From: Cyanobacteria bacterium P01_A01_bin.123
GTDB lineage: Bacteria > Cyanobacteriota > Cyanobacteriia > Phormidesmidales > Phormidesmidaceae
Length of the DNA: 64,000 bases
Reading direction: 5' to 3'
Assembly (NCBI GenBank): GCA_039815185.1
Contig: JBCBZT010000004.1
Coordinates: 160,001 to 224,000 of the forward strand
In this document: piece by piece, positions 1-64,000 of the stretch
How positions within the stretch are numbered: the stretch's first letter is position 1
Layout: each line of letters begins with the position of its first letter
Made by a program: the position numbers and the translations under genes
Notes under the pieces: model-generated
What the model saw: only the letters and a program-made list of their open reading frames with translations
Told to the model about the DNA's origin: nothing
The model's database searches: none

Positions 1-243
1 TGAGCGAAATCGACGGCGGCGATCGCGTTTTGCCACCGCTTCAACCTGCTGTTGCTCAGATTCAAGCTGCCAGTCTTGAGTCGCTTGTTGCAAAACCTGA
101 TCAGAGACGCCCAGTTCAGACGCCATCTCCAACAATTGCGCATCGGTAAACTGGCTACGGTCGCGATAGGTCATTGCTTTTTGCAAAATCTGCTGAACCG
201 CTTCAGTGGAGTAGGTAGGGCGAGTCTGTGGACTAGGGGACAT
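1..243 (-). CDS. 2TM-domain family protein, N-terminal part (runs off window start)
   Basis: Not in ORF track. Manual translation from ATG 243: MSPSPQTRPTYSTEAVQQILQKAMTYRDRSQFTDAQLLEMASELGVSDQVLQQATQDWQ..., open to base 1; matches the cyanobacterial YSxExVQQIL...QLLEMAxELG N-terminus of 2TM proteins. Confidence 0.75.
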   Translation of the reverse strand, partial: MSPSPQTRPTYSTEAVQQILQKAMTYRDRSQFTDAQLLEMASELGVSDQVLQQATQDWQLESEQQQVEAVAKRDRRRRFRS

Positions 244-303
244 TTCAGAAACCTCCAATCAAAATCACATGGGATAGTGGGGTAAGTCTGCTCATTACGC
301 ATC

Positions 304-342
304 TATTTGCATATTATATTCAAAATAGTGGATATGCAAATA
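304..342. promoter_or_regulatory. Perfect 11-bp inverted repeat in a divergent promoter region
   Basis: TATTTGCATAT (304-314), 17-nt spacer, ATATGCAAATA (332-342). Confidence 0.4.
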
Positions 343-443
343 ATTGAATTTTTATCGAACATTTTGCCAAGTGATCACTACCGTTTCACGTTTTGCCCGC
401 GACAAATGGCTGGTCTTTAGGGCTCTTGTTGCAAAACGTCTGC

Positions 444-474
444 AATCCAAAATCCAAAATCGCAAATCCAAAAT
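444..474 (+). repeat. Heptamer (AATCCAA-type) short tandem repeat, copy 1
   Basis: AATCCAAAATCCAAAATCGCAAATCCAAAAT; related copy at 21153-21183. Confidence 0.7.
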
Positions 475-609
475 AGGCAGCATGGAACACCCTCATAGAA
501 ATCCAGTTTCTGTGAGGAGCAGTCCTTTTGTTGGGTAAGTTGTCGAGAAGCCCAGTTTCTGGCAATCCTGGTTTAGGATGGGAGCATGATTTTGGCCCAA
601 GGAGCCGTC

Positions 610-1041
610 ATGCAAAACCCCCTACAGCGGTTGAAATATTTGCCCTGGTTGTTGCTGCTACAAGTGGCAGCGCTGACTACCGCGATCGCCGGGGCAACTG
701 ACATTCTGTTAACGGTTGGGTTGCTGCAACTAGAACAGATAGGCGTAATCTCTACAGGGGTATTTCAGTCGCCCCTCATCGGCCTCATTTTGAGTTTGTT
801 GATGTTTGGGGTGGCCATGGGGGTCGGAGCGTTGGGGGTTTTGCTAATGCAGCGGTTTTTCACCCAGATTTATATCAACACTGGCGTGCTGTGGGCGCTA
901 GTGCCTTGCTTGGGATTAACCCTATTCCTATTTGCCCAGATGCGCTTGCCCCAACTGCTGGTGGGTATTAGTTATCCCCAGTTACTAGGCATTGTGTTGG
1001 GCGTATTTTTGTGCGGCAGGCGTTATTGGCGAGCATTCTAA
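610..1041 (+). CDS. Conserved cyanobacterial integral membrane protein (about 4 TM)
   Basis: MQNPLQRLKYLPW start and four hydrophobic segments; ATG 610 preferred over 586. Confidence 0.7.
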   Translation: MQNPLQRLKYLPWLLLLQVAALTTAIAGATDILLTVGLLQLEQIGVISTGVFQSPLIGLILSLLMFGVAMGVGALGVLLMQRFFTQIYINTGVLWALVPCLGLTLFLFAQMRLPQLLVGISYPQLLGIVLGVFLCGRRYWRAF

Positions 1042-1592
1042 TCGTCATTGCGATCGGGATGGCGCTGGTTGAGTGCTTGCCATTCTTCCACCACAAAGGG
1101 GGCTGCGACCAGTTCTGCAATGCCGCCAGTTTGGAGAGGCACCGCAATTTGCAACGGAATTGGCTGCTGGATCTGGTCAAGCACAGGTTGCATGGCATAT
1201 TGCCCGACATTGGGTGGCAGCTGAAGCACTGATCCATCTAAGGCAAAAGGCGCTTGCCAGGATAGGGCTGTGCCCGTGTCGATGGTCAGAGGACGAGTGG
1301 CGTCAACGGCAACCGCACCTGGAAACCCAACCAGTCGTAAATAGAGTCCATCGGGTTGATCGACCCGGTAGCGTTTGAACAGGACAGCTTGCCAAGCGCG
1401 ATCGCGTCGATCGCGCAAACTCTGCTGTGACCGAAACGTTACCTGCCCGGGTTGTTCGCGGTAGGTATGAATAGATGCGATCGCGGGTCGAACCTGACTC
1501 AACCCTGCGATCGCCAGCATCACCGTGGCGATGAGTAGGACTAAGGCGCGCGATCGCCAGCCTACAGTTTTACTGCCCCACGGCTTATTCAT
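1038..1592 (-). CDS. DUF3122 family protein
   Basis: Signal-like N-terminus then IHTYREQPGQVTFRSQQSLRD...AWQAVLFKR...LRLVGFPG; start moved to ATG 1592 to avoid overlap with the TPR gene. Confidence 0.8.
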   Translation of the reverse strand: MNKPWGSKTVGWRSRALVLLIATVMLAIAGLSQVRPAIASIHTYREQPGQVTFRSQQSLRDRRDRAWQAVLFKRYRVDQPDGLYLRLVGFPGAVAVDATRPLTIDTGTALSWQAPFALDGSVLQLPPNVGQYAMQPVLDQIQQPIPLQIAVPLQTGGIAELVAAPFVVEEWQALNQRHPDRNDD

Positions 1593-1593
1593 C

Positions 1594-1627
1594 CCTAGAG
1601 GCTGCGCATGCCTAGAGGCTGCGCATG
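1594..1627. repeat. Exact 17-bp tandem duplication spanning the TPR gene stop codon
   Basis: CCTAGAGGCTGCGCATG at 1594-1610 and 1611-1627. Confidence 0.85.
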
Positions 1628-3057
1628 GTTTCAATGACAACCCGATAGCCTTCAGCATCTCCTTCTTGTAAAAATAACTCAGAGGCTCGCTGCAAGTCGC
1701 TCGTTGCACCCTGACGATTACCCAGCTGGATCAGGCTATAAGCCCGGCCATAATAAACATTGGCTTCTTCCACTTCGCTGCGGATCAAGAACGTGTAATC
1801 GTCGTATGCCCGTTGATAATTGTTCAAAGCAACGTACATTTGGGCCCGAGACTTGTAGGCTTCCAGATAGTCGGGGCGGATGTTAATCGCTTGAGTAAAG
1901 TCAACCAGGGCGCTTTGTGGATCATCTGCAAGCGCATAGGCCTCCCCTCTAGACTTATAGGCTTCAGCATAGTCAGGGTCAAGGGCAATGGCTTCGCTAT
2001 AGTCTCGGATGGCACCCAAGTCATCTTCGAGGGCAAGGCGAGCATCGGCCCGTTTCTTATAGACCTCTGCACTCTCGGGTTCGAGGGCTAATGCACTATC
2101 AAAGTCGTCTAGGGCAGCTTGCACATTCCCGCGGGCAGCATAGATACTGCCGCGATTGACGTAGGCCTGTACGTTATTCGGATCAAGATCTAGGGTGCGA
2201 TCCAAATCTGCGATCGCCAGATTGCCACGGTTCCACAGGGCATACACATGGCTGCGATTGAAATAGGCTTCAGGGTCATCCGCATTGAACTGAATGGCGG
2301 TATCAAAATCCTCTAGGGCAGCTTCGTAGTCTCCCAGTTTGTAGTACGCGACCCCACGGCCCACATGGGCTTCGGGATAACGCTGTCGTTGCTGTTGGCG
2401 GATATCGATCGCATTCGTAAAGTCTTCAATCGCAGACACATCGCTGTCCAGTTCGGCGTAGGCACTACCCCGGTGGAAGTAAGGCTCGGCAGCCTCAGGG
2501 CGGAGGCTAATCGCACTGTTAAAATCCTCAATGGCTGCCTGGTAATTGGCTCTGTCGGCATCCACATAGCCACGATAGAGGTAAGCATTATAGTAGCTTG
2601 GGTCGAGCTGTAAGCTTTGGTTAAAGTCCGCTAACGCTAAGTCAGGTTGGTCAGTGTTGTAGTAGATGTAGCCCCGCAAAAAGTATGCGGGTGCCAACCC
2701 TGAGTTGAGTGATAAGGAACGATTGACGTTGGTAAGGGCGGTCTCCCAATTTTCCATCAGGGCATAGCAAGCCCCTCGATAGCCGTAGGCTTCTGCATAG
2801 GTCGGCTGAATCTGCAGTGCTTGAGTTAGCACGGCAATGCAGTCTTCATAGCGGCCGGCGTTAAAGTGATCCACCCCCTGGTTATATAGATCAATGGGGT
2901 TAGCCTGGGGTAAAGGTTCAGATACGGGGCTGCCTTCCTCTATAGGGCTACCTTCTTCCTCAGTGGGGGCCTCTGTCTGCGCGAAAGCTGCTATGGGAGC
3001 ACCTCCCAACAAGGCAGCTAGGCTAAACACGGTAACGGTTTTATGGATGTATTTCAT
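1612..3057 (-). CDS. Secreted tetratricopeptide repeat protein
   Basis: Signal peptide (AAFA|Q), acidic linker, many 34-aa repeats of type AEAYxxRG..Y..LGDY..AI.DF..AI.L.P. Confidence 0.9.
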   Translation of the reverse strand: MKYIHKTVTVFSLAALLGGAPIAAFAQTEAPTEEEGSPIEEGSPVSEPLPQANPIDLYNQGVDHFNAGRYEDCIAVLTQALQIQPTYAEAYGYRGACYALMENWETALTNVNRSLSLNSGLAPAYFLRGYIYYNTDQPDLALADFNQSLQLDPSYYNAYLYRGYVDADRANYQAAIEDFNSAISLRPEAAEPYFHRGSAYAELDSDVSAIEDFTNAIDIRQQQRQRYPEAHVGRGVAYYKLGDYEAALEDFDTAIQFNADDPEAYFNRSHVYALWNRGNLAIADLDRTLDLDPNNVQAYVNRGSIYAARGNVQAALDDFDSALALEPESAEVYKKRADARLALEDDLGAIRDYSEAIALDPDYAEAYKSRGEAYALADDPQSALVDFTQAINIRPDYLEAYKSRAQMYVALNNYQRAYDDYTFLIRSEVEEANVYYGRAYSLIQLGNRQGATSDLQRASELFLQEGDAEGYRVVIETMRSL

Positions 3058-3360
3058 AGCCGGACCCAGCGGTGATGGAACAATAAATTAGGGCGATCGC
3101 GAAAGTTAAGCCACGGTCTACGCTAAGGCTGAGCTTTTGCCTTATAAACGCTATCGGGCTATTGATATGGTGTAGAACAACCTGCTCTGGCGCTTAATGA
3201 TAGGCCAGCTTCGGTGAACCGACGCAGGAATCCCAGTCAAAATCAATACAAATTCTTAAATTGCCCCGGATTTTCTTTAAGGTTACCCAGACAACGGTTT
3301 GAACTTAACAGGCTTATTCTTGTCTTTAGCTGAGATGTTCCAATCTCTGCAGAGCTAACT

Positions 3361-4224
3361 TCAACGAATGCCCGTGAGGCGATCGCTTTTGGGTAGTTCC
3401 CCTTCAGTCTGGCCTGCTTCGGCGCTCTCCTCAACGATGCCTAGCGTCTCTGCTGTGGTTCCTGTTTTTAAGAGTTCTGTTGTTTTTACCGTGTCTATGC
3501 CCTCGGCAGTTTCTGCTGTCTTTACCGTGTCTATACTCTCTGTAGTAGCTGTATTTTTGCGCTTAGAAAATCCCCAGGTAAACAGCAGCGCAATCAGGCT
3601 TACCATGGCCCACTCGGGCGGCACCCAGTCTTCATTGATCACGCGCACCAGCAGCCGTAACCCCACCAGCCCCACGGTGATAAATCCGGCATCTTCGAGG
3701 TAGACATATTCTTCCAGCCAGCGGATGAATAACCCTGCCATAAATCGCAGGGTAATCACGCCAATCATGCCCCCTAGCATTACCAGCCAAATGTCACGAG
3801 ATAGGGCGATCGCAGTGGTAACACTATCCAGGGAAAAGGCCAGATCGGTCAGGGCAATTAAGGGAATAGCCTGCCACACCGATTTAAATCGGGGACCATG
3901 GTGGCTGTCATCGCCCTCATTTTTAGAGGTGAAATATTGAAACACTAGCCACAACAGATAAGCCGCTCCGAGCACTTCAAATTGCCAAAATTGCAGCACC
4001 CACCCTGCGGTCAAAATCAGCCCCATCCGCAACACAAAAGCCAACACTAAACCAATGTTGAGGGCACGGCCTTCGAGTTCTTTAGACTCTAAACCTTGGG
4101 CGATCGCAGCTAGCGCAATCGCATTGTCAGCCGAGAGGATTGCTTCTAGGGCAATCAGCACTGACAGCAGTAACAGGGTATCGAGCCCGAGGGTGGGCGA
4201 AAATTCAAGCAAACGATCCAGCAT
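3361..4224 (-). CDS. TerC/YkoY family integral membrane protein
   Basis: LEAILSADNAIALA and DLAFSLDSVTTAIA motifs, multiple TM helices, repetitive Thr/Glu tail. Confidence 0.9.
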   Translation of the reverse strand: MLDRLLEFSPTLGLDTLLLLSVLIALEAILSADNAIALAAIAQGLESKELEGRALNIGLVLAFVLRMGLILTAGWVLQFWQFEVLGAAYLLWLVFQYFTSKNEGDDSHHGPRFKSVWQAIPLIALTDLAFSLDSVTTAIALSRDIWLVMLGGMIGVITLRFMAGLFIRWLEEYVYLEDAGFITVGLVGLRLLVRVINEDWVPPEWAMVSLIALLFTWGFSKRKNTATTESIDTVKTAETAEGIDTVKTTELLKTGTTAETLGIVEESAEAGQTEGELPKSDRLTGIR

Positions 4225-4377
4225 TAAAAGCCTGTTATCCTGAGTTTTGGTTTACACCAAATTGATCATGCCGCAATGTCATGACACGGGGGTGTCTTTA
4301 CTAGAATAAAGCGAATTCTATAATCCCGTTACCGTCGATACCATTATCACTGTTGGAGTTTCACTACTAGGGGCGCT

Positions 4378-5079
4378 GTGGTTCATTCTTTGTTTAGGCA
4401 ATTCCGCGATCGCTACCCATCGGGTAGCCTCTGCGCCAATTTGCTGACTATTCAAGATGGTGTATATGTTGTACGGGCTGTGGTCACCGTTGAAACTATT
4501 GCCTTGGCCAGCGGTATGGCCGCCGCCGCCAACCTTGAGCAGGCCGAAGATCAAGCCTACCACCGTGCCCTCAGCGCTTTAGGGTTATGGGATGCAGACA
4601 ATCGACAGTTAGAGGTAGCGGCGGCACAATCTCCGGATGCACCTGTGGTGCAATCAATTCAATCCACTGCGTTATCCCCAGCAGTGAGTCCAGATTCAAC
4701 AGAAACAGCGATACAACCGATGTCCCAAACAGTTCCTGTTGCATCACCAGAACACAAGCAGGTCCCATTAGCTCCAACACCTCTAGACTCATTCCCTGCG
4801 GAACTGCCAAACCCAGAACTGCTGGATCCGGCAATTAAGGCAGCTGCAATCGCCCAACTGCCCGATATGAGTGGTGGCCCGGTTGACTTATCAGACATCA
4901 TGGCTCAAACCGATGTGGAACTGCGGCGGCTGGGTTGGGACGTAGTGCAAGGGCGGGACTATCTAGAGAAGACCTACGGCAAGCGATCGCGCCACGAACT
5001 CACCGATGAAGAACTTTTGTCCTTCTTGCTTTATCTAGAAACCTTAAGCGATTCCACTGAATCTCAATTGCATCGTTGA
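4378..5079 (+). CDS. Conserved cyanobacterial hypothetical protein
   Basis: FRxRYPxGSL N-domain, Pro/Ser linker, C-domain DLSDIMAQTDVELRRLGW...YGKRSRHELTDEEL; exact start uncertain. Confidence 0.75.
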   Translation: MVHSLFRQFRDRYPSGSLCANLLTIQDGVYVVRAVVTVETIALASGMAAAANLEQAEDQAYHRALSALGLWDADNRQLEVAAAQSPDAPVVQSIQSTALSPAVSPDSTETAIQPMSQTVPVASPEHKQVPLAPTPLDSFPAELPNPELLDPAIKAAAIAQLPDMSGGPVDLSDIMAQTDVELRRLGWDVVQGRDYLEKTYGKRSRHELTDEELLSFLLYLETLSDSTESQLHR

Positions 5080-5160
5080 AAACCTTATACAACACAATCA
5101 GCGGTGTATCGGACAGCGCAATTGGTAGAGACACCATGAGCCTTGAAAAGTTAGAAGAAG

Positions 5161-5191
5161 GTCTCACTTTTCAACTCAGGAAAAGTGAGAC
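5161..5191. terminator. Hairpin between convergent genes (probable terminator)
   Basis: GTCTCACTTTTC, 7-nt loop, GAAAAGTGAGAC: perfect 12-bp stem. Confidence 0.6.
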
Positions 5192-5301
5192 ACGGTGATA
5201 ACGATCTTGAGATATTTCTGCAAGCTAACTAGACCGCGAGACTGTATGGATATCCGTGATGGCTTAGGTCCATTGAGCTTGGTGGCATGAGCATTTGGGG
5301 C

Positions 5302-5718
5302 TCAATTGGTTGAAATAATACGGACTAGCCAGACAACTAAGAACATCAGTACCAGGTAAGCGATCATCGCAATCAGTAAATTGATGTCAAAAATGTTGGC
5401 GCTGCCGTTGAAGGTAGGGCTAATAAATAGCGTGGAAAACGGTCTAACAAAGGGTTCAGACAACCCATAAATCACCCCGGCAAATGTATTGGATGTATTA
5501 GCAGCGCTCAAACGCAGGATAAAGCGCAGCCCTAGCAGCAACTCTAGCGCTCCCACCAAAAAATAGATGCCTTGCTCAAACTTTCGCGCGATCGCATTTT
5601 GCTGCACTTGCCCAACCTGGCGTTCCACTTGACGCAGCCTTAAGCGCTCTGCCTCCAACTTTTGCTCGCGGTTGAGCCCGTCTTCATAGTCGCGATCATT
5701 TTGAGGGTGGTTGTTCAC
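5302..5718 (-). CDS. YggT family membrane protein
   Basis: LELLLGLRFILRLSAAN...FAGVIYGLSEPFVRPF...FDINLLIAMIAY. Confidence 0.85.
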   Translation of the reverse strand: MNNHPQNDRDYEDGLNREQKLEAERLRLRQVERQVGQVQQNAIARKFEQGIYFLVGALELLLGLRFILRLSAANTSNTFAGVIYGLSEPFVRPFSTLFISPTFNGSANIFDINLLIAMIAYLVLMFLVVWLVRIISTN

Positions 5719-6192
5719 AGGGCCTCCGAGTGAATCCTGGCTTGGAACCTCAACCTCATCCAGTTTGAGAACTTAAGTTTTACCTAAGCAGAAACAATAG
5801 GTTTGGATACGGTCAAGGTTTGTACTCAAAATCCTATCAAACGGCATCCGCTTTCCGTCCGGACTGCCTGCGGGCTGCCCCCAACATCTATTCATGGGCA
5901 CCTGGAAATATTGGTAGGAAATCAATGTAGCCTAGGCTTCGGTTTAGCTGAGGCACAATGATTTAAAGTAGGATGCAGAGGCATCTGGTAATTACCCATA
6001 AGTTCATCGTCTACTATGCCGAAAGCCTCTTATCTCATAAGGGTTTAGCGCGTATCAATAAGGCATCTAAGGTGGAAAATGCCTGTAAAAAGCTAGCGTC
6101 AGTGCCTTCCTTATAAATAAAAATATTAATTTTTCATTAAGTTTTGATGCTGTAATTTATGCGCTTCCTGGTCTTTCACCTGAAATCCAATC

Positions 6193-6414
6193 ATGAGTCC
6201 TAACGTTTTACACCAACTCTGGAAGATCATCGATACGGCTGATCCGAGGGTTGTGGCGGTGATGGATGAGCCCAATTTAGTGGATTGGTTGCTCCAACAG
6301 TTGCGCCTTTATCCTGGGCCTGCGGATCCAGGTGATTCAGAAGTCACCCGTTACATTCAGTCTCGATTGCCCATGATTCAAGAGTTGGCCTACGAGCGTT
6401 TGAAGCAATGGTGA
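6193..6414 (+). CDS. Small conserved cyanobacterial protein
   Basis: MSPNVLHQLWKII...LVDWLLQQL...YIQSRLPMIQELA resembles a known small cyanobacterial hypothetical family. Confidence 0.7.
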   Translation: MSPNVLHQLWKIIDTADPRVVAVMDEPNLVDWLLQQLRLYPGPADPGDSEVTRYIQSRLPMIQELAYERLKQW

Positions 6415-6432
6415 CTTGATAAGCGATTTCCA

Positions 6433-9400
6433 TCAATTATCTTCGGTTCCGGGCGAACAAAGGACGCGATTGTCCTGTTGTTGTTGTACACCATAGCTCA
6501 GGTAGTCTTGTACCCAATCGCAGGCATAGGCCAGCAATCTTTCTTCATTCAGAGCGCGCTCAAGATTCCAAAGTAAGACTTTTCTGTCTTGCCCTGTTGA
6601 GGCTAGATAATCCCCATCAGGGCTGAATGCCACGTCGATGACACTCCCTTCATGGCCCCGCAGTGTGTCTAATAACTGCCCGTCTGACCGTTGCCAGATC
6701 CGAATGGTGTTGTCTTGGTTAGCGGTAGCTAAATATCGACTGTTGGGGCTGATGGCAATCGCATTGACGCCCACTGCGGCTTCTTGAGATTGTTGGCCGC
6801 CCACTTCCTGTTCAAACTGTTCCAGGGCTTGGCGTTCTAGGGTACTGTCCTCTGAGGAAAGATTCACTGACGTTTGCGATGCTGACCCATAGGTCAAGGG
6901 AGGCAATTGCCTTGTGCCATCAGGGTTCCAGACAATCGCACTACCATCCTCGCTGGCAGTGACAATCCAGGCTCCGTCGGGGCCAAAAGCGATGTCGTTA
7001 ACTTGGGCCTGATGGCCTGAAAACTCTTGTTCGACAATGCCGTCTAACGTCAGCAGTCGTGGGATGCTTTTATTGCCTAATACGGCAATCGTCTTGCCAT
7101 CAGGGTTAAAAACGATCTGATTGATCTGCTTTTCATAGCCTCGAAAATCTTCTACGAGTCTGCCATCAGACAGTCTCCAGATGCGCACGCTATTGTCCGT
7201 GCTAGCCGAGGCGATTAGGCGACCGTCTGGGCTAAAGGTAACGCTGGTGATGAGTTCGCTATGGGCTGAACTTGAGTTGGTGTCAGCAGGCAAAGTACGC
7301 AGCAGTCGACCATCCATAACTCGCCACAGCTTGATGGTTTTGTCTTCTCCAACGGTGGCAATTTGCCCCCCGTCTGGACTGAAGACAGCTTGCGACACTC
7401 GTCCGGTATGTCCTGTGAAGGTTTGCAATAATGCCCCATCCCTTTGCCGCCAAAGCTTAGCCGTACTGTCGTCACTGGCAGTTACCAATTTGGCACCGCT
7501 GGGACTAAAATCGACGCTGTTGACTGCGGCACCGTGGCCGTTGAGCGGATTGAGTAGGTCATTGCGAGGTCGCCACAGACGCACCGTGCCATCCTGACTG
7601 GCGGTGGCCAATTGTTGCCCTTGAGTACTAAACGCCACATCCCAAACGGGAGCATTATGACCACTAAACGTAGTCAAGACGGTGCCATCATTGGCCCATA
7701 ATTTAACGGTGGTGTCAGCACTGGTAGACACTAGGGTTTGTCCATCGGGGCTAAAGGCAACGCTGTGAATCGCGGCGGTATGACTCCTAAAGGTGTTCAG
7801 CAATCTACCATTGCGAACGCGCCATTGTTTGAGCGTGTTGTCGCTACTGCCTGAGATTAGGGTAATGCCATCGGGACTAAAGGCCACGGTTTCCACGGGG
7901 CCACTGTGGCCATCGGTGTCTTCTGTGCTGGTTAGGGTGTCCTCTAGGTTGCCATTGCGATCCCAAAGTTTCACAGTATTATCTTCCCCACCCGTGGCTA
8001 TGAGCCGATCATCGGGGCTAATGGCTAGGCCATAGATGGCGCCGGAGTGGGCTTGAATGCTTCTGATTTGAGTGCCATCCGATGACCGCCACAGCTGCAG
8101 TAGGCCATCGTCGCTGACCGTGGCAACCCAATTACCATCGGCACTGTAGAGCACTTCGTTCAGGGGAAGCACGGTATCACCTAGGACGGTATCTCGACGT
8201 TTTCTGTCTGGGTTTCCCCCCAGGTTCCAGAAATTGAGAATGCCGTCTTCGCTCACAGAGGCCAATTGCTGGCCATTGGGGCTAAAGGCCACATCTCTGA
8301 CAGGGGAGACATGGCCGGTCAACGTTGCTAGGGGTTTGCCGTTATCCTGCCATAGTCGAATGGTGCCGTCTTTGCTCGCAGTGGCTAATTGAGTGCCATC
8401 GGGGCTGTAGGCAACCCCAAAAACGGGGTCGGGGGTATTCCCTTCAGATAAGCGGTTGAATTCTACAACGCCAAATAGGGTGCGTTGGAGGGTACTAAGC
8501 ACCTGATTGCGCAGAGCGTTAGGTACTGTTGACGGTTGCCTTAAATGGGTCGATAGCTGTTCTAACTCTTCGAGGCGACGGTGGGCACGAATGGCTTCGA
8601 CTAGGGCATCAAGGGTTTGTTTGGAGGAAAATCGGGTGTCGGCGATCGCCGCGATCGCTTCTATTTCTCGCTCTGTGCTGCGTAACTGACTCGCTACAGC
8701 TTGACGATATTGCCGATGGGCAAACAGCCCTAATCCACAGGCAACTAACAACCCGACGCTAACGGCAGCCAGCAGAAATTGTTGACGTTTAGCACTTTTT
8801 TTCTCGGCGACCAGTTGGGCCTCAACGGCCAAAATCCGCTCAGCTTCAAGCAATCGTTCGCGAATTTTGCTTTCTAAATCCCGACTTGCAGCTAAAAACT
8901 GATAGTCCTCTTCACTGATATTGTGGTTATCAGCCCAGATTTGGGCTCGTTCCAGGGCACTATCGCGCAGTAGGTAAGCATTGTCTGGTTTGCCAGCGTT
9001 TATCCACTTATTCAACTCCCGGCCGTAGGGTCGCAGTTTGGCCAATTGCTCATCGACCCAATCCAGGTTGAAGACTGCTTGATAAATGCGGTTCCTGACC
9101 CGCAGTTGACCATAGCGTCTGGTCACTAAACCTGATAGTTGCAGACTGACCTGACCAGGCCAGGTGGCAATCACATTATCAGCCGGCAAACCTTCTTCAA
9201 GCAGCAAGCGTTTATAAAGACCCAAAATTTGCCCAGAATGCTGTTCGTTATGTAGTAGTAGGCGATCGCGAATAGTGCGCAAATGCTCTGGGATATCTTG
9301 AGCTTCCCAGTTGTTAATGACGTGTTTGCGCACGATGTTGTGGACATCTTGGGGCGACAGCGTGGTTCTTCGAGGTGATTGGGCCCGTGCGGTTTTGTAC

Positions 9401-10179
9401 ACTAGGTTGCACAGCTTTTGGGTTAAGAAGGGTTGTCCCCTGGTCCACTGCAAGATTTGGGTGAGCACCACTTGGGGATTGGTTACCACTTGTGCCAGAC
9501 CTGGTAGCAAGGGCTGGGCTTCGGCTTCGGTAAACCCTTCCAGCTGAATAGCCCCATCTTTGTTGCCGACATTAAATGGCGTCAGATTGGGGTTGCTGAT
9601 CAAATCAGAAGGGGTGGTGACCCCGAATAGGGCAAAACTCAGACGGCGATATTCGGGATTGTCTGAGCGATTGTTGTAGCAGGCACGAATAAACGCAAAA
9701 AAATCGTCTGAAGAAAACGGCAGGTTGAGAATGCCGTCGATTTCATCGATAAAAATCACGATTGGACAGTCATAAGTGCCGAGCAGTTCCTCAACGATAA
9801 ATAGCTGCAATCGTTGAATCGGGCTGAAGTCGCTGCGATCGCGCCACCATTTTCTAAGGTTAAGCGACAACCCAAAACCACCGACCAAGATCCGTAATAA
9901 GCTGGCATACCACTGCTCTGGAGTAAGATTTTGGCTACCAATTTCACTCAGATCAATCACCCCACAGCGCACCCCTGCAGCTTGCAGTCGAGAGGTGGTT
10001 TGCACCCGCAGCGAAGATTTGCCCATTTGGCGTGAATTAAACACGTAGCACAAATCCCCAGCCAACAATTGCTCGTATAGGCCGTTGTCTGCCTTGCGCT
10101 TAACATAGCTCGGGGCATGCAAGGGCAAACTGCCTCCCACGACCCAAAATTGCTCATCATGAGAGTTATAGTCACTCAT
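6433..10179 (-). CDS. AAA-like (AAA_35) ATPase - TM helix - WD40 repeat protein
   Basis: GGSL..SYVKR.AD, Walker A-like SRQMGKSS, Walker B IFIDEID, TM FLLAAVSVGLLVACGLGLFA, more than ten GH...V..VAFSPDG...ASxS.D.TVKLW repeats; ATG 10179 aligns with the paralogue start. Confidence 0.92.
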   Translation of the reverse strand: MSDYNSHDEQFWVVGGSLPLHAPSYVKRKADNGLYEQLLAGDLCYVFNSRQMGKSSLRVQTTSRLQAAGVRCGVIDLSEIGSQNLTPEQWYASLLRILVGGFGLSLNLRKWWRDRSDFSPIQRLQLFIVEELLGTYDCPIVIFIDEIDGILNLPFSSDDFFAFIRACYNNRSDNPEYRRLSFALFGVTTPSDLISNPNLTPFNVGNKDGAIQLEGFTEAEAQPLLPGLAQVVTNPQVVLTQILQWTRGQPFLTQKLCNLVYKTARAQSPRRTTLSPQDVHNIVRKHVINNWEAQDIPEHLRTIRDRLLLHNEQHSGQILGLYKRLLLEEGLPADNVIATWPGQVSLQLSGLVTRRYGQLRVRNRIYQAVFNLDWVDEQLAKLRPYGRELNKWINAGKPDNAYLLRDSALERAQIWADNHNISEEDYQFLAASRDLESKIRERLLEAERILAVEAQLVAEKKSAKRQQFLLAAVSVGLLVACGLGLFAHRQYRQAVASQLRSTEREIEAIAAIADTRFSSKQTLDALVEAIRAHRRLEELEQLSTHLRQPSTVPNALRNQVLSTLQRTLFGVVEFNRLSEGNTPDPVFGVAYSPDGTQLATASKDGTIRLWQDNGKPLATLTGHVSPVRDVAFSPNGQQLASVSEDGILNFWNLGGNPDRKRRDTVLGDTVLPLNEVLYSADGNWVATVSDDGLLQLWRSSDGTQIRSIQAHSGAIYGLAISPDDRLIATGGEDNTVKLWDRNGNLEDTLTSTEDTDGHSGPVETVAFSPDGITLISGSSDNTLKQWRVRNGRLLNTFRSHTAAIHSVAFSPDGQTLVSTSADTTVKLWANDGTVLTTFSGHNAPVWDVAFSTQGQQLATASQDGTVRLWRPRNDLLNPLNGHGAAVNSVDFSPSGAKLVTASDDSTAKLWRQRDGALLQTFTGHTGRVSQAVFSPDGGQIATVGEDKTIKLWRVMDGRLLRTLPADTNSSSAHSELITSVTFSPDGRLIASASTDNSVRIWRLSDGRLVEDFRGYEKQINQIVFNPDGKTIAVLGNKSIPRLLTLDGIVEQEFSGHQAQVNDIAFGPDGAWIVTASEDGSAIVWNPDGTRQLPPLTYGSASQTSVNLSSEDSTLERQALEQFEQEVGGQQSQEAAVGVNAIAISPNSRYLATANQDNTIRIWQRSDGQLLDTLRGHEGSVIDVAFSPDGDYLASTGQDRKVLLWNLERALNEERLLAYACDWVQDYLSYGVQQQQDNRVLCSPGTEDN

Positions 10180-10241
10180 GGGCTTAATAGTTGCCTTTTT
10201 TATCAACGTTTAAACAATTCTGAAACATCCCAAGATTAAGG

Positions 10242-11390
10242 TCATCGTTTAGCCATTTGTTGATCCACCCAAATTTTGTCAAAGACGGCTTGATAAATGC
10301 GATTGCGCACTTGAAGTTGACCTCTGTGCCTGATTACCAGTCCTGACAGTTGCAGGCTGACTTGCCCTGGCCAGCTATCTAGCCAATCGCCAACTGGTAG
10401 GCTTTTCTTAATCAGTAAGTGCTTGTATAGGCAGAGGATTTGCCCGACTTGTTGCTCGTTATGCAGTAAGCGGTCGCGAATGGTGCGTAAATGCTCTGGG
10501 ATATCTTGAGCTTCCCAATTGCTGATTACCCGTTTGCTCACTATTTGTTGTATATCTTTGGGCGACAGGGCTGCTTTTTGACGAAATCTTACCTGTACAG
10601 TTCTACAGACAAGGGCACAAAGCTTTTGAGTTAGAAACGGTTGTCCCCCAGTCCATTGTAAGATTTGGTTGAGAACAACTTCAGGATTGTTCACTATTTT
10701 TGCTAGTTCAGGGATCAAAGGTTGAGCTTCTTTGGGTGTAAAACCTTCGAGCTTAATGGTTCCATCCTTATTATCCGAGATAAACGGCTTCAGGTTAGGA
10801 TTACTGATCAAATCAGAGGGAGTTGCAACGCCAAATAGGGCAAAACTCAAGCGACGATAAACTGGATTGTCGTCTGAGCAATTTTTACCGCAGGCGCGAA
10901 TGAAGTCAAACAGATCGTCAACAGAAAATGACAGATTGAGAATGCAGTTGACTTCATCGATAAAAATCACGATTGGCTCTTCACACCTATCCAGCAACTC
11001 CTCAAAGATAAACAGCCGCAGTCGTTGAATCGGACTAAGTTCGCGATGATCACGCCACCATTTTCTATGGTTGGGGAATAGCCCAAAGCTGCCAACTAAA
11101 CTTCGCAATAAATCGGCATACCACTGGTCTGGGGTAGCATTTTGACTACTCATTTCACTCAGATCAATGACCCCGCAGCGCACCCCCGCAGCTTGCAGCC
11201 GACGGGTAGTTTGTACCCGCAGCGAAGATTTGCCCATTTGGCGTGAATTGAACACACAACACAGATTGCCAGCTAGCAACTGCTGGTACAAAGCTGTGTC
11301 TGCTTGACGTTGAATGTAGCTCGGCGCATTAGGAGGCAAACTGCCTCCCACGACCCAAAATTGCTCATCATGGAAACTATCGTTGCCCAT
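10242..11390 (-). CDS. AAA-like (AAA_35) ATPase domain only; truncated paralogue of the downstream gene
   Basis: Co-linear with the first ~385 aa of 6433-10179 (SRQMGKSSLRVQT, GQPFLTQKLC, NWEAQDIPEHLRTIRDRLL); ends at WVDQQMAKR. Confidence 0.85.
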   Translation of the reverse strand: MGNDSFHDEQFWVVGGSLPPNAPSYIQRQADTALYQQLLAGNLCCVFNSRQMGKSSLRVQTTRRLQAAGVRCGVIDLSEMSSQNATPDQWYADLLRSLVGSFGLFPNHRKWWRDHRELSPIQRLRLFIFEELLDRCEEPIVIFIDEVNCILNLSFSVDDLFDFIRACGKNCSDDNPVYRRLSFALFGVATPSDLISNPNLKPFISDNKDGTIKLEGFTPKEAQPLIPELAKIVNNPEVVLNQILQWTGGQPFLTQKLCALVCRTVQVRFRQKAALSPKDIQQIVSKRVISNWEAQDIPEHLRTIRDRLLHNEQQVGQILCLYKHLLIKKSLPVGDWLDSWPGQVSLQLSGLVIRHRGQLQVRNRIYQAVFDKIWVDQQMAKR

Positions 11391-11399
11391 AGGCTTGAT

Positions 11400-12767
11400 T
11401 TAAGAAGCAACAGGGGTCAGGCGATCGCGAAAATAATCACGGTAGAGCTGGCAACTAGGGGTGACCCCAGCATCAGTCAATCGAGTCAAACCTAAACTTT
11501 CGAGTTCAAACGCAAGCCGTTGATCGAGGTCAATGGGGTTAGAAGATCGCACCACTTGTCCATAGGCATCGGCCAACTTTGGGTACTGTTGCAAGTGCCG
11601 CCATCGCCGTTGTAAGTCATGTTGATAAATGCCATTGTCCGTCGGGGCACTGTTCAGCAACGACGCTAGGGTTTGGTTCCCCTGAGCGAGATGATAAAGC
11701 GCCAACCGCACTAAATAGGGGTAGCCCCCAACCATTGTCATTAGGGCATTAACGGCAGCGGTTTCAGTTTCGTTGCTCCAGGTTAATCCATGGCGCTGGG
11801 CCAAAATCTGAACTTGATCGTGGGTAAATTCGGGGAGTTCTACTGAGAATCCCACATTGAATGGAGAACGATGGACGTTTAAAGGAATGTAAACTTCGGT
11901 TGAATGCACAACCACAATCCTCAACCGTTGCCAGATGCTGCTATTACTAACGCCGTACTTGGCTTTCTCATACCAAGCCCGCAGCAACCCTAAAAAATCA
12001 AAAGCTAGCTCCGGATACTTAAAAATTTCATCCACTTCATCGATAGCAAGCACCAATGGCCCGTTCAGGGAAGGCAAAATGTGGTGTTCGAAATAATCGG
12101 TACAGTTGCCATTGCTGCCAAACACGTCATCCCAATACTCTTCAAGTTTGTTGTCTAATCCTAGGTCGCGGGTGACCGTGGCACAAAACCAAGTCAAAAA
12201 CCGATCGAGATCTTTCAAAATGCCCAAATCAGCCTGCTGCAGGCTAAGGGCGACCGTTTGATAATTTTGCTGATGGGCCTGATATAAAATTCGTGCCATC
12301 AGAGAAGTTTTCCCCATTTGGCGGGGTGCTTTAATGCGAATGAGCTGCCCAGGTTGCTGGATATGCCTATAGCATTGGTTTTCAATAAAGAGCGGCTCCT
12401 CGGTTTCGGGATTGATCATTTCGGAGGAGAGACGCTCAATGTAAAACGGAGACTCTAGGGGCACCTGCCCCGTGGGAAACTCAAGCCCGATAGAGGCCTT
12501 AGGTAGGCTGCCATGATGGCGCTGATAATCTCTCAAGGCAGCCTGAAAATTGTTTTTGGTGATTTTTTCTTCCAAAGCTTCGGAAAGCTGCTGCCAGAGC
12601 TGAGAGCCTGCGGTGCGAATGTAGTCATGGGCATAGCCCGCACTCTCGGCGATCGCTTGGTAGGTCTGACCCTCCCAACAAGCCCTAAAGACTAGATCTT
12701 GCACTGTGCTCATACGATGAGGCTTGAGTAACTCATCCACCAATTGCAGGGCTTCTTCGAGGGTCAT
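11400..12767 (-). CDS. N-terminal HTH-like domain + AAA-like (AAA_35) ATPase
   Basis: MTLEEALQLVD...WEGQTYQAIAESAGY...GSQLWQQLS...KITKNNF N-domain; FPTGQVPLESPFYIER, APRQMGKTS, LAIDEVD, SPFNVG; ATG 12767. Confidence 0.88.
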   Translation of the reverse strand: MTLEEALQLVDELLKPHRMSTVQDLVFRACWEGQTYQAIAESAGYAHDYIRTAGSQLWQQLSEALEEKITKNNFQAALRDYQRHHGSLPKASIGLEFPTGQVPLESPFYIERLSSEMINPETEEPLFIENQCYRHIQQPGQLIRIKAPRQMGKTSLMARILYQAHQQNYQTVALSLQQADLGILKDLDRFLTWFCATVTRDLGLDNKLEEYWDDVFGSNGNCTDYFEHHILPSLNGPLVLAIDEVDEIFKYPELAFDFLGLLRAWYEKAKYGVSNSSIWQRLRIVVVHSTEVYIPLNVHRSPFNVGFSVELPEFTHDQVQILAQRHGLTWSNETETAAVNALMTMVGGYPYLVRLALYHLAQGNQTLASLLNSAPTDNGIYQHDLQRRWRHLQQYPKLADAYGQVVRSSNPIDLDQRLAFELESLGLTRLTDAGVTPSCQLYRDYFRDRLTPVAS

Positions 12768-13642
12768 AGCAATGAAAGTATTACAGGGTAAGACAACCAA
12801 AGTGCTAAGGCGAGAGACGATAGTTGTTGGCACAGCTGCCCCAGAGAGTCCAGACTACCCCTAAAAGGCTACTACAAGACTAACGGACATCCCCTAGCAC
12901 CAAAAGTTTAGTCGTAATTGACAGCAGATTCATCGTGACGATTGGATAAAGCGCAGGGAAAATCAGACACAGCTAACCCCATAGCCTATAGAAGGTCAAT
13001 CTGAGCTGCAGGTTCCCACAGTATCTGGAAATGTCGCCGCTGCTTTGATCCTCTTCATTACTACGAAACCCCATAAAACCATCAGGACTGATCTGGCTCC
13101 TTTTTCTCACAGACTATTAATCCCTCTGCCTCGTAGGGTAGCAATGGCACAAATATAAACGTTCCATGAAGTAAATCATTGAGATCTGCTTCCCCGTGTG
13201 TCGGCGTGCACTACCCATCTATCGTCACGATCGCCAACGCTCTCCTTACCTTCAGGAACTTTGCCCAGGGCTAATACTTGTCCTTGAGCTATGCACCAAA
13301 ATCTTTGCCTCTGCTCTAACTTGATCATCTCATTCATGGTTTAGCTTAACCCTCTTCAACCAAGGGTTTCTAGGGGCTGGACTCAATTCTAGTTAATACC
13401 GATTAAGGCTTCAACAGTTGCCCACTGTGCAGCCCATATTGTTATGCCATTTAACTGGTCGTTTGCCGTCTATCGAAAGCAGATCAAGCGGTAGAAACTG
13501 CCACAGTTTCAGCACTTCTAGCACAGGTTTTAGCACTCACGAATGACGGTTGCCAGAAAATCGACTGCTGTTCTTGAGATTCAGCATGTCTGCTAGCTGT
13601 CAGCTAATCAAAAGCAACAATCACCCAAATGGTAAAACAGCC

Positions 13643-15916
13643 ATGAATACAAATACTCGCTCATACTACGTCTCTCCAAGCGGCAACAACAATAATCCAG
13701 GAACAAAAAATCAACCTTGGAAAGACATTGGATATGCGACTGGTCAAACATCTCCTGTACAGGCAGGTGATACGATTTTAGTCCAGTCAGGAACCTACAG
13801 AGAAACCATTACCCTAGGCAAATCAGGTAACAGTCAACAAGGGCACATCACTTTGAAGGCAGCTGGAAACGTTACCCTCCGAGACCCCAACCCTAATAAG
13901 GGCGGTTTTTTTGAAGGGGTTATTCAATCTGCTGAAAAAGGCTATTGGATCATTGATGGTTTCCGCATTGAAAATACATCTTGGGCCGGAATTGCGTTAC
14001 GGGATGCCAACAACATGGTTGTGCAAAACAACCACACCTATGAAACAGGCGCATCAGGTATTATCGTCATGCCTGAACGATACTTCAAGGGTGGCGATGC
14101 AGAAGTAACCAGCTCAGATATCAAAGTCCTTAACAATACGGTAGAGCGCGCCAACTGGAAGTGGAAGACACCAAAGGATCAGGGTTCTCCCCAAGAAGCC
14201 TTAACAATTTGGGGGGTTGATGGGTTCGAAGTTGCTGGCAATCTTGTCAAAGACACGACGAAGGAAGGAATCGATATCAAAACCGGCTCTCGTAACGGTT
14301 CAGTCCACGATAATACAGTGACGGGAACTGCATTGATTTCTGGAACTCCCGCGGCTTATCAAGGAGGGCCTGCCATCTATGTGGACGGTAACAGAGCAGA
14401 TACCTTCAATATAGCTATCCACAACAACACCGTTTACAACAACACAGCAGACGGCATTGTCATCGCGGATGAGGATATTAAGCGTGGTAACGTCTCCGAT
14501 ATCCGTATTTATAACAATGTCGTTTATGACAATGGTCAGCTTGGCATTAATGGAGGCGTTGGCATTGGAGTCTCCAATAATACCGAAGGGGTTGAAATCG
14601 TAAACAACACCCTATCAGGCAATGTTCAGGCCTTTAGAATTGGTGGTAAATCTTCCTCAAAAACGATCAAGGTTGAGGACATCTTAGTACGCAATAATAT
14701 TTTTGCGGATAGTGAGTTTCGCAATGGTTATGTTGGTAATGCCAAAGACATTACTATTGACAATAACTTGTTCACGGATGGGTTTGACAAGCTATATCAG
14801 CAAGAGGCTGTGCAAGACCTTCGTGGCTGGCAAAATGATACGATTTCCTCGGTTGGTTTCGTTGATGCAAAGAAGAAAAACTTTCGTCTGAACAAGTCAT
14901 CCGCAGCGATAGACAGTGGGTCCAATCAGATTCGCAACTATGCTCAAAATGATTTGAGCGGCGTCAAACGTCCCAGTAGCAACAGAGTGGATCAAGGGGC
15001 CTATGAGTTTTTGCAGCAGCGCTCTGGTGTGGCTCCATCTGTATCGACACCCAGTCCGGATCGCGTCGCAACGCCACCTCTTAGCCCTGATGGAAATGCC
15101 ATTGGTGAGTATGGCAACATCAATCTCAATCAAAAATGGCAAACGGTTTCTCTCGATGATGCCTACATTAATCCGGTTGTGATTGTCTCTGACCCTACCC
15201 TCAAAGGGTCAGATCCGGCTACCATTCGCCTCCGCAATGTTACCCAAAATACCTTCCAAATTAGCCTCCAAGAACCCAACTACAAAGACGGCACACACAC
15301 CAATGAGTCGGTTTCTTATCTGGTTGTGGAGGCTGGAGATTGGGAGCTGACGGATGGCACTCGCATCTCGGCGGGCATACAAAACTCCACTCGTCTAACT
15401 CCCCAGGGCTTTAACAAGGTTGACTTAACGGGTTTTGAGTCTGCCCCCACAGTATTGTCTCAGGTGCAAACGTTTAACGGAGGGGATTGGGTCACTACCC
15501 GCACCACGGGGCAGACTTCAAGCGGCTTTAAGCTTGCCATGCAGGAGGAAGAGGCTCTAAATCAGGGGAGTCATGCCCAAGAAGCCATCGGCTGGTTGGC
15601 AGTTGATCAGGGAACTGCCTCTGATGGCGATACCCTGTTGCAAGGGGGGACTACCAGCCGCAGTCACAATCATAATCGATCAAAGGTTAGCTTTAAGGCA
15701 GACTTTGACGCGGCCCCATCGCTGATTGCTAAGCTGGGCTCCTTCCATGGTTCAGACACGGCTAACCTGCGGCTTGATGCTATCACGAGCAATAGCTTTG
15801 GGGTCGGCGTTCACGAAGAGCAGTCCCTCGACGGTGAACTCAATCACACTAATGAATCGGTCTCTTTCTTGGCACTGGAGGGGCAGTCGGGAAGCTTGAC
15901 CGGGCTAAGCGTCTAA
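13643..15916 (+). CDS. Right-handed parallel beta-helix protein with C-terminal repeated lectin-like modules
   Basis: YYVSPSGNNNNPGTKNQPWK, GDTILV..GTY.E, Asn-rich coils, SxAIDSG...DQGAYE cap; then three ~95-aa repeats (PxVxx...NG...F...QEE...HxxExVxYL). Start 13643 preferred. Confidence 0.8.
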   Translation: MNTNTRSYYVSPSGNNNNPGTKNQPWKDIGYATGQTSPVQAGDTILVQSGTYRETITLGKSGNSQQGHITLKAAGNVTLRDPNPNKGGFFEGVIQSAEKGYWIIDGFRIENTSWAGIALRDANNMVVQNNHTYETGASGIIVMPERYFKGGDAEVTSSDIKVLNNTVERANWKWKTPKDQGSPQEALTIWGVDGFEVAGNLVKDTTKEGIDIKTGSRNGSVHDNTVTGTALISGTPAAYQGGPAIYVDGNRADTFNIAIHNNTVYNNTADGIVIADEDIKRGNVSDIRIYNNVVYDNGQLGINGGVGIGVSNNTEGVEIVNNTLSGNVQAFRIGGKSSSKTIKVEDILVRNNIFADSEFRNGYVGNAKDITIDNNLFTDGFDKLYQQEAVQDLRGWQNDTISSVGFVDAKKKNFRLNKSSAAIDSGSNQIRNYAQNDLSGVKRPSSNRVDQGAYEFLQQRSGVAPSVSTPSPDRVATPPLSPDGNAIGEYGNINLNQKWQTVSLDDAYINPVVIVSDPTLKGSDPATIRLRNVTQNTFQISLQEPNYKDGTHTNESVSYLVVEAGDWELTDGTRISAGIQNSTRLTPQGFNKVDLTGFESAPTVLSQVQTFNGGDWVTTRTTGQTSSGFKLAMQEEEALNQGSHAQEAIGWLAVDQGTASDGDTLLQGGTTSRSHNHNRSKVSFKADFDAAPSLIAKLGSFHGSDTANLRLDAITSNSFGVGVHEEQSLDGELNHTNESVSFLALEGQSGSLTGLSV

Positions 15917-16000
15917 ATCCTAAAAACAGAAGACGAATTTGTCACCATAAAATGGCCTCAGGATTTTTGAGGATAGGGCAAATTGGGCCATAGGCATTGC

Positions 16001-17761
16001 TCACAGCACGCTTTGAGGCTGGGGGCTTTGTCTATGGGATTGAATCATGGGGTTAGGCAAATTGAGGGCCCAACGACTGGCAATCGGCATACGCCACCCC
16101 AGGCCAAAGGCACGGTCGGTGACCTTCAACACAGGCGGCGCTTGACGGCGTTTGAACTCAGCCCGTGATAGTAGACCAATGACCCGGTCAACGACAGGTC
16201 GATCATGACCTGCGCTGACAATGTCAGTAGCAGACTCATGGCGTTGAATTAGGCGGTAGAGGATGTCGTCAAGCATTTCGTAGGAGGGGAGCGAGTCGGC
16301 GTCTTTTTGATCGGGTTTGAGTTCGGCGCTGGGGGGTTTGGTGAGGATGTGGGGAGGGATTAAGGGAGAGATAGGAGGCGAGAGACGGGAGGAGAGGGAT
16401 GTTAGAGATTGGTTGAGCCAGTGACAGATGGCGTAGACGCGGGTTTTGGGGACATCGGCGATAACGGCGAGGCCGCCATTCATGTCGCCGTAGAGGGTGC
16501 AGTAGCCGACGGCCATTTCTGATTTATTGCCGGTGGAGAGCAGCAAGTAGCCAAATTTGTTGGCGATCGCCATTAGCAGGTTTCCCCGAATGCGGGACTG
16601 GATGTTTTCTTCAGCGACGCCAAAGTTGGTGCCTGCAAATAAGGTTTCTAAAGTATGGTCGTAGCTGCCCATGAGGTCGCCGATGGCTAGGGTTTCGGTA
16701 TGGATGCCTAGGTTTTCGGCCAGGGCTAGGGCATCTTGCACGGAGTGGTCAGAGCTATAGGGAGAAGGCATGAGCACGCCGAGCACGTTGTCTGGGCCGA
16801 GGGCGGCAGCGGCGATCGCGGCCACTAGAGACGAATCAATGCCGCCGCTGAGGCCTAGCACGGCTTTGGTAAAGCCACATTTTTTAGCGTAGTCGCGGAC
16901 ACCGAGCACTAAGGCAAACCAAATTTCGGCTTCTTCGTTGGGGGGTAAGGGCGCGATGGTGCTGGGTTGAAAGTCTTGCTGATGGTTGTCGTAGTTGAGC
17001 CAGGTGAGGTCGGGGCAGAAGGGACGCGATCGCAGCACGATCTCTCCACTGCGATTCAACGCGACACTGTTGCCATCAAAAATCAAATCGTCGTTGCTGC
17101 CCACCTGATTGGCATAAATGATCGGACAGCGGTAGCGCTGGGCGGCATGGCTAAGCATATTTTCCCGCAAGATTTGTTTGCCGACGTTGAAGGGGGAACC
17201 GGACAGGTTCACCACAAAATCGACGCCCTGCTGGGCTAAGTCGGCAATGGGGTTCGTTTCATACTGGCGTTTGCCCCAAAATTCTTCGTCGTTCCATAGG
17301 TCTTCGCAGATGGTGACGCCGATAGTCACGCCATTAAGTGTGAACACATTCAGCTCATTGCCGGCTTCAAAATAGCGGTCATCGTCAAATACATCGTAGG
17401 TGGGCAGCAACCGTTTGTGAAAGACTTGCCGCACGGTGCCGTTTTGCAGCAGTACAGTGCTGTTGAACAGGGGCTTTTTTCCCTGCTGATCGGCGTTGGG
17501 ATTGGGGGTAGCGATGCCGACGAGGACGGCGAGTTGGGCAGGCAGCGCGATCGCCAGTTGTTTGACTTGGTGTTGCATGGCGGCGATAAAGCCAGGGCGT
17601 AGCAGCAGATCGCGAGGGGAGTAGCCGCAAAGGGAGAGCTCTGGGGTGAGCATTAAATCTGTGCCCTCATTGGCCGCACGGTTCGCCGCTGCTAGAATTT
17701 GGGCGGCATTGCCTTCAAGGTCACCGATGGTGGGATTAAGCTGGGCGATCGCAATTTTCAT
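16001..17761 (-). CDS. nadE: Glutamine-dependent NAD+ synthetase
   Basis: Nitrilase domain (TPELSL, HKRLLPTYDVFDD, ICEDLW) plus synthetase SGGIDSS, TGNKSE, GYCTLYGD, PSAEL; ATG 17761 overlaps the upstream TGA (ATGA). Confidence 0.96.
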   Translation of the reverse strand: MKIAIAQLNPTIGDLEGNAAQILAAANRAANEGTDLMLTPELSLCGYSPRDLLLRPGFIAAMQHQVKQLAIALPAQLAVLVGIATPNPNADQQGKKPLFNSTVLLQNGTVRQVFHKRLLPTYDVFDDDRYFEAGNELNVFTLNGVTIGVTICEDLWNDEEFWGKRQYETNPIADLAQQGVDFVVNLSGSPFNVGKQILRENMLSHAAQRYRCPIIYANQVGSNDDLIFDGNSVALNRSGEIVLRSRPFCPDLTWLNYDNHQQDFQPSTIAPLPPNEEAEIWFALVLGVRDYAKKCGFTKAVLGLSGGIDSSLVAAIAAAALGPDNVLGVLMPSPYSSDHSVQDALALAENLGIHTETLAIGDLMGSYDHTLETLFAGTNFGVAEENIQSRIRGNLLMAIANKFGYLLLSTGNKSEMAVGYCTLYGDMNGGLAVIADVPKTRVYAICHWLNQSLTSLSSRLSPPISPLIPPHILTKPPSAELKPDQKDADSLPSYEMLDDILYRLIQRHESATDIVSAGHDRPVVDRVIGLLSRAEFKRRQAPPVLKVTDRAFGLGWRMPIASRWALNLPNPMIQSHRQSPQPQSVL

Positions 17762-18054
17762 GGTTTTTGCTGCCAATGGTTAAGTTCTTCGTTAATGAAA
17801 TAGGTGACTAAATCTCGGTACAGTTTTTCGATCACGTCAGCACTAAGCCCTGCGGTTTCAGCCCAAATCCGCCGCTGCTGCAACATGGATTCAAACCGTT
17901 CGGATGCGCGTACGCTGGCCATATCTGTCTTGAACTTTGCTGCTGCTTTGACATAGTCAAATCGTTGGCCTAAAAGGGCAATGATTTGCTGATCGATGTG
18001 ATCAATTTCAGTACGAATGTCCTGAATGTTGGTGCAGTCTTGCGGTGTTTTCAT
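17758..18054 (-). CDS. Isochorismate-pyruvate lyase / AroQ chorismate mutase family protein (PchB-like)
   Basis: MKTPQDC..I.DIRTEIDHIDQQII.LLGQR..YVKAAAKFK...ERFESMLQQRRIWAE..GL resembles Pseudomonas PchB as recalled. Confidence 0.85.
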   Translation of the reverse strand: MKTPQDCTNIQDIRTEIDHIDQQIIALLGQRFDYVKAAAKFKTDMASVRASERFESMLQQRRIWAETAGLSADVIEKLYRDLVTYFINEELNHWQQKP

Positions 18055-18060
18055 GGCTGA

Positions 18061-18807
18061 TTAAATAAACACCATGGGTTTGTCTTTACAGGGCTCAAAT
18101 GCCTCTGCATCAAAGCGATATAAGCTAGCCGGACGCCCCGCTCCCCGTGAAGCTTTAACGCCGGTATCTTCTAAAAAACCCAGCTTCAGTAAACGGGCGC
18201 GGAAGTTAGAGTAATCTGAAAATCCATCACCCAAAACTGTCGTGTAAAACTGATACAAATCCCCTAGCGTAAACGTCTCTGGCAACACATCGAACGCAAT
18301 GGGGCTGTATTCCAACTTGTTTTTGAGCCGCTGATAACCGTAGGCCAAAATTTCGTTGTGGTCGAAGGCGAGTTTGGGCACGCGGCTGAGGGGATACCAG
18401 GCAATGCCGCTGACCCCATCGGCAATTAGTTCTGCTTCAGCAAAGCGCACCAAGGCAAAATAGCTGACCGAGAGGTAGCGTACCCCAAAAGCATCTTCGG
18501 CTTCGCGGGGATCACGATCGGGGCCACCAAAGGTATAAAGTTGCTCTAGATAAAGGTTTTTGACTCGAATTTTTTCAGATAACACTCGATAAGCGCCGTC
18601 TTCCAAAGATTCACCCTGCCGCACTAGGGTTCCAGGCAAGCTCCAGTAGCCAATAAAGGGGTCTTCATGGCGCATCACTAGCAACACCAGTAGGCGATTT
18701 TGCTCAATGTCGATTGAGAAAATCACGTTGTCAACGCCCACCTTAAAGTCAGCGAGGGGTGCCTTTACTACCGGGTCGGCAGGGTTTCTCTGGAGTTTGC
18801 CGCGCAT
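18061..18807 (-). CDS. nrtR: Nudix-related transcriptional regulator NrtR
   Basis: Nudix-like domain (WSLPGTLV..GESLE, LEQLYTFG...RDPR), LAFDH, winged helix (NFRARL, GRPASLY); located in the NAD operon. Confidence 0.92.
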   Translation of the reverse strand: MRGKLQRNPADPVVKAPLADFKVGVDNVIFSIDIEQNRLLVLLVMRHEDPFIGYWSLPGTLVRQGESLEDGAYRVLSEKIRVKNLYLEQLYTFGGPDRDPREAEDAFGVRYLSVSYFALVRFAEAELIADGVSGIAWYPLSRVPKLAFDHNEILAYGYQRLKNKLEYSPIAFDVLPETFTLGDLYQFYTTVLGDGFSDYSNFRARLLKLGFLEDTGVKASRGAGRPASLYRFDAEAFEPCKDKPMVFI

Positions 18808-19370
18808 GGATATAAGTCGTTTTGGTGAATGTAAGCTCGAATAAAAGTGGGGACACCGCTGGCTTCTTCATTTTGGCGGTAGCGGGTAGATGAGACATCA
18901 TGGAGCTCGGGCATGTTGGCGATCGCGATCGCAGCCCCCTGATTTCTCAATTCGGCTAAATCCTCTGAGTTGATCGCATAACCCGGTCTGGGAAATACCA
19001 ACACATTGACCTGCTGCAGGATATCTGTAGACCGATACCAACGAGGCAGTTGCTTTACTAGATCAGCCCCAACCACTAGCACTAACTGGGCATCGGGCCA
19101 AATTTCACGCGCTCGCTCAATGGTAATAACGGTGCGTTGATGGCTGAGGTCGCGGTGCAGTTGCACATTTTGATGGGGCACGGGCAGGTTTTGAATCAGC
19201 AGATCCAACATATTGGAACGCTTTTCTAGGGAAGTTTGGTGCTGCTTAAAGGGATTGTCGGCGGCCCACACTGCCACGTGGTCAAACCGATGGGCCAGCC
19301 AGGTCAAAATAGCCTGGTGTCCCTGATGGGGTGGATCAGCACTGGTACCAAATAATGCAATGCGAGTCAT
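18768..19370 (-). CDS. nadD: Nicotinate-nucleotide adenylyltransferase
   Basis: IALFGTSADPPHQGH, NPFK, VVGADL..LPRWY, VSSTRYR. Confidence 0.92.
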   Translation of the reverse strand: MTRIALFGTSADPPHQGHQAILTWLAHRFDHVAVWAADNPFKQHQTSLEKRSNMLDLLIQNLPVPHQNVQLHRDLSHQRTVITIERAREIWPDAQLVLVVGADLVKQLPRWYRSTDILQQVNVLVFPRPGYAINSEDLAELRNQGAAIAIANMPELHDVSSTRYRQNEEASGVPTFIRAYIHQNDLYPCAANSRETLPTR

Positions 19371-19413
19371 AGGCCAGAGTAATGGGGTCAAAATCTGAAG
19401 TCTGGGTCTGGGA

Positions 19414-20787
19414 TTAGGGTGTTGTTGAACGTTGACGTGTTGCTTGGGTGAGCGAGTCGAGACTAGAAGACAGATTTACCGCAAAGGGAGCCGGATTGCC
19501 GATCTGGCGCACCGCTGGGGGTAAGCTGGTCACCGATTTAGCTGTGCGAGCGGCAATGGTGGTCAAATCATCATCGGCATAGAGCTGCTGACCTTGTTTA
19601 ATGACGGGTTGTAGCAGGGAGGTTTCCCTAGGGGCTACTGAGTCGGTGGCTAATCCTAAGCGATCGCTTAGAATTAGCCCATTCTCAACCCGGCGAAAGA
19701 TTTGCTTGCGGCCAGGGTAGGTCAGCTTGCCGCTAGATTCTTTCATCACGGGAATCCCTTCAATCTCTACCAGTTTATAAACGCCGTTGACCGGACGACC
19801 TGTGACCAGCTTCGTACCGATACCGTAACCGTCGATCACGGCTCCGGCTTGTTTTAACCGCAAGATTTCAGATTCATCCAGGTCGCCACTAGCAAAGATA
19901 GGGACTCCCGGCAGTAGCGATCGCACCTGGTTTGTCACCGTTGTCAAATCTCCCGAATCAATCCGCACCCCGGCCAAAGTGCCTTCCCCAGCTTCCAACG
20001 TTTGAGCCAAGTGGCGAGCCGCCGCTAGGGTGTCATAGGTGTCAATTAGCAAGGGGGCACCGGGAAAGTAGCGGTGAAAGGCGGCAAAAGCCTCAGTTTC
20101 GCTACCTTCTAGGGCCGCGATCGCCATGACTAAAGCATGGGCCATGGTGCCGGTAGGGTTTTGCCCCAGTTGTAGCGCTGCTAGGACGTTGGAGGTGGCG
20201 TTGAATCCACCTGCGATCGCGGCCCGCGCGGCCCACACTGACGCTTGAGGACTAAACGCACGACGGGTGCCAAACTCTAAAATTGTAGCCTCGGCCCCGG
20301 CTACGTCTCGCATGCGTGCTGCCCGTGTTGCAATTAGGGTTTGGTAATTGAGAGTGTTGAGTAAGTAGGTTTCCACCAGTTGGGCCTGCCACAACGGCGC
20401 TTCAACTCGCAATAGGGGTTCATTGGCAAACACCGCTGTGCCTTCGGGAACAGCCCACAGGTCTCCCGTGAACTTGGCATCGGTGAGCAATTGCCAAAAG
20501 GCGGCGGGGGCATGGTGAAAAATGCCAGACGCTTGCAGCTGTTCAATTTGAGCTGAGCCAAAGCGTAAGTTTGCTAGATAATCAATCACCTGGGCTAGTC
20601 CCATGGCAATCAGATACCCGAACCCCTCTGGTAGGCGGCGGGTAAACAACTCAAAACTGGCGGGACGCTGATCAATGCCTTCGCCCACATAGCACGCTGC
20701 CATGGTGAGCTGATAGAGATCAGTGAGCAACCCATAATCTTCAGAACAGATATTTAGAGAAGCGGTTGGAGAAGCAGCAGTGTTCAT
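19414..20787 (-). CDS. pncB: Nicotinate phosphoribosyltransferase
   Basis: LLTDLYQLTM, EFGTRRA, GTMAH, LIDTYDT, GVRIDSGD, ASGDLDE, GVYKLVE. Confidence 0.95.
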   Translation of the reverse strand: MNTAASPTASLNICSEDYGLLTDLYQLTMAACYVGEGIDQRPASFELFTRRLPEGFGYLIAMGLAQVIDYLANLRFGSAQIEQLQASGIFHHAPAAFWQLLTDAKFTGDLWAVPEGTAVFANEPLLRVEAPLWQAQLVETYLLNTLNYQTLIATRAARMRDVAGAEATILEFGTRRAFSPQASVWAARAAIAGGFNATSNVLAALQLGQNPTGTMAHALVMAIAALEGSETEAFAAFHRYFPGAPLLIDTYDTLAAARHLAQTLEAGEGTLAGVRIDSGDLTTVTNQVRSLLPGVPIFASGDLDESEILRLKQAGAVIDGYGIGTKLVTGRPVNGVYKLVEIEGIPVMKESSGKLTYPGRKQIFRRVENGLILSDRLGLATDSVAPRETSLLQPVIKQGQQLYADDDLTTIAARTAKSVTSLPPAVRQIGNPAPFAVNLSSSLDSLTQATRQRSTTP

Positions 20788-20802
20788 AAATAGCTTGATG
20801 AC

Positions 20803-20823
20803 TTATGGTTATTTTAACCAAAA
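20803..20823. promoter_or_regulatory. NrtR operator
   Basis: TTATGGTTATTTTAACCAAAA: 21-bp imperfect palindrome with GT-N7-AC core, 15 bp upstream of the pncB start in an operon that encodes NrtR. Confidence 0.8.
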
Positions 20824-21152
20824 ATATTGAGGCGATTCCAGATTTTTTGATCGAATTTAGATAAAGATTCTATGTTGTCACGCAGTTCTGACGGTAGCTA
20901 TAGCAGGGCTAGTGGAATCTAACCACTGTGTTATCTATATTTAGGGTGATTCGATAAAATTAATTTAGTAAGTATTAGTAGATTGGCTTAAAACTAATCC
21001 TTTCCCTATTGCAATACAAACCCTAAACCATTGCTGTGATCTGTTTAACAGTGGGAGTAATTGCAGGATTAAGGGTGCGGTCGATGCTACGCTTTGGCGT
21101 TGCGACGGCTACCAATAGTGGGCCTAAAAGCCCCTTGGGACGTGGCTTCTGC

Positions 21153-21183
21153 AATCCAAAATCGCCAATCTAAAATCCAAAAT
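21153..21183 (+). repeat. Heptamer (AATCCAA-type) short tandem repeat, copy 2
   Basis: AATCCAAAATCGCCAATCTAAAATCCAAAAT; preceded by TCTGC like copy 1. Confidence 0.7.
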
Positions 21184-21295
21184 TGGTAGCCTAGCGGTGA
21201 GATTGATCTAAGAGGCATCGCAGCCAGAGCGGGATAAATAGAAGCGGTCAAGATATGCTGAGAATAAGCAGTTCCCGTAAGTTTGCAGTGCAACT

Positions 21296-22171
21296 ATGAT
21301 CGGCCAGTCTCAACCCCCAACCTGGATCACTGTGCTTCGTCTCCTCCGTTGGGATAAACCCACGGGGCGATTGATTTTGATGATCCCGGCTTTGTGGGCC
21401 GTGTTTTTAGCAGGGCGCGGAACACCGCCAATGCTGCTGGTGGCTGTGATCATTTTAGGCAGCTTAGCGACCAGTGCTGGGGGATGTGTGGTGAATGATC
21501 TTTGGGATCGCAATATTGATCCCAAAGTAAAACGAACACGAAATCGGCCCTTGGCATCGCGGGCACTCTCCGTCAGGGTTGGGTTAGTTGTGGCCGCGAT
21601 CGCCTTCTTGTGTGCCTATGGACTCTCCCTATTTCTTACGCCCCTGAGTTTTGGGTTGTGCGTGGCGGCCGTGCCTGTGATTGTGTTCTATCCCCTGGCT
21701 AAGCGGGTGTTTCCGGTACCGCAGTTGGTGCTGGCGATCGCTTGGGGGTTCGCCGTACTGATTAGCTGGAGTGCGGTGACGGGTAGTCTGGAACCTGCAA
21801 CTTGGCTACTGTGGGCGGCTACGGTGCTGTGGACGCTGGGTTTTGACACGGTGTACGCCATTCCCGATCGTGACTATGACCGCAAGCTAAAGGTGAATTC
21901 GAGTGCGCTGTTTTTTGGTGATGGAACGCCCTTTGCCATTGGCGTCTTCTTTACGGCGACGGCTCTAATATTGGGATGGCTAGGGATCATGATGGCCTTA
22001 AGTGTGGTTTATTGGATAACTTTGGCGATCGCAGCAGCCCTTTGGATTCGGCAAGTGTGGCGACTCACTCGCCGCAATCCGCCAGGGACGCTCTATGGAA
22101 GCATTTTTCGCGAAAATGTTTATCTTGGCTTTGGCTTACTCGCTGGCATGATTGTTGGCAGCTTAGGTTAA
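21296..22171 (+). CDS. ubiA: 4-hydroxybenzoate solanesyl/polyprenyl transferase (plastoquinone pathway)
   Basis: LLRWDKP.G.LIL, NDLWDRNID..V.RT..RPLAS, FDTVYAIPDRDYD. Confidence 0.92.
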   Translation: MIGQSQPPTWITVLRLLRWDKPTGRLILMIPALWAVFLAGRGTPPMLLVAVIILGSLATSAGGCVVNDLWDRNIDPKVKRTRNRPLASRALSVRVGLVVAAIAFLCAYGLSLFLTPLSFGLCVAAVPVIVFYPLAKRVFPVPQLVLAIAWGFAVLISWSAVTGSLEPATWLLWAATVLWTLGFDTVYAIPDRDYDRKLKVNSSALFFGDGTPFAIGVFFTATALILGWLGIMMALSVVYWITLAIAAALWIRQVWRLTRRNPPGTLYGSIFRENVYLGFGLLAGMIVGSLG

Positions 22172-22218
22172 ATCACAAAATCCCAAGCTGGACTTGTTGA
22201 CATCCTAGTTTTCAATTA

Positions 22219-23070
22219 ATGAGCGCTAAAAGCAGCAAAGACAAGGCGCACTTTTGGCGTGATTCGCTGTTAGGCGATTTGGAATTTCTCCATGCTAACT
22301 ATGTCACCCATTCTTTTGTTCGGCACGCCCACGATGAGTTTGCGATTGGTGTTATTTACGCAGGGGTGCAGGCTGTTGGCTATCGGCGCGCGGATCAGCT
22401 ATTGATGCCCGCTGGCAGTATTGCGGCAATTAACCCAGGCGAAATGCATACAGGCTATGCGGCAAATCCGGAAGAGGGTTGGCGATATCGCATGTTTTAC
22501 CCAAAACCTGATTTGTTGAAGCGGGTTTTCGTCGAAATCACAGGCCGAGAACACGATGTTCCCTTTTTGACTCAGCCCGTTATTTTTGATGACCGATTGG
22601 CGCGTAAAATTTATCGGATGCACTGTGTCCTCGAATCACCGGAAACATCAGCGATAGAGCGCGAAACCTACTTGCTTGACGTGCTGGCGCAGCTTGTCAT
22701 TGGCTACGCAGATAGCCGGCCTGTCATCCTACCGCTTCAACCAGAAGATAGTATCGTGCAACGCATCCGCAATTATTTGATGGTCAACTATCGTCACAAT
22801 GTTTCGTTAACGGAGTTGTCTGGTCTAACCAATCTGAGCAAGTTCTACGTCTGTCGAGTCTTCAAGGAAGCAATGGGTCTACCGCCCCATGCTTATCTCA
22901 ATCTCATCCGGGTTCATCAGGCAAAGCAACTTCTGAAACTCGGTATCCCAATTGCAGAAGTTGCCTTGAATGTTGGTTTCTTCGACCAAACCCATTTAAA
23001 CAAACGATTTAAGGGTGTTTTGGGAGTTACGCCCAGACAATATGCCAAAGGCGCCACAAGAACTTACTAG
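22219..23070 (+). CDS. AraC family transcriptional regulator
   Basis: Cupin RHAHDEFAIG..INPGEMHTG; C-terminal double HTH (GLPPHAYL, GFFDQTHL..RFK..LGVTPRQY). Confidence 0.92.
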   Translation: MSAKSSKDKAHFWRDSLLGDLEFLHANYVTHSFVRHAHDEFAIGVIYAGVQAVGYRRADQLLMPAGSIAAINPGEMHTGYAANPEEGWRYRMFYPKPDLLKRVFVEITGREHDVPFLTQPVIFDDRLARKIYRMHCVLESPETSAIERETYLLDVLAQLVIGYADSRPVILPLQPEDSIVQRIRNYLMVNYRHNVSLTELSGLTNLSKFYVCRVFKEAMGLPPHAYLNLIRVHQAKQLLKLGIPIAEVALNVGFFDQTHLNKRFKGVLGVTPRQYAKGATRTY

Positions 23071-23143
23071 AGCTTTACCGAGCTTTCTCCTAAACTCAGC
23101 CTAATCTTTGATTCATGTCGGCAGATCTATCGACTTAGGAAAT

Positions 23144-24061
23144 ATGGGGCGCTTACGCATTTTTTACGCTGCTTATCTAGCACTGGGTATCATCTGGGGA
23201 ACTAACTTCCTTTATATGAAATGGGCCGCCCAGATCATTACGCCATCACAGATTGTTTTTTTAAGAGTCATGTCTGGCTTTTTACCTGTGCTTGCCGTTG
23301 CCATAGTCCAACGCCAAATTCGACTGTCGCACCTAAAACTAGCGCATCACTTTTTTGTGATGTCCCTCTTGGCAACAACGATTTATTTTTATTGCTTTGT
23401 TAAGGGAACGGCGCTCTTGAATTCTGGCATCGCAGGTGCATTAAGTGGTTCCATCCCGATCTTTTCCGCGATCGCAGCACTTTTGTTTTTGAAAGGGGAA
23501 AAGATCAATATTCTGAAATCTATTGGGATTCTGATTGGCTTTGTAGGGGTCTTACTAATTGCCAAGCCTTGGGATGCAGGTGCAACAGAGCTTAATATCA
23601 GTGGTGTGGTGTACATGGTGCTAGGCTCACTAAGCGTTGGTGCGTCATTTGTTTATGCGAAGAAATTCTTAGCAGGGCAAGACATACCCGCAGCAGCATT
23701 AACGTCGTACCAGATGCTATTTGCTTTGGTGAGCATGGCCTTAATCAATGATTTTCAAGGCATTACTTTAATCCGAAGCGATATTCAAGCACTACTGGGT
23801 GTGATTCTAGGGTTAGGTATTCTCGGTACGGGTTTAGCTTATGTGTTGTATTACTTAATTGTTGAAAATCTTGGCGCAATCATGGCATCATCGGTCACTT
23901 ATATTCCGCCTGTGATTGCATTATTCATAGGATTCTTCATCGCTGGAGAAATGATCGTCATTACTGACTGGATCGGGATGTTGATCATTCTATTTGGCGT
24001 TTACATATTGAGATTAGGCTCAAAGCAAAAAAAAGAGCCTTCAACAAGTCAGGATTTTTGA
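23144..24061 (+). CDS. DMT/EamA family transporter
   Basis: IWGTNF, about 10 TM, GTGLAYVLYY, VTYIPPVIA; AGGA RBS before ATG 23144. Confidence 0.9.
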   Translation: MGRLRIFYAAYLALGIIWGTNFLYMKWAAQIITPSQIVFLRVMSGFLPVLAVAIVQRQIRLSHLKLAHHFFVMSLLATTIYFYCFVKGTALLNSGIAGALSGSIPIFSAIAALLFLKGEKINILKSIGILIGFVGVLLIAKPWDAGATELNISGVVYMVLGSLSVGASFVYAKKFLAGQDIPAAALTSYQMLFALVSMALINDFQGITLIRSDIQALLGVILGLGILGTGLAYVLYYLIVENLGAIMASSVTYIPPVIALFIGFFIAGEMIVITDWIGMLIILFGVYILRLGSKQKKEPSTSQDF

Positions 24062-24120
24062 GGCGATCGCCACACCATACAGTATCGTTCAGATGATAGG
24101 GTTCAACGTTATTTTGTGTT

Positions 24121-24456
24121 ATGTCTGATAACTCTGATTTATTCTGCCAGCATTGGTGCCATTCTCAAGCAGAATCCTCGCGTGAAGTCATGGTTTATTA
24201 CACGGCGAGCTATCCACTGCCCGCGTCTAGGGGACGAACCGGACTGATCTTCAAACCAAGTGGTGAATTTATAAAACAGGTGATTGCCCCCACTTGTGGA
24301 TTAGAAGATATACCTGGAACTTGGCAGTGGCAGCCTAACGGCAATGTGTTCATTCAAGTTCCTGACGAGCAAATTAGCACTGAGTTGATTATCGTCTCAT
24401 TAACCGAGCAACAGCTTTGTATTCAGGCGGCGGCATGGTTGCTCTATCGTTTATAG
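24121..24456 (+). CDS. Hypothetical protein
   Basis: WxHS...YPLPASRGR.G..F...G...GTWQW pattern seen in a conserved small hypothetical family. Confidence 0.6.
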   Translation: MSDNSDLFCQHWCHSQAESSREVMVYYTASYPLPASRGRTGLIFKPSGEFIKQVIAPTCGLEDIPGTWQWQPNGNVFIQVPDEQISTELIIVSLTEQQLCIQAAAWLLYRL

Positions 24457-24637
24457 ATTTTCTGAACTGTGCAGCGTTCATTCTGTTTTTACCCTGGTAT
24501 TTTGGCTGGGAGGTTGGGAGACTATTTTGCTATCTCTACTCCTCGCTACTTAAGCCAAATCTCAAGAGAGCGGACGTGATTTATCGTCTTCTGCGCGCTT
24601 TGTTTGCTAAAAACGCAAACTCCCAATCGGATGTGGT

Positions 24638-25191
24638 TTATAACATTCTGAGTTTTGCAATGACCGGACGATGGTCAGACACGCCGGGAGGCGGTGTAAT
24701 CACTTGATCAACGCTAATACTTTGACTGGTAAAGATGTGATCGATCGGCAATTTAAAGGGTAGCTTTAACCGATCAAGTCGAGACAACGGACGTGCCGAA
24801 CTGCTATAAGACCAAGTCGGATTTAGACCGTGGCCCAAATTCACACTGCGTAGTTTTGACCGACGCATAAAGTCCCGGAAATAAGGAGACCAAGAGGTGA
24901 GGTTAAAGTTGCCCATCATGATTGTGGTGAGCTGCTGTTGCGCTGCATATGCTGCTAACGAAGCCATGGCCTGGTTTCGACTTATAAAGTTGTATTTAGA
25001 GACAGGTGCCAAGGGATGAGCAACCACAACTCGAACGCTTTTCCCTTGAACATCTACGATGGCAAAGCTGAGAACCAGAGGTAGCCTGCGCCTAAAAGTT
25101 CAAACAATCAAAATCGATACCATTGACCTGAAGAAAAGCTGAGCCCCAATAAGATAATTGCAATTGGCCAAAGCAAAATACTCAGGAGCAT
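24638..25191 (-). pseudogene. Endonuclease/exonuclease/phosphatase (EEP) family pseudogene
   Basis: ATG 25191 gives MLLSILLWPIAIILLGLSFSSGQWYRF*LFELLG (TGA 25110-25108); another frame carries the C-terminal VVVAHP...MGNFN...PIDHIF...SDHRPV; the middle of the domain is missing. Confidence 0.75.
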
Positions 25192-25286
25192 GGAATCTTC
25201 TTCCGTTGTCTGGTTATCCAAAACTAGAAACCAAAAATGGCAGCTGCAATGGTGTTAGACAATCTTGAAGCAACACTTGTGCGCAA

Positions 25287-26105
25287 TCATGGGCTCTTGT
25301 GAATTTGCTGTTCTAATCGATGAGCTAACCACAGATCCATAAACGGTCTAGGAGACTTTAAGCGCTTCCACAAAAATGCTGCATAGGCTTGCCGTCTCCG
25401 TTCAAGCTTCTGGGCAGACGCTGCTGGAGGTAGCAGCGGTTGGAGAAAACAATCTGGAATTTGTGCAATCACATCCTGCAGAACTTCAGTAGATAGCCTT
25501 GCGGTCAATTCCCTATCCCAGATATCCAAGTTACGAACCTTGTCCCAAAAGAGGTGACGATCCATCGCATACTTCATGCTGCGGGGAGACGATTCTCGAA
25601 CAGCAGACCAGTTATATTGGAAAGGAAGAGAGGCTCCGTGGTCGATCACCCAAAGTTTGTCTCGCCAACGCAGCAGATTTGGATTCCAAGCGGTGCGATC
25701 GACATTCATTACCAAGCTATCGAGCCAAAGCACCTGACAGGCAAGGTTCTCATCAATGGCCTCAATCTCGTTGGCATGGATATCTTTTGCCCCTTTCAGG
25801 TACTGAAAGCCCAAGTTGATGCCGTGGCTGGCCACGAGGAGATCTCTCAATTCATCTTCGCGGTCTTCGATTTTCAGCGAAGTATCGATTGAGATCAGCA
25901 CTCGACTTGGCATCCATAGCCCCAAAGCTTCAGCCAGCGCGGCAACAATGACCTCCGCTACCAGTGCCGATGTGCCTTGAGCTGCACCACGCAGCTTCGT
26001 CAAAAAATATCCGGCATCCGTTTCAATTAAGATGGGCCGTGAACTGCCAAGCTTCTGAGCTGAGACAACCCGGAGCGCAGAGTAGATTGGAATGGCATTA
26101 CCCAT
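25287..26105 (-). CDS. HipA-like kinase
   Basis: GSSRP, TKLRGAAQG...LVAEVI, NVDRT.WNPNLL, VIDHGASL; start 26105 or 26141. Confidence 0.85.
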   Translation of the reverse strand: MGNAIPIYSALRVVSAQKLGSSRPILIETDAGYFLTKLRGAAQGTSALVAEVIVAALAEALGLWMPSRVLISIDTSLKIEDREDELRDLLVASHGINLGFQYLKGAKDIHANEIEAIDENLACQVLWLDSLVMNVDRTAWNPNLLRWRDKLWVIDHGASLPFQYNWSAVRESSPRSMKYAMDRHLFWDKVRNLDIWDRELTARLSTEVLQDVIAQIPDCFLQPLLPPAASAQKLERRRQAYAAFLWKRLKSPRPFMDLWLAHRLEQQIHKSP

Positions 26106-26307
26106 ACTTAAAATAGGATGCAGGGCTGGTTTGTGGGGCACACATCAAGGAAAAGTAAACTTGCCCGGCACCCCTACAGGTAAAATTATGGATCTCGGGT
26201 ACAGGCAAGATTGAGGGATTTAGTCTCATTTTTAGTAACCAGAGACAAGGGGAGAAATCTGGTTGCTAGGGTAATAATTGAGTTTCCCTGAGGAGGAGTT
26301 GTTCATA

Positions 26308-27429
26308 ATGCGCGTTCGTTACTTAGGCTTGAGTCTCGTCAGTGTAGTAGCAGTGGCAGGTATCAATCTGCCCATCGTTCAAAGGGCGATCGCAGATATC
26401 GGCCCCATCCCCCCAATGGCCCAGCAATTACCCAATGATCCACCTGGAGATGAATCGTCCTCCAGCCCCTCTAATCTCCCTACCTTAGTACGCAACAGCT
26501 TGCGATTGCACATTGCTCAAAATACTGGTGTCCCTTACTCGTTAGTGCAGGTTGTTAGCGCTACTGCCGAAATCTGGACAGATTCGTGTCTGGGGTTAGG
26601 TGGCCCAGCAGAATCTTGTTTGGCTGCACGCTATCCCGGTTGGCGAGTTGAACTCACTGATGGCAACCAAACCTGGATTTATCGCAGCGATCGCACCGGC
26701 AATATCCTCCGTCGAGAATCGCCACAAAATGAAGCGTCAGGCTTGCCGCCGGAAACCGCTCAACGGATTGTTGATACTGTAGCCAACGATCGAGGCCTGC
26801 TGCCGTCCCAAGTTGAGATTATTGCTGCCGAATCCCGTACCTGGGATGGTTGCTTAGGCATTTATCCCGAAGCCAATACCATTTGCACCCAAATTGCGAT
26901 CTCCGGTTGGCGCGTGATCGTAGCTACCCCAGATCAGGTGCAGGTTTATCACACCAACCAAGATGGCAGCAATAGTCGGCTCAACCCATTGCTGACCCAA
27001 GTGGGGGATGCTAGCATTGCGCCTCGATTTCTCACAGGCCCTTTGCCAACCACCTATGAAGCCCCACCCCAATCCGTGTTGACCATTATCACCAGTGGCG
27101 GAATTGCTGGGCGTATCTATAAGACAGTACTCTACAGCGATCGCTCAATAGTCGGCTTCGACATAATCGGCAATCAAATTAACACACCTGCGGATTTAGG
27201 CCGTTTATCATCCCAAGACTACAACACCTTTTTACGTTTGCTTGAGACCCAACAGCTAAGAACCTTTAATGGCCTCCACTATCCTTCCCCCGAAGGTGCC
27301 GCCGATGATATTACGGTCACTCTAATCTCCGGCACCAATCAAGTCATTCAATATTCCGATATTGCGGTCAATCAACTCCCGTCTAGCCTGCAGCTCATAC
27401 ATCAAGGCTGGTTTGAACTGATTAATTAG
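26308..27429 (+). CDS. Secreted protein with two Cys-containing repeat domains and a C-terminal SGGIAG domain
   Basis: AGGAGG RBS, signal peptide (AIA|D), two WxDxCLG...C...GWRV...Y repeats. Confidence 0.75.
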   Translation: MRVRYLGLSLVSVVAVAGINLPIVQRAIADIGPIPPMAQQLPNDPPGDESSSSPSNLPTLVRNSLRLHIAQNTGVPYSLVQVVSATAEIWTDSCLGLGGPAESCLAARYPGWRVELTDGNQTWIYRSDRTGNILRRESPQNEASGLPPETAQRIVDTVANDRGLLPSQVEIIAAESRTWDGCLGIYPEANTICTQIAISGWRVIVATPDQVQVYHTNQDGSNSRLNPLLTQVGDASIAPRFLTGPLPTTYEAPPQSVLTIITSGGIAGRIYKTVLYSDRSIVGFDIIGNQINTPADLGRLSSQDYNTFLRLLETQQLRTFNGLHYPSPEGAADDITVTLISGTNQVIQYSDIAVNQLPSSLQLIHQGWFELIN

Positions 27430-30010
27430 GGTGATGATCTGCCCGGCTAACCAGATCCGCCAGCGATTCTTGCCGCCATAATAGGGCTGTTGCATCCTCA
27501 ACAGGCAGAGGTTTGGCCCAATAGTAACCTTGGCCAAACTCGCAATCCATCGACCGCAGCGCCTCGGCTTGCGCTGGCGTTTCGACCCCTTCTGCAATCA
27601 AATCCATACCCAATGTATGTCCGAGGGAAATAATGGTGCGGATGATTTCGTGGTCCTCTCGACTTTCGTCCATCCTTTGCACAAAAGATAGATCGATCTT
27701 GAGGATATCCACTGGAAATCGACGCAGATGGTTAAGGGACGAATAGCCTGTCCCAAAATCATCCAGCCCCAACGTGCAGCCCAGGGATTTGAGTCGTAAC
27801 ATCAGATCGATCGCCACTTCAACATTACCCATCACCATACTTTCGGTAATTTCGAGTTTGAGCTCTGCCCCTTCGATGCCAGAATCACGAATGCTTTGAG
27901 CCAAGTGACCAATCAATTCGGGTTGTTCAAACTGGCGTCCAGAAATGTTGATGCCCATCATTAAGAGCTGGCTTGGAAATTGAGTTTTCCATTGGCGGAC
28001 TTGATGGCAAGCGGATTGGCAAATCCATTCGCCTAGGGGAATGATCAACCCAGTTTCTTCAGCCAAGGGAATAAACTGTTGAGGTGAAAGCAAACCCCGT
28101 TTAGGGTGATGCCATCGCACCAGTGCTTCAAACCCAACCACATTGCCACCATTGAGGGACATGATTGGCTGATAGTGCAACACAAATTCCTGGTTGTTGA
28201 TACCCTGGCGCAGATCTTTTTCTAGGGTGAATCGATCCACAGACTCTTCTAACATGCCTGCGGCAAATACTTGATAATGGGTCTCACCCAGAGATTTAGC
28301 GCGATACATCGCCGTATGGGCATCTCGCAGCAAATCTTCGGGCGTGTGTCGATATTCATGCTGGGTCAGCGCAATGCCGATGCTAGTGGTGATCACAATA
28401 GGCTGTTGATTAAGCCAGAAAGGATCTGCCAGCACCGTTTGCAGTTGGTCGGCGAGGGTCGTGAGGGTACCGTTATGACGTTGCTTACAGGCAAGCGCAA
28501 ATTCGTCACCACTCACCCTAGCTAAACGAACGGAACCGGGTAAGAGGGTATGCAACCGATCGACGATCAGCAGTAGCAGGCGATCACCCATTTGCCGTCC
28601 AAGACTTTGATTGATCAGTTGAAACCGATTCAGCCCTAGAAACATAACCCCCAAAGCGGATGACGGCTTGTCATGGGGTCGATGGGCTAATGATCGTGTC
28701 AGAGAACGGACAAAAGCACTACGATTGAGCAACCCTGTGAGGGTATCTCGAGTGGTGGCGTATCGCAGTCGGTGGGCCATGACAAAACCCAATCCCGCCA
28801 CAAAGCCCAAGGCAGGCTCCGCCATAGGAATCCAAATCAGCTGGCTAAATGAAATCCATCCGATGCCGCCAATCAGGCCCAGACAGACTGTCCCGGCCAC
28901 GCCAAAGGCTAAAGGATGGCGCAAACTCCACCCCAAACAACCGGCCACCGTTGCCCAACCCCAAAACCAGAGCCACTCTCCCCAACGCGGCCAAAATCGA
29001 AACAATCTCGGATTGTCAGAAGGAATATCGAGCAGTTGGCTGACCATCTGGGCATGGATGATTACCCCTGGCATCTGGAAGATATCTGATTGGGCAGAGC
29101 TATAGGGGGTATAGATCATGTCCTTTAAGCTGGGGGCAAAGGTGCCCACCAGCACGACTTTGTCGCGGATCCACTGAGGATTGACAGTGCCATTCAATAG
29201 TTGACTAAACGTGACGGTGTGGGCCACGTCCCGCCGAGTGCGATAGGGCAACATTACTTGATAGCCCCGAGTATCAGCCGTTTGATACCCCCCATCGGTG
29301 GCCTTTAGGGGAATCACGGGGCGATCGCCCATGAATAACGCATCTGGCGTTACGTCAAAGGTAATCCCCTCTGCTGCCAGATAGGCCAAACTCACCCGCA
29401 GTGCAAAGGAATAGTAATCTTGCTCTGCACCAGCGACAAACAGCAAATTGCGACGCAACACGCCATCTGCATCCAGTGTCAGGTTGTTAAAGCCCACTCG
29501 ATCAGCCTCAACCCCGGACGGCGGCGAAATGTCATGGGCCACATTCGTAATGACAATCAGGTTGTCAGCATGAAGCTGGGTTGCAAAGGCGGTTTGACCT
29601 GGAGGGACGACCATATCCCGGTAAAGATCTAGCCCGATTACTCGCGGTTGGTGCATTTGCAACTGGCTTAACCCCTGGGCCAACTCTTGATCAGATAGCG
29701 GCCAACCATAACGTTGTAAATCGTCTTCATTGATGGTGACAATCAACAACCGGGGATCTAAATCTGCATCGGGTTGCAGTTGAACAAATCGGTCAAAGAT
29801 CTGAAGCTCTAGGGATTCCAACACGCTGAACCGCTGCAGCCCCAAAAACAATCCAGTCAGAAGCGTACTTGAAACCAGCACTGAACGGCCTGCCACCCAA
29901 ATGATGCGAGGTAGGGGGCTTTTGTAAACGCTCAACTGTTGGATTTGCCGCAAACGCGATCGCAGTTGAGTCACTAGAGCAGCGATTGGCAAAGACACTC
30001 CAGACTTCAT
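27422..30010 (-). CDS. CHASE2 - GGDEF - EAL membrane protein (probable c-di-GMP phosphodiesterase)
   Basis: CHASE2 (DPRLLIVTINE.D...WPLSD, PRVIGLDLYRD, DADGVLRR, MPGVIIHAQMVSQLL), 3 TM, DTLTGLLNR, SGDEF, FEALVRW, LDDFGTGYSSL, EGVE. Confidence 0.93.
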   Translation of the reverse strand: MKSGVSLPIAALVTQLRSRLRQIQQLSVYKSPLPRIIWVAGRSVLVSSTLLTGLFLGLQRFSVLESLELQIFDRFVQLQPDADLDPRLLIVTINEDDLQRYGWPLSDQELAQGLSQLQMHQPRVIGLDLYRDMVVPPGQTAFATQLHADNLIVITNVAHDISPPSGVEADRVGFNNLTLDADGVLRRNLLFVAGAEQDYYSFALRVSLAYLAAEGITFDVTPDALFMGDRPVIPLKATDGGYQTADTRGYQVMLPYRTRRDVAHTVTFSQLLNGTVNPQWIRDKVVLVGTFAPSLKDMIYTPYSSAQSDIFQMPGVIIHAQMVSQLLDIPSDNPRLFRFWPRWGEWLWFWGWATVAGCLGWSLRHPLAFGVAGTVCLGLIGGIGWISFSQLIWIPMAEPALGFVAGLGFVMAHRLRYATTRDTLTGLLNRSAFVRSLTRSLAHRPHDKPSSALGVMFLGLNRFQLINQSLGRQMGDRLLLLIVDRLHTLLPGSVRLARVSGDEFALACKQRHNGTLTTLADQLQTVLADPFWLNQQPIVITTSIGIALTQHEYRHTPEDLLRDAHTAMYRAKSLGETHYQVFAAGMLEESVDRFTLEKDLRQGINNQEFVLHYQPIMSLNGGNVVGFEALVRWHHPKRGLLSPQQFIPLAEETGLIIPLGEWICQSACHQVRQWKTQFPSQLLMMGINISGRQFEQPELIGHLAQSIRDSGIEGAELKLEITESMVMGNVEVAIDLMLRLKSLGCTLGLDDFGTGYSSLNHLRRFPVDILKIDLSFVQRMDESREDHEIIRTIISLGHTLGMDLIAEGVETPAQAEALRSMDCEFGQGYYWAKPLPVEDATALLWRQESLADLVSRADHHPN

Positions 30011-30053
30011 TCAAACAATAGTAATTATGACGTTCTCCCAGAATCTCATCTTT

Positions 30054-30200
30054 CTATCGGGTGCCGCCCCCAACCTGCCGCCCAGGGAAATTACCGCGAT
30101 CTGAACTGCCACCCTCAGCCCAGGCAGGCATAGCCATTGCCCCCAAAACGACAAAGGTCAGTAGGCCTATGGATACCGTTGCTCGTTTTAGGGAAATCAT
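30054..30200 (-). CDS. 48-aa secreted micropeptide ending in a DUF928-like GGGTR motif
   Basis: Below ORF-track cut-off. MISLKRATVSIGLLTFVVLGAMAMPAWA|EGGSSDRGNFPGRQVGGGTR*; purine-rich leader AAAGAAGAGAG; stop 43 nt before the CHASE2 gene start on the same strand. Confidence 0.75.
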   Translation of the reverse strand: MISLKRATVSIGLLTFVVLGAMAMPAWAEGGSSDRGNFPGRQVGGGTR

Positions 30201-30810
30201 GAATAGCTCTCTTCTTTACTTATAAGCTCAGCAACAACGCTCAAAACATTTTGTTTGAAGATGGAGGTGTGTCTTCAGCTCAAGATCCCAAACTAACCTC
30301 TGACCCAGTGATGATTGAGGTTTGTTTCTTTAGGGATTTTTATTCCGTCATGTCTAGACTAGAGGGTATTCAACTGAAGAATAACCGTGATGACACCAGT
30401 ATTGAGTTATACCTAATTTAAAGACTGCTAAGTTTATATATAGTTTTAGACAACACCACGACTTTGAAAGGATTAGCGCTGTGCTTACACAATCGAACCC
30501 GGGTTGTTAGGGATTTAACTGATTCAGTATTTTGAGAGAGATTGGTATCATCTAACACATCTTAATGTGATAAAAATATAGGCTGAAATTACTTGGTTAT
30601 TGGGCTGATAACAGCGCTCGATTGAGTCATGAAGGGTGAGTGTTGCATGCTCGGGTCTGATCGACGGACAATTCTGAGAACCAGCAACAGACTCTGCTAA
30701 TAGCTGCTGACCCTCTGCGCAAAAATTCTATCAATCAGCGTTCCTTCTGCGAAGTCTGGGACAACCGTATTATGATGACGAATGAGCAGATTTAAGTTTT
30801 GTAAATTATT

Positions 30811-31434
30811 TTGACTTCAGTCTTTAAGCACACTCAATCTTTTGAGGCGGTTGCCGATTGGTATGCGCTTAATCCGATTTGGCAAGGCGCGGGAGAAGTT
30901 GTTCAGCAAGGCATGCCCCACGATCAGCTTTCCCCAACTTGGCAGATGCTGATGCTGGGGGACGGTTCGCCAACCCGTCACCTACAGTTATTGACACGTG
31001 AGCGTACCGAGGTCGATGTGATTGATATGTCCTTAATCGGCATGGACTTAGACAATGCGCCCAATTCAATTTGTATGGTGCCGGGCCCTAGGCTGAGGCG
31101 GCAAGTGTGGTTGCGCACGGCTTCCGGGCAGCGGCTTGCCTATGCTGCCTCTTGGTGGGAAGCCAGTCATGTAGATGAGTATTTGCAAAATCGATCGCTA
31201 CCCATTTGGGCCAGCTTGGCCCAGTTGCGGACGGAGCTTTATCGGGATATTCAAGGGATTTGCTACGGCTATTCTGCCGAGCTAGAAACTGAATTTGGTC
31301 AGGTGGGGCCTTTTTGGGGTCGTCATTACTTGTTTTGGCATGATGGTAAGCCCTTAACGCTGATCTATGAAGTCTTCTCCCCCTACTTGACCCGATATTT
31401 GGGGCCAACTCGCTTAGAGGTAACCCCTTCATAA
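30811..31434 (+). CDS. ubiC: Chorismate-pyruvate lyase (UbiC-like, DUF98 type)
   Basis: LLGDGSPTRHL, RLRRQVWL...LAYAASWW, PIW..L, WGRHYLF...PLTLIYEVFSP; TTG start. Confidence 0.8.
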   Translation: MTSVFKHTQSFEAVADWYALNPIWQGAGEVVQQGMPHDQLSPTWQMLMLGDGSPTRHLQLLTRERTEVDVIDMSLIGMDLDNAPNSICMVPGPRLRRQVWLRTASGQRLAYAASWWEASHVDEYLQNRSLPIWASLAQLRTELYRDIQGICYGYSAELETEFGQVGPFWGRHYLFWHDGKPLTLIYEVFSPYLTRYLGPTRLEVTPS

Positions 31435-31559
31435 AGCCAGCCTAGGCCGGGATTGGGCGTTTCTTTGTAGCCAAAACTTGGGGTCTTGTTAATAATCACA
31501 ACTCATCCGGTAACGCTGGGTAAGACGGTGTTTTCTTGAATAGAGAGCAGGTTGTAACC

Positions 31560-34472
31560 ATGACACATCGTTTCATCCAAAGATTCGGGACTCGATTTGG
31601 GGCATTGCTGCTATTAGGACTGGCGATACCTACTGTGGGGCTGCTCCCAACATCGACAGCGATCGCCCAGGTAAGCACCGACCCCCATCAGCTGCTCCAC
31701 GACGGCATTAACGCCCTCAACCAAGGCAACTATCCCCTTGCGCTACAGCGGTTACAACTGTCTTTGAGTTTGTATCGGCGAGCAGGCGATCGCCTCTATG
31801 AAGGTGTTGTCTACAGTTGGCTGGGTTCGGTCTATGACGAGATGGGGCGCTATGACGACGCGATCGCGGCCCTAGAGCAAGCCTTAGCCATCAGCCAAGC
31901 AGTTGAAGATCGAGTCGGCGAGGGGGTAGCCCTTAATCAAATTGGATTAATTCATCAGCGACGGGGCAATGACGCCGAAGCGCTGGATGCCTACGAACAA
32001 GCGCTAGCCATTTTTCAAGAAACCGCTGAGACAGAAGGCGAAGCTGCGACTTTGAATAACATCGCCAGCATTTATGATCGCCGTGGAGACTATGCTGACG
32101 CCCTTAATACGTACGAACAAGCCCTAGTGCGCTATCGCCAGTTGGGCAGACGTAGTAGCGAAGCAAATACGCTAAAAGGCATGGGCGTGGTGCACTACAA
32201 CCAAGCTAACTATGGCCAAGCCCTAGATCTTTACCAACAGGCTTTGACAATTCAAACGGCGATCGGCGATCGGCGAGAAATAGCCAGCACCCTCAATAAC
32301 ATCGGTGCTGTCCACGCTGATTTAGGCGATTATGCTGCCGCCTTCGAGGCTTACACCCACGCCCTAGAAGTGCGACAAGCCTTGGGCGATCGCGCCGGAA
32401 CAGCGACTACTCTCAACAATATTGCGCTACTACAAGCAGCTCAAGGTAACTATGCTGCCGCCCAGGAGGGCTATAACCAAAGTTTAGCCATTGCCCAAGA
32501 CATGGGCGATCGCCATAGCGAAAGCATAGTCCTGACAAATTTAGGCAATTTGAGCACGACTCTCGGGCAGTTCGACCGTGCCCTGACCTATCATCAGCAA
32601 GCCTTGACCCTACGCCAGACCCTCGACGATCGCGTTGGTATTGGCAGCACCCTCAACAACATGGGGCGGGTCTACTACCAGCAAGGTCATTATGACGAGG
32701 CCCTCAGTGCCTATCGACAAAGTTTAGCGATTTCCCAAACGATTAACACGCCAGATCGAGAGGCGTCTACCCTGGTTAACATCGGGGCTGTTTACGACAA
32801 CCTGGGCGACTTTGAGACGTCTTTGCAACACTATCAGGATGCCTTAGAGATCTTTCAAAATCTAGGTATGCCTGGGTTAGAGAGTGCAACATTAAACAAT
32901 ATTGGCTATGTCTACAGGTTGCAGGGGAATTATGACCAGGCTATTTCAACCTACGAGGCAGCCCTAGCAATTGCCCAAACCATCGGTGATCGCAGTGGCG
33001 CAGCGACGACCCTCAGCAATCTGGGCATTGTCCAACTATGGAGCCAAAACTTTGAGGCAGCTGAGGAGAATTTATTAGCCGCGATCGCAATCTTGACCAG
33101 TTTGCGTAGCCAGGATTTGAGCGATGACGCCAAAATTAGCCTGTTCGATACTCAAGCTGCTACCTATAAGGCGCTCCAGCAGCTCTATGTCGCCCAAAAC
33201 CAACCCCAACGGGCACTGGAAATTTCTGAACAGGGTCGGACTCGTGCTTTTGTAGATCTGTTGACAACCCGGTTAGACAGTGACTCAGAACAGACTGCCC
33301 CCACGATCGCTGCCTCAACTGCCCCTGACATTGAGTCTATCCGCCGCATCGCGGCCCAACATCAAGCCACCCTAGTGGAATACTCCTGGGTTGATCGCTG
33401 CACGCTCTACATTTGGGTAGTGCAACCTGACGGCACCGTCGATTTTCGCCAGGCAGGAGAGTTAGATGAAACGGTGCCCGTAAGTCAGGCAGTGGCCACT
33501 GCCTCGTCTCAAGCGCGCTCAGCCTGCGTGCGTCGAGGCGTTGGTGTAATTGCGGCTGAGGAACTTGAAAATGCTGACGACAGTGCCTTGCAGACCTTAC
33601 ATCAAATCTTGATCGACCCGATCGCCGATTTGCTCCCGACCGATCCAGACGATCACGTCATCTTTATTCCCCATGAGGAACTGTTTTTGGTGCCGTTTCC
33701 TGCGCTTCAAAGTCCCTCGGGGCGTTACTTGATTGAGGACCACACCCTACTGACCGCCCCGTCGATTCAGGTACTCGATCTGACTGCTCAGCGCCAAGCG
33801 GCGATCGCCCAAGCCAGTTCTGTTCAACCCGCTGGAGCTAGGCCTTTAATTGTGGGTAATCCCACCATGCCTAGCCTTGAGTCACCCTTATCGTCTCGCG
33901 CAGAACCGCTAGCACCCCTGCCTGGAGCCGAAGCCGAAGCCAACGCGATCGCAGCCCTGCTGGATACCACCGCCATTACAGGCCAACAAGCTACGGAATC
34001 CTTCATCAAAGCACAGCTCGAAACAGCCCCGATTATCCATTTGGCTACCCATGGTCTCTTGGATTACGGGGTGACAGCAACCTCAGATGGGGTAACCATA
34101 CCGGGCGCGATCGCCCTTGCCCCCAGTACCACTGAAGACGGTCTGCTCACCGCCCGCGAAATTCTGGGATTGTCTACCCAGGCAGATTTAGTCGTGCTGA
34201 GCGCTTGTGACACTGGCTTGGGGACGATTACGGGAGACGGTGTCGTGGGGCTAGCCCGCGCTTGGATTGCAGCCGGTACCCCCAGCCTTGTGGTGTCTCT
34301 GTGGTTAGTCCCCGATGCCCCTACCGCCATCCTGATGACCGAGTTTTATCGCCAGCAACAATCAGGCCTTGATAAGGCTCAAGCCTTACGTCAAGCCATG
34401 CTGCACACGATGGCTAGCAATCCTGAACCCCGCGACTGGGCTGCGTTTACCCTCATTGGCGAGGCCCAATGA
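31560..34472 (+). CDS. Secreted TPR-repeat CHAT (caspase-like) protease
   Basis: Signal peptide (AIA|Q), about 12 TPR repeats (TLNNIG.VY...G.Y..AL..YQQAL), CHAT dyad motifs IHLATHG and LVVLSACDTG, SLW.V.D, WAAFTLIG. Confidence 0.93.
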   Translation: MTHRFIQRFGTRFGALLLLGLAIPTVGLLPTSTAIAQVSTDPHQLLHDGINALNQGNYPLALQRLQLSLSLYRRAGDRLYEGVVYSWLGSVYDEMGRYDDAIAALEQALAISQAVEDRVGEGVALNQIGLIHQRRGNDAEALDAYEQALAIFQETAETEGEAATLNNIASIYDRRGDYADALNTYEQALVRYRQLGRRSSEANTLKGMGVVHYNQANYGQALDLYQQALTIQTAIGDRREIASTLNNIGAVHADLGDYAAAFEAYTHALEVRQALGDRAGTATTLNNIALLQAAQGNYAAAQEGYNQSLAIAQDMGDRHSESIVLTNLGNLSTTLGQFDRALTYHQQALTLRQTLDDRVGIGSTLNNMGRVYYQQGHYDEALSAYRQSLAISQTINTPDREASTLVNIGAVYDNLGDFETSLQHYQDALEIFQNLGMPGLESATLNNIGYVYRLQGNYDQAISTYEAALAIAQTIGDRSGAATTLSNLGIVQLWSQNFEAAEENLLAAIAILTSLRSQDLSDDAKISLFDTQAATYKALQQLYVAQNQPQRALEISEQGRTRAFVDLLTTRLDSDSEQTAPTIAASTAPDIESIRRIAAQHQATLVEYSWVDRCTLYIWVVQPDGTVDFRQAGELDETVPVSQAVATASSQARSACVRRGVGVIAAEELENADDSALQTLHQILIDPIADLLPTDPDDHVIFIPHEELFLVPFPALQSPSGRYLIEDHTLLTAPSIQVLDLTAQRQAAIAQASSVQPAGARPLIVGNPTMPSLESPLSSRAEPLAPLPGAEAEANAIAALLDTTAITGQQATESFIKAQLETAPIIHLATHGLLDYGVTATSDGVTIPGAIALAPSTTEDGLLTAREILGLSTQADLVVLSACDTGLGTITGDGVVGLARAWIAAGTPSLVVSLWLVPDAPTAILMTEFYRQQQSGLDKAQALRQAMLHTMASNPEPRDWAAFTLIGEAQ

Positions 34473-34639
34473 GGAACTCAACTTAAGGTGAGATACTGTG
34501 TGCTGGCACTAATCAAACCTTGGCATTGGCAGGCATGGTCGTTATCGTATCTCCGTTTCTGGTTTTCGAGACATCACTTGAGTCAAGGTGATCCGGTGTC
34601 CATTACACTGGAAACGGTATACCTCAATGGATTGGACAC

Positions 34640-35068
34640 ATGATGGGGCATCGGCTAGGACGCACTGCGATTGGCATTTTGCTTGTCGTTACCTTGAGTG
34701 CCTGTAGTTTGTTGGGGCAAAATCCACCCAAAGAGATCATTGAAAATGCGATCGCGCTCCAGCTAAGCCAAACCCAGCAAGCTTTATCCCAGCAGCTGAC
34801 CCCCAGTGCCAAAGCCACCCCCAGGGTTGAGGTGAGTCGGGTTAAGGTGCGCCAACGGCAAGCTACTCAGCTCAATACCTACACCGTATATCGGGTTACA
34901 GGCACCTGCGATCTGCAACTCACTTTCCCAAATCGCCGCGTGACCGAAACCGCCACGCCTTTTGAAGTGTATGTCCAACCTGGCTCTGCTAAGGCCACCT
35001 GGCTATTGGCCCATCCTGAAGCTGGTGCTGAGTCAGACACAACGACTTGGAAAACTTATCCTATTTGA
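34640..35068 (+). CDS. Putative lipoprotein
   Basis: Lipobox LSAC after a hydrophobic stretch; conserved cyanobacterial type (AIALQLSQTQ..L, PFEVY). Confidence 0.75.
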   Translation: MMGHRLGRTAIGILLVVTLSACSLLGQNPPKEIIENAIALQLSQTQQALSQQLTPSAKATPRVEVSRVKVRQRQATQLNTYTVYRVTGTCDLQLTFPNRRVTETATPFEVYVQPGSAKATWLLAHPEAGAESDTTTWKTYPI

Positions 35069-35313
35069 TAACCCAAATTCGGTGGAGGCTTATGCTCCTC
35101 TCAGTTTTACTGGGACTTTACAAGAGATTGACTCAAACTTGATGCGCTAGTCTATGAGGTCAGCTTTTATAGAAGAGAGAATGCTGATGTTTCTAGGGCA
35201 TGCTAGTAAAGATATTACGGAAGTTAGACTTCTGCCATTGATGTCACTGTCTAGTCCTACCCCATAACACTGTCTAATTTAGATCTTATCCTTCTATCAG
35301 CGAATAGAATCCT

Positions 35314-36246
35314 ATGTCAATGCCCCGAATTTCTGCCATTATTTGTACGCACAATCGGGATGCTTATTTAGGTGCAGCCATTGATAGCCTGCTGAATCAA
35401 GATTGTGCTGACTATGAAGTCATTGTGATTGACAATGCCTCCACTGATAAAACTCGTGCAGTGGTTGAAACCCGATTATCTGATCCACGGTTGACCTACA
35501 TCTACGAGGCAACTTTGGGCCTGTCGGTGGCCCGCAATACGGGGGCAAACGCTGCAAAAGCAGATATTTTGGCCTATCTTGATGATGATGCTGAAGCCAG
35601 TCAGGGCTGGTTGTCAGCATTGCTGCAGGCTTATGATGAGAACGAAAAGCTCGCGATCGCTGGGGGAAAAGTTACCCTAATCTGGCCCCCTGGGACAACC
35701 TCTCCTTCCTGGCTATCGGTAGAGTTATCTGGAAGTTTAGGGGCCTATGATTTGGGTGATGAGGTAGTGTATATCCAAAAGCCAGGGTTAACCCCACGTG
35801 GGCTCAACTACTCCCTCCGAAGCAGCTTTTTGGAATCCGTTGGGGGATTTGATGCGAACTTGGGTCGAGTGGGCAAAAATCTATTGTCCAACGAAGAATT
35901 ACATATGACCCAGTTAGCCTTAGAACAAGGTTGGCAAGTGGCCTATCTACCCAACGCCCTTGCTGCTCATAATGTCTCCCCTGCTCGCATGAAACGGTCT
36001 TGGCACTTAAGTCGCAGTTGGTGGCAAGGCATTAGTGAGTGCTACCGTGAACAACTTGCCGGACGCACTGGTGTAGGGCAACTGCGTCGGGGTGGAGAAA
36101 GAATGGTGCGGGGTCTCTATAAAACTGTCAAATATTTGAGAGACCCTGCTGAGTGCTTTGCTAACTTCGCCTATGCTTATGGTCAAGTTGGGTATCTGAT
36201 TAGCGCTATTCGGGGCATGGTAATGCCTCCTGCCGCCACCGAGTAG
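35314..36246 (+). CDS. Glycosyltransferase family 2
   Basis: ISAIICTHNR, IDNASTD, GLSVARNTG, YLDDD, GGFD..LGR, SNEE. Confidence 0.92.
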   Translation: MSMPRISAIICTHNRDAYLGAAIDSLLNQDCADYEVIVIDNASTDKTRAVVETRLSDPRLTYIYEATLGLSVARNTGANAAKADILAYLDDDAEASQGWLSALLQAYDENEKLAIAGGKVTLIWPPGTTSPSWLSVELSGSLGAYDLGDEVVYIQKPGLTPRGLNYSLRSSFLESVGGFDANLGRVGKNLLSNEELHMTQLALEQGWQVAYLPNALAAHNVSPARMKRSWHLSRSWWQGISECYREQLAGRTGVGQLRRGGERMVRGLYKTVKYLRDPAECFANFAYAYGQVGYLISAIRGMVMPPAATE

Positions 36247-36537
36247 TTTACAGGTGTCATCTGCTGGGTGGGTTCCAAAAACCTCAGAGTGGGCCAATTT
36301 AACTCATTGCGGTCTGTTATGCCCTGATCTTAGCGTCAACTGCATGTGAAATGGATCAACATGGTAATCAAAGTCCTGAAAAATCGAGATGACGAGATGA
36401 CTTGTTCATGATTGCTTGAATTTTTAGCTTATTTTTTGTCGAAACAAGCTTACTGACAGTGAAATTGGGCATGCTTAGGCCAGTCCTGATTTATGTGACC
36501 GCTGTTCGCCAGTCCATTGCCATTTACCCTAACTGCT

Positions 36538-37500
36538 ATGACTGTGGTATCCAAAGTCCCCGTTTCCGTTCTAATCCCCGCCAAGAACGAGGAAGAAAAT
36601 CTCCCCGCTTGCTTGGAGAGTGTCGCTAAAGCCGATGAGATTTTTGTCGTAGATTCCCAAAGTGACGATCGCTCGGTAGAAATCTCCGAAAACTTTGGGG
36701 CAAACGTAGAACAGTTTCATTTCAACGGACGCTGGCCTAAGAAAAAGAACTGGTCTCTAGAAAATTTGCCTTTCCGTAACGACTGGGTTTTGATCGTCGA
36801 CTGTGACGAGCGGATTACACCTGAGCTTTGGGATGAAATTGAAGTTGCCATTCAAGATCCTGAGCACAGTGGCTATTATCTCAACCGACGCGTCTTTTTC
36901 CTCGGCAAATGGATTCGCTACGGGGGCAAATATCCCGACTGGAATCTACGGCTGTTCCGCCACCGTCAGGGTCGCTACGAAAATCTCAACACTGAAGAAA
37001 TTCGCAACACGGGCGATAACGAAGTCCATGAACACGTGGTAGTCGAGTCTGGTAAAGTAGGCTACCTCAAAGCAGACATGCTGCACATTGATTTCCGCGA
37101 CATGTACCATTGGTTGGCCCGCCACAATCGCTATTCCAACTGGGAGGCTCGGGTTTACTACAACCTACTGACGGGCATGGCCGATGATGGGACTATCGGA
37201 GCCAACTTGTTTGGTGATTCGGTGCAGCGAAAGCGCTTTTTGAAAAAGATTTGGGTGCGGTTGCCGTTCAAACCGCTTTTGCGATTTATCTTGTTCTACT
37301 TTATTCGGTTGGGCTTTTTGGACGGCCGGGCTGGGTATATTTATGGCCGATTAATCAGCCAGTATGAATATCAAATTGGCGTCAAGCTCTACGAACTGAA
37401 ACAGTTTGGCGGTCATCTTAATGTCAAAGCTGCAGCTGCTGCTCAGTCTGAAACGCCTGTGACACAAAAACCCCTGGCCCAAGCTCAACCAGACGCCTAG
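36538..37500 (+). CDS. Glycosyltransferase family 2
   Basis: VSVLIPAKNEE, VVDSQSDD, DCDE, YPDWNLRLF, EVHEH, GFLDGRAG. Confidence 0.92.
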   Translation: MTVVSKVPVSVLIPAKNEEENLPACLESVAKADEIFVVDSQSDDRSVEISENFGANVEQFHFNGRWPKKKNWSLENLPFRNDWVLIVDCDERITPELWDEIEVAIQDPEHSGYYLNRRVFFLGKWIRYGGKYPDWNLRLFRHRQGRYENLNTEEIRNTGDNEVHEHVVVESGKVGYLKADMLHIDFRDMYHWLARHNRYSNWEARVYYNLLTGMADDGTIGANLFGDSVQRKRFLKKIWVRLPFKPLLRFILFYFIRLGFLDGRAGYIYGRLISQYEYQIGVKLYELKQFGGHLNVKAAAAAQSETPVTQKPLAQAQPDA

Positions 37501-37517
37501 GCACCCCATTAGCATAT

Positions 37518-38168
37518 ATGGAATCTCCCTTGTCCCAATCTGACACCGATCGGGCCGTTTCGACCACGGCAGAATCCGATTGGGGAGCTCCTCCTCTGGT
37601 GGATCTGAGACAATACGATCAGTCTTGGTATAATCCAGGGCGTCCCCGCTGGGTAATTTTGCTGTGGTGGTTGGTTCAAGCAATCGCATTTCCGTTGACC
37701 CTCCATGCCCACCATGCTCCTCGCCGTGCCTTACTTAAGCTGTTTGGGGCGAAAGTTGGCAAGGGGGTGATTATCCGTCCTACAGCGCGATTTACCTACC
37801 CGTGGAATGTGGAAATTGGCGACTACAGTTGGGTGGGGGATGATGTAGTGTTCTACAGCTTAGATAAGATCCGGATAGGTTGTCACTGTGTTATTTCCCA
37901 AGAGACCTACCTGTGCACAGGGAGTCATGATGCTAGTGACCCCGCTTTTGGCCTCGTGACCGGCCCCATCACGATTGAAAATGGCGTGTGGATCGCCACT
38001 GATTGCTTCATCGGCCTCGATGTACGCATTGGTGCTAATGCCCTAGTGGGGGCCCGCAGCAGTGTGTTTAATGATTTACCACCGCTGCAAATTTGTCTGG
38101 GCTCACCCTGTCGCCCGAAGCGGCTACGCACGGTTGAAACCTCTAGGGTGCTCAAAGATCAGGTTTAA
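37518..38168 (+). CDS. wcaF: WcaF/HpsU-type polysaccharide O-acetyltransferase
   Basis: DLRQYDQSW...LLWWLVQ, LFGAKVG.GV.IRP, hexapeptide repeats, LCTGSHD, GSPCRP. Confidence 0.85.
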   Translation: MESPLSQSDTDRAVSTTAESDWGAPPLVDLRQYDQSWYNPGRPRWVILLWWLVQAIAFPLTLHAHHAPRRALLKLFGAKVGKGVIIRPTARFTYPWNVEIGDYSWVGDDVVFYSLDKIRIGCHCVISQETYLCTGSHDASDPAFGLVTGPITIENGVWIATDCFIGLDVRIGANALVGARSSVFNDLPPLQICLGSPCRPKRLRTVETSRVLKDQV

Positions 38169-38261
38169 TAGAGCTCCAAATGGCCCTGTTACTCAATGAA
38201 TCGATTGAATTCGGGCAAGCCCTCTAGGGGCGTAAGCACGGCGTGTATTTCGAGCACCATA

Positions 38262-38366
38262 TATAGCGCTGGCCAGATTGCTTAATGCACCGAGTATCGC
38301 CAGGATGCTGAGTCCACAAGCAATCTGGCTCGCGGTAGCGCACAAAACTTTGTGGCTACCGCTATA
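38262..38366. mobile_element. 105-bp MITE-like dispersed repeat, copy 1
   Basis: TATAGC...GCTATA ends; internal stem GCCAGATTGCTT/AAGCAATCTGGC; second hairpin GCGGTAGC/GCTACCGC; first 39 nt identical to copy 2. Confidence 0.7.
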
Positions 38367-38398
38367 CTTCGAGCGCTATAGCTGTAGATTCTGTTTTC

Positions 38399-41107
38399 CT
38401 ACTCCACATTTCTTCTAAATTGATTGCTGGTTTCCAGATCGGGCAAATTGGCCGCGATCGCATCAATTAGGCTCTGCCCGTCAAGATGACTATCGGTCAA
38501 CAGCACATCTTTCACGATAATGTCTGCCATCGGACCAATTAGGTTAGCCAGTTCTTGACGACAGCGGTTGATCAGCATCGTCTGGTCATTCACCATCGTG
38601 GCATCAGCCGATACTGTGGGGTTATTCAACACGGTGTCGTCATTAGTGTCGTCATTTAAAGCCGGATTAATTGCTGTTGGCGGCATCACCGGATTAATTG
38701 CCGTTGGCGGCATCGCTTGGGCGTGACTTTTGAATGGCGAATTGATCAAATTGATCAGCCCACCGAATAGTTCATCGTCTAAGGTGTCGTCATAGTTGGA
38801 AAAATCGATGAATCCTGACAAAGTGATAGATAGATCGGCTAAGGCAGTCTCATCAACAACATGGGGTTGCTCTCCCCTAGGCTGCATCAGCAGCATTGAG
38901 GGATCTTGCTTAACATGGGTCAATCGAGCCGATAGGGCGCGAATTACAAACGTATGGAGAACATTCGCTAAAGCCGGTTCATCCGCTTCCATCTGCATCA
39001 AGGCAGCTTGATCAAGCTTATAGAGGCAGCTAGACCGTTCAGCCAAAATCGATGCTGAACGAGGGGCTTGGGTATAGAGCCCCATTTCACCCAGCACAGC
39101 CCCTGGTCCAAAGGAGCGTAATCGACGCGTTGACCCATCTGGCATCTCCAGCAAAACATTGAGTTGCCCGGACGCCACAAAATAAAGGCTGTCGGAGTAA
39201 TCGCCCTGATTAAATAAATACTGCCTGGCTTCGAGGTTGACTTTTTGGAGATATTCCAAAAACAAGGCAATTTGACTGTCGTTATTAAACAAACCACTCA
39301 ACCGCAGGACTGATGACTCAGCAGGCAGTAGATTTTGACTGGCGGTTTCAAGCAGCCTGTTTTCGCACCACTCTATTCCCCGATCTAGGTCGGGGAAGCG
39401 TTCAACTTGCCTTGACGCTTGAAAAGCACTGCCCTGCTCTAGGAGATGCCAGATGTCATCTGATGGAGCCGTAAACAGCAGGGTCAATTCGTTATGTTCA
39501 GCTAACTGGCGCAGTTTGCTGAAGATCACCACTGCTGAGGCATCTAGCCCAGTGACTAATCGAAAATCAAAGACGATGAACTCGAGGGGGGCGTGATCGA
39601 TAAGCTGCAACCGCGATCGCACCAGTTGTAGCAAATTATTGACAGTGCCAAAAAAGAGAAAGCCTTGCAGTTCAAGGATGTGGATTTGTTCACCGTGTTG
39701 CCTCAACCACCGCTCTTGATGTGAGGTCCGCTCTACGTTGCTTCTATAATCACGCCCGGTCAACACGCGACGGGTGGTCGCAACCTGGCTATAGCGCAGT
39801 ACAAAGACCAAGGCTGCTACCACCAAGCCGCCGCTAATACCACGCAGTAAACCCGCTGTGGCAATAATGCCCAAAATCAGCAGCACCGTAAAATAATCGG
39901 CCCTGGGCATTTTGGTGCGAGACTCAATCCCCCATTCAAACAGGAGGCCCAGCCCTAGATATACCAGCACCCCACCCACAATGGCACGCGGAATCATCCC
40001 TAATACAGAAATGCCAAATAGTAGGGTGAGTGCAAACACCCCCGCTGCAGTGAGCCCGACCAGTCGACTTCTGCCGCCCATGCGCCACGCCAGAATAGAG
40101 CTTTTGAGGGAAAAACTGCCTGCTACCCCGCCAGTGAAACCACTCAGGCAATTCGCAACTCCGACGGTAAAGAGTTCTCGCTTGAGGTTACCTTCCCGAT
40201 CGGTAATCACTTCTAACCCAACTGCATTGAGCAACAGGGATAGGGCCGAGAGCGTCATCAAGGTCAGTAGGCTGCCTGCCTGTTGACGCAGCGCAGACCA
40301 CTGAATTTGCCCGACAGAGACACCCTCTAGGGTTTGCCAAAATCCCCCCTGATTAAACGGGCCGAGCAGCAGCCCCTGGCTCTCGGCGGTGCCCACAGAG
40401 ACATTGAGTAGCAACAAGGTCAGATAAAACAGTGCGATCGCGCCTAGTACACTCACGGGGATCAAGATAGGTCGATTAAGGCGTCTTACCATGAGCATCA
40501 GCCACCCGGCCAGCAATGCTCCGGGCAGCCAGCGTAATAAGGTATCCGGGTTGAGCATTAGAATTACCATTGCTTTCCCCAAGGGCTCCCGCAGCATAAA
40601 CTTGAACCCCCCCTCGACTAGCAAAAACCCTATCCCAGCCAGGAAACCACCAACGATCGGAAAAGGGATATACCGAATTACCTTATCGAGTTTGAAAGGA
40701 CTCAAAATCAGCAAAAAGATGCCGGTTAGCAGAGAACCCAAAGCAATGGCAGCCAAAATTGTGGGGAGTATCGCTTCTGGCATTGCTACCGCCGTCAGCT
40801 GAGTCCCAATTGCAGCCGCCATTACCGCCAGAATCGTGACTTGCTCAGGCTGAGGGTTGCCAATCGCAATAGGAAAAGAACTCCCGAGTGCAGTAATAAT
40901 CCGAATCAGAAAGTTGCTGAGCAGCATAATGCCGATGCCAACCGGAAGATAGGCATCGAGCTCAGCCGAGAAAATCAGACCTGCCAGAGAAATAGCACTC
41001 AAGACAGAAATAGTCCCGGTCAGTAGACCCGCTAAAATATCGTTCAGCGTTTGCCGAACTGGGGATGCCATTACTTGAGCAGCATTGCTGGAGGTGGAGG
41101 GTGCCAT
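38399..41107 (-). CDS. SulP family anion transporter with STAS and cNMP-binding domains and a C-terminal extension
   Basis: Multi-TM SulP core (IRYIPFPIVGGFLAG), STAS LQGFLFFG..DFRLVTGLDASA, cNMP LFNQGD...GEMGLY...PRSAS. Confidence 0.9.
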   Translation of the reverse strand: MAPSTSSNAAQVMASPVRQTLNDILAGLLTGTISVLSAISLAGLIFSAELDAYLPVGIGIMLLSNFLIRIITALGSSFPIAIGNPQPEQVTILAVMAAAIGTQLTAVAMPEAILPTILAAIALGSLLTGIFLLILSPFKLDKVIRYIPFPIVGGFLAGIGFLLVEGGFKFMLREPLGKAMVILMLNPDTLLRWLPGALLAGWLMLMVRRLNRPILIPVSVLGAIALFYLTLLLLNVSVGTAESQGLLLGPFNQGGFWQTLEGVSVGQIQWSALRQQAGSLLTLMTLSALSLLLNAVGLEVITDREGNLKRELFTVGVANCLSGFTGGVAGSFSLKSSILAWRMGGRSRLVGLTAAGVFALTLLFGISVLGMIPRAIVGGVLVYLGLGLLFEWGIESRTKMPRADYFTVLLILGIIATAGLLRGISGGLVVAALVFVLRYSQVATTRRVLTGRDYRSNVERTSHQERWLRQHGEQIHILELQGFLFFGTVNNLLQLVRSRLQLIDHAPLEFIVFDFRLVTGLDASAVVIFSKLRQLAEHNELTLLFTAPSDDIWHLLEQGSAFQASRQVERFPDLDRGIEWCENRLLETASQNLLPAESSVLRLSGLFNNDSQIALFLEYLQKVNLEARQYLFNQGDYSDSLYFVASGQLNVLLEMPDGSTRRLRSFGPGAVLGEMGLYTQAPRSASILAERSSCLYKLDQAALMQMEADEPALANVLHTFVIRALSARLTHVKQDPSMLLMQPRGEQPHVVDETALADLSITLSGFIDFSNYDDTLDDELFGGLINLINSPFKSHAQAMPPTAINPVMPPTAINPALNDDTNDDTVLNNPTVSADATMVNDQTMLINRCRQELANLIGPMADIIVKDVLLTDSHLDGQSLIDAIAANLPDLETSNQFRRNVE
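38662..38715. repeat. In-frame 27-bp tandem repeat in the SulP tail
   Basis: Encodes MPPTAINP twice. Confidence 0.8.
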
Positions 41108-41268
41108 AGCCTGCCAGAATTCGGGGACAGTATCGACTAGCCTTATTTAGGCATTTTAGGCATTAAACCTTACTAGAATAGGATAGATTCATGGTCACTC
41201 CTATTCCAGATCAAACTGGATTGACACCATTCCATTAGATAGTGAAACCTTGGCCACATCCAGCTTGA

Positions 41269-41787
41269 GCCAAAAGCTCGTGCTTAACGCCCGTTCCCGC
41301 ATGGGAAGACTTCCCAGCTGACTTCCGCGAGACTTTTCAAGCCTTTCGTACCCCTGAGGTTGGTTGGGAGATGATTGTCAATCAAAATATTTTTGTCGAA
41401 AAAATCTTGCCCGGTGGGATCATGCGGCCTTTAACTGACGCCGAGATGGATTTCTACCGTGCCCCTTATCAGCAAATCGCTAGCCGTAAACCCGTTTGGC
41501 GCTGGCCCAATGAGATTCCAATTGCAGGGGAACCGGCGGATGTGGTTGGCATTGTCAATGACTACAATGCCAAGCTACAGCAGTCTGATCTTCCTAAACT
41601 GCTGTTCACTGTAAATCCTGGCGTGTTGTTACCAGCTCCAATAGTTGCCTGGTGTCAGCAACATCTCAAAAATCTTACCATCGTTGATTTAGGTGCTGGA
41701 CTGCACTTTGTACAAGAAGATCTTGTACAAGAAGATCATCCCCACGAGATTGGGACAGCCCTAGCCAAGTGGTATCAGGCTCTTTAG
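41269..41787 (+). pseudogene. Haloalkane dehalogenase C-terminal remnant
   Basis: After TGA 41266-41268: LTPVPAWEDFPADFRETFQAFRTPEVG..IVNQNIFVE..LP, WRWPNEIPIAGEP, GLHFVQED; N-terminal half with the nucleophile Asp is absent; 15-bp duplication 41708-41737. Confidence 0.8.
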
Positions 41788-41856
41788 ATGACGAGATGAC
41801 GTTCTGGATTCTGAATTTTCATTTCAGGATAATGTCCCGTTTCAAGTTGCTAGCGC

Positions 41857-42885
41857 CTATTCATCGCACATCGCAGCCTCAACCAGACTTGGGACTTGCT
41901 CAATCTGCTCTCGATTAACCATCAAATTTGTGACGGCTCTCAGAGAGTTGGGGCCAGTTGCTAAAACAGCCACACCCTTTTCTGAGAGCCGTTCTACCAG
42001 CATCTGCGCAGGCATCGTTGTCGTGTGAAACATGACGATGTTTGTTTGAACTGCATCGGGATTGATCTCAATCCCCTCTACTTGATGCAGTCCTTCGGCC
42101 AAAAGTTTGGCGTTGAGGTGATCGTCTTTCAATCGCTCTCGATGATGTTTCAAGGCATACAATGCGCCTGCCGCCATCAGGCCGACTTGACGCATGGACC
42201 CCCCAAAGAGTTTGCGGAACCGGCGCGATCGCTCAATCAACGCTTTCGACCCGACTAACGCCGACCCAATCGGTGCCCCTAAGCCCTTAGAAAAACAAAC
42301 ACTGACTGAATCAAAAGCTTGGGCATAGTCTGCCTCAGCAATCCCTGTGGCAACACAGGCGTTCCAAAACCGCGCGCCATCGAGATGTAGTTGCAGACCT
42401 TGATTTTGACAAACTTCAGCGATCGCCTGGATTTCAGCCAAGGGATAAATCTGGCCGCCGCCGCGATTATGGGTATTTTCTAGGCACACTAATTTAGTTC
42501 TAGGAAAGTGCACATCCATAGGACGCAACACCTTCATCAGGTCTGCTGCTGTGAAAATGCCATGGTTGCCTTGAACCAGTCGACACATGACCCCAGACAA
42601 AGCGGCAGGAGCACCGCCTTCGTAGTAGTAGATGTGAGCTTGTGATTCTAAAACAACTTCGTCTCCTGGCTCCGTATGAGTACGGAGAGCGACTTGATTC
42701 GTCATCGTGCCAGATGGCATAAAAACAGCCGCTTCCTTGCCAAGTAGCTCAGCCACATAGGCTTCCAGTGCATTAACGGTTGGGTCATCGCCAAACACAT
42801 CATCGCCGACTTGAGCGTGGGCGATCGCCTCTCGCATTGCCGGTGTCGGTTGGGTCACTGTATCGCTTCTAAGGTCGATAAGCAT
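41857..42885 (-). CDS. ltaE: Low-specificity L-threonine aldolase
   Basis: IDLRSDTVTQPT, GDDVFGDDPT, PSGTMTN, LENTHN, HLDGAR, CFSKGLGAP. Confidence 0.93.
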   Translation of the reverse strand: MLIDLRSDTVTQPTPAMREAIAHAQVGDDVFGDDPTVNALEAYVAELLGKEAAVFMPSGTMTNQVALRTHTEPGDEVVLESQAHIYYYEGGAPAALSGVMCRLVQGNHGIFTAADLMKVLRPMDVHFPRTKLVCLENTHNRGGGQIYPLAEIQAIAEVCQNQGLQLHLDGARFWNACVATGIAEADYAQAFDSVSVCFSKGLGAPIGSALVGSKALIERSRRFRKLFGGSMRQVGLMAAGALYALKHHRERLKDDHLNAKLLAEGLHQVEGIEINPDAVQTNIVMFHTTTMPAQMLVERLSEKGVAVLATGPNSLRAVTNLMVNREQIEQVPSLVEAAMCDE

Positions 42886-43148
42886 GGTATTTGATGGGGA
42901 CACTATTGCGCTTCCATTAAAACAATCAAAGGCTACTACGCTTCAGACTAGATTTGTACAAAATATATCTTTCATGCGGTTGAGCATACTTAAATAACCA
43001 GAAATTTCTCTTCAAATCAACACAGATTCAACTCACAAATTATCACTTTTTATCACACCTCGTTAAACCCCAACATTTGGAAGAACTTAATTTTCAGTGA
43101 TATGTTGTATATCTCGCATTTGATAAATTCTGAGTGAAGAGAGGCGAT

Positions 43149-43826
43149 ATGTTAGCTGAAACAGTATCCTCCAATATTAAATCTCAGTCTGATGCATTAT
43201 TGAGAATTGTGATAGTAGAAGATGATCCGGTAATGCAGTTGGGGTTAGAACAGTTTTTAGAAGATTACGAAAATTTCCAGGTGGTTGGCCGAGCAGAAGA
43301 TGGCTACTCAGGAATTACGTTGGCGCTGGATTTAAGGCCTGATTTAGTGGTTATGGACATCGGCCTCCCCAAACTTGATGGGATTGCGGCTACCCAGCAA
43401 ATTAAACAAAGAAGACCGGACGTTCGAGTCGTCATGCTCACGTCTCATACCGCAGATGCTGAAATGATTGCGGCGCTGGCCAGCGGTGCTGATGCCTACT
43501 GCATCAAGGGCACCAGCCTTGAACAGTTGGCGGTTGCGATTAATTGTGCCCACAACGGCGCTACCTATTTGGATCCACAAATTGCCCGTCGTGTCATTGG
43601 ACATCTGCAATACACTCATCCCACAACTCCTGCTATTGACCTGTCTAGTCGAGAGTTAGATGTGCTCAAACTGATTGTTGAAGGCAAAAGCAATCCTGAA
43701 ATTTCTTCTGAACTTTTTCTGAGTATTAGTACGGTCAAGACCCATCTCCGCAGCATCATGAACAAGTTATCGGTCGATGATCGGGTTCAAGCCGCGGTTG
43801 CAGCGCTGCGCTCTGGTCTTGTCTAA
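43149..43826 (+). CDS. NarL/LuxR family response regulator
   Basis: VEDD, VMDIGLP..DG, MLTS, CIKG; LSSRELDVL...G.SN.EI...TVKTH. Confidence 0.93.
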   Translation: MLAETVSSNIKSQSDALLRIVIVEDDPVMQLGLEQFLEDYENFQVVGRAEDGYSGITLALDLRPDLVVMDIGLPKLDGIAATQQIKQRRPDVRVVMLTSHTADAEMIAALASGADAYCIKGTSLEQLAVAINCAHNGATYLDPQIARRVIGHLQYTHPTTPAIDLSSRELDVLKLIVEGKSNPEISSELFLSISTVKTHLRSIMNKLSVDDRVQAAVAALRSGLV

Positions 43827-44289
43827 TCAGACAGGCTAAAAAGCAGAAGCACTGGCAGTATTTGATACTCAGCTCCCCTCTGGGCGACGGCAACTTAGAT
43901 CCCTTTTTCAGCAAGTGTTTGCATTTAAAGATCATTTTTTAGCCTAGTATAAAAACTATCGCTTGAGTCAACTACTCGATGCTGAACCTTGACTTCAACG
44001 CTACTGCATTAAACGGTTAGATCGACTAATCTACCTCGATCAGAAAATATATAGCCTGTTAAAGAAGATTAAATCATCTGTAGTGTAGCCATTAACCTTA
44101 GCCATATTCAAATCCCTACTTTTCTCTTGTAGAGAGGTTAAAGTAGTTAGTCCCCCAGCGGACTATAGAACCCGATATCTCTACACTTTAAGGATTGATG
44201 AAGGTAACCGTGATAGGTTAATAACTTGGAACTTCTAACCTATAAAGGAATTCGATGCCACCAGTAAAGTACTGGGGGAAACAAGAATC

Positions 44290-45354
44290 ATGCGTCGGAC
44301 GGTATTATTTCTGTCAAGGTTTGTCCTCAGCCTTTGGGGTGTTCTGATAACTGGTTTACTAATTTTGCTGCTATCAAATGCACCGAACGTACCCGTAAGT
44401 GCGCCGTTTGCTGGTATATCGATTAATGCTGAAGATGGCGCTAGTGTTTATTTACCCAATCGTATCTTTGCCTGTGCAGAAATAGGACAAGATTTTCAGT
44501 GTCAAACAAACCTTCAAGGTCAGTCGCTAGATCTCATTTTGAGAAAAGGAAGTCGCTATCCCTATGATCTCAGAAATTGCCGTGCTCAGTACAATGGCCG
44601 CCCAGTAGGCTGTCAAGAGATAGGGATGACGTATGCCCCCAGCAGGTCAGACCTCTATGAAATTACAGATTTGCAGTTAAACCCTCAAGACTTGCAAGCC
44701 GTCCAACAACAATATAGGGGCCTTAATACCCTCAAACAGTTGGGAGAACGTCGCCTATTTCAGATCAGTGCTGGACTATCTCTAGCTGCAGGTATCAGCG
44801 CTGTTTTCTTCACATGGCTACATCCTGGCTTGCTTAGCAGAGCTTTTGTCAGCTTTGCTTCTGGTTTTGGCATTTATCACTTAGTTTGGCAGTTTTTGGG
44901 TCGAGTGCAATATGACGTAGTTACCCCCTATGGACTGACACCCGATGCCTGGGGTTGGGTTGTGAATGGTGGCGCGATCGCGGCGGGTATCGGCACAGCC
45001 ATTGCGACGGCTATGTTACTGTGGCACAACTTGCGTGGCATCACTAAAGTTTTGTTCAGCCTAATCAGCAGCGTGGGTATTCTCAGTCTTTGTTGGTTTT
45101 CTTTCGACATACTTATTGGATTTGGTCTCAGCCCAGTCAAAATCTTTTTGTCCCAATATATTGGGGCGTCAGGGTGGTTGTTCATCACCCTTGGAATTTC
45201 CATTGTCTGTGCCATCGCTGCTGCAGTTTGGCTGCGGTTACACACAGGTCAATCGATCCAACGATTCCTGAGTCTCGGCAGTGGGTGGGGTACGATCGCG
45301 ATTGCGATGTATTCCTTTGTATACCTACTTTTAGGGCTAGGCTATGCTGATTAA
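44290..45354 (+). CDS. Hypothetical integral membrane protein
   Basis: N-terminal TM, extracytoplasmic loop with four Cys, about six C-terminal TM segments. Confidence 0.7.
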   Translation: MRRTVLFLSRFVLSLWGVLITGLLILLLSNAPNVPVSAPFAGISINAEDGASVYLPNRIFACAEIGQDFQCQTNLQGQSLDLILRKGSRYPYDLRNCRAQYNGRPVGCQEIGMTYAPSRSDLYEITDLQLNPQDLQAVQQQYRGLNTLKQLGERRLFQISAGLSLAAGISAVFFTWLHPGLLSRAFVSFASGFGIYHLVWQFLGRVQYDVVTPYGLTPDAWGWVVNGGAIAAGIGTAIATAMLLWHNLRGITKVLFSLISSVGILSLCWFSFDILIGFGLSPVKIFLSQYIGASGWLFITLGISIVCAIAAAVWLRLHTGQSIQRFLSLGSGWGTIAIAMYSFVYLLLGLGYAD

Positions 45355-45427
45355 ACAGAGGTCATTAGTCAGCAAATAGAGCTTTTCGACGCTGGTGACA
45401 CAGCTCTTTGTCACGCATACAAATCTA

Positions 45428-46699
45428 ATGTCTAGACGATCTAAAATTGGCCCAAAAAGCCTGATTATCACTGGATTAATCAGTCTCTCTTTGTGGATAC
45501 TGCCTAGATTAGTCGTGCCTGCAACCTCAGCACAGTCTGCTCTATTTGATACGGTTTGGGAAACCGTCAACGACAACTTTTATGACACCAATTTCAACAG
45601 CGTAGACTGGGCAGCGCTAGGTGAGCAATATCAACCCCAAGTCGCACAAGCTCCGTCCAGTGAAGAAAAAGCCGCACTCATTAATGAGATGCTGGCCAAG
45701 CTACAAACCTCCCATACCCACCTCTACACTGCCGATGAGCCTGCCTACTATCAGCTGCTCGGTATTTTCTATCCGCGTTTACCTGATCTTCAAGCTCAAC
45801 TTCAAGCCACATTTCCAGACGGTAAGGTGGACTATGTGGGCATTGGTCTAGTTACCCACCATACAGAAGGCAAAACATTTGTCAAAGCTATCTTTGATGG
45901 TGGCCCGGCAGCGGCAGCGGGTCTGCAAGTGGGTGATCAAATTCTTAGTGTGGCAGGCCAGCCGTTGCAGCCGATTCAATCATTTTTGGACAAAGCCGAC
46001 CAACCCATTACGATGCAGGTGCAACGGTCGGCGGATCCTGATAGTCAGCAAGAGATTACGGTCACACCCAAACAATATGACGGCATCACCATGTTTCTCG
46101 ATGCGATGTCAGACAGCGTAGACGTGATTGAAAGATCGGGTCGGCAGATTGGCTACATTCATATTTGGTCTTATGCAGGCGACCAGTATCAACAAAAGCT
46201 AGAAGAGGAGCTGATTTATGGTCGTTTGAAAGATGCCGACGCGTTAGTACTTGATCTGAGAGACGGTTGGGGTGGTGCCCCGCTGACAGCGCTTAATTTG
46301 TATACAGCGAGAGGCCCCAGTTTGACCCATATTAGGCGGGATGGGAGGGCTTCAACCTACCAGCCTCATTGGGACAAACCTGTAGTTATGCTGGTGAATG
46401 AAGGCAGCCGCAGCGCTAAAGAAATTTTGGCCTATGGCTTTCAACAGTACGATATTGGGCCAGTTGTAGGCAGTCCAACCCCTGGTGCGGTTGTTGCTGG
46501 GCGGGCTTTTCTGATGCCAGATAATAGTCTGTTATATGTTGCCGTAGGGGATGTTTACTTGGATGAAACGGTTCGCTTGGAGGGGATGGGTGTGACACCC
46601 GATATCGTTGTACCTTTCCCGATTGAGTATGCCCAAGGTGCAGATCCGCAAAAAGACCAGGCGATCGCGACAGCTTTAGACGCGATTAATGCGCAATGA
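45428..46699 (+). CDS. S41 family peptidase with PDZ domain
   Basis: Signal peptide, FDTVWETVNDNFYD, VGIG, GPAAAAGL.VGD, LDLRDGWGG, SRSAKE, GVTPD. Confidence 0.9.
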   Translation: MSRRSKIGPKSLIITGLISLSLWILPRLVVPATSAQSALFDTVWETVNDNFYDTNFNSVDWAALGEQYQPQVAQAPSSEEKAALINEMLAKLQTSHTHLYTADEPAYYQLLGIFYPRLPDLQAQLQATFPDGKVDYVGIGLVTHHTEGKTFVKAIFDGGPAAAAGLQVGDQILSVAGQPLQPIQSFLDKADQPITMQVQRSADPDSQQEITVTPKQYDGITMFLDAMSDSVDVIERSGRQIGYIHIWSYAGDQYQQKLEEELIYGRLKDADALVLDLRDGWGGAPLTALNLYTARGPSLTHIRRDGRASTYQPHWDKPVVMLVNEGSRSAKEILAYGFQQYDIGPVVGSPTPGAVVAGRAFLMPDNSLLYVAVGDVYLDETVRLEGMGVTPDIVVPFPIEYAQGADPQKDQAIATALDAINAQ

Positions 46700-46736
46700 C
46701 GAGGTATCAGATCAACGCCCTGCCTTCGCCGACATT

Positions 46737-46841
46737 TATAGCGCTGGCCAGATTGCTTAATGCACCGAGTATCGCTGGAATACCTAGTCCACAAGCAATC
46801 TGGCTAGCAGCCGTGTCCTAATCGGACTGGCGACTGCTATA
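46737..46841. mobile_element. 105-bp MITE-like dispersed repeat, copy 2
   Basis: Same length and TATAGC...GCTATA ends as copy 1; same first stem, divergent second hairpin. Confidence 0.7.
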
Positions 46842-46912
46842 AGTCAGCGCTTACTTTTTACCCATCTGCTTTTGCAAGCCAAGCTGATCAAAGATCATGA
46901 ACAATCAGCCGC

Positions 46913-48559
46913 CTAGATCAGAGAAGTTTCTTTGGGTTGCGAAGATCCTGCCAAAACCTCAGGTGATATGTCAAAGTCCTCAGCAACTAGCCGTGCTGTC
47001 ATCTTGGCTGACATCATCACACTGGGCGTTCCGGCCCCTGGCTGCGCCCCTGCACCCACCATATAGAGTCCGTTAATATCTTCGCTACGGTTGTGGGGAC
47101 GGAAAAAGGCAGACTGCACCAATCGGGGTTCGGGGCCGAAGGCATTACCCATGTGTGCATTGAGCGTATGTTCAAAGTAGTCAGGGGTAATGTAGCTCTG
47201 GTGAACGATGCGATCTTTAAGCCCCGGCAAATAGCCACGCTCATCCAGGAAGGTCAATACCGTATCAACTAACTTATCCCCAACTTGATCCCAGTCAATG
47301 CCAGAACCGTTATGGGGCACCGGCACTAGCGTATAGGCCGCGTGATGACCTTCCGGTGCCAGCGATGGGTCGGTAAGGGTGGGAATGTGCAGGTACTGAG
47401 AGAAGTCCTTTGCTAAGACTTTGCGACCAAAGATATCTTTAAGCAGCTCTTCGTAGCGTGGCCCCAGAATGATGGTGTGATGGCGCAGTTTGGCGTCTTC
47501 TTGGCCATCGGCTTTAAAGCCAAAGTAGATGACCAACAGTGACATCGACTGCCGCGTCACTTTGATCCGCAGATTGCTATTCCAGAAGCGGTATTTGGGT
47601 TCGATCAGCTTGCCATAGGTCGTTGCCCAATCACCGTTGGAGATCACTGCATCTGCTGTCATCACGGTGCCATCCGCCAGGGTAATGCCTTTAGCAACCT
47701 TCCTACCGTCTTCGCGCGCCACGTTAATCTGACTGACTTCGGCGTCATAGCGCATCTGGCCACCCAGTTCCTCAAACTTTTTCACAAAGCCTGCCACCAG
47801 TGCCCCAGTGCCCCCCATGGCAAAGTGAATGCCCCAGGTTTTTTCAACAAAGTGAATCATGGCGTAGATGGCTGGTACCGATAGTGGGTTACCCCCAACC
47901 AACAGGGTTTCAAAGCTAAATACCTGCCGCAGCTTGTCGCTCTTGAAGTATTTACTGCTAAAGCTAAACAGAGTCCGCACGGCATCTAGGCTCATGAGGT
48001 CAGGGACAACCTTCAACATGGAACCCACATTGCCAAAATGGGTATAGCCTAACTCCAGAAAACCCCGCTCAAAGATATCTTTAGCATCTTGGTGAAAGCG
48101 CTCGTAGCCTTCTAAATCACCGGGTTCACCCAGTGCTTCAACCTGGTCGCGGGTGTGCACCGGATCACCGTCGTAATCAAAGAAAGTGCCGTCATCAAAA
48201 TAGATGCGGTAAAAGGGCAAAATCGGCACAATCTTGACATAGCGGCTGGTGTTGGGGCCACCTGAGACGCCGGATTTAATCCGCTTACTTTCGTCGACAA
48301 TCTCTGATGGAAAGTCGGGTTCGGTCAGCGCGGCTTGGTCACGCTCTAAGGAAAAGAGTTCCTCAATAAAGTGGGGCACTGTAATCACGGTGGGGCCCAT
48401 ATCAAAAGTAAAGCCATCAACCCTACGCACGTAGGCCCGCCCACCGGGAGCATCAAGCTTTTCGACAATGGTGGTATCAAAGCCCAAGCTCTGGAGACGG
48501 ATGCCCATCGCCAACCCACCGATGCCAGCTCCAATAACGATGACCTGCTTGCGCCCCAT
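46913..48559 (-). CDS. crtI: Bacterial-type phytoene desaturase
   Basis: [13 protein letters not shown]...[55 protein letters not shown]. Confidence 0.85.
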
Positions 48560-48700
48560 AGCCTACTCCCGTCGAGATTGTAACGAACACTTAATGTCTG
48601 AGTATTGTAACGCTGTGCGGGCTGTGTTTCAGCCAGTGCTTCAGGATTAGGGGTCGCTAAAATAGTCGATATGGCGTTGCTGTAAACCTTTGGGTCAACC

Positions 48701-49855
48701 ATGGGCGATACGTCTACGACTCGATTAATCTTTATGGACAACTTGCGAGTTTTTTTGACAATCCTCGTCGTTGCCCACCATGCTGCCCAGCCCTATGGCC
48801 CCACTGGTGGTGAATGGCCCATCTTTAATCCAGAACGTGCGGCTATCCTGGGACCATTTTTTGCCGTCAATGCCGCCTTCTTTATGGGGCTGTTCTTTTT
48901 TATCTCAGGCTATTTTTTACCGGCTGCCTGCGATCGCCAAGGTGGCATGCGTTTGCTTCAAGAGCGGCTCCGGCGATTGGGGATTCCAGTGCTATTTTTT
49001 GCGCTGGTTATCTTTCCCCCGGTTCTATACCTATTGGCTAGTCCCCCGACCTCTTTCTTGACCTTCTTTATCCAGCGCTATGTCAAACAGCTTGAGATTG
49101 AAGTGGCCCATCTGTGGTTTTTGATGCATTTGTTGTGCTATATCGGGGTTTATGTCCTGTGGAGGTACTTCTTTCAGCGGCGGCGATGGTTAAAGATCGG
49201 TTCTGAGGGGCGATCGCATCTTTTTCAACCCCCCGGGCATGGCTTAATTTTTGCCTATCTGCTTGGTCTTGGGGGCATCACCTTTGGGGTGCGTATTCAG
49301 TATCCGATTGATCGCTGGGTTAATATGCTGGGCTTTTTACCAGCCGAAATTGCCCATTTTCCCCAATACGTGAGTCTTTTCATGCTCGGCATTATGACTT
49401 ACCGTCAAAGCTGGCTGCGACAAATGCCAACAAATCGAGGGATGGTTTGGTTAGGGATTGGCTGTAGTGCTGGACTATTGCGCTACCTCTACAGCTTAAC
49501 GAGCACTAGACTTTCGCTGCCTGATATAATTGCAGCGGGTGGATTAGATTGGCGCGCTTTGATCTGGAGCTATTGGGAAGCCGCCATTTGTATTGGGCTT
49601 TGTATTGGGCTATTAACCCTATTTCGCGAGCGAATTAATTTTCAAGGAAAACTGCTGCGGCTCTTGTCTGCCAATGCTTATGGGGTTTATCTGATTCACC
49701 TTCTAATGATTCTCTACATTCAATTCGTGATTGCTGATTTATCGATGGGCCCCTTAGTCAAATTTGGGTTGGCCATGGTCATGGGAACACCGCTTTGCTT
49801 TGCCCTAAGCGCTCTTCTGCGGAGGTTACCCTGTGTCAAATTTGTGATTTCGTAG
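48701..49855 (+). CDS. Acyltransferase family 3 (OpgC/MdoC-like) membrane protein
   Basis: DNLR..L..LVVAHH, FFMGLFFFISGYF, RLRRLGIP, HLWFL, AYGVYLIH. Confidence 0.88.
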   Translation: MGDTSTTRLIFMDNLRVFLTILVVAHHAAQPYGPTGGEWPIFNPERAAILGPFFAVNAAFFMGLFFFISGYFLPAACDRQGGMRLLQERLRRLGIPVLFFALVIFPPVLYLLASPPTSFLTFFIQRYVKQLEIEVAHLWFLMHLLCYIGVYVLWRYFFQRRRWLKIGSEGRSHLFQPPGHGLIFAYLLGLGGITFGVRIQYPIDRWVNMLGFLPAEIAHFPQYVSLFMLGIMTYRQSWLRQMPTNRGMVWLGIGCSAGLLRYLYSLTSTRLSLPDIIAAGGLDWRALIWSYWEAAICIGLCIGLLTLFRERINFQGKLLRLLSANAYGVYLIHLLMILYIQFVIADLSMGPLVKFGLAMVMGTPLCFALSALLRRLPCVKFVIS

Positions 49856-49931
49856 GTGTTCTTCAAGAAGAATTGGGTTGGGTCAGTAGAATAGAACCGA
49901 GATCAGCAGCACTGAGTTGACAGGGATAGCG

Positions 49932-50177
49932 ATGAGTCCAACAGTTGAGCGTGTTCGATGGACAGTTCGTGACCTTGAGATGTTGCCTTAAAGTGAAGGA
50001 ACTCGCTATGAACTGATTGGTGGAGAGCTATTTGTGACCCGATCACCCCATCGGAAGCATCAGCAGGTAGCGGACAGCATTTATAGCGCTGTGGATGTCT
50101 GGTCAGAAGCGTCTGGCTTCGGAGAGGCAACTCCGGCTCCAGAAATGATTCCGTCGGAAGCAAACAATGCCAAGTGA
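49932..50177 (+). pseudogene. Uma2 family endonuclease pseudogene
   Basis: MSPTVERVRWTVRDLEMLP*SEGTRYELIGGELFVTRSPHRKHQQV...WSEASGFGEA; in-frame TAA 49989-49991; truncated before the PD motif. Confidence 0.8.
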
Positions 50178-50189
50178 AGGCTTATTGGG

Positions 50190-50564
50190 ATGAGTAAATG
50201 TGTGCTGATCGTGGATGACGAAGCCGATGTGCGAGAGATTACTCAGCTCGGTTTAGAGATGGCAACCGATTGGCGGCTATTAACGGCTAGCTCTGGGGCC
50301 GAAGCGTTATCGATGGCGGCGGAGCACCAACCGGATATCATTTTGCTCGACATGATGATGCCTGATATGGATGGGCGAGATACGCTGAAAAAGCTTAAGG
50401 CGAATGACCGGACGCGATCGCTGCCGGTTATCTTAGTCACAGCCAAAGCCCAACCTTCGACGATGGAGAGCTTTGGGGACTTAGCTGTGGTGGCGATTTT
50501 GGCCAAACCTTTTCGTCCGTTGAAGCTAGCCGGAGAAATCAGCCGAATTATGGGTTGGATGTGA
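50190..50564 (+). CDS. Single-domain response regulator
   Basis: LIVDDE, LLDMMMPDMDG, LVTAK, AKPF. Confidence 0.92.
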   Translation: MSKCVLIVDDEADVREITQLGLEMATDWRLLTASSGAEALSMAAEHQPDIILLDMMMPDMDGRDTLKKLKANDRTRSLPVILVTAKAQPSTMESFGDLAVVAILAKPFRPLKLAGEISRIMGWM

Positions 50565-50595
50565 CTCACCCAAAGCCTGATAAATGACCCGAGTA

Positions 50596-51699
50596 TCAGA
50601 AGAAAATGCCCAAAATGCTAAGGATACGACCTATGGGGCCAAGGGTGAGGTCGGCATTGTCTGAAAAAGTAGCGACTCCAGAACGCCGCACGAGCAGCAC
50701 GTCGCCATCTTGCAAAATCGGATTGCTCGTATCATCAATTCCTTGGGCTAAATCGATAGGAATGGTTTGCTTGTTGACTGTCCCATCAGGATTGAGGCGC
50801 ACTAGTTCAATCGTATCAGTGGCAGCTCTCCGGTTAAACCCCCCTGCTGCCAGTAACCCTTGGTTAAGCGGGGTGTTGGGGGGGACTTGAATTGCGCCAG
50901 GAGCTTCTACTTCTCCGGACACATAAATCTGGATGGTATCAGGTGCAAAGCTCACGGAACTGAGGCGGGTCAATTCTTCAGGGGTGAGGGCTTGGGCTGT
51001 GGGCACATGAACGGAATCGCCTCCCTGCAAAATCAAATCACTTTCAAGGGATCCGCTATCAACGAGATCCCATAGGTCAACTTCGATCACTTCTTCACGC
51101 CCGTTAGCCTGAGGCCGCCGAATTTCAATCTGGCGCAAATCTGCTCGATCCGTAATGCCCCCCGCCAATTCGATGGCTTCGGTCAGGGTCAAGAAATTCA
51201 ACGAATTGCGCTGATTACCCTGATCATTTTGATTATTTTGTGTGGTGAGGGCGTAAGCGCCAGGACGGTTAACTTCTCCGGCAATGCCGATGTTAACAGA
51301 GCGCAAGGCAACGGGCGACACGGTAACGGCTGCCCGCCTTAAGTAGGGCGCGTAGGCAGCCGCGATCGCGCTTGCCGCTTGTTCAAAGGTCAACCCTTGC
51401 AAATCAACTCGCCCGGCTCGGGGTAGGTTAACGGCTCCATCAGAGAGCACTAAGGCTTCACCGCTATAGTCTTCGGCACCAAAGATATCGATCGCAATGC
51501 GATCGCCCGGCCCCAGCAAATAACTGGCATCCCAAGATTGTTCTCCCAGAAAATTCGGGGCTTCAGCGTCATTTGTGTCGAGGGGAGACAATTGAGCGAT
51601 CGCGGCTTCACCCATGCCAAGGCTCACCCATCCAAGCAGCACACTGCTCCCAAAGGCCCAGAGCCATCGACGGGATTGAAAAATTAGGATGAGGGGCAT
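50596..51699 (-). CDS. wza: Polysaccharide export protein (Wza/OPX, SLBB repeats)
   Basis: YLLGPGD.I.I, DG.VNLP..G, GEVNRPG, AGG, LQDGD; start 51699 or 51771. Confidence 0.88.
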   Translation of the reverse strand: MPLILIFQSRRWLWAFGSSVLLGWVSLGMGEAAIAQLSPLDTNDAEAPNFLGEQSWDASYLLGPGDRIAIDIFGAEDYSGEALVLSDGAVNLPRAGRVDLQGLTFEQAASAIAAAYAPYLRRAAVTVSPVALRSVNIGIAGEVNRPGAYALTTQNNQNDQGNQRNSLNFLTLTEAIELAGGITDRADLRQIEIRRPQANGREEVIEVDLWDLVDSGSLESDLILQGGDSVHVPTAQALTPEELTRLSSVSFAPDTIQIYVSGEVEAPGAIQVPPNTPLNQGLLAAGGFNRRAATDTIELVRLNPDGTVNKQTIPIDLAQGIDDTSNPILQDGDVLLVRRSGVATFSDNADLTLGPIGRILSILGIFF

Positions 51700-52718
51700 A
51701 GCTCGCGATCGCCTTGTGGACTGAGTTGCACAGCCTACTTGCGTAGCTCTAGCCTTGTCAAATCTATGCATCGGCTCTCAAGGTTTAGCGGAAACTAAAC
51801 AGTTATTTTTAATACAGTCTGCAATTTAAATGCTGGCTAACTGGACGTCATTCAAAACCTTGGGTTCCCATCCTATTAACCGGACACTCAACACCCCCAA
51901 AAAACTGGCAAGGTGTTCATTTACACTACTTTTTCTCACTGGGTTGGGACTTACTTAAAGTGGGAAATCATCTTTAGAATAGAAGGCGCTTAGAACAATA
52001 TCTTTAGACCTCTAGAGGGGGCTTGGGAGTTTGACGCTCACCCTAGCTCAAAGCGATCTTGCTTGAATATAGGTATCTGTCACACCGTGGAAGGTATTAC
52101 TTTAGGCCCAGTATTCAAAGGGTACTTATCCAAATCTTTAAGTTCCCCCACCCCAGAAAAGGCACATTGAGAATCTGTGGAACCCTGTTCAGCAACATAT
52201 GTGAGGTAATTTGTGTGATCCACAGATAAATGCCACTTTTAGATGATTTTACGGGAACTTTACAATTCTACTCACTTCATTAGGGTTAACCAGACGCGCT
52301 TAACGGGTGAATAATGACTAATTTGTTCATTTGGACATATTAAGTGTATTAGGCGGCTGGGTTGATTGAACTGAGCTGAACCCTGTTTCTGGGTTCGAAT
52401 GTCAGCGACAACATGTTGTTTTCTAGGTAGTCAAAAGTATTGTTTAAACCGCATCCGATTTGAAAACTTGAGTTTTAGCTGAGGAAAAAATCTATGAATT
52501 TGGATGGGAAGGGGGTTTGAACAAACCGAACTTTGAATATCTACTGGCTGAAGAGAGTTATCTTAGGATGCAAGGGATACATGACTAAGTTCACGATATT
52601 GGTTAGTAGTAGACCGATGTGCAATTGGAAGACCGATGTTACGGGGCGACTTCGCAAGGCAGTTCTGCAGTCGCGGTTCGTTGTTCGATCTCTCACCCAT
52701 TGATTGGCGCTAAACGCT

Positions 52719-53834
52719 ATGAAAATTGCTCTAGTTCACGACTATTTAACCCAACGTGGGGGTGCTGAACGAGTCTTTGAGCTGCTCTGCCGACGTTTTC
52801 CAGAGGCTGACGTCTATACCTCGGTTTACGATCCGGAAGGCACAATTGACTTGCAAAATCGCATCGTCAATACGACAGGGTTGCAGCAAATTCCTGGGGC
52901 CGCGCGATATTTTCGGTTGTTTGCACCGCTTTATTTCCCAGCCTTTCGAGCTTTGGATTTGATGCAGTACGACTTAATTATTAGCAGTTCTTCCAGCTTT
53001 GCCAAGGCCGTCCGTAAGCGCCCTGGGGCCCAACACATCTGCTTTTGCCACAATGTCACCCGATTCCTTTGGGATACACAAACCTATCTGCGAGGATACC
53101 GGGAATACCAGTTACTCTCTCCGCTGATCGAACCCATTTTTAGACGGATGCGTCAAGTAGATCGTGAATATGCTGCTGAACCTGACTTATATGTGGCCAA
53201 CTCCTCAGTCGTAGCGGAGCGGATTCGTCGGGTTTATCGTAAACCTGCCATCGTCATTAATTACCCCATTGACGACAGTCGATTTCTCTACTCGGCAGAT
53301 AAGGCAGACTATTACCTAGTGTCCTCCCGTTTGCTGAGCTATAAGCGCATTGACATTGTGGTAGAAGCCTTCAACTGGCTAGGGTGGCCACTCTTGATTA
53401 CAGGCAGTGGGCCCGAGCGCGATCGACTACAGGAGATGGCCCTAGACAATGTCCAATTTTTAGGTCATGTTGATGACGCCCAACGAGCTTCCCTAATGGC
53501 CGGAGCCAAAGCTGTTATTGTCGCTGCACTTGAAGATTATGGCTTAGTGCCGATTGAGTCTAATTTTAGCGGCACGCCAGTGGTTTCCTTTGGCGAAGGC
53601 GGCGTGCTCGATACCCAAGTACCCGGTAAAACCGGGGTGTTTTTTAATCGGCAAACACCAGATGCACTACAGTCAGCCCTAATGCAGTCTAGTCAAATAG
53701 CTTGGGATGCAGCCGCGATTCGCGACCATGCGATGACGCGGTTTACCGAAGCTGCCTTTTTCCACCAAATTGAACCCTTGGTGGCTAAGGCCTCTGGGCA
53801 ACTGTCCCAGTCTCTTGCTCAACATTACGCATAA
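52719..53834 (+). CDS. Glycosyltransferase family 4
   Basis: MKIALVHDYL.QRGGAERV, ANS, EDYGLVPIE...GTPV. Confidence 0.92.
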   Translation: MKIALVHDYLTQRGGAERVFELLCRRFPEADVYTSVYDPEGTIDLQNRIVNTTGLQQIPGAARYFRLFAPLYFPAFRALDLMQYDLIISSSSSFAKAVRKRPGAQHICFCHNVTRFLWDTQTYLRGYREYQLLSPLIEPIFRRMRQVDREYAAEPDLYVANSSVVAERIRRVYRKPAIVINYPIDDSRFLYSADKADYYLVSSRLLSYKRIDIVVEAFNWLGWPLLITGSGPERDRLQEMALDNVQFLGHVDDAQRASLMAGAKAVIVAALEDYGLVPIESNFSGTPVVSFGEGGVLDTQVPGKTGVFFNRQTPDALQSALMQSSQIAWDAAAIRDHAMTRFTEAAFFHQIEPLVAKASGQLSQSLAQHYA

Positions 53835-53841
53835 CGGACGG

Positions 53842-56046
53842 ATGATCGATATGGGTGTCACTCACAGCGAGTCTAATCCAAATTCGGGTACAGAACTGGG
53901 CTATAGCCAGCTATTCTCAATTCTGCTGCGGCGAGGATTATGGCTAGTGGGCGGGGTTGGCATCGGGGTGGCAGCAGCAACGCTGTTAACCCTAAGGACA
54001 AAACCAACCTATGAGAGTTCTATGCAGCTAATTGTAGAACCCAACTATCAAGAAGATCTGCGGCAGACTGAAGAGGGGGGCGGGTCTGATCGCCAACGGG
54101 AAACAGATTATGCGACCCAGATCAACCTGATGCGCAGCGATCAGTTCTTGAGTCAGGCTGTGGAGGCTGTGCAAGACACCTACCCCGATTTGGAGTTGGG
54201 GACGGTGAAAGGTTCCTTTTTTCTGACCCAAGTTGAAGAAGGCAATGTCGATACTCGCATCTTTGAAGCGGTCTATCTGGGTGAGGATCCTGAAAATACC
54301 CAGGCCTTTTTAGATGCCCTCAAAAATATCTATTTGGCTTACAACCTAGAGCAGCAAGAGCAGCGACTCTCACGCGGTTTATCTTCTATTAATGAACAGC
54401 TAAAGGTGGCTCGAAATAACTTGACTGATACGCAGGGAGCCTTGGAAACCTTTCGGCGTAACCAAAGCTTAATCAACCCTGAGGAACAAGCCACGGCTGT
54501 TGTTGATGCCCTCAATCGAGTAGAGCAGCAGCGGCAAGAACTCCAGGTACAGTTTGCTGATGCCCAAGCTCAATATCAGGCGCTCGAGCGGCAGCTTGCG
54601 CTTTCTCCTGAAAGTGCGCTGGTGGCAGCACGGCTGACCCAATCTTCGCGATTTCAAGGGTTGCTAAATGAGTTGCAACAGACTGAATTGGCGATCGCTG
54701 AGACACGGGTTATCTATACCGATCTCGACCCTAACCTGCAAGTGCTGCTCGAAGAACGGGACAACCAAGTTGCCTTATTACGGCAAGAAGTCCAGCAAAT
54801 TTTAGGGTCTCTCCCGGCTGAATTGGACGGAGAAGAGACGGTGGTGCGGGCTGGACGATTGAGTGAAATCGATTTGTCCTTAGCGGCCGCGTTGGTGGAA
54901 GCCCAGGCCGCCCTGCGACAGCTTGAAGCCCAGCGTCAAAGTTTGATCGATGTCGCTCAAACCTTGGAAACAGACCTGCAGCGCTACCCTGAGTTGATCG
55001 CTGAATATGATCGACTACAACCGGAGGTAGAAATCGAACGCACCGTGCTCGAGCGGTTGCTGGAAGAGCGAGAATTGTTGCAAGCAGAGCTCGCCCAGGG
55101 GGGCTATAACTGGCAAGTTGTAGAATCGCCGCAAGTGGGCAAAAAAGTAGCCCCTAACCCCAAGAGCAATCTCATGTTGGGGGCGATCGCGGGGTTGTTT
55201 ATTGGCGGCATTGCAGCCTTTGCTCGTGAATCGATGGATCGGGTGGTTCACACCTCTGATGAACTGCAAAAGCAAACAGCCCTGCCCTTGTTGGGCATTT
55301 TGCCTGCTTATACTCCGGGTTGGATAAACGGGCGCAACGGCGATCGCAACTTGACCCCAGTCGACCTAAATCAATCGGATTTGGTCAAAACAGTTCAGGC
55401 AGCCCCAGTCCGCGAATCCCTCGATTTAATTGCTAAAAATATTGAGCTGCTTGCCACCGAGCACAAACTCAAAGCGATTATGGTGAGTTCGGCCTTGCCC
55501 AACGAGGGCAAAACAACCTTGACGCTGGGGTTAGCGTTGAGTGCCGCCCGCCTCAATCAACGGGTACTGGTAGTGGATGCCGATTTGCGCCAACCCACTC
55601 TGCACCGCGAGCTAGCCTTGCCCAATAATGCTGGTCTGACGGTGCTAGCCGGGGGACTGATTCATCGAGTCAATCCAGCCGCCGTATCCTTTGGTCCCAT
55701 TGCTATCGATGTGCTGACCGCTGGGCCGGAACCCAGCGATCCGCTCAGGGTGTTGAGTTCTCATCGGGTGAAACAGTTGGTCGCGCTTTTACGCCGCAAC
55801 TATGACCTGATTTTGATTGATACACCGCCCGTGTTGGGCATGGCTGATACCCTGCAGGTGGGATCCTTTTGTGACGGTGCGGTGTTGGTGGCCCGAATCG
55901 ATCGCATTACTCAACCCGATTTGAATCAGGCCATGCATTCGCTGTCTCAGTTAAGACTGCTTGGCGTGGTTGCCAACGGGGTCAAACAATCCGCGACGCG
56001 CTATGCCGACTACGGCATCGCTAAACGAACCTCACATTCTTCCTAG
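53842..56046 (+). CDS. wzc: Polysaccharide co-polymerase / BY-kinase (Wzc/GumC)
   Basis: TM - coiled coil - TM, Walker A SALPNEGKTT, VDADLRQP, ILIDTPP; start 53842 or 53851. Confidence 0.9.
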   Translation: MIDMGVTHSESNPNSGTELGYSQLFSILLRRGLWLVGGVGIGVAAATLLTLRTKPTYESSMQLIVEPNYQEDLRQTEEGGGSDRQRETDYATQINLMRSDQFLSQAVEAVQDTYPDLELGTVKGSFFLTQVEEGNVDTRIFEAVYLGEDPENTQAFLDALKNIYLAYNLEQQEQRLSRGLSSINEQLKVARNNLTDTQGALETFRRNQSLINPEEQATAVVDALNRVEQQRQELQVQFADAQAQYQALERQLALSPESALVAARLTQSSRFQGLLNELQQTELAIAETRVIYTDLDPNLQVLLEERDNQVALLRQEVQQILGSLPAELDGEETVVRAGRLSEIDLSLAAALVEAQAALRQLEAQRQSLIDVAQTLETDLQRYPELIAEYDRLQPEVEIERTVLERLLEERELLQAELAQGGYNWQVVESPQVGKKVAPNPKSNLMLGAIAGLFIGGIAAFARESMDRVVHTSDELQKQTALPLLGILPAYTPGWINGRNGDRNLTPVDLNQSDLVKTVQAAPVRESLDLIAKNIELLATEHKLKAIMVSSALPNEGKTTLTLGLALSAARLNQRVLVVDADLRQPTLHRELALPNNAGLTVLAGGLIHRVNPAAVSFGPIAIDVLTAGPEPSDPLRVLSSHRVKQLVALLRRNYDLILIDTPPVLGMADTLQVGSFCDGAVLVARIDRITQPDLNQAMHSLSQLRLLGVVANGVKQSATRYADYGIAKRTSHSS

Positions 56047-56180
56047 GATGTGGCAGACTACGCCGTCGATTACGTGTTTCGATAGGGGTTTGCAAGGCCC
56101 TCCTGGTGCCAAACATATCTCCTGGTAAGACCTTCAACATTCAAGACACGAACCTTACACCCACAAAGGAGTCTTTAGCT

Positions 56181-57128
56181 ATGGCCGCTTCCACTGTGCT
56201 CAAAACTTCAAAGCTTTCCATCCTTGAATCCCCGACTCGGCAGTCCGTTACTTCAACGGAGACGGCTCAGCTTACCCGCTGCCAAGTGAAATGGCGGCAG
56301 GGCAAACTTGTTGTGGAGCTCGCCAATGACAGAGCTGGCGAAAGCCTCCCCGCCTTACACAATTTAGACTGGTTCAAGCACTGCCTGGCCCGGTCGCGGG
56401 CTACGGCTGTCTACATCGACCCCAATCTAGATGCCCAAACCCTAAAGCTGTGGGCTGATGCCAGTGAAGCAGCCCATCTGCCCGTCTTTCTCCGCCTACC
56501 TGCCCGCAACGAGCTACCGCAAAATCCCTGCACGTTGCCCTGGCAACTCAAGTGTTTGCTCGATCGCGTTGCCGCGGCTGTATTGCTGTTCGCCTTTACC
56601 CCACTCATGCTGATTATCATCAGCTTAATGCAGCTCACAATGCCTGGGCCAATTATCTTTAGCCAGTGGCGTGTCGGTGAACGAGGCCGCCTATTTCGCG
56701 TATTCAAATTCCGCTCAATGGTCGTGGATGCCGAAAAGCACCACAATCGCGTCATGGGGCAGCAAACCGGCTTACATAAACTTCAAAATGACCCCCGCGT
56801 CACCCCTCTGGGCTACTGGATGCGTAAGTTGAGTTTGGATGAACTGCCCCAACTGGTCAACGTTGTCCGGGGCGAAATGAGTTTGGTGGGCCCTCGCCCT
56901 TGGGCACTGTATGATGCTGTGCGCATTAAGCCCGAGCTGCGCCATCGTCTCAATGCCCTACCGGGTATTACAGGGGCTTGGCAGGTGGAAGCTCGCTCTA
57001 CTCAGTTAGATCTCGATGCCGTCAATCAGCGCGATGTAGAGTACCTCAAAGATTGGTCACTTAAGGAAGATTTGCGCATTTTGCTAATGACTGTGCCCAA
57101 GGTGATTGCAGGTTCAGGTGCGTGTTAG
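56181..57128 (+). CDS. hepC: HepC-like priming sugar transferase
   Basis: Cyanobacterial N-domain (LKLWADA...VFLRLP), KFRSM, DPRVT.LG..MRK.SLDELPQL.NV..GEMSLVGPRP; AAGGA RBS. Confidence 0.8.
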   Translation: MAASTVLKTSKLSILESPTRQSVTSTETAQLTRCQVKWRQGKLVVELANDRAGESLPALHNLDWFKHCLARSRATAVYIDPNLDAQTLKLWADASEAAHLPVFLRLPARNELPQNPCTLPWQLKCLLDRVAAAVLLFAFTPLMLIIISLMQLTMPGPIIFSQWRVGERGRLFRVFKFRSMVVDAEKHHNRVMGQQTGLHKLQNDPRVTPLGYWMRKLSLDELPQLVNVVRGEMSLVGPRPWALYDAVRIKPELRHRLNALPGITGAWQVEARSTQLDLDAVNQRDVEYLKDWSLKEDLRILLMTVPKVIAGSGAC

Positions 57129-57174
57129 TCGGCGACCGTGATCTGACCGGTCATGCAAAACACCGACTCGAAGA

Positions 57175-57250
57175 GCTAGGGATAAAGGGGTGAGGCGTAG
57201 TGTTTGATCAATCTCCCCATCCCGTTATCCCCTGATCTCCCTATCCTCTC
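57175..57250. repeat. STRR-like purine tract followed by pyrimidine tract (imperfect hairpin)
   Basis: AGGGATAAAGGGGTGAGG followed by CTCCCCATCCCGTTATCCCCTGATCTCCCTATCC. Confidence 0.45.
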
Positions 57251-57276
57251 TTTTCCTTTTCCAGCCTTCTTCAACT

Positions 57277-59127
57277 ATGAAATCGACCCCCTCGACCTTG
57301 CTACGACGGCTGCTTCAAACAACCCAGTTTTGGCAAGATAATGGTCTCATCTTTCGGGAAGCCCGATACTTTCCGGGAATTGCGACGATCGCGATCGCAG
57401 CGCCGATCTTAGCGGCTGTCTTTGAAGGATTTGGCATTGGCTTTTTGCTGGGCTTTCTGCAAAACCTGGTTGACCCCAATGGGGAACCTTTCCAAACCGG
57501 GTTGCAGTGGTTTGATGTGTGGATCTTGGGTATTGATCAGCCTGAACTGAATCGCCTGTATCGGGTATCAGCACTGATTTTGTGCTCGACCTGGATGCGG
57601 GCATTGTTTAACTATCTCACCTTCTTGTATACCGATTTAGCTAAGGCCCGCTTGGTTGATCGACTCTATACTCGGGTTTTTGAACAACTCCAGGCCGTGA
57701 GTTTGAGCTTTTTTAACCAGGTGCGATCGGGAGATATCATCAATACCCTAACCACAGAGATTAATCAGCTCCAGCAAATGATGCGGATGTTGGGATTCAT
57801 TGTCTCTAAAGGATTAGTTGTCCTGGTGTATGCAGTGGTGGCGCTGCTGATTTCTTGGCAGTTGTCGCTGTTGACTGTGCTGCTGTTTGGCCTAGCGATC
57901 GCAGGGTTGTCTAACCTCCACCGCCGAGTCCGGGAAGCCAGCTTCCCAGTGTCCCGGACACGCAGCAAGTTTACGTCATTAGCCTCTGAGTTAGTGAGCG
58001 GCATTCGCACGGTCAAGGCTTTTGCTACCCAAGACTACGAACAGCGGCGCTACAGCGCCGCTAGTCAAGACATTGTGAAAGCTGCTAAAGTTGCAGCCCA
58101 ACGCCTGTCCTTAGTACGCCCGATGTCTGAGGGCCTAGCCACTACGATTTTGGTGATGATTTTACTGGTGGGCATGACATTGTTAGTGGGCAATGGCTTG
58201 CTCGAGGTACCGGCGCTACTCACCTTTGTGTTTATTTTGTTTCGCATGGTGCCTGCCCTGCATGAACTCAATGGTGATATTGCTACCATTCAAAGTTTGC
58301 AGGGGGCAATGCACAGCATTCAAAATCTGCTGCGCACCGACGATAAACCTTATCAGCAAAATGGTCATTTGCCCTTTACCCAGATTCAGCGAGCTATCCA
58401 GTTGGTGTCGGTGGATTTTGGTTATGCGCCTGACAGTCCTGTGCTCAAGAATCTCACGTTGACTATTGAAAAAGGTCAAACGATTGCCTTAGTGGGTGCA
58501 TCCGGAGCAGGCAAAAGTACCCTAGTGGATTTATTGCCGCGCTTCTATGACCCGACTGAAGGGGCAGTTTTAATCGACGGCATTGACCTGCGCCAATTTG
58601 ATATCAATACAGTCCGCCGCAACATGGCAATCGTTAGCCAAGATACGTTTATCTTTAATGCCTCTGTAAGAGACAACATTGTCTACGGGAGTGAAGGGGC
58701 AAGTCATGATGAGGTTTTAGAAGCGGCACGGTTGGCTAATGCCGTGGACTTTGTTGATGACCTACCCGATGGGTTTGACACTGTGCTTGGCGATCGCGGG
58801 GTACGCCTTTCTGGCGGGCAACGACAACGGATTGCGATCGCCCGAGCCTTACTCCGCAACCCAGAGATTTTGATTTTAGACGAGGCCACTAGCGCCCTTG
58901 ATTCAATGTCAGAAAAGCTGATTCAAGCCTCTGTAGAAAAACTATCCGTGGGTAGAACTGTGATCGCGATCGCCCACCGCCTTTCCACCATTGTCAACGC
59001 CGATAAAGTGGTTGTGCTCGATCAGGGCCGCATTGTCGAACAGGGTTCCTATCAAGATCTCCTCAATCATCGCGGTTATCTGTGGAAATTCCACCAGATG
59101 CAATACGAAGTTGGACAAACTCGCTAG
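57277..59127 (+). CDS. hepA: HepA-like ABC exporter (TMD + NBD)
   Basis: FEGFGIGFLLGFLQ, GASGAGKST, LSGGQRQR, ILDEATSALD; directly follows hepC as in the Anabaena hep island. Confidence 0.8.
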   Translation: MKSTPSTLLRRLLQTTQFWQDNGLIFREARYFPGIATIAIAAPILAAVFEGFGIGFLLGFLQNLVDPNGEPFQTGLQWFDVWILGIDQPELNRLYRVSALILCSTWMRALFNYLTFLYTDLAKARLVDRLYTRVFEQLQAVSLSFFNQVRSGDIINTLTTEINQLQQMMRMLGFIVSKGLVVLVYAVVALLISWQLSLLTVLLFGLAIAGLSNLHRRVREASFPVSRTRSKFTSLASELVSGIRTVKAFATQDYEQRRYSAASQDIVKAAKVAAQRLSLVRPMSEGLATTILVMILLVGMTLLVGNGLLEVPALLTFVFILFRMVPALHELNGDIATIQSLQGAMHSIQNLLRTDDKPYQQNGHLPFTQIQRAIQLVSVDFGYAPDSPVLKNLTLTIEKGQTIALVGASGAGKSTLVDLLPRFYDPTEGAVLIDGIDLRQFDINTVRRNMAIVSQDTFIFNASVRDNIVYGSEGASHDEVLEAARLANAVDFVDDLPDGFDTVLGDRGVRLSGGQRQRIAIARALLRNPEILILDEATSALDSMSEKLIQASVEKLSVGRTVIAIAHRLSTIVNADKVVVLDQGRIVEQGSYQDLLNHRGYLWKFHQMQYEVGQTR

Positions 59128-59204
59128 ATCAGGTTAAAAACCGCGCTTTTCTGATACTGCCCAGTTACTAGAACGTTCAGGTTTAGGTTGATACATCAAA
59201 CATT

Positions 59205-59888
59205 ATGGCTATTATTTGTCACGACATTCAACTGCTGTTTATCATGACCCCAAGAACAGCTTGCACAGCAATTGGTAAACTACTATTTGAACGGTTTGGT
59301 GGTGAGTACATCCCAGCTCAAAGTTTAATTGACAATCAAGGCAATTTTATAGTGCGGAAGAAACATTCGACCCTGACAGATTTGATCCAACATAATCTCA
59401 TCAATCAATCAATCATTGATGACTACTTTAAGGTAGCCACAGTGCGTAATCCCTTTGATAGTCTAGTCTCGCTCTATGTCAAGAAACGAGAAAGCTACGC
59501 GTCACAGTTGGACGATCCAAAATCATGGGTACATTCGGTGCCAGGATATGTTGAAGACATGAAATTTTGCCAAACGCACTCGTTTGATGACTGGATTGCG
59601 AAAACCTTTGCCCCTCCAACATTCAAGCGATTTTTGAATCGCGGTAAGCAATCTTTGTTTGATGGATTTACCAGTGGTGTCAACCAGGTTATGCGCTTTG
59701 AGCAAGTTCAATCAAATCTTCAGTCTGTACTACAGGAAATTGGGGTTAAGGAGGAGTTTGAAATTCCTAAAATCAATCAAACTCAAGAGAAGATAAAGGC
59801 ATATCGGGACTATTATACACCCAGATCTAGGGCTACAATTGAATACGTATTTTCAAAAGATATAGCCACCTATGGATACCAATTCTAA
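59205..59888 (+). CDS. Sulfotransferase family protein
   Basis: LFIMTPRTACTAI (variant 5'-PSB), VRNPFDSLVSLY (3'-PB), RFE, YRDYY, DIATYGYQF. Confidence 0.8.
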   Translation: MAIICHDIQLLFIMTPRTACTAIGKLLFERFGGEYIPAQSLIDNQGNFIVRKKHSTLTDLIQHNLINQSIIDDYFKVATVRNPFDSLVSLYVKKRESYASQLDDPKSWVHSVPGYVEDMKFCQTHSFDDWIAKTFAPPTFKRFLNRGKQSLFDGFTSGVNQVMRFEQVQSNLQSVLQEIGVKEEFEIPKINQTQEKIKAYRDYYTPRSRATIEYVFSKDIATYGYQF

Positions 59889-59911
59889 CTCTACTGATTA
59901 GGAGATCTAGT

Positions 59912-60331
59912 ATGACCATGTGGGTTCGCATTGTGGCGAAGTTTTAGATCGCCACTGTACCAAAACATTTGGTCTATTATCGTATTTATTCTGGCAGCAG
60001 TTCTCACAACTTAAAACTCCATCTTGATGGTCGCATCACTGTAATTGAAAGAACATTTAGCAATGCACCAGAGTCAGTCATAGATCTCAAACCAGTGGCT
60101 TTGGGGGAAGATTATCTAATGGTAGCCTGGAGGACTCTAATGACTGAAGACTATGCTTTGGGCTTGGCATTGCGACGTCAGGCCATACTCCATGAGCCAA
60201 CCTTGCGTTCAAATCGAGTTTACCAGCACCTGGGCTTTATTATTACCATGCGACGATTGCTAGGACGGAATACATATAGTGCGCTCTCAAAGTTAAAACG
60301 AGGCTTTAGTGATTTAGTTCGGCTTAAGTGA
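59912..60331 (+). pseudogene. GT2 glycosyltransferase remnant
   Basis: AGGAG RBS and ATG 59912 lead directly to MWVRIVAKF*IATVPKHLVYYR..S.S.N (GT2 C-terminal region); TAG 59945-59947. Confidence 0.7.
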
Positions 60332-60435
60332 ACAGGTTTGCGTGTAGTCTTGGCACAGAATGATATCTAGCCACTCCAGATAAAGAATACTCTAAAGGCA
60401 AAGCTCTTGGTACATATCTCAATTCAAAGCAAAAG

Positions 60436-61236
60436 ATGAAACATTTCAAGCAGATAGTCAAGAATATATTGCTTAGGGGAAAACCCAATCTATTCTTTAT
60501 GCATATCCCTAAAACAGGCGGAACATCTATAGACTTTGCAATTAGTCGGCATTATCCTATTAGTAAGTATTATGTAGATCCTGTTGTAACGATCAATGTA
60601 GCTAGGATAGTGGCTGACCAAAATCTTGATGCTGTTGATTTTGAGGCGTGTTTTAGCCTAAGGGAAAACATATTGGCCTATAAAATGGGAAAGGGCATAA
60701 AGTATGTGACTGGTCATGTTCCATTCCGAACAGATATTTGGGAAGCTTTTCATCATCAATATCTTTTCACGGCGATTCTCAGAGATCCGATACGACGATT
60801 TATCTCTCAGTACTTTTACAACAAACATAAGCAAGCCGAATACTCCAAGATAGATCTTGATTTTTCAGACTATATTGCTTCTGAGGCAGGAGCAAGATGT
60901 GGTGCGACATACGTCAGGTATTTTATGGGTTCTTCAAAGCCCACAAATCTTTTCTCAGCCGAAGCGATTCAAGCTGCCAAAAATAATCTGTCTAAATTCA
61001 GTATGATAGGGTTTCTTGAAAAATTAGATTTAGCGGTAGAAAGCTTTGCGAAAATTAGTGAACTGAAACTAAACGTACCTCACCAGAATAAGAATCCCAA
61101 GAAAAACTATCAGTTGTCAGAACAAGATATGGCAAAAGTAAGGCAAATATGTGCACCAGATATTGAAATTTATGACTATGCAAAGCATATATTCCTAGAG
61201 GGTAAAAAAGAATCATCATCTCTTGTGAAAATTTAG
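60436..61236 (+). CDS. Sulfotransferase family protein
   Basis: FMHIPKTGGTS, GH, LRDPIRRFISQY, D.EIY.YAK. Confidence 0.88.
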   Translation: MKHFKQIVKNILLRGKPNLFFMHIPKTGGTSIDFAISRHYPISKYYVDPVVTINVARIVADQNLDAVDFEACFSLRENILAYKMGKGIKYVTGHVPFRTDIWEAFHHQYLFTAILRDPIRRFISQYFYNKHKQAEYSKIDLDFSDYIASEAGARCGATYVRYFMGSSKPTNLFSAEAIQAAKNNLSKFSMIGFLEKLDLAVESFAKISELKLNVPHQNKNPKKNYQLSEQDMAKVRQICAPDIEIYDYAKHIFLEGKKESSSLVKI

Positions 61237-61321
61237 GGTTGAGGTCTGCTTCCCAAATTTCTAAAATTTAAGCTGGAAATGCATCTAAGCGATCCTTAAA
61301 TATCTAACAAGTGAGTAAAGC

Positions 61322-62260
61322 ATGGATAGTCAAAATAAACCTGACTTCTTTATCGTTGGCGCTCCAAAATGTGGCACAACTTCCTTGTGTTACTATCTTT
61401 CGCAACATCCAGAAATATTTATGCCGGAAGAAAAAGAACCCAACTTCTTTAATACTGATATTGTTCACTATAAGAGAGACCTAGAGGAATATCTAAATCT
61501 TTTCTCTGACCATAGACATGAACTGTGTGGAGAGGGATCGGCTTGGTATCTTTACTCAAATACAGCGGCTCAGGCGATCAAGCAATTCAATCCACAGGCC
61601 AAGATTATTATTGCTTTACGGGATCCGGTAGCATTGATTGAATCGCTCCATAGTGAGAACATGGTTTGCGGTTATGAGACCATCAAGGACTTGCCTAGAG
61701 CTATCGAAGCCGAAGCGCTTAGGAAAAATGGCCAGCTAGCTGTTAAAAGCGCAACTCTAAAACAGCGATGGTACTGTCATGATTGGTACCTTTATCGAAA
61801 TGTTGCAGCTTTCTCAAACCAAGTCAAGCGATATCTAGAGCATTTTGATCATGAAAATATTCACTTTGTTATCTTTGACGATCTCTGCAAAGATACCCGA
61901 GGTGAATATAAGCGACTACTGCAATTCTTAGGCGCTGAAAACACTGACTTTGAACCAGAATTTGACATTCAACGTTCTAATCGTCAAGTTAAGTATTCTC
62001 GATTTTATAGCTTTTTTGCAGCGCCGCCTGATTCATTAATTCGATTCATCAGAAGAATAACTCCAAATGTTTTGAAACCTGTTATTAGTAAGCTGGGTTG
62101 GCAGATCATTAGTGGTGCTAAGCGAGTCCTTACCATACCTAAGGCTCGGCAGTCCAATGATTTAACATTCCGAACACAACTTAAGCAGCAATTTGAATCT
62201 GAAGTAATGCAGTTGAGTAAGTTGCTCAACCGAGATCTTACTCATTGGGTCTCGCGTTAG
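61322..62260 (+). CDS. Sulfotransferase
   Basis: PDFFIVGAPKCGTTSL..YLSQHPEI, KEPNFF, LRDPV..IES. Confidence 0.92.
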   Translation: MDSQNKPDFFIVGAPKCGTTSLCYYLSQHPEIFMPEEKEPNFFNTDIVHYKRDLEEYLNLFSDHRHELCGEGSAWYLYSNTAAQAIKQFNPQAKIIIALRDPVALIESLHSENMVCGYETIKDLPRAIEAEALRKNGQLAVKSATLKQRWYCHDWYLYRNVAAFSNQVKRYLEHFDHENIHFVIFDDLCKDTRGEYKRLLQFLGAENTDFEPEFDIQRSNRQVKYSRFYSFFAAPPDSLIRFIRRITPNVLKPVISKLGWQIISGAKRVLTIPKARQSNDLTFRTQLKQQFESEVMQLSKLLNRDLTHWVSR

Positions 62261-62487
62261 ATTAAGTCATGATTGAGAGAAGGTTCTGTTCATCGCTAGG
62301 ATGACTTTTGGGGAAATGGGCTGCCATGTTGTTGTAGAAGTCTTGAAACTTTCTAATTTGTCCCTAGCAATAATTATAGCCTTACTTGATCTCGATCTAA
62401 AAAGGAAGTCTCAACGAATATCCCACATAAAACTATCGATCTGACAATCTGTCTTTTTATTCTCTCAACAAATTTCTCACGAAGATC

Positions 62488-63561
62488 ATGACAACTACTC
62501 GTTCCTCACCCACCTTGACCACTGCCAAAGTAACTTTAGTCGTGGTTCCTCGCGAACGATTTAGCCATACCCAAACTTCTCTAGAAAGTCTCTATTGTCA
62601 TACCCAAGTTCCCTTTGATTTGGTGTATATCGACGGTAATTCGCCCCCTGCAGTTCAGCATTATCTTGAAACACAGGCTGAGCTAAAAGGGTTTCAACTG
62701 ATCAGAGTGAATCATTATCTTTCGCCGAATTTCAGCCGTAACCTAGGATTGAAGCAGGTCAAAACCCCCTACGTTGTGTTTGTTGATAATGACGTGATCG
62801 TTTCTCCTGGTTGGTTGAAAACCCTGATAGCTTGTGCTGAAAATCATCAAGCTGCTGTTGTCGGACCGCTCGTGTGTGAGCAAGAGCCTGTACATCAACA
62901 TATCCACTGTGCTGGCGGTGAATCTCATATTCTTGAGGATGCTAAAGGGCGGCGAATTTTGCGCGAAAAAATGTATCGTCAAGGGCAACAACTAGCAGAT
63001 GTTCAGCTCCAACTCCAGGCAACAGAAACTGAACTCATCGAATTTCACTGCATGCTAGTACGAACCAATATTTTTAATACTATTCCTGAGTTTGATGAAC
63101 AAATGCTCAATACCAAAGAACATTTAGATTTTTGCATGGCTGTCATGGCCTTAGGGGAAACCGTCTACTTTGAACCCCGCTCTGTTGTTACTTATGTACC
63201 AGGTAAGCCTTCTACCTGGAGTGACTTGCACTTTTATATGCTGCGTTGGAGTGACCATTGGACTCAGGCTAGCCTGAGGCGACTACAGCAAAAGTGGCAG
63301 ATAGAGCCCAACTCCGCCTATTTTAGTAACCGCTACAAACGACTCAATTGGCGTCGTCGATTCTACCTGATTACACCATTAGTTCGACGGTTAAGTTTAG
63401 GATTTGAGAATCGCATTCTAATTAAATTTTTAAGTTTAGCAGAGCGTCCTTTTAATGCTTACTTAGTACATCAAAACTCCAATGCCCATCAAGCTTATTT
63501 ATCCATCCAGAATAAGCCTGCTCCCATTTCGAAAATCCGACTACTTGAAACAAACCCATAG
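62488..63561 (+). CDS. Glycosyltransferase family 2
   Basis: VVVPRERFS, IDGNS, RNLG, FVDNDV, EH.DFC. Confidence 0.88.
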   Translation: MTTTRSSPTLTTAKVTLVVVPRERFSHTQTSLESLYCHTQVPFDLVYIDGNSPPAVQHYLETQAELKGFQLIRVNHYLSPNFSRNLGLKQVKTPYVVFVDNDVIVSPGWLKTLIACAENHQAAVVGPLVCEQEPVHQHIHCAGGESHILEDAKGRRILREKMYRQGQQLADVQLQLQATETELIEFHCMLVRTNIFNTIPEFDEQMLNTKEHLDFCMAVMALGETVYFEPRSVVTYVPGKPSTWSDLHFYMLRWSDHWTQASLRRLQQKWQIEPNSAYFSNRYKRLNWRRRFYLITPLVRRLSLGFENRILIKFLSLAERPFNAYLVHQNSNAHQAYLSIQNKPAPISKIRLLETNP

Positions 63562-63621
63562 AAGCTACGTCAACGGCTGAAAAGGCCTTATTTGATCTCA
63601 CAGATCATTCACTGTGTTACC

Positions 63622-64000
63622 ATGAAAATTGCGATTGTAGTCTTCCAGTTCCCTGTTATTTCCCACTCATTTATCCTTAACCTAATTGCAGGTTTAATTG
63701 ATCTAGGACATGACGTGCATATACATGCCATAGAGTCGAAATCGCCCTCAGATGCTGCTATGCATGCTATTGTCAGTAATTATCAGCTAATTGCAAAAAC
63801 CCGCTACCCATCTTCAGCTAGTGGCGGAAAACTGAGTCGAACTTTAAACTTGATCCGTCAGATTTTGGGTAATCTCAATCGTGGATCATTAGCTTGCCTG
63901 GCGGTATTAGATATACGGCAACCTAAGTATTCTTTGGTGCTTCTGAGAAAGGCGCTTTCATTATTGCATCGCCCCCAATATGACATCATTCATGCTCAAT
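63622..64000 (+). CDS. WcaL-like glycosyltransferase family 4, N-terminal part (runs off window end)
   Basis: Not in ORF track. MKIAIVVFQFPVISHSFILNLIAGLIDLGHDVHIHA...YDIIHAQ. Confidence 0.8.
   Translation, partial: MKIAIVVFQFPVISHSFILNLIAGLIDLGHDVHIHAIESKSPSDAAMHAIVSNYQLIAKTRYPSSASGGKLSRTLNLIRQILGNLNRGSLACLAVLDIRQPKYSLVLLRKALSLLHRPQYDIIHAQ

Follow-up and report, generated by a model that had tools for sequence, protein, structure and literature searches.

A 48-residue gene directly upstream of a CHASE2-GGDEF-EAL receptor gene is a narrowly distributed, derived truncation of a DUF928 gene, of which the signal peptide and a terminal motif are left; its likely exported product, a peptide of 20 residues, would bind the neighbouring CHASE2 domain and set the predicted c-di-GMP phosphodiesterase activity of the receptor, a reading to which we assign a probability of roughly 0.6. 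The locus lies within the window, a stretch of 64,000 nucleotides, and its features are as follows.

30054..30200, minus strand: 48-aa precursor gene, a DUF928 ortholog shortened to signal peptide and motif, with the stop directly after Arg48
30117..30200, minus strand: predicted Sec signal peptide, residues 1-28, with an A-W-A cleavage site (by eye from the sequence and from the same sites in orthologs L017-L020)
30057..30116, minus strand: predicted mature peptide, 20 aa, 1991 Da, pI 9.6 (from the signal site)
30057..30089, minus strand: conserved motif FPGRQVGGGTR; family pattern F-P-G-R-R-x-G-G-G-T-R/H
30011..30053, minus strand: 43-nt spacer, with no DUF928 remnant and no terminator-like site
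27422..30010, minus strand: CHASE2-GGDEF-EAL membrane receptor, 862 aa
28940..29854, minus strand: CHASE2 extracytoplasmic domain, residues 53-357 (AlphaFold2 pLDDT 90.8; no clear PDB match)
28283..28753, minus strand: GGDEF domain, likely inactive (SGDEF and GLNRF)
27509..28219, minus strand: EAL domain with EALVR and DDFGTGYS intact, likely an active phosphodiesterase
31560..34472, plus strand: divergent TPR-CHAT protease with a signal-like N-terminus and a His/Cys dyad; its membership of the system is doubtful

The 48-residue gene and its receptor

The initial annotation described a minus-strand ORF of 48 residues ending in GGGTR-stop, and translation of positions 30054-30200 agrees with it. 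The stop lies 43 nt ahead of the co-oriented receptor gene, the start ATG of which is at 30010, and the Sec-type N-terminus that had been described is recognizable by eye in K5/R6, a hydrophobic stretch at residues 9-24 and P-A-W-A with predicted cleavage before a Glu. The gene was also said to comprise the signal and motif of DUF928 and nothing more, and this was borne out: the signal peptide followed by a P-x-R-R-x-G-G-G-T-R tail, a feature of DUF928 proteins, is present, no DUF928 remnant was found downstream of the stop, and the ORF matched none of the Pfam families, DUF928 (PF06051) included, which ortholog L017 matches with 169.5 bits over residues 46-224. When the genome (8.09 Mb) was scanned for small ORFs with a hydrophobic stretch, using a score matrix made from 39 DUF928 motifs, six matches were obtained, two of which adjoin a CHASE2 gene, and the 48-aa ORF was the top match, with 29.0 bits vs 17.7 for the next. 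A promoter scan at the locus was uninformative (4 sites vs 1.7 +/- 1.3 in shuffled sequence). The stop codon is spanned by contigs of two other studies (X5 and X8), with no change to it among the differences listed, and an allele in the protein collection (P0022) has one residue different and the same stop. None of the sequencing runs listed as carrying the locus was of RNA. We conclude that the 48-aa ORF is a real gene. Because porins have a size limit, its 2-kDa product would probably remain in the periplasm; for signalling that had been proposed as autocrine or quorum-like, self-signalling is therefore favoured and the quorum-like mode is less likely.

The diguanylate cyclase features (a GG[D/E]EF site and the metal-binding Asp) are absent from the receptor, which has SGDEF and GLNRF, the Gly of the latter standing at what we take to be the place of the first metal-binding Asp in the GGDEF consensus; the EAL phosphodiesterase features (EAL and DDFGTGYS) are present. 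Since the GGDEF domain looks degenerate and the EAL domain intact, the likely output is c-di-GMP breakdown, and the control of c-di-GMP turnover that had been suggested is narrowed, from sequence, to likely degradation. Fold searches with the model of the CHASE2 domain gave no match at E<=0.001 (best Z 5.0), and the PDB yielded no sequence match to this domain and no solved CHASE2 structure. CHASE2 was found in 59 of the 61 cyanobacterial genomes sampled, and the source genome has 15 copies. On the far side of the receptor, a protein of 383 aa, which matched no Pfam family and has a signal-like N-terminus, is encoded at 26278-27429 (plus strand), convergent with the receptor gene and overlapping its stop by 8 nt, and a HipA-like kinase (PF20613) is encoded two genes past the receptor at 25287-26141 (minus strand).

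Descent from a full-length DUF928 gene

Of the receptors in 40 relatives, the four closest to this one (64, 61, 51 and 51% identity) all have a full DUF928 gene at the site. The 48-aa ORF is orthologous in position to the DUF928 genes of L017-L020, next to a receptor of the same CHASE2 clade, and the start of these orthologs (SDRASFPGRRIGGGTR, followed by GEC) is near-identical to the 48-aa peptide. In a quick tree of 77 CHASE2 ectodomains, the labels of which miss the C29 peptide at L007, the receptor of the 48-aa gene groups with four DUF928-bearing loci (5 rows, SH-aLRT 98); it stands apart, in this quick tree, from a separate 48-row clade in which 47 rows have short peptides (SH-aLRT 88), and short forms occur on at least four separate receptor branches. 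At two of the four closest relatives (L267 and L268), a CHAT protease with a His/Cys dyad follows DUF928-CHASE2, and orthologs L019 and L020 keep a full DUF928 with no CHAT behind. The source genome has no ortholog of the related-operon DUF928 body or CHAT; its best matches have only 30% (DUF928) and 34-38% (CHAT) identity and are thus paralogs. These sequence comparisons show that the ancestral site was DUF928-CHASE2/GGDEF/EAL(-CHAT), and that the source genome has lost the DUF928 body and has no ortholog of the cognate CHAT. The TPR-CHAT gene that neighbours the peptide gene was rejected as the cognate protease, as it is not an ortholog of the related-operon CHAT and the genome has 36 CHAT hits in all. 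Four large CHAT genes stand in tandem at each of two further sites in it, G000:C35:75937-87468 and C115:54714-68838. In an AlphaFold2 model of one DUF928 ortholog, the motif is part of an N-terminal tail modelled with low confidence (pLDDT 45-65), outside the folded body, which is predicted to be a beta-sandwich with helices and resembles MtxA 4Z29 (TM about 0.5).

A search of 185,579 species genomes, a set from which near relatives may be missing, for FPG..GGGTR followed by a stop or Trp gave two matches, neither of them in a relative. A JGI metagenome scan for FPGRxxGGGTR followed by a stop or Trp gave four, which were discarded; none was cyanobacterial-looking by its neighbours, and the motif was recovered on translation from a single one, in a reverse frame. 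The exact truncation was therefore not found in other species by pattern scans of species genomes and metagenomes, and, since the four closest receptors have a full DUF928 and the scan returned no relative, the truncation is narrow and derived.

Such an origin is also what would be expected if the 48-aa copy were a dead deletion remnant of DUF928 that stops at Arg by chance, other short forms possibly being functional, and we consider this quite unlikely. The initial annotation had named a full DUF928 in relatives, together with a stop unique to this strain, as the outcome that would point to a remnant; the full gene is indeed found beside the closest receptors, and near-identical strains are the only ones in which the truncation was seen, but independent genes share the stop residue. 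Variation among strains bears on both sides of the question. In X5, 2 of 147 positions differ within the ORF vs 25 of 540 in non-coding DNA, a constraint that is not significant (p 0.09) and is suggestive only. At least four strain differences are listed in the ORF, which by hand are three synonymous changes and one conservative Met-to-Ile change in the signal, and the mature peptide is unaltered by any of those listed. Furthermore, the start, signal and motif are all intact, yet no trace of DUF928 follows the stop.

Recurrence of short signal-plus-motif genes in cyanobacteria and viruses

A profile made from ten short genes matched 179 proteins of 24-132 aa, and the 120 of these that were listed are counted here together with the query (121 in all). 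Among the matches listed, the motif is nearly fixed and the signal and tail are variable; the motif ends in His in 97 of 121 and in Arg in 24, nearly always with a tail, which is absent only from the query and its allele. An exact end at Arg, as had been claimed, thus holds for the 48-aa gene and fails as a rule for the family, where it is the minority form, and the commonest short form, His plus a tail, counts against the model of an Arg-ended ligand. With a larger profile, which also picks up the starts of full-length DUF928 genes, 98 of the 173 genomes of the family were matched.

Gene neighbourhoods were compared for 70 short copies, consisting of the top 30 matches and 40 hand-picked from other listed rows (genera, second copies and weak hits). 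Of these copies, 42 lie directly upstream of CHASE2 and are co-oriented with it, a count that includes kin and so is not one of independent cases, and none of the 70 has DUF928 or CHAT within 1.5-3 kb. The other 28 have no CHASE2 nearby; close receptors are encoded elsewhere in all five such genomes checked. In 69 distinct copies, the F, the P and two Gly never vary, yet every synonymous codon is in use; third codon positions are free to vary, which led us to reject a conserved DNA or RNA element. The 48-aa gene has the defining features of these genes (fewer than 100 aa, a hydrophobic N-terminus, FPG..GGGT[R/H] near the end and a position upstream of CHASE2). Signal-plus-motif genes arose repeatedly, and the 48-aa gene is probably not debris, since short genes recur, adjoin CHASE2 and have motif codons that vary synonymously.

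Within the family, the peptide genes of L080-L109 (genus g17 and kin) occupy a conserved host locus at which CHASE2 no longer follows in 13 of the top 30 hits. A short host peptide upstream of CHASE2 (L033:4534-4785, minus strand) has the first half of its motif duplicated internally. In the source genome itself, a further short signal-plus-motif gene with a Trp-led tail is divergent from a paralogous CHASE2 receptor gene (G000:C60:39845-40057, minus strand), and another is convergent behind a CHASE2 gene and ends in GGSR-stop, exactly at Arg (G000:C29:66027-66185, minus strand). Behind a further CHASE2 gene of this genome, a 296-aa signal-bearing ORF has an RNGGGR motif and no DUF928 match (G000:C78:24169-25059, plus strand).

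Receptors were also taken as the starting point. Among 80 CHASE2 loci, drawn from the best 150 listed of 418 matches in a class-wide search, DUF928 is present at 33, a short candidate at four, three of which held up, and neither at 43 (about 9 kb); these 43 count against universal pairing. The candidate at L222 was discarded as false, and an ORF at L215 from the motif scan as a frame shadow beside DUF928, and the peptide gene at L193 is about 3 kb from its CHASE2, with one gene between. CHAT genes are near 9 of the 33 DUF928 loci vs 0 of the 47 others. The 48-aa gene resembles the DUF928 proteins (PF06051, uncharacterised secreted cyanobacterial proteins) in its near-identical signal and N-terminal motif at the same site, and in the CHASE2 linkage seen at the 33 of 80 loci from the best listed matches; it differs from them in that the whole Pfam domain is missing. 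At the thresholds used, no receptor columns were found that separate His-type (42) from Arg-type (12) partners; D180, D182, R186 and R187, which are conserved, are candidate residues for contact with the peptide.

Of 13 Arg-type truncated lineages identified by searches in which no stop was demanded, five end exactly at Arg (p 2e-4 vs 3 of 64, a crude null), and 4 of 12 do so when L181 is removed (p 0.002). The query and L150, which had been selected for the stop, and L290, the contig of which ends there, were left out of this test. In DUF928 proteins, the residue after the motif Arg is Gly, Asp or Ser in 34 of 39 motifs.

The motif also occurs in viruses. Six pattern scans of IMG/VR matched 43 distinct contigs; 27 were judged chance matches, and a plausible motif gene is present on the other 16, which by eye represent about 11 lineages. 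No CHASE2 or DUF928 was found in the flanks of these 16, and phage hallmark neighbours were confirmed at nine loci. The viral forms include secreted-type peptides, two- and three-copy precursors and long ORFs with the motif at their end, and the exact GGGTR end is found in three viral lineages and one phage-like contig. L150, one of the two species-genome matches, encodes a 44-aa peptide with a hydrophobic leader and GGGTR-stop among rIIA and rIIB genes, and short copies in relatives (L139 and L140) lie beside head and terminase genes. Unrelated viral ORFs of 367 and 331 aa among head/packaging genes (L160:2235-3338 and L161:1132-2127, both on the minus strand) end in FPGRRVGGGTR-stop, and in L276, a near copy of one of them, GGG is replaced by GAG with the stop unchanged. 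These FPGRRVG[G/A]GTR-stop ends match a DUF928-like start, LRSSFPGRRVGGGTR followed by GEC, of small-genome cyanobacteria, in which CHASE2 is within 6 kb of 8 of 9 fetched motif genes; a tenth locus had no motif gene in the scan. Both long ORFs are of low complexity and have no signal peptide, which counts against the reading of the motif as a periplasmic ligand. Homolog searches with the two returned only themselves and one near copy, PHROGs gave no match at L130, L134 and L138 and unknown families only at L132 and L133, and a tblastn search of the GenBank phages with a family peptide gave only eight chance matches (E 6-7). L152/L140, L171 and L134 encode phage or phage-like precursors in which the motif is repeated in tandem, two or three times, with acidic spacers between the copies, and a stand-alone EAL gene on a Mu-like viral contig (L165:312-1304, plus strand) is directly followed by a motif peptide gene. 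A literature search, mostly of journals outside subscription and of main texts, found no report on the motif or its phage copies.

A candidate ligand for CHASE2

The initial annotation knew of no established CHASE2 ligand, in keeping with a 2023 paper on Dgc2 that, in its available part, calls CHASE2 ligands unknown (PMC10581220), and DUF928 is named in the accessible text of PMC5587647 as a gene neighbour only. The complex prediction that had been suggested was carried out with ESMFold2 on peptide residues 19-48, 10 of them signal residues, and the CHASE2 ectodomain. The complex scored 0.58 (runs of 0.65, 0.58 and 0.34) vs 0.01 for the best of three controls, with contact agreement of at least 82% and partner pLDDT of at least 55 in the runs. 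Of 157 solved pairs, 116 attained the mark for a complex, as did 2 of 215 mismatched ones, and scores at 0.60 or under account for 18 of the 157 and for both mismatches, so that the predicted docking on the ectodomain lends weak support. As the PDB search turned up no CHASE2 structure, there was none for the predictor to recall from. A ligand role for the peptide is the best reading, and its structural support, from the model, is weak.

The stop at Arg is of interest beside CHAT proteases. HetF, a CHAT protease, cuts after Arg117 and makes no cut when His, Ala or Asp is there (PMC9457339, in part); because R117H is left uncut, a free C-terminal Arg could not be required across the family. The HetF-PatU3 pair of Anabaena PCC 7120 is similar to what is proposed here in that CHAT cutting after Arg would be the maturation step for full DUF928, and different in that PatU3 is cut for degradation, whereas the DUF928 cut would free an extracytoplasmic ligand and the 48-aa gene needs no cut (same excerpt). 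In the full system, we infer that an Arg-specific CHAT protease would cut DUF928 between the Arg and Gly of GGGTR-G and free the tail as a signal, which would bind CHASE2 in the periplasm. The scarcity of CHAT genes, near only 9 of the 33 DUF928 loci and missing behind the full DUF928 of L019 and L020, counts against such a step. The 48-aa gene would encode the cut product directly, and its receptor would respond to the amount of peptide made and would not wait for proteolysis. His-plus-tail short forms may bypass the protease the other way, being free and uncleavable, and the phages that copy the motif would likely do so to push host CHASE2 signalling. The wider proposal, that CHASE2 is the receptor for a CHAT-released, Arg-ended DUF928 tail, that the 48-aa gene hard-codes this ligand and that cyanophages have repeatedly evolved mimics of it (as secreted peptides, in tandem or at the free ends of long proteins) that steer host c-di-GMP and related signalling, is tentative and stands at somewhat less than even odds.

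The same features may be read with the protease as the addressee. The motif could act on CHAT and not on CHASE2, as a substrate, activator or product inhibitor, with phage copies serving as decoys against a defensive or regulatory protease. An Arg at the likely P1 site fits the specificity of HetF (PMC9457339, in the text available), CHAT genes accompany DUF928 loci and not the others, the Arg-ended viral proteins resemble cut products, and one of the CHAT hits in the genome is about 1.3 kb from the peptide gene. However, 42 of the 70 short copies lie by CHASE2 and none lies by CHAT, the His form would escape cutting, and the cognate CHAT is gone from the genome while peptide and receptor are still together; we therefore regard this explanation as unlikely.

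Release of the peptide may also be questioned. It could modulate the receptor while anchored in the membrane or uncleaved, or could bind another envelope partner, such as an outer-membrane relay like NsrA. Many family members are without a clean A-x-A site, some phage forms consist of a hydrophobic stretch and the motif only, and rhizobial CHASE2 cyclases require the outer-membrane protein NsrA (PMC13001267 and PMC7529298, excerpts), but the 48-aa copy has a canonical A-W-A site in common with secreted orthologs, and viral ORFs without a hydrophobic stretch have the motif at a free end. Retention of this kind seems improbable to us, and secretion of a CHASE2-binding peptide is preferred.

Known systems offer partial parallels to such a ligand. 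PatX and PatS, the heterocyst peptides, are likewise small exported cyanobacterial precursors with a short Gly/Arg-rich active part; theirs is the motif RG[S/T]GR, with the cytoplasmic target HetR and the peptidase PatP, and this motif is absent from the 48-aa gene (PMC12756182, as far as accessible). That the 48-aa product returns to the cytoplasm after export and trimming, and acts on a regulator there, would agree with the outline of PatX, in which a signal, export and an Arg-ended short peptide are alike (same source, in part), but the sequence ends in GGGTR and the gene is derived from DUF928 and linked to a membrane receptor, which makes this route very improbable. In Dgc2 of Leptolyngbya boryana, as in the receptor described here, CHASE2 controls a cyclic-nucleotide enzyme, and Dgc2 affects motility and biofilm (PMC10581220, accessible part). 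CyaD1/D2/CyaK of Sinorhizobium meliloti, with NsrA and uL2, similarly pair a CHASE2-controlled cyclic-nucleotide enzyme with a protein input; they differ in that uL2 acts via an outer-membrane protein and, in the portions available, is not shown as a direct CHASE2 ligand (PMC13001267, PMC7529298). Peptide signalling of the agr type, including the agrD/B/C cassette of phage phiCDHM1, is a further parallel, with a small precursor gene beside a membrane sensor and signalling genes on phages. It differs from the 48-aa system, which has a Gram-negative periplasm, a Sec-type signal, a linear peptide and a c-di-GMP output, and from the cyanophages, which have the peptide motif alone, with no receptor or processing enzyme in the flank (PMC4124054, excerpt).

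Altogether, the candidate CHASE2 ligand is narrowed at this locus to a linear peptide of 20 residues, next to a single receptor with an enzymatic read-out. If the proposal is true, DUF928 and exported CHAT proteases would gain a role, and peptide signalling in the cyanobacterial periplasm would be established, together with a recurrent route by which cyanophages may manipulate the motility or biofilm signalling of their hosts.
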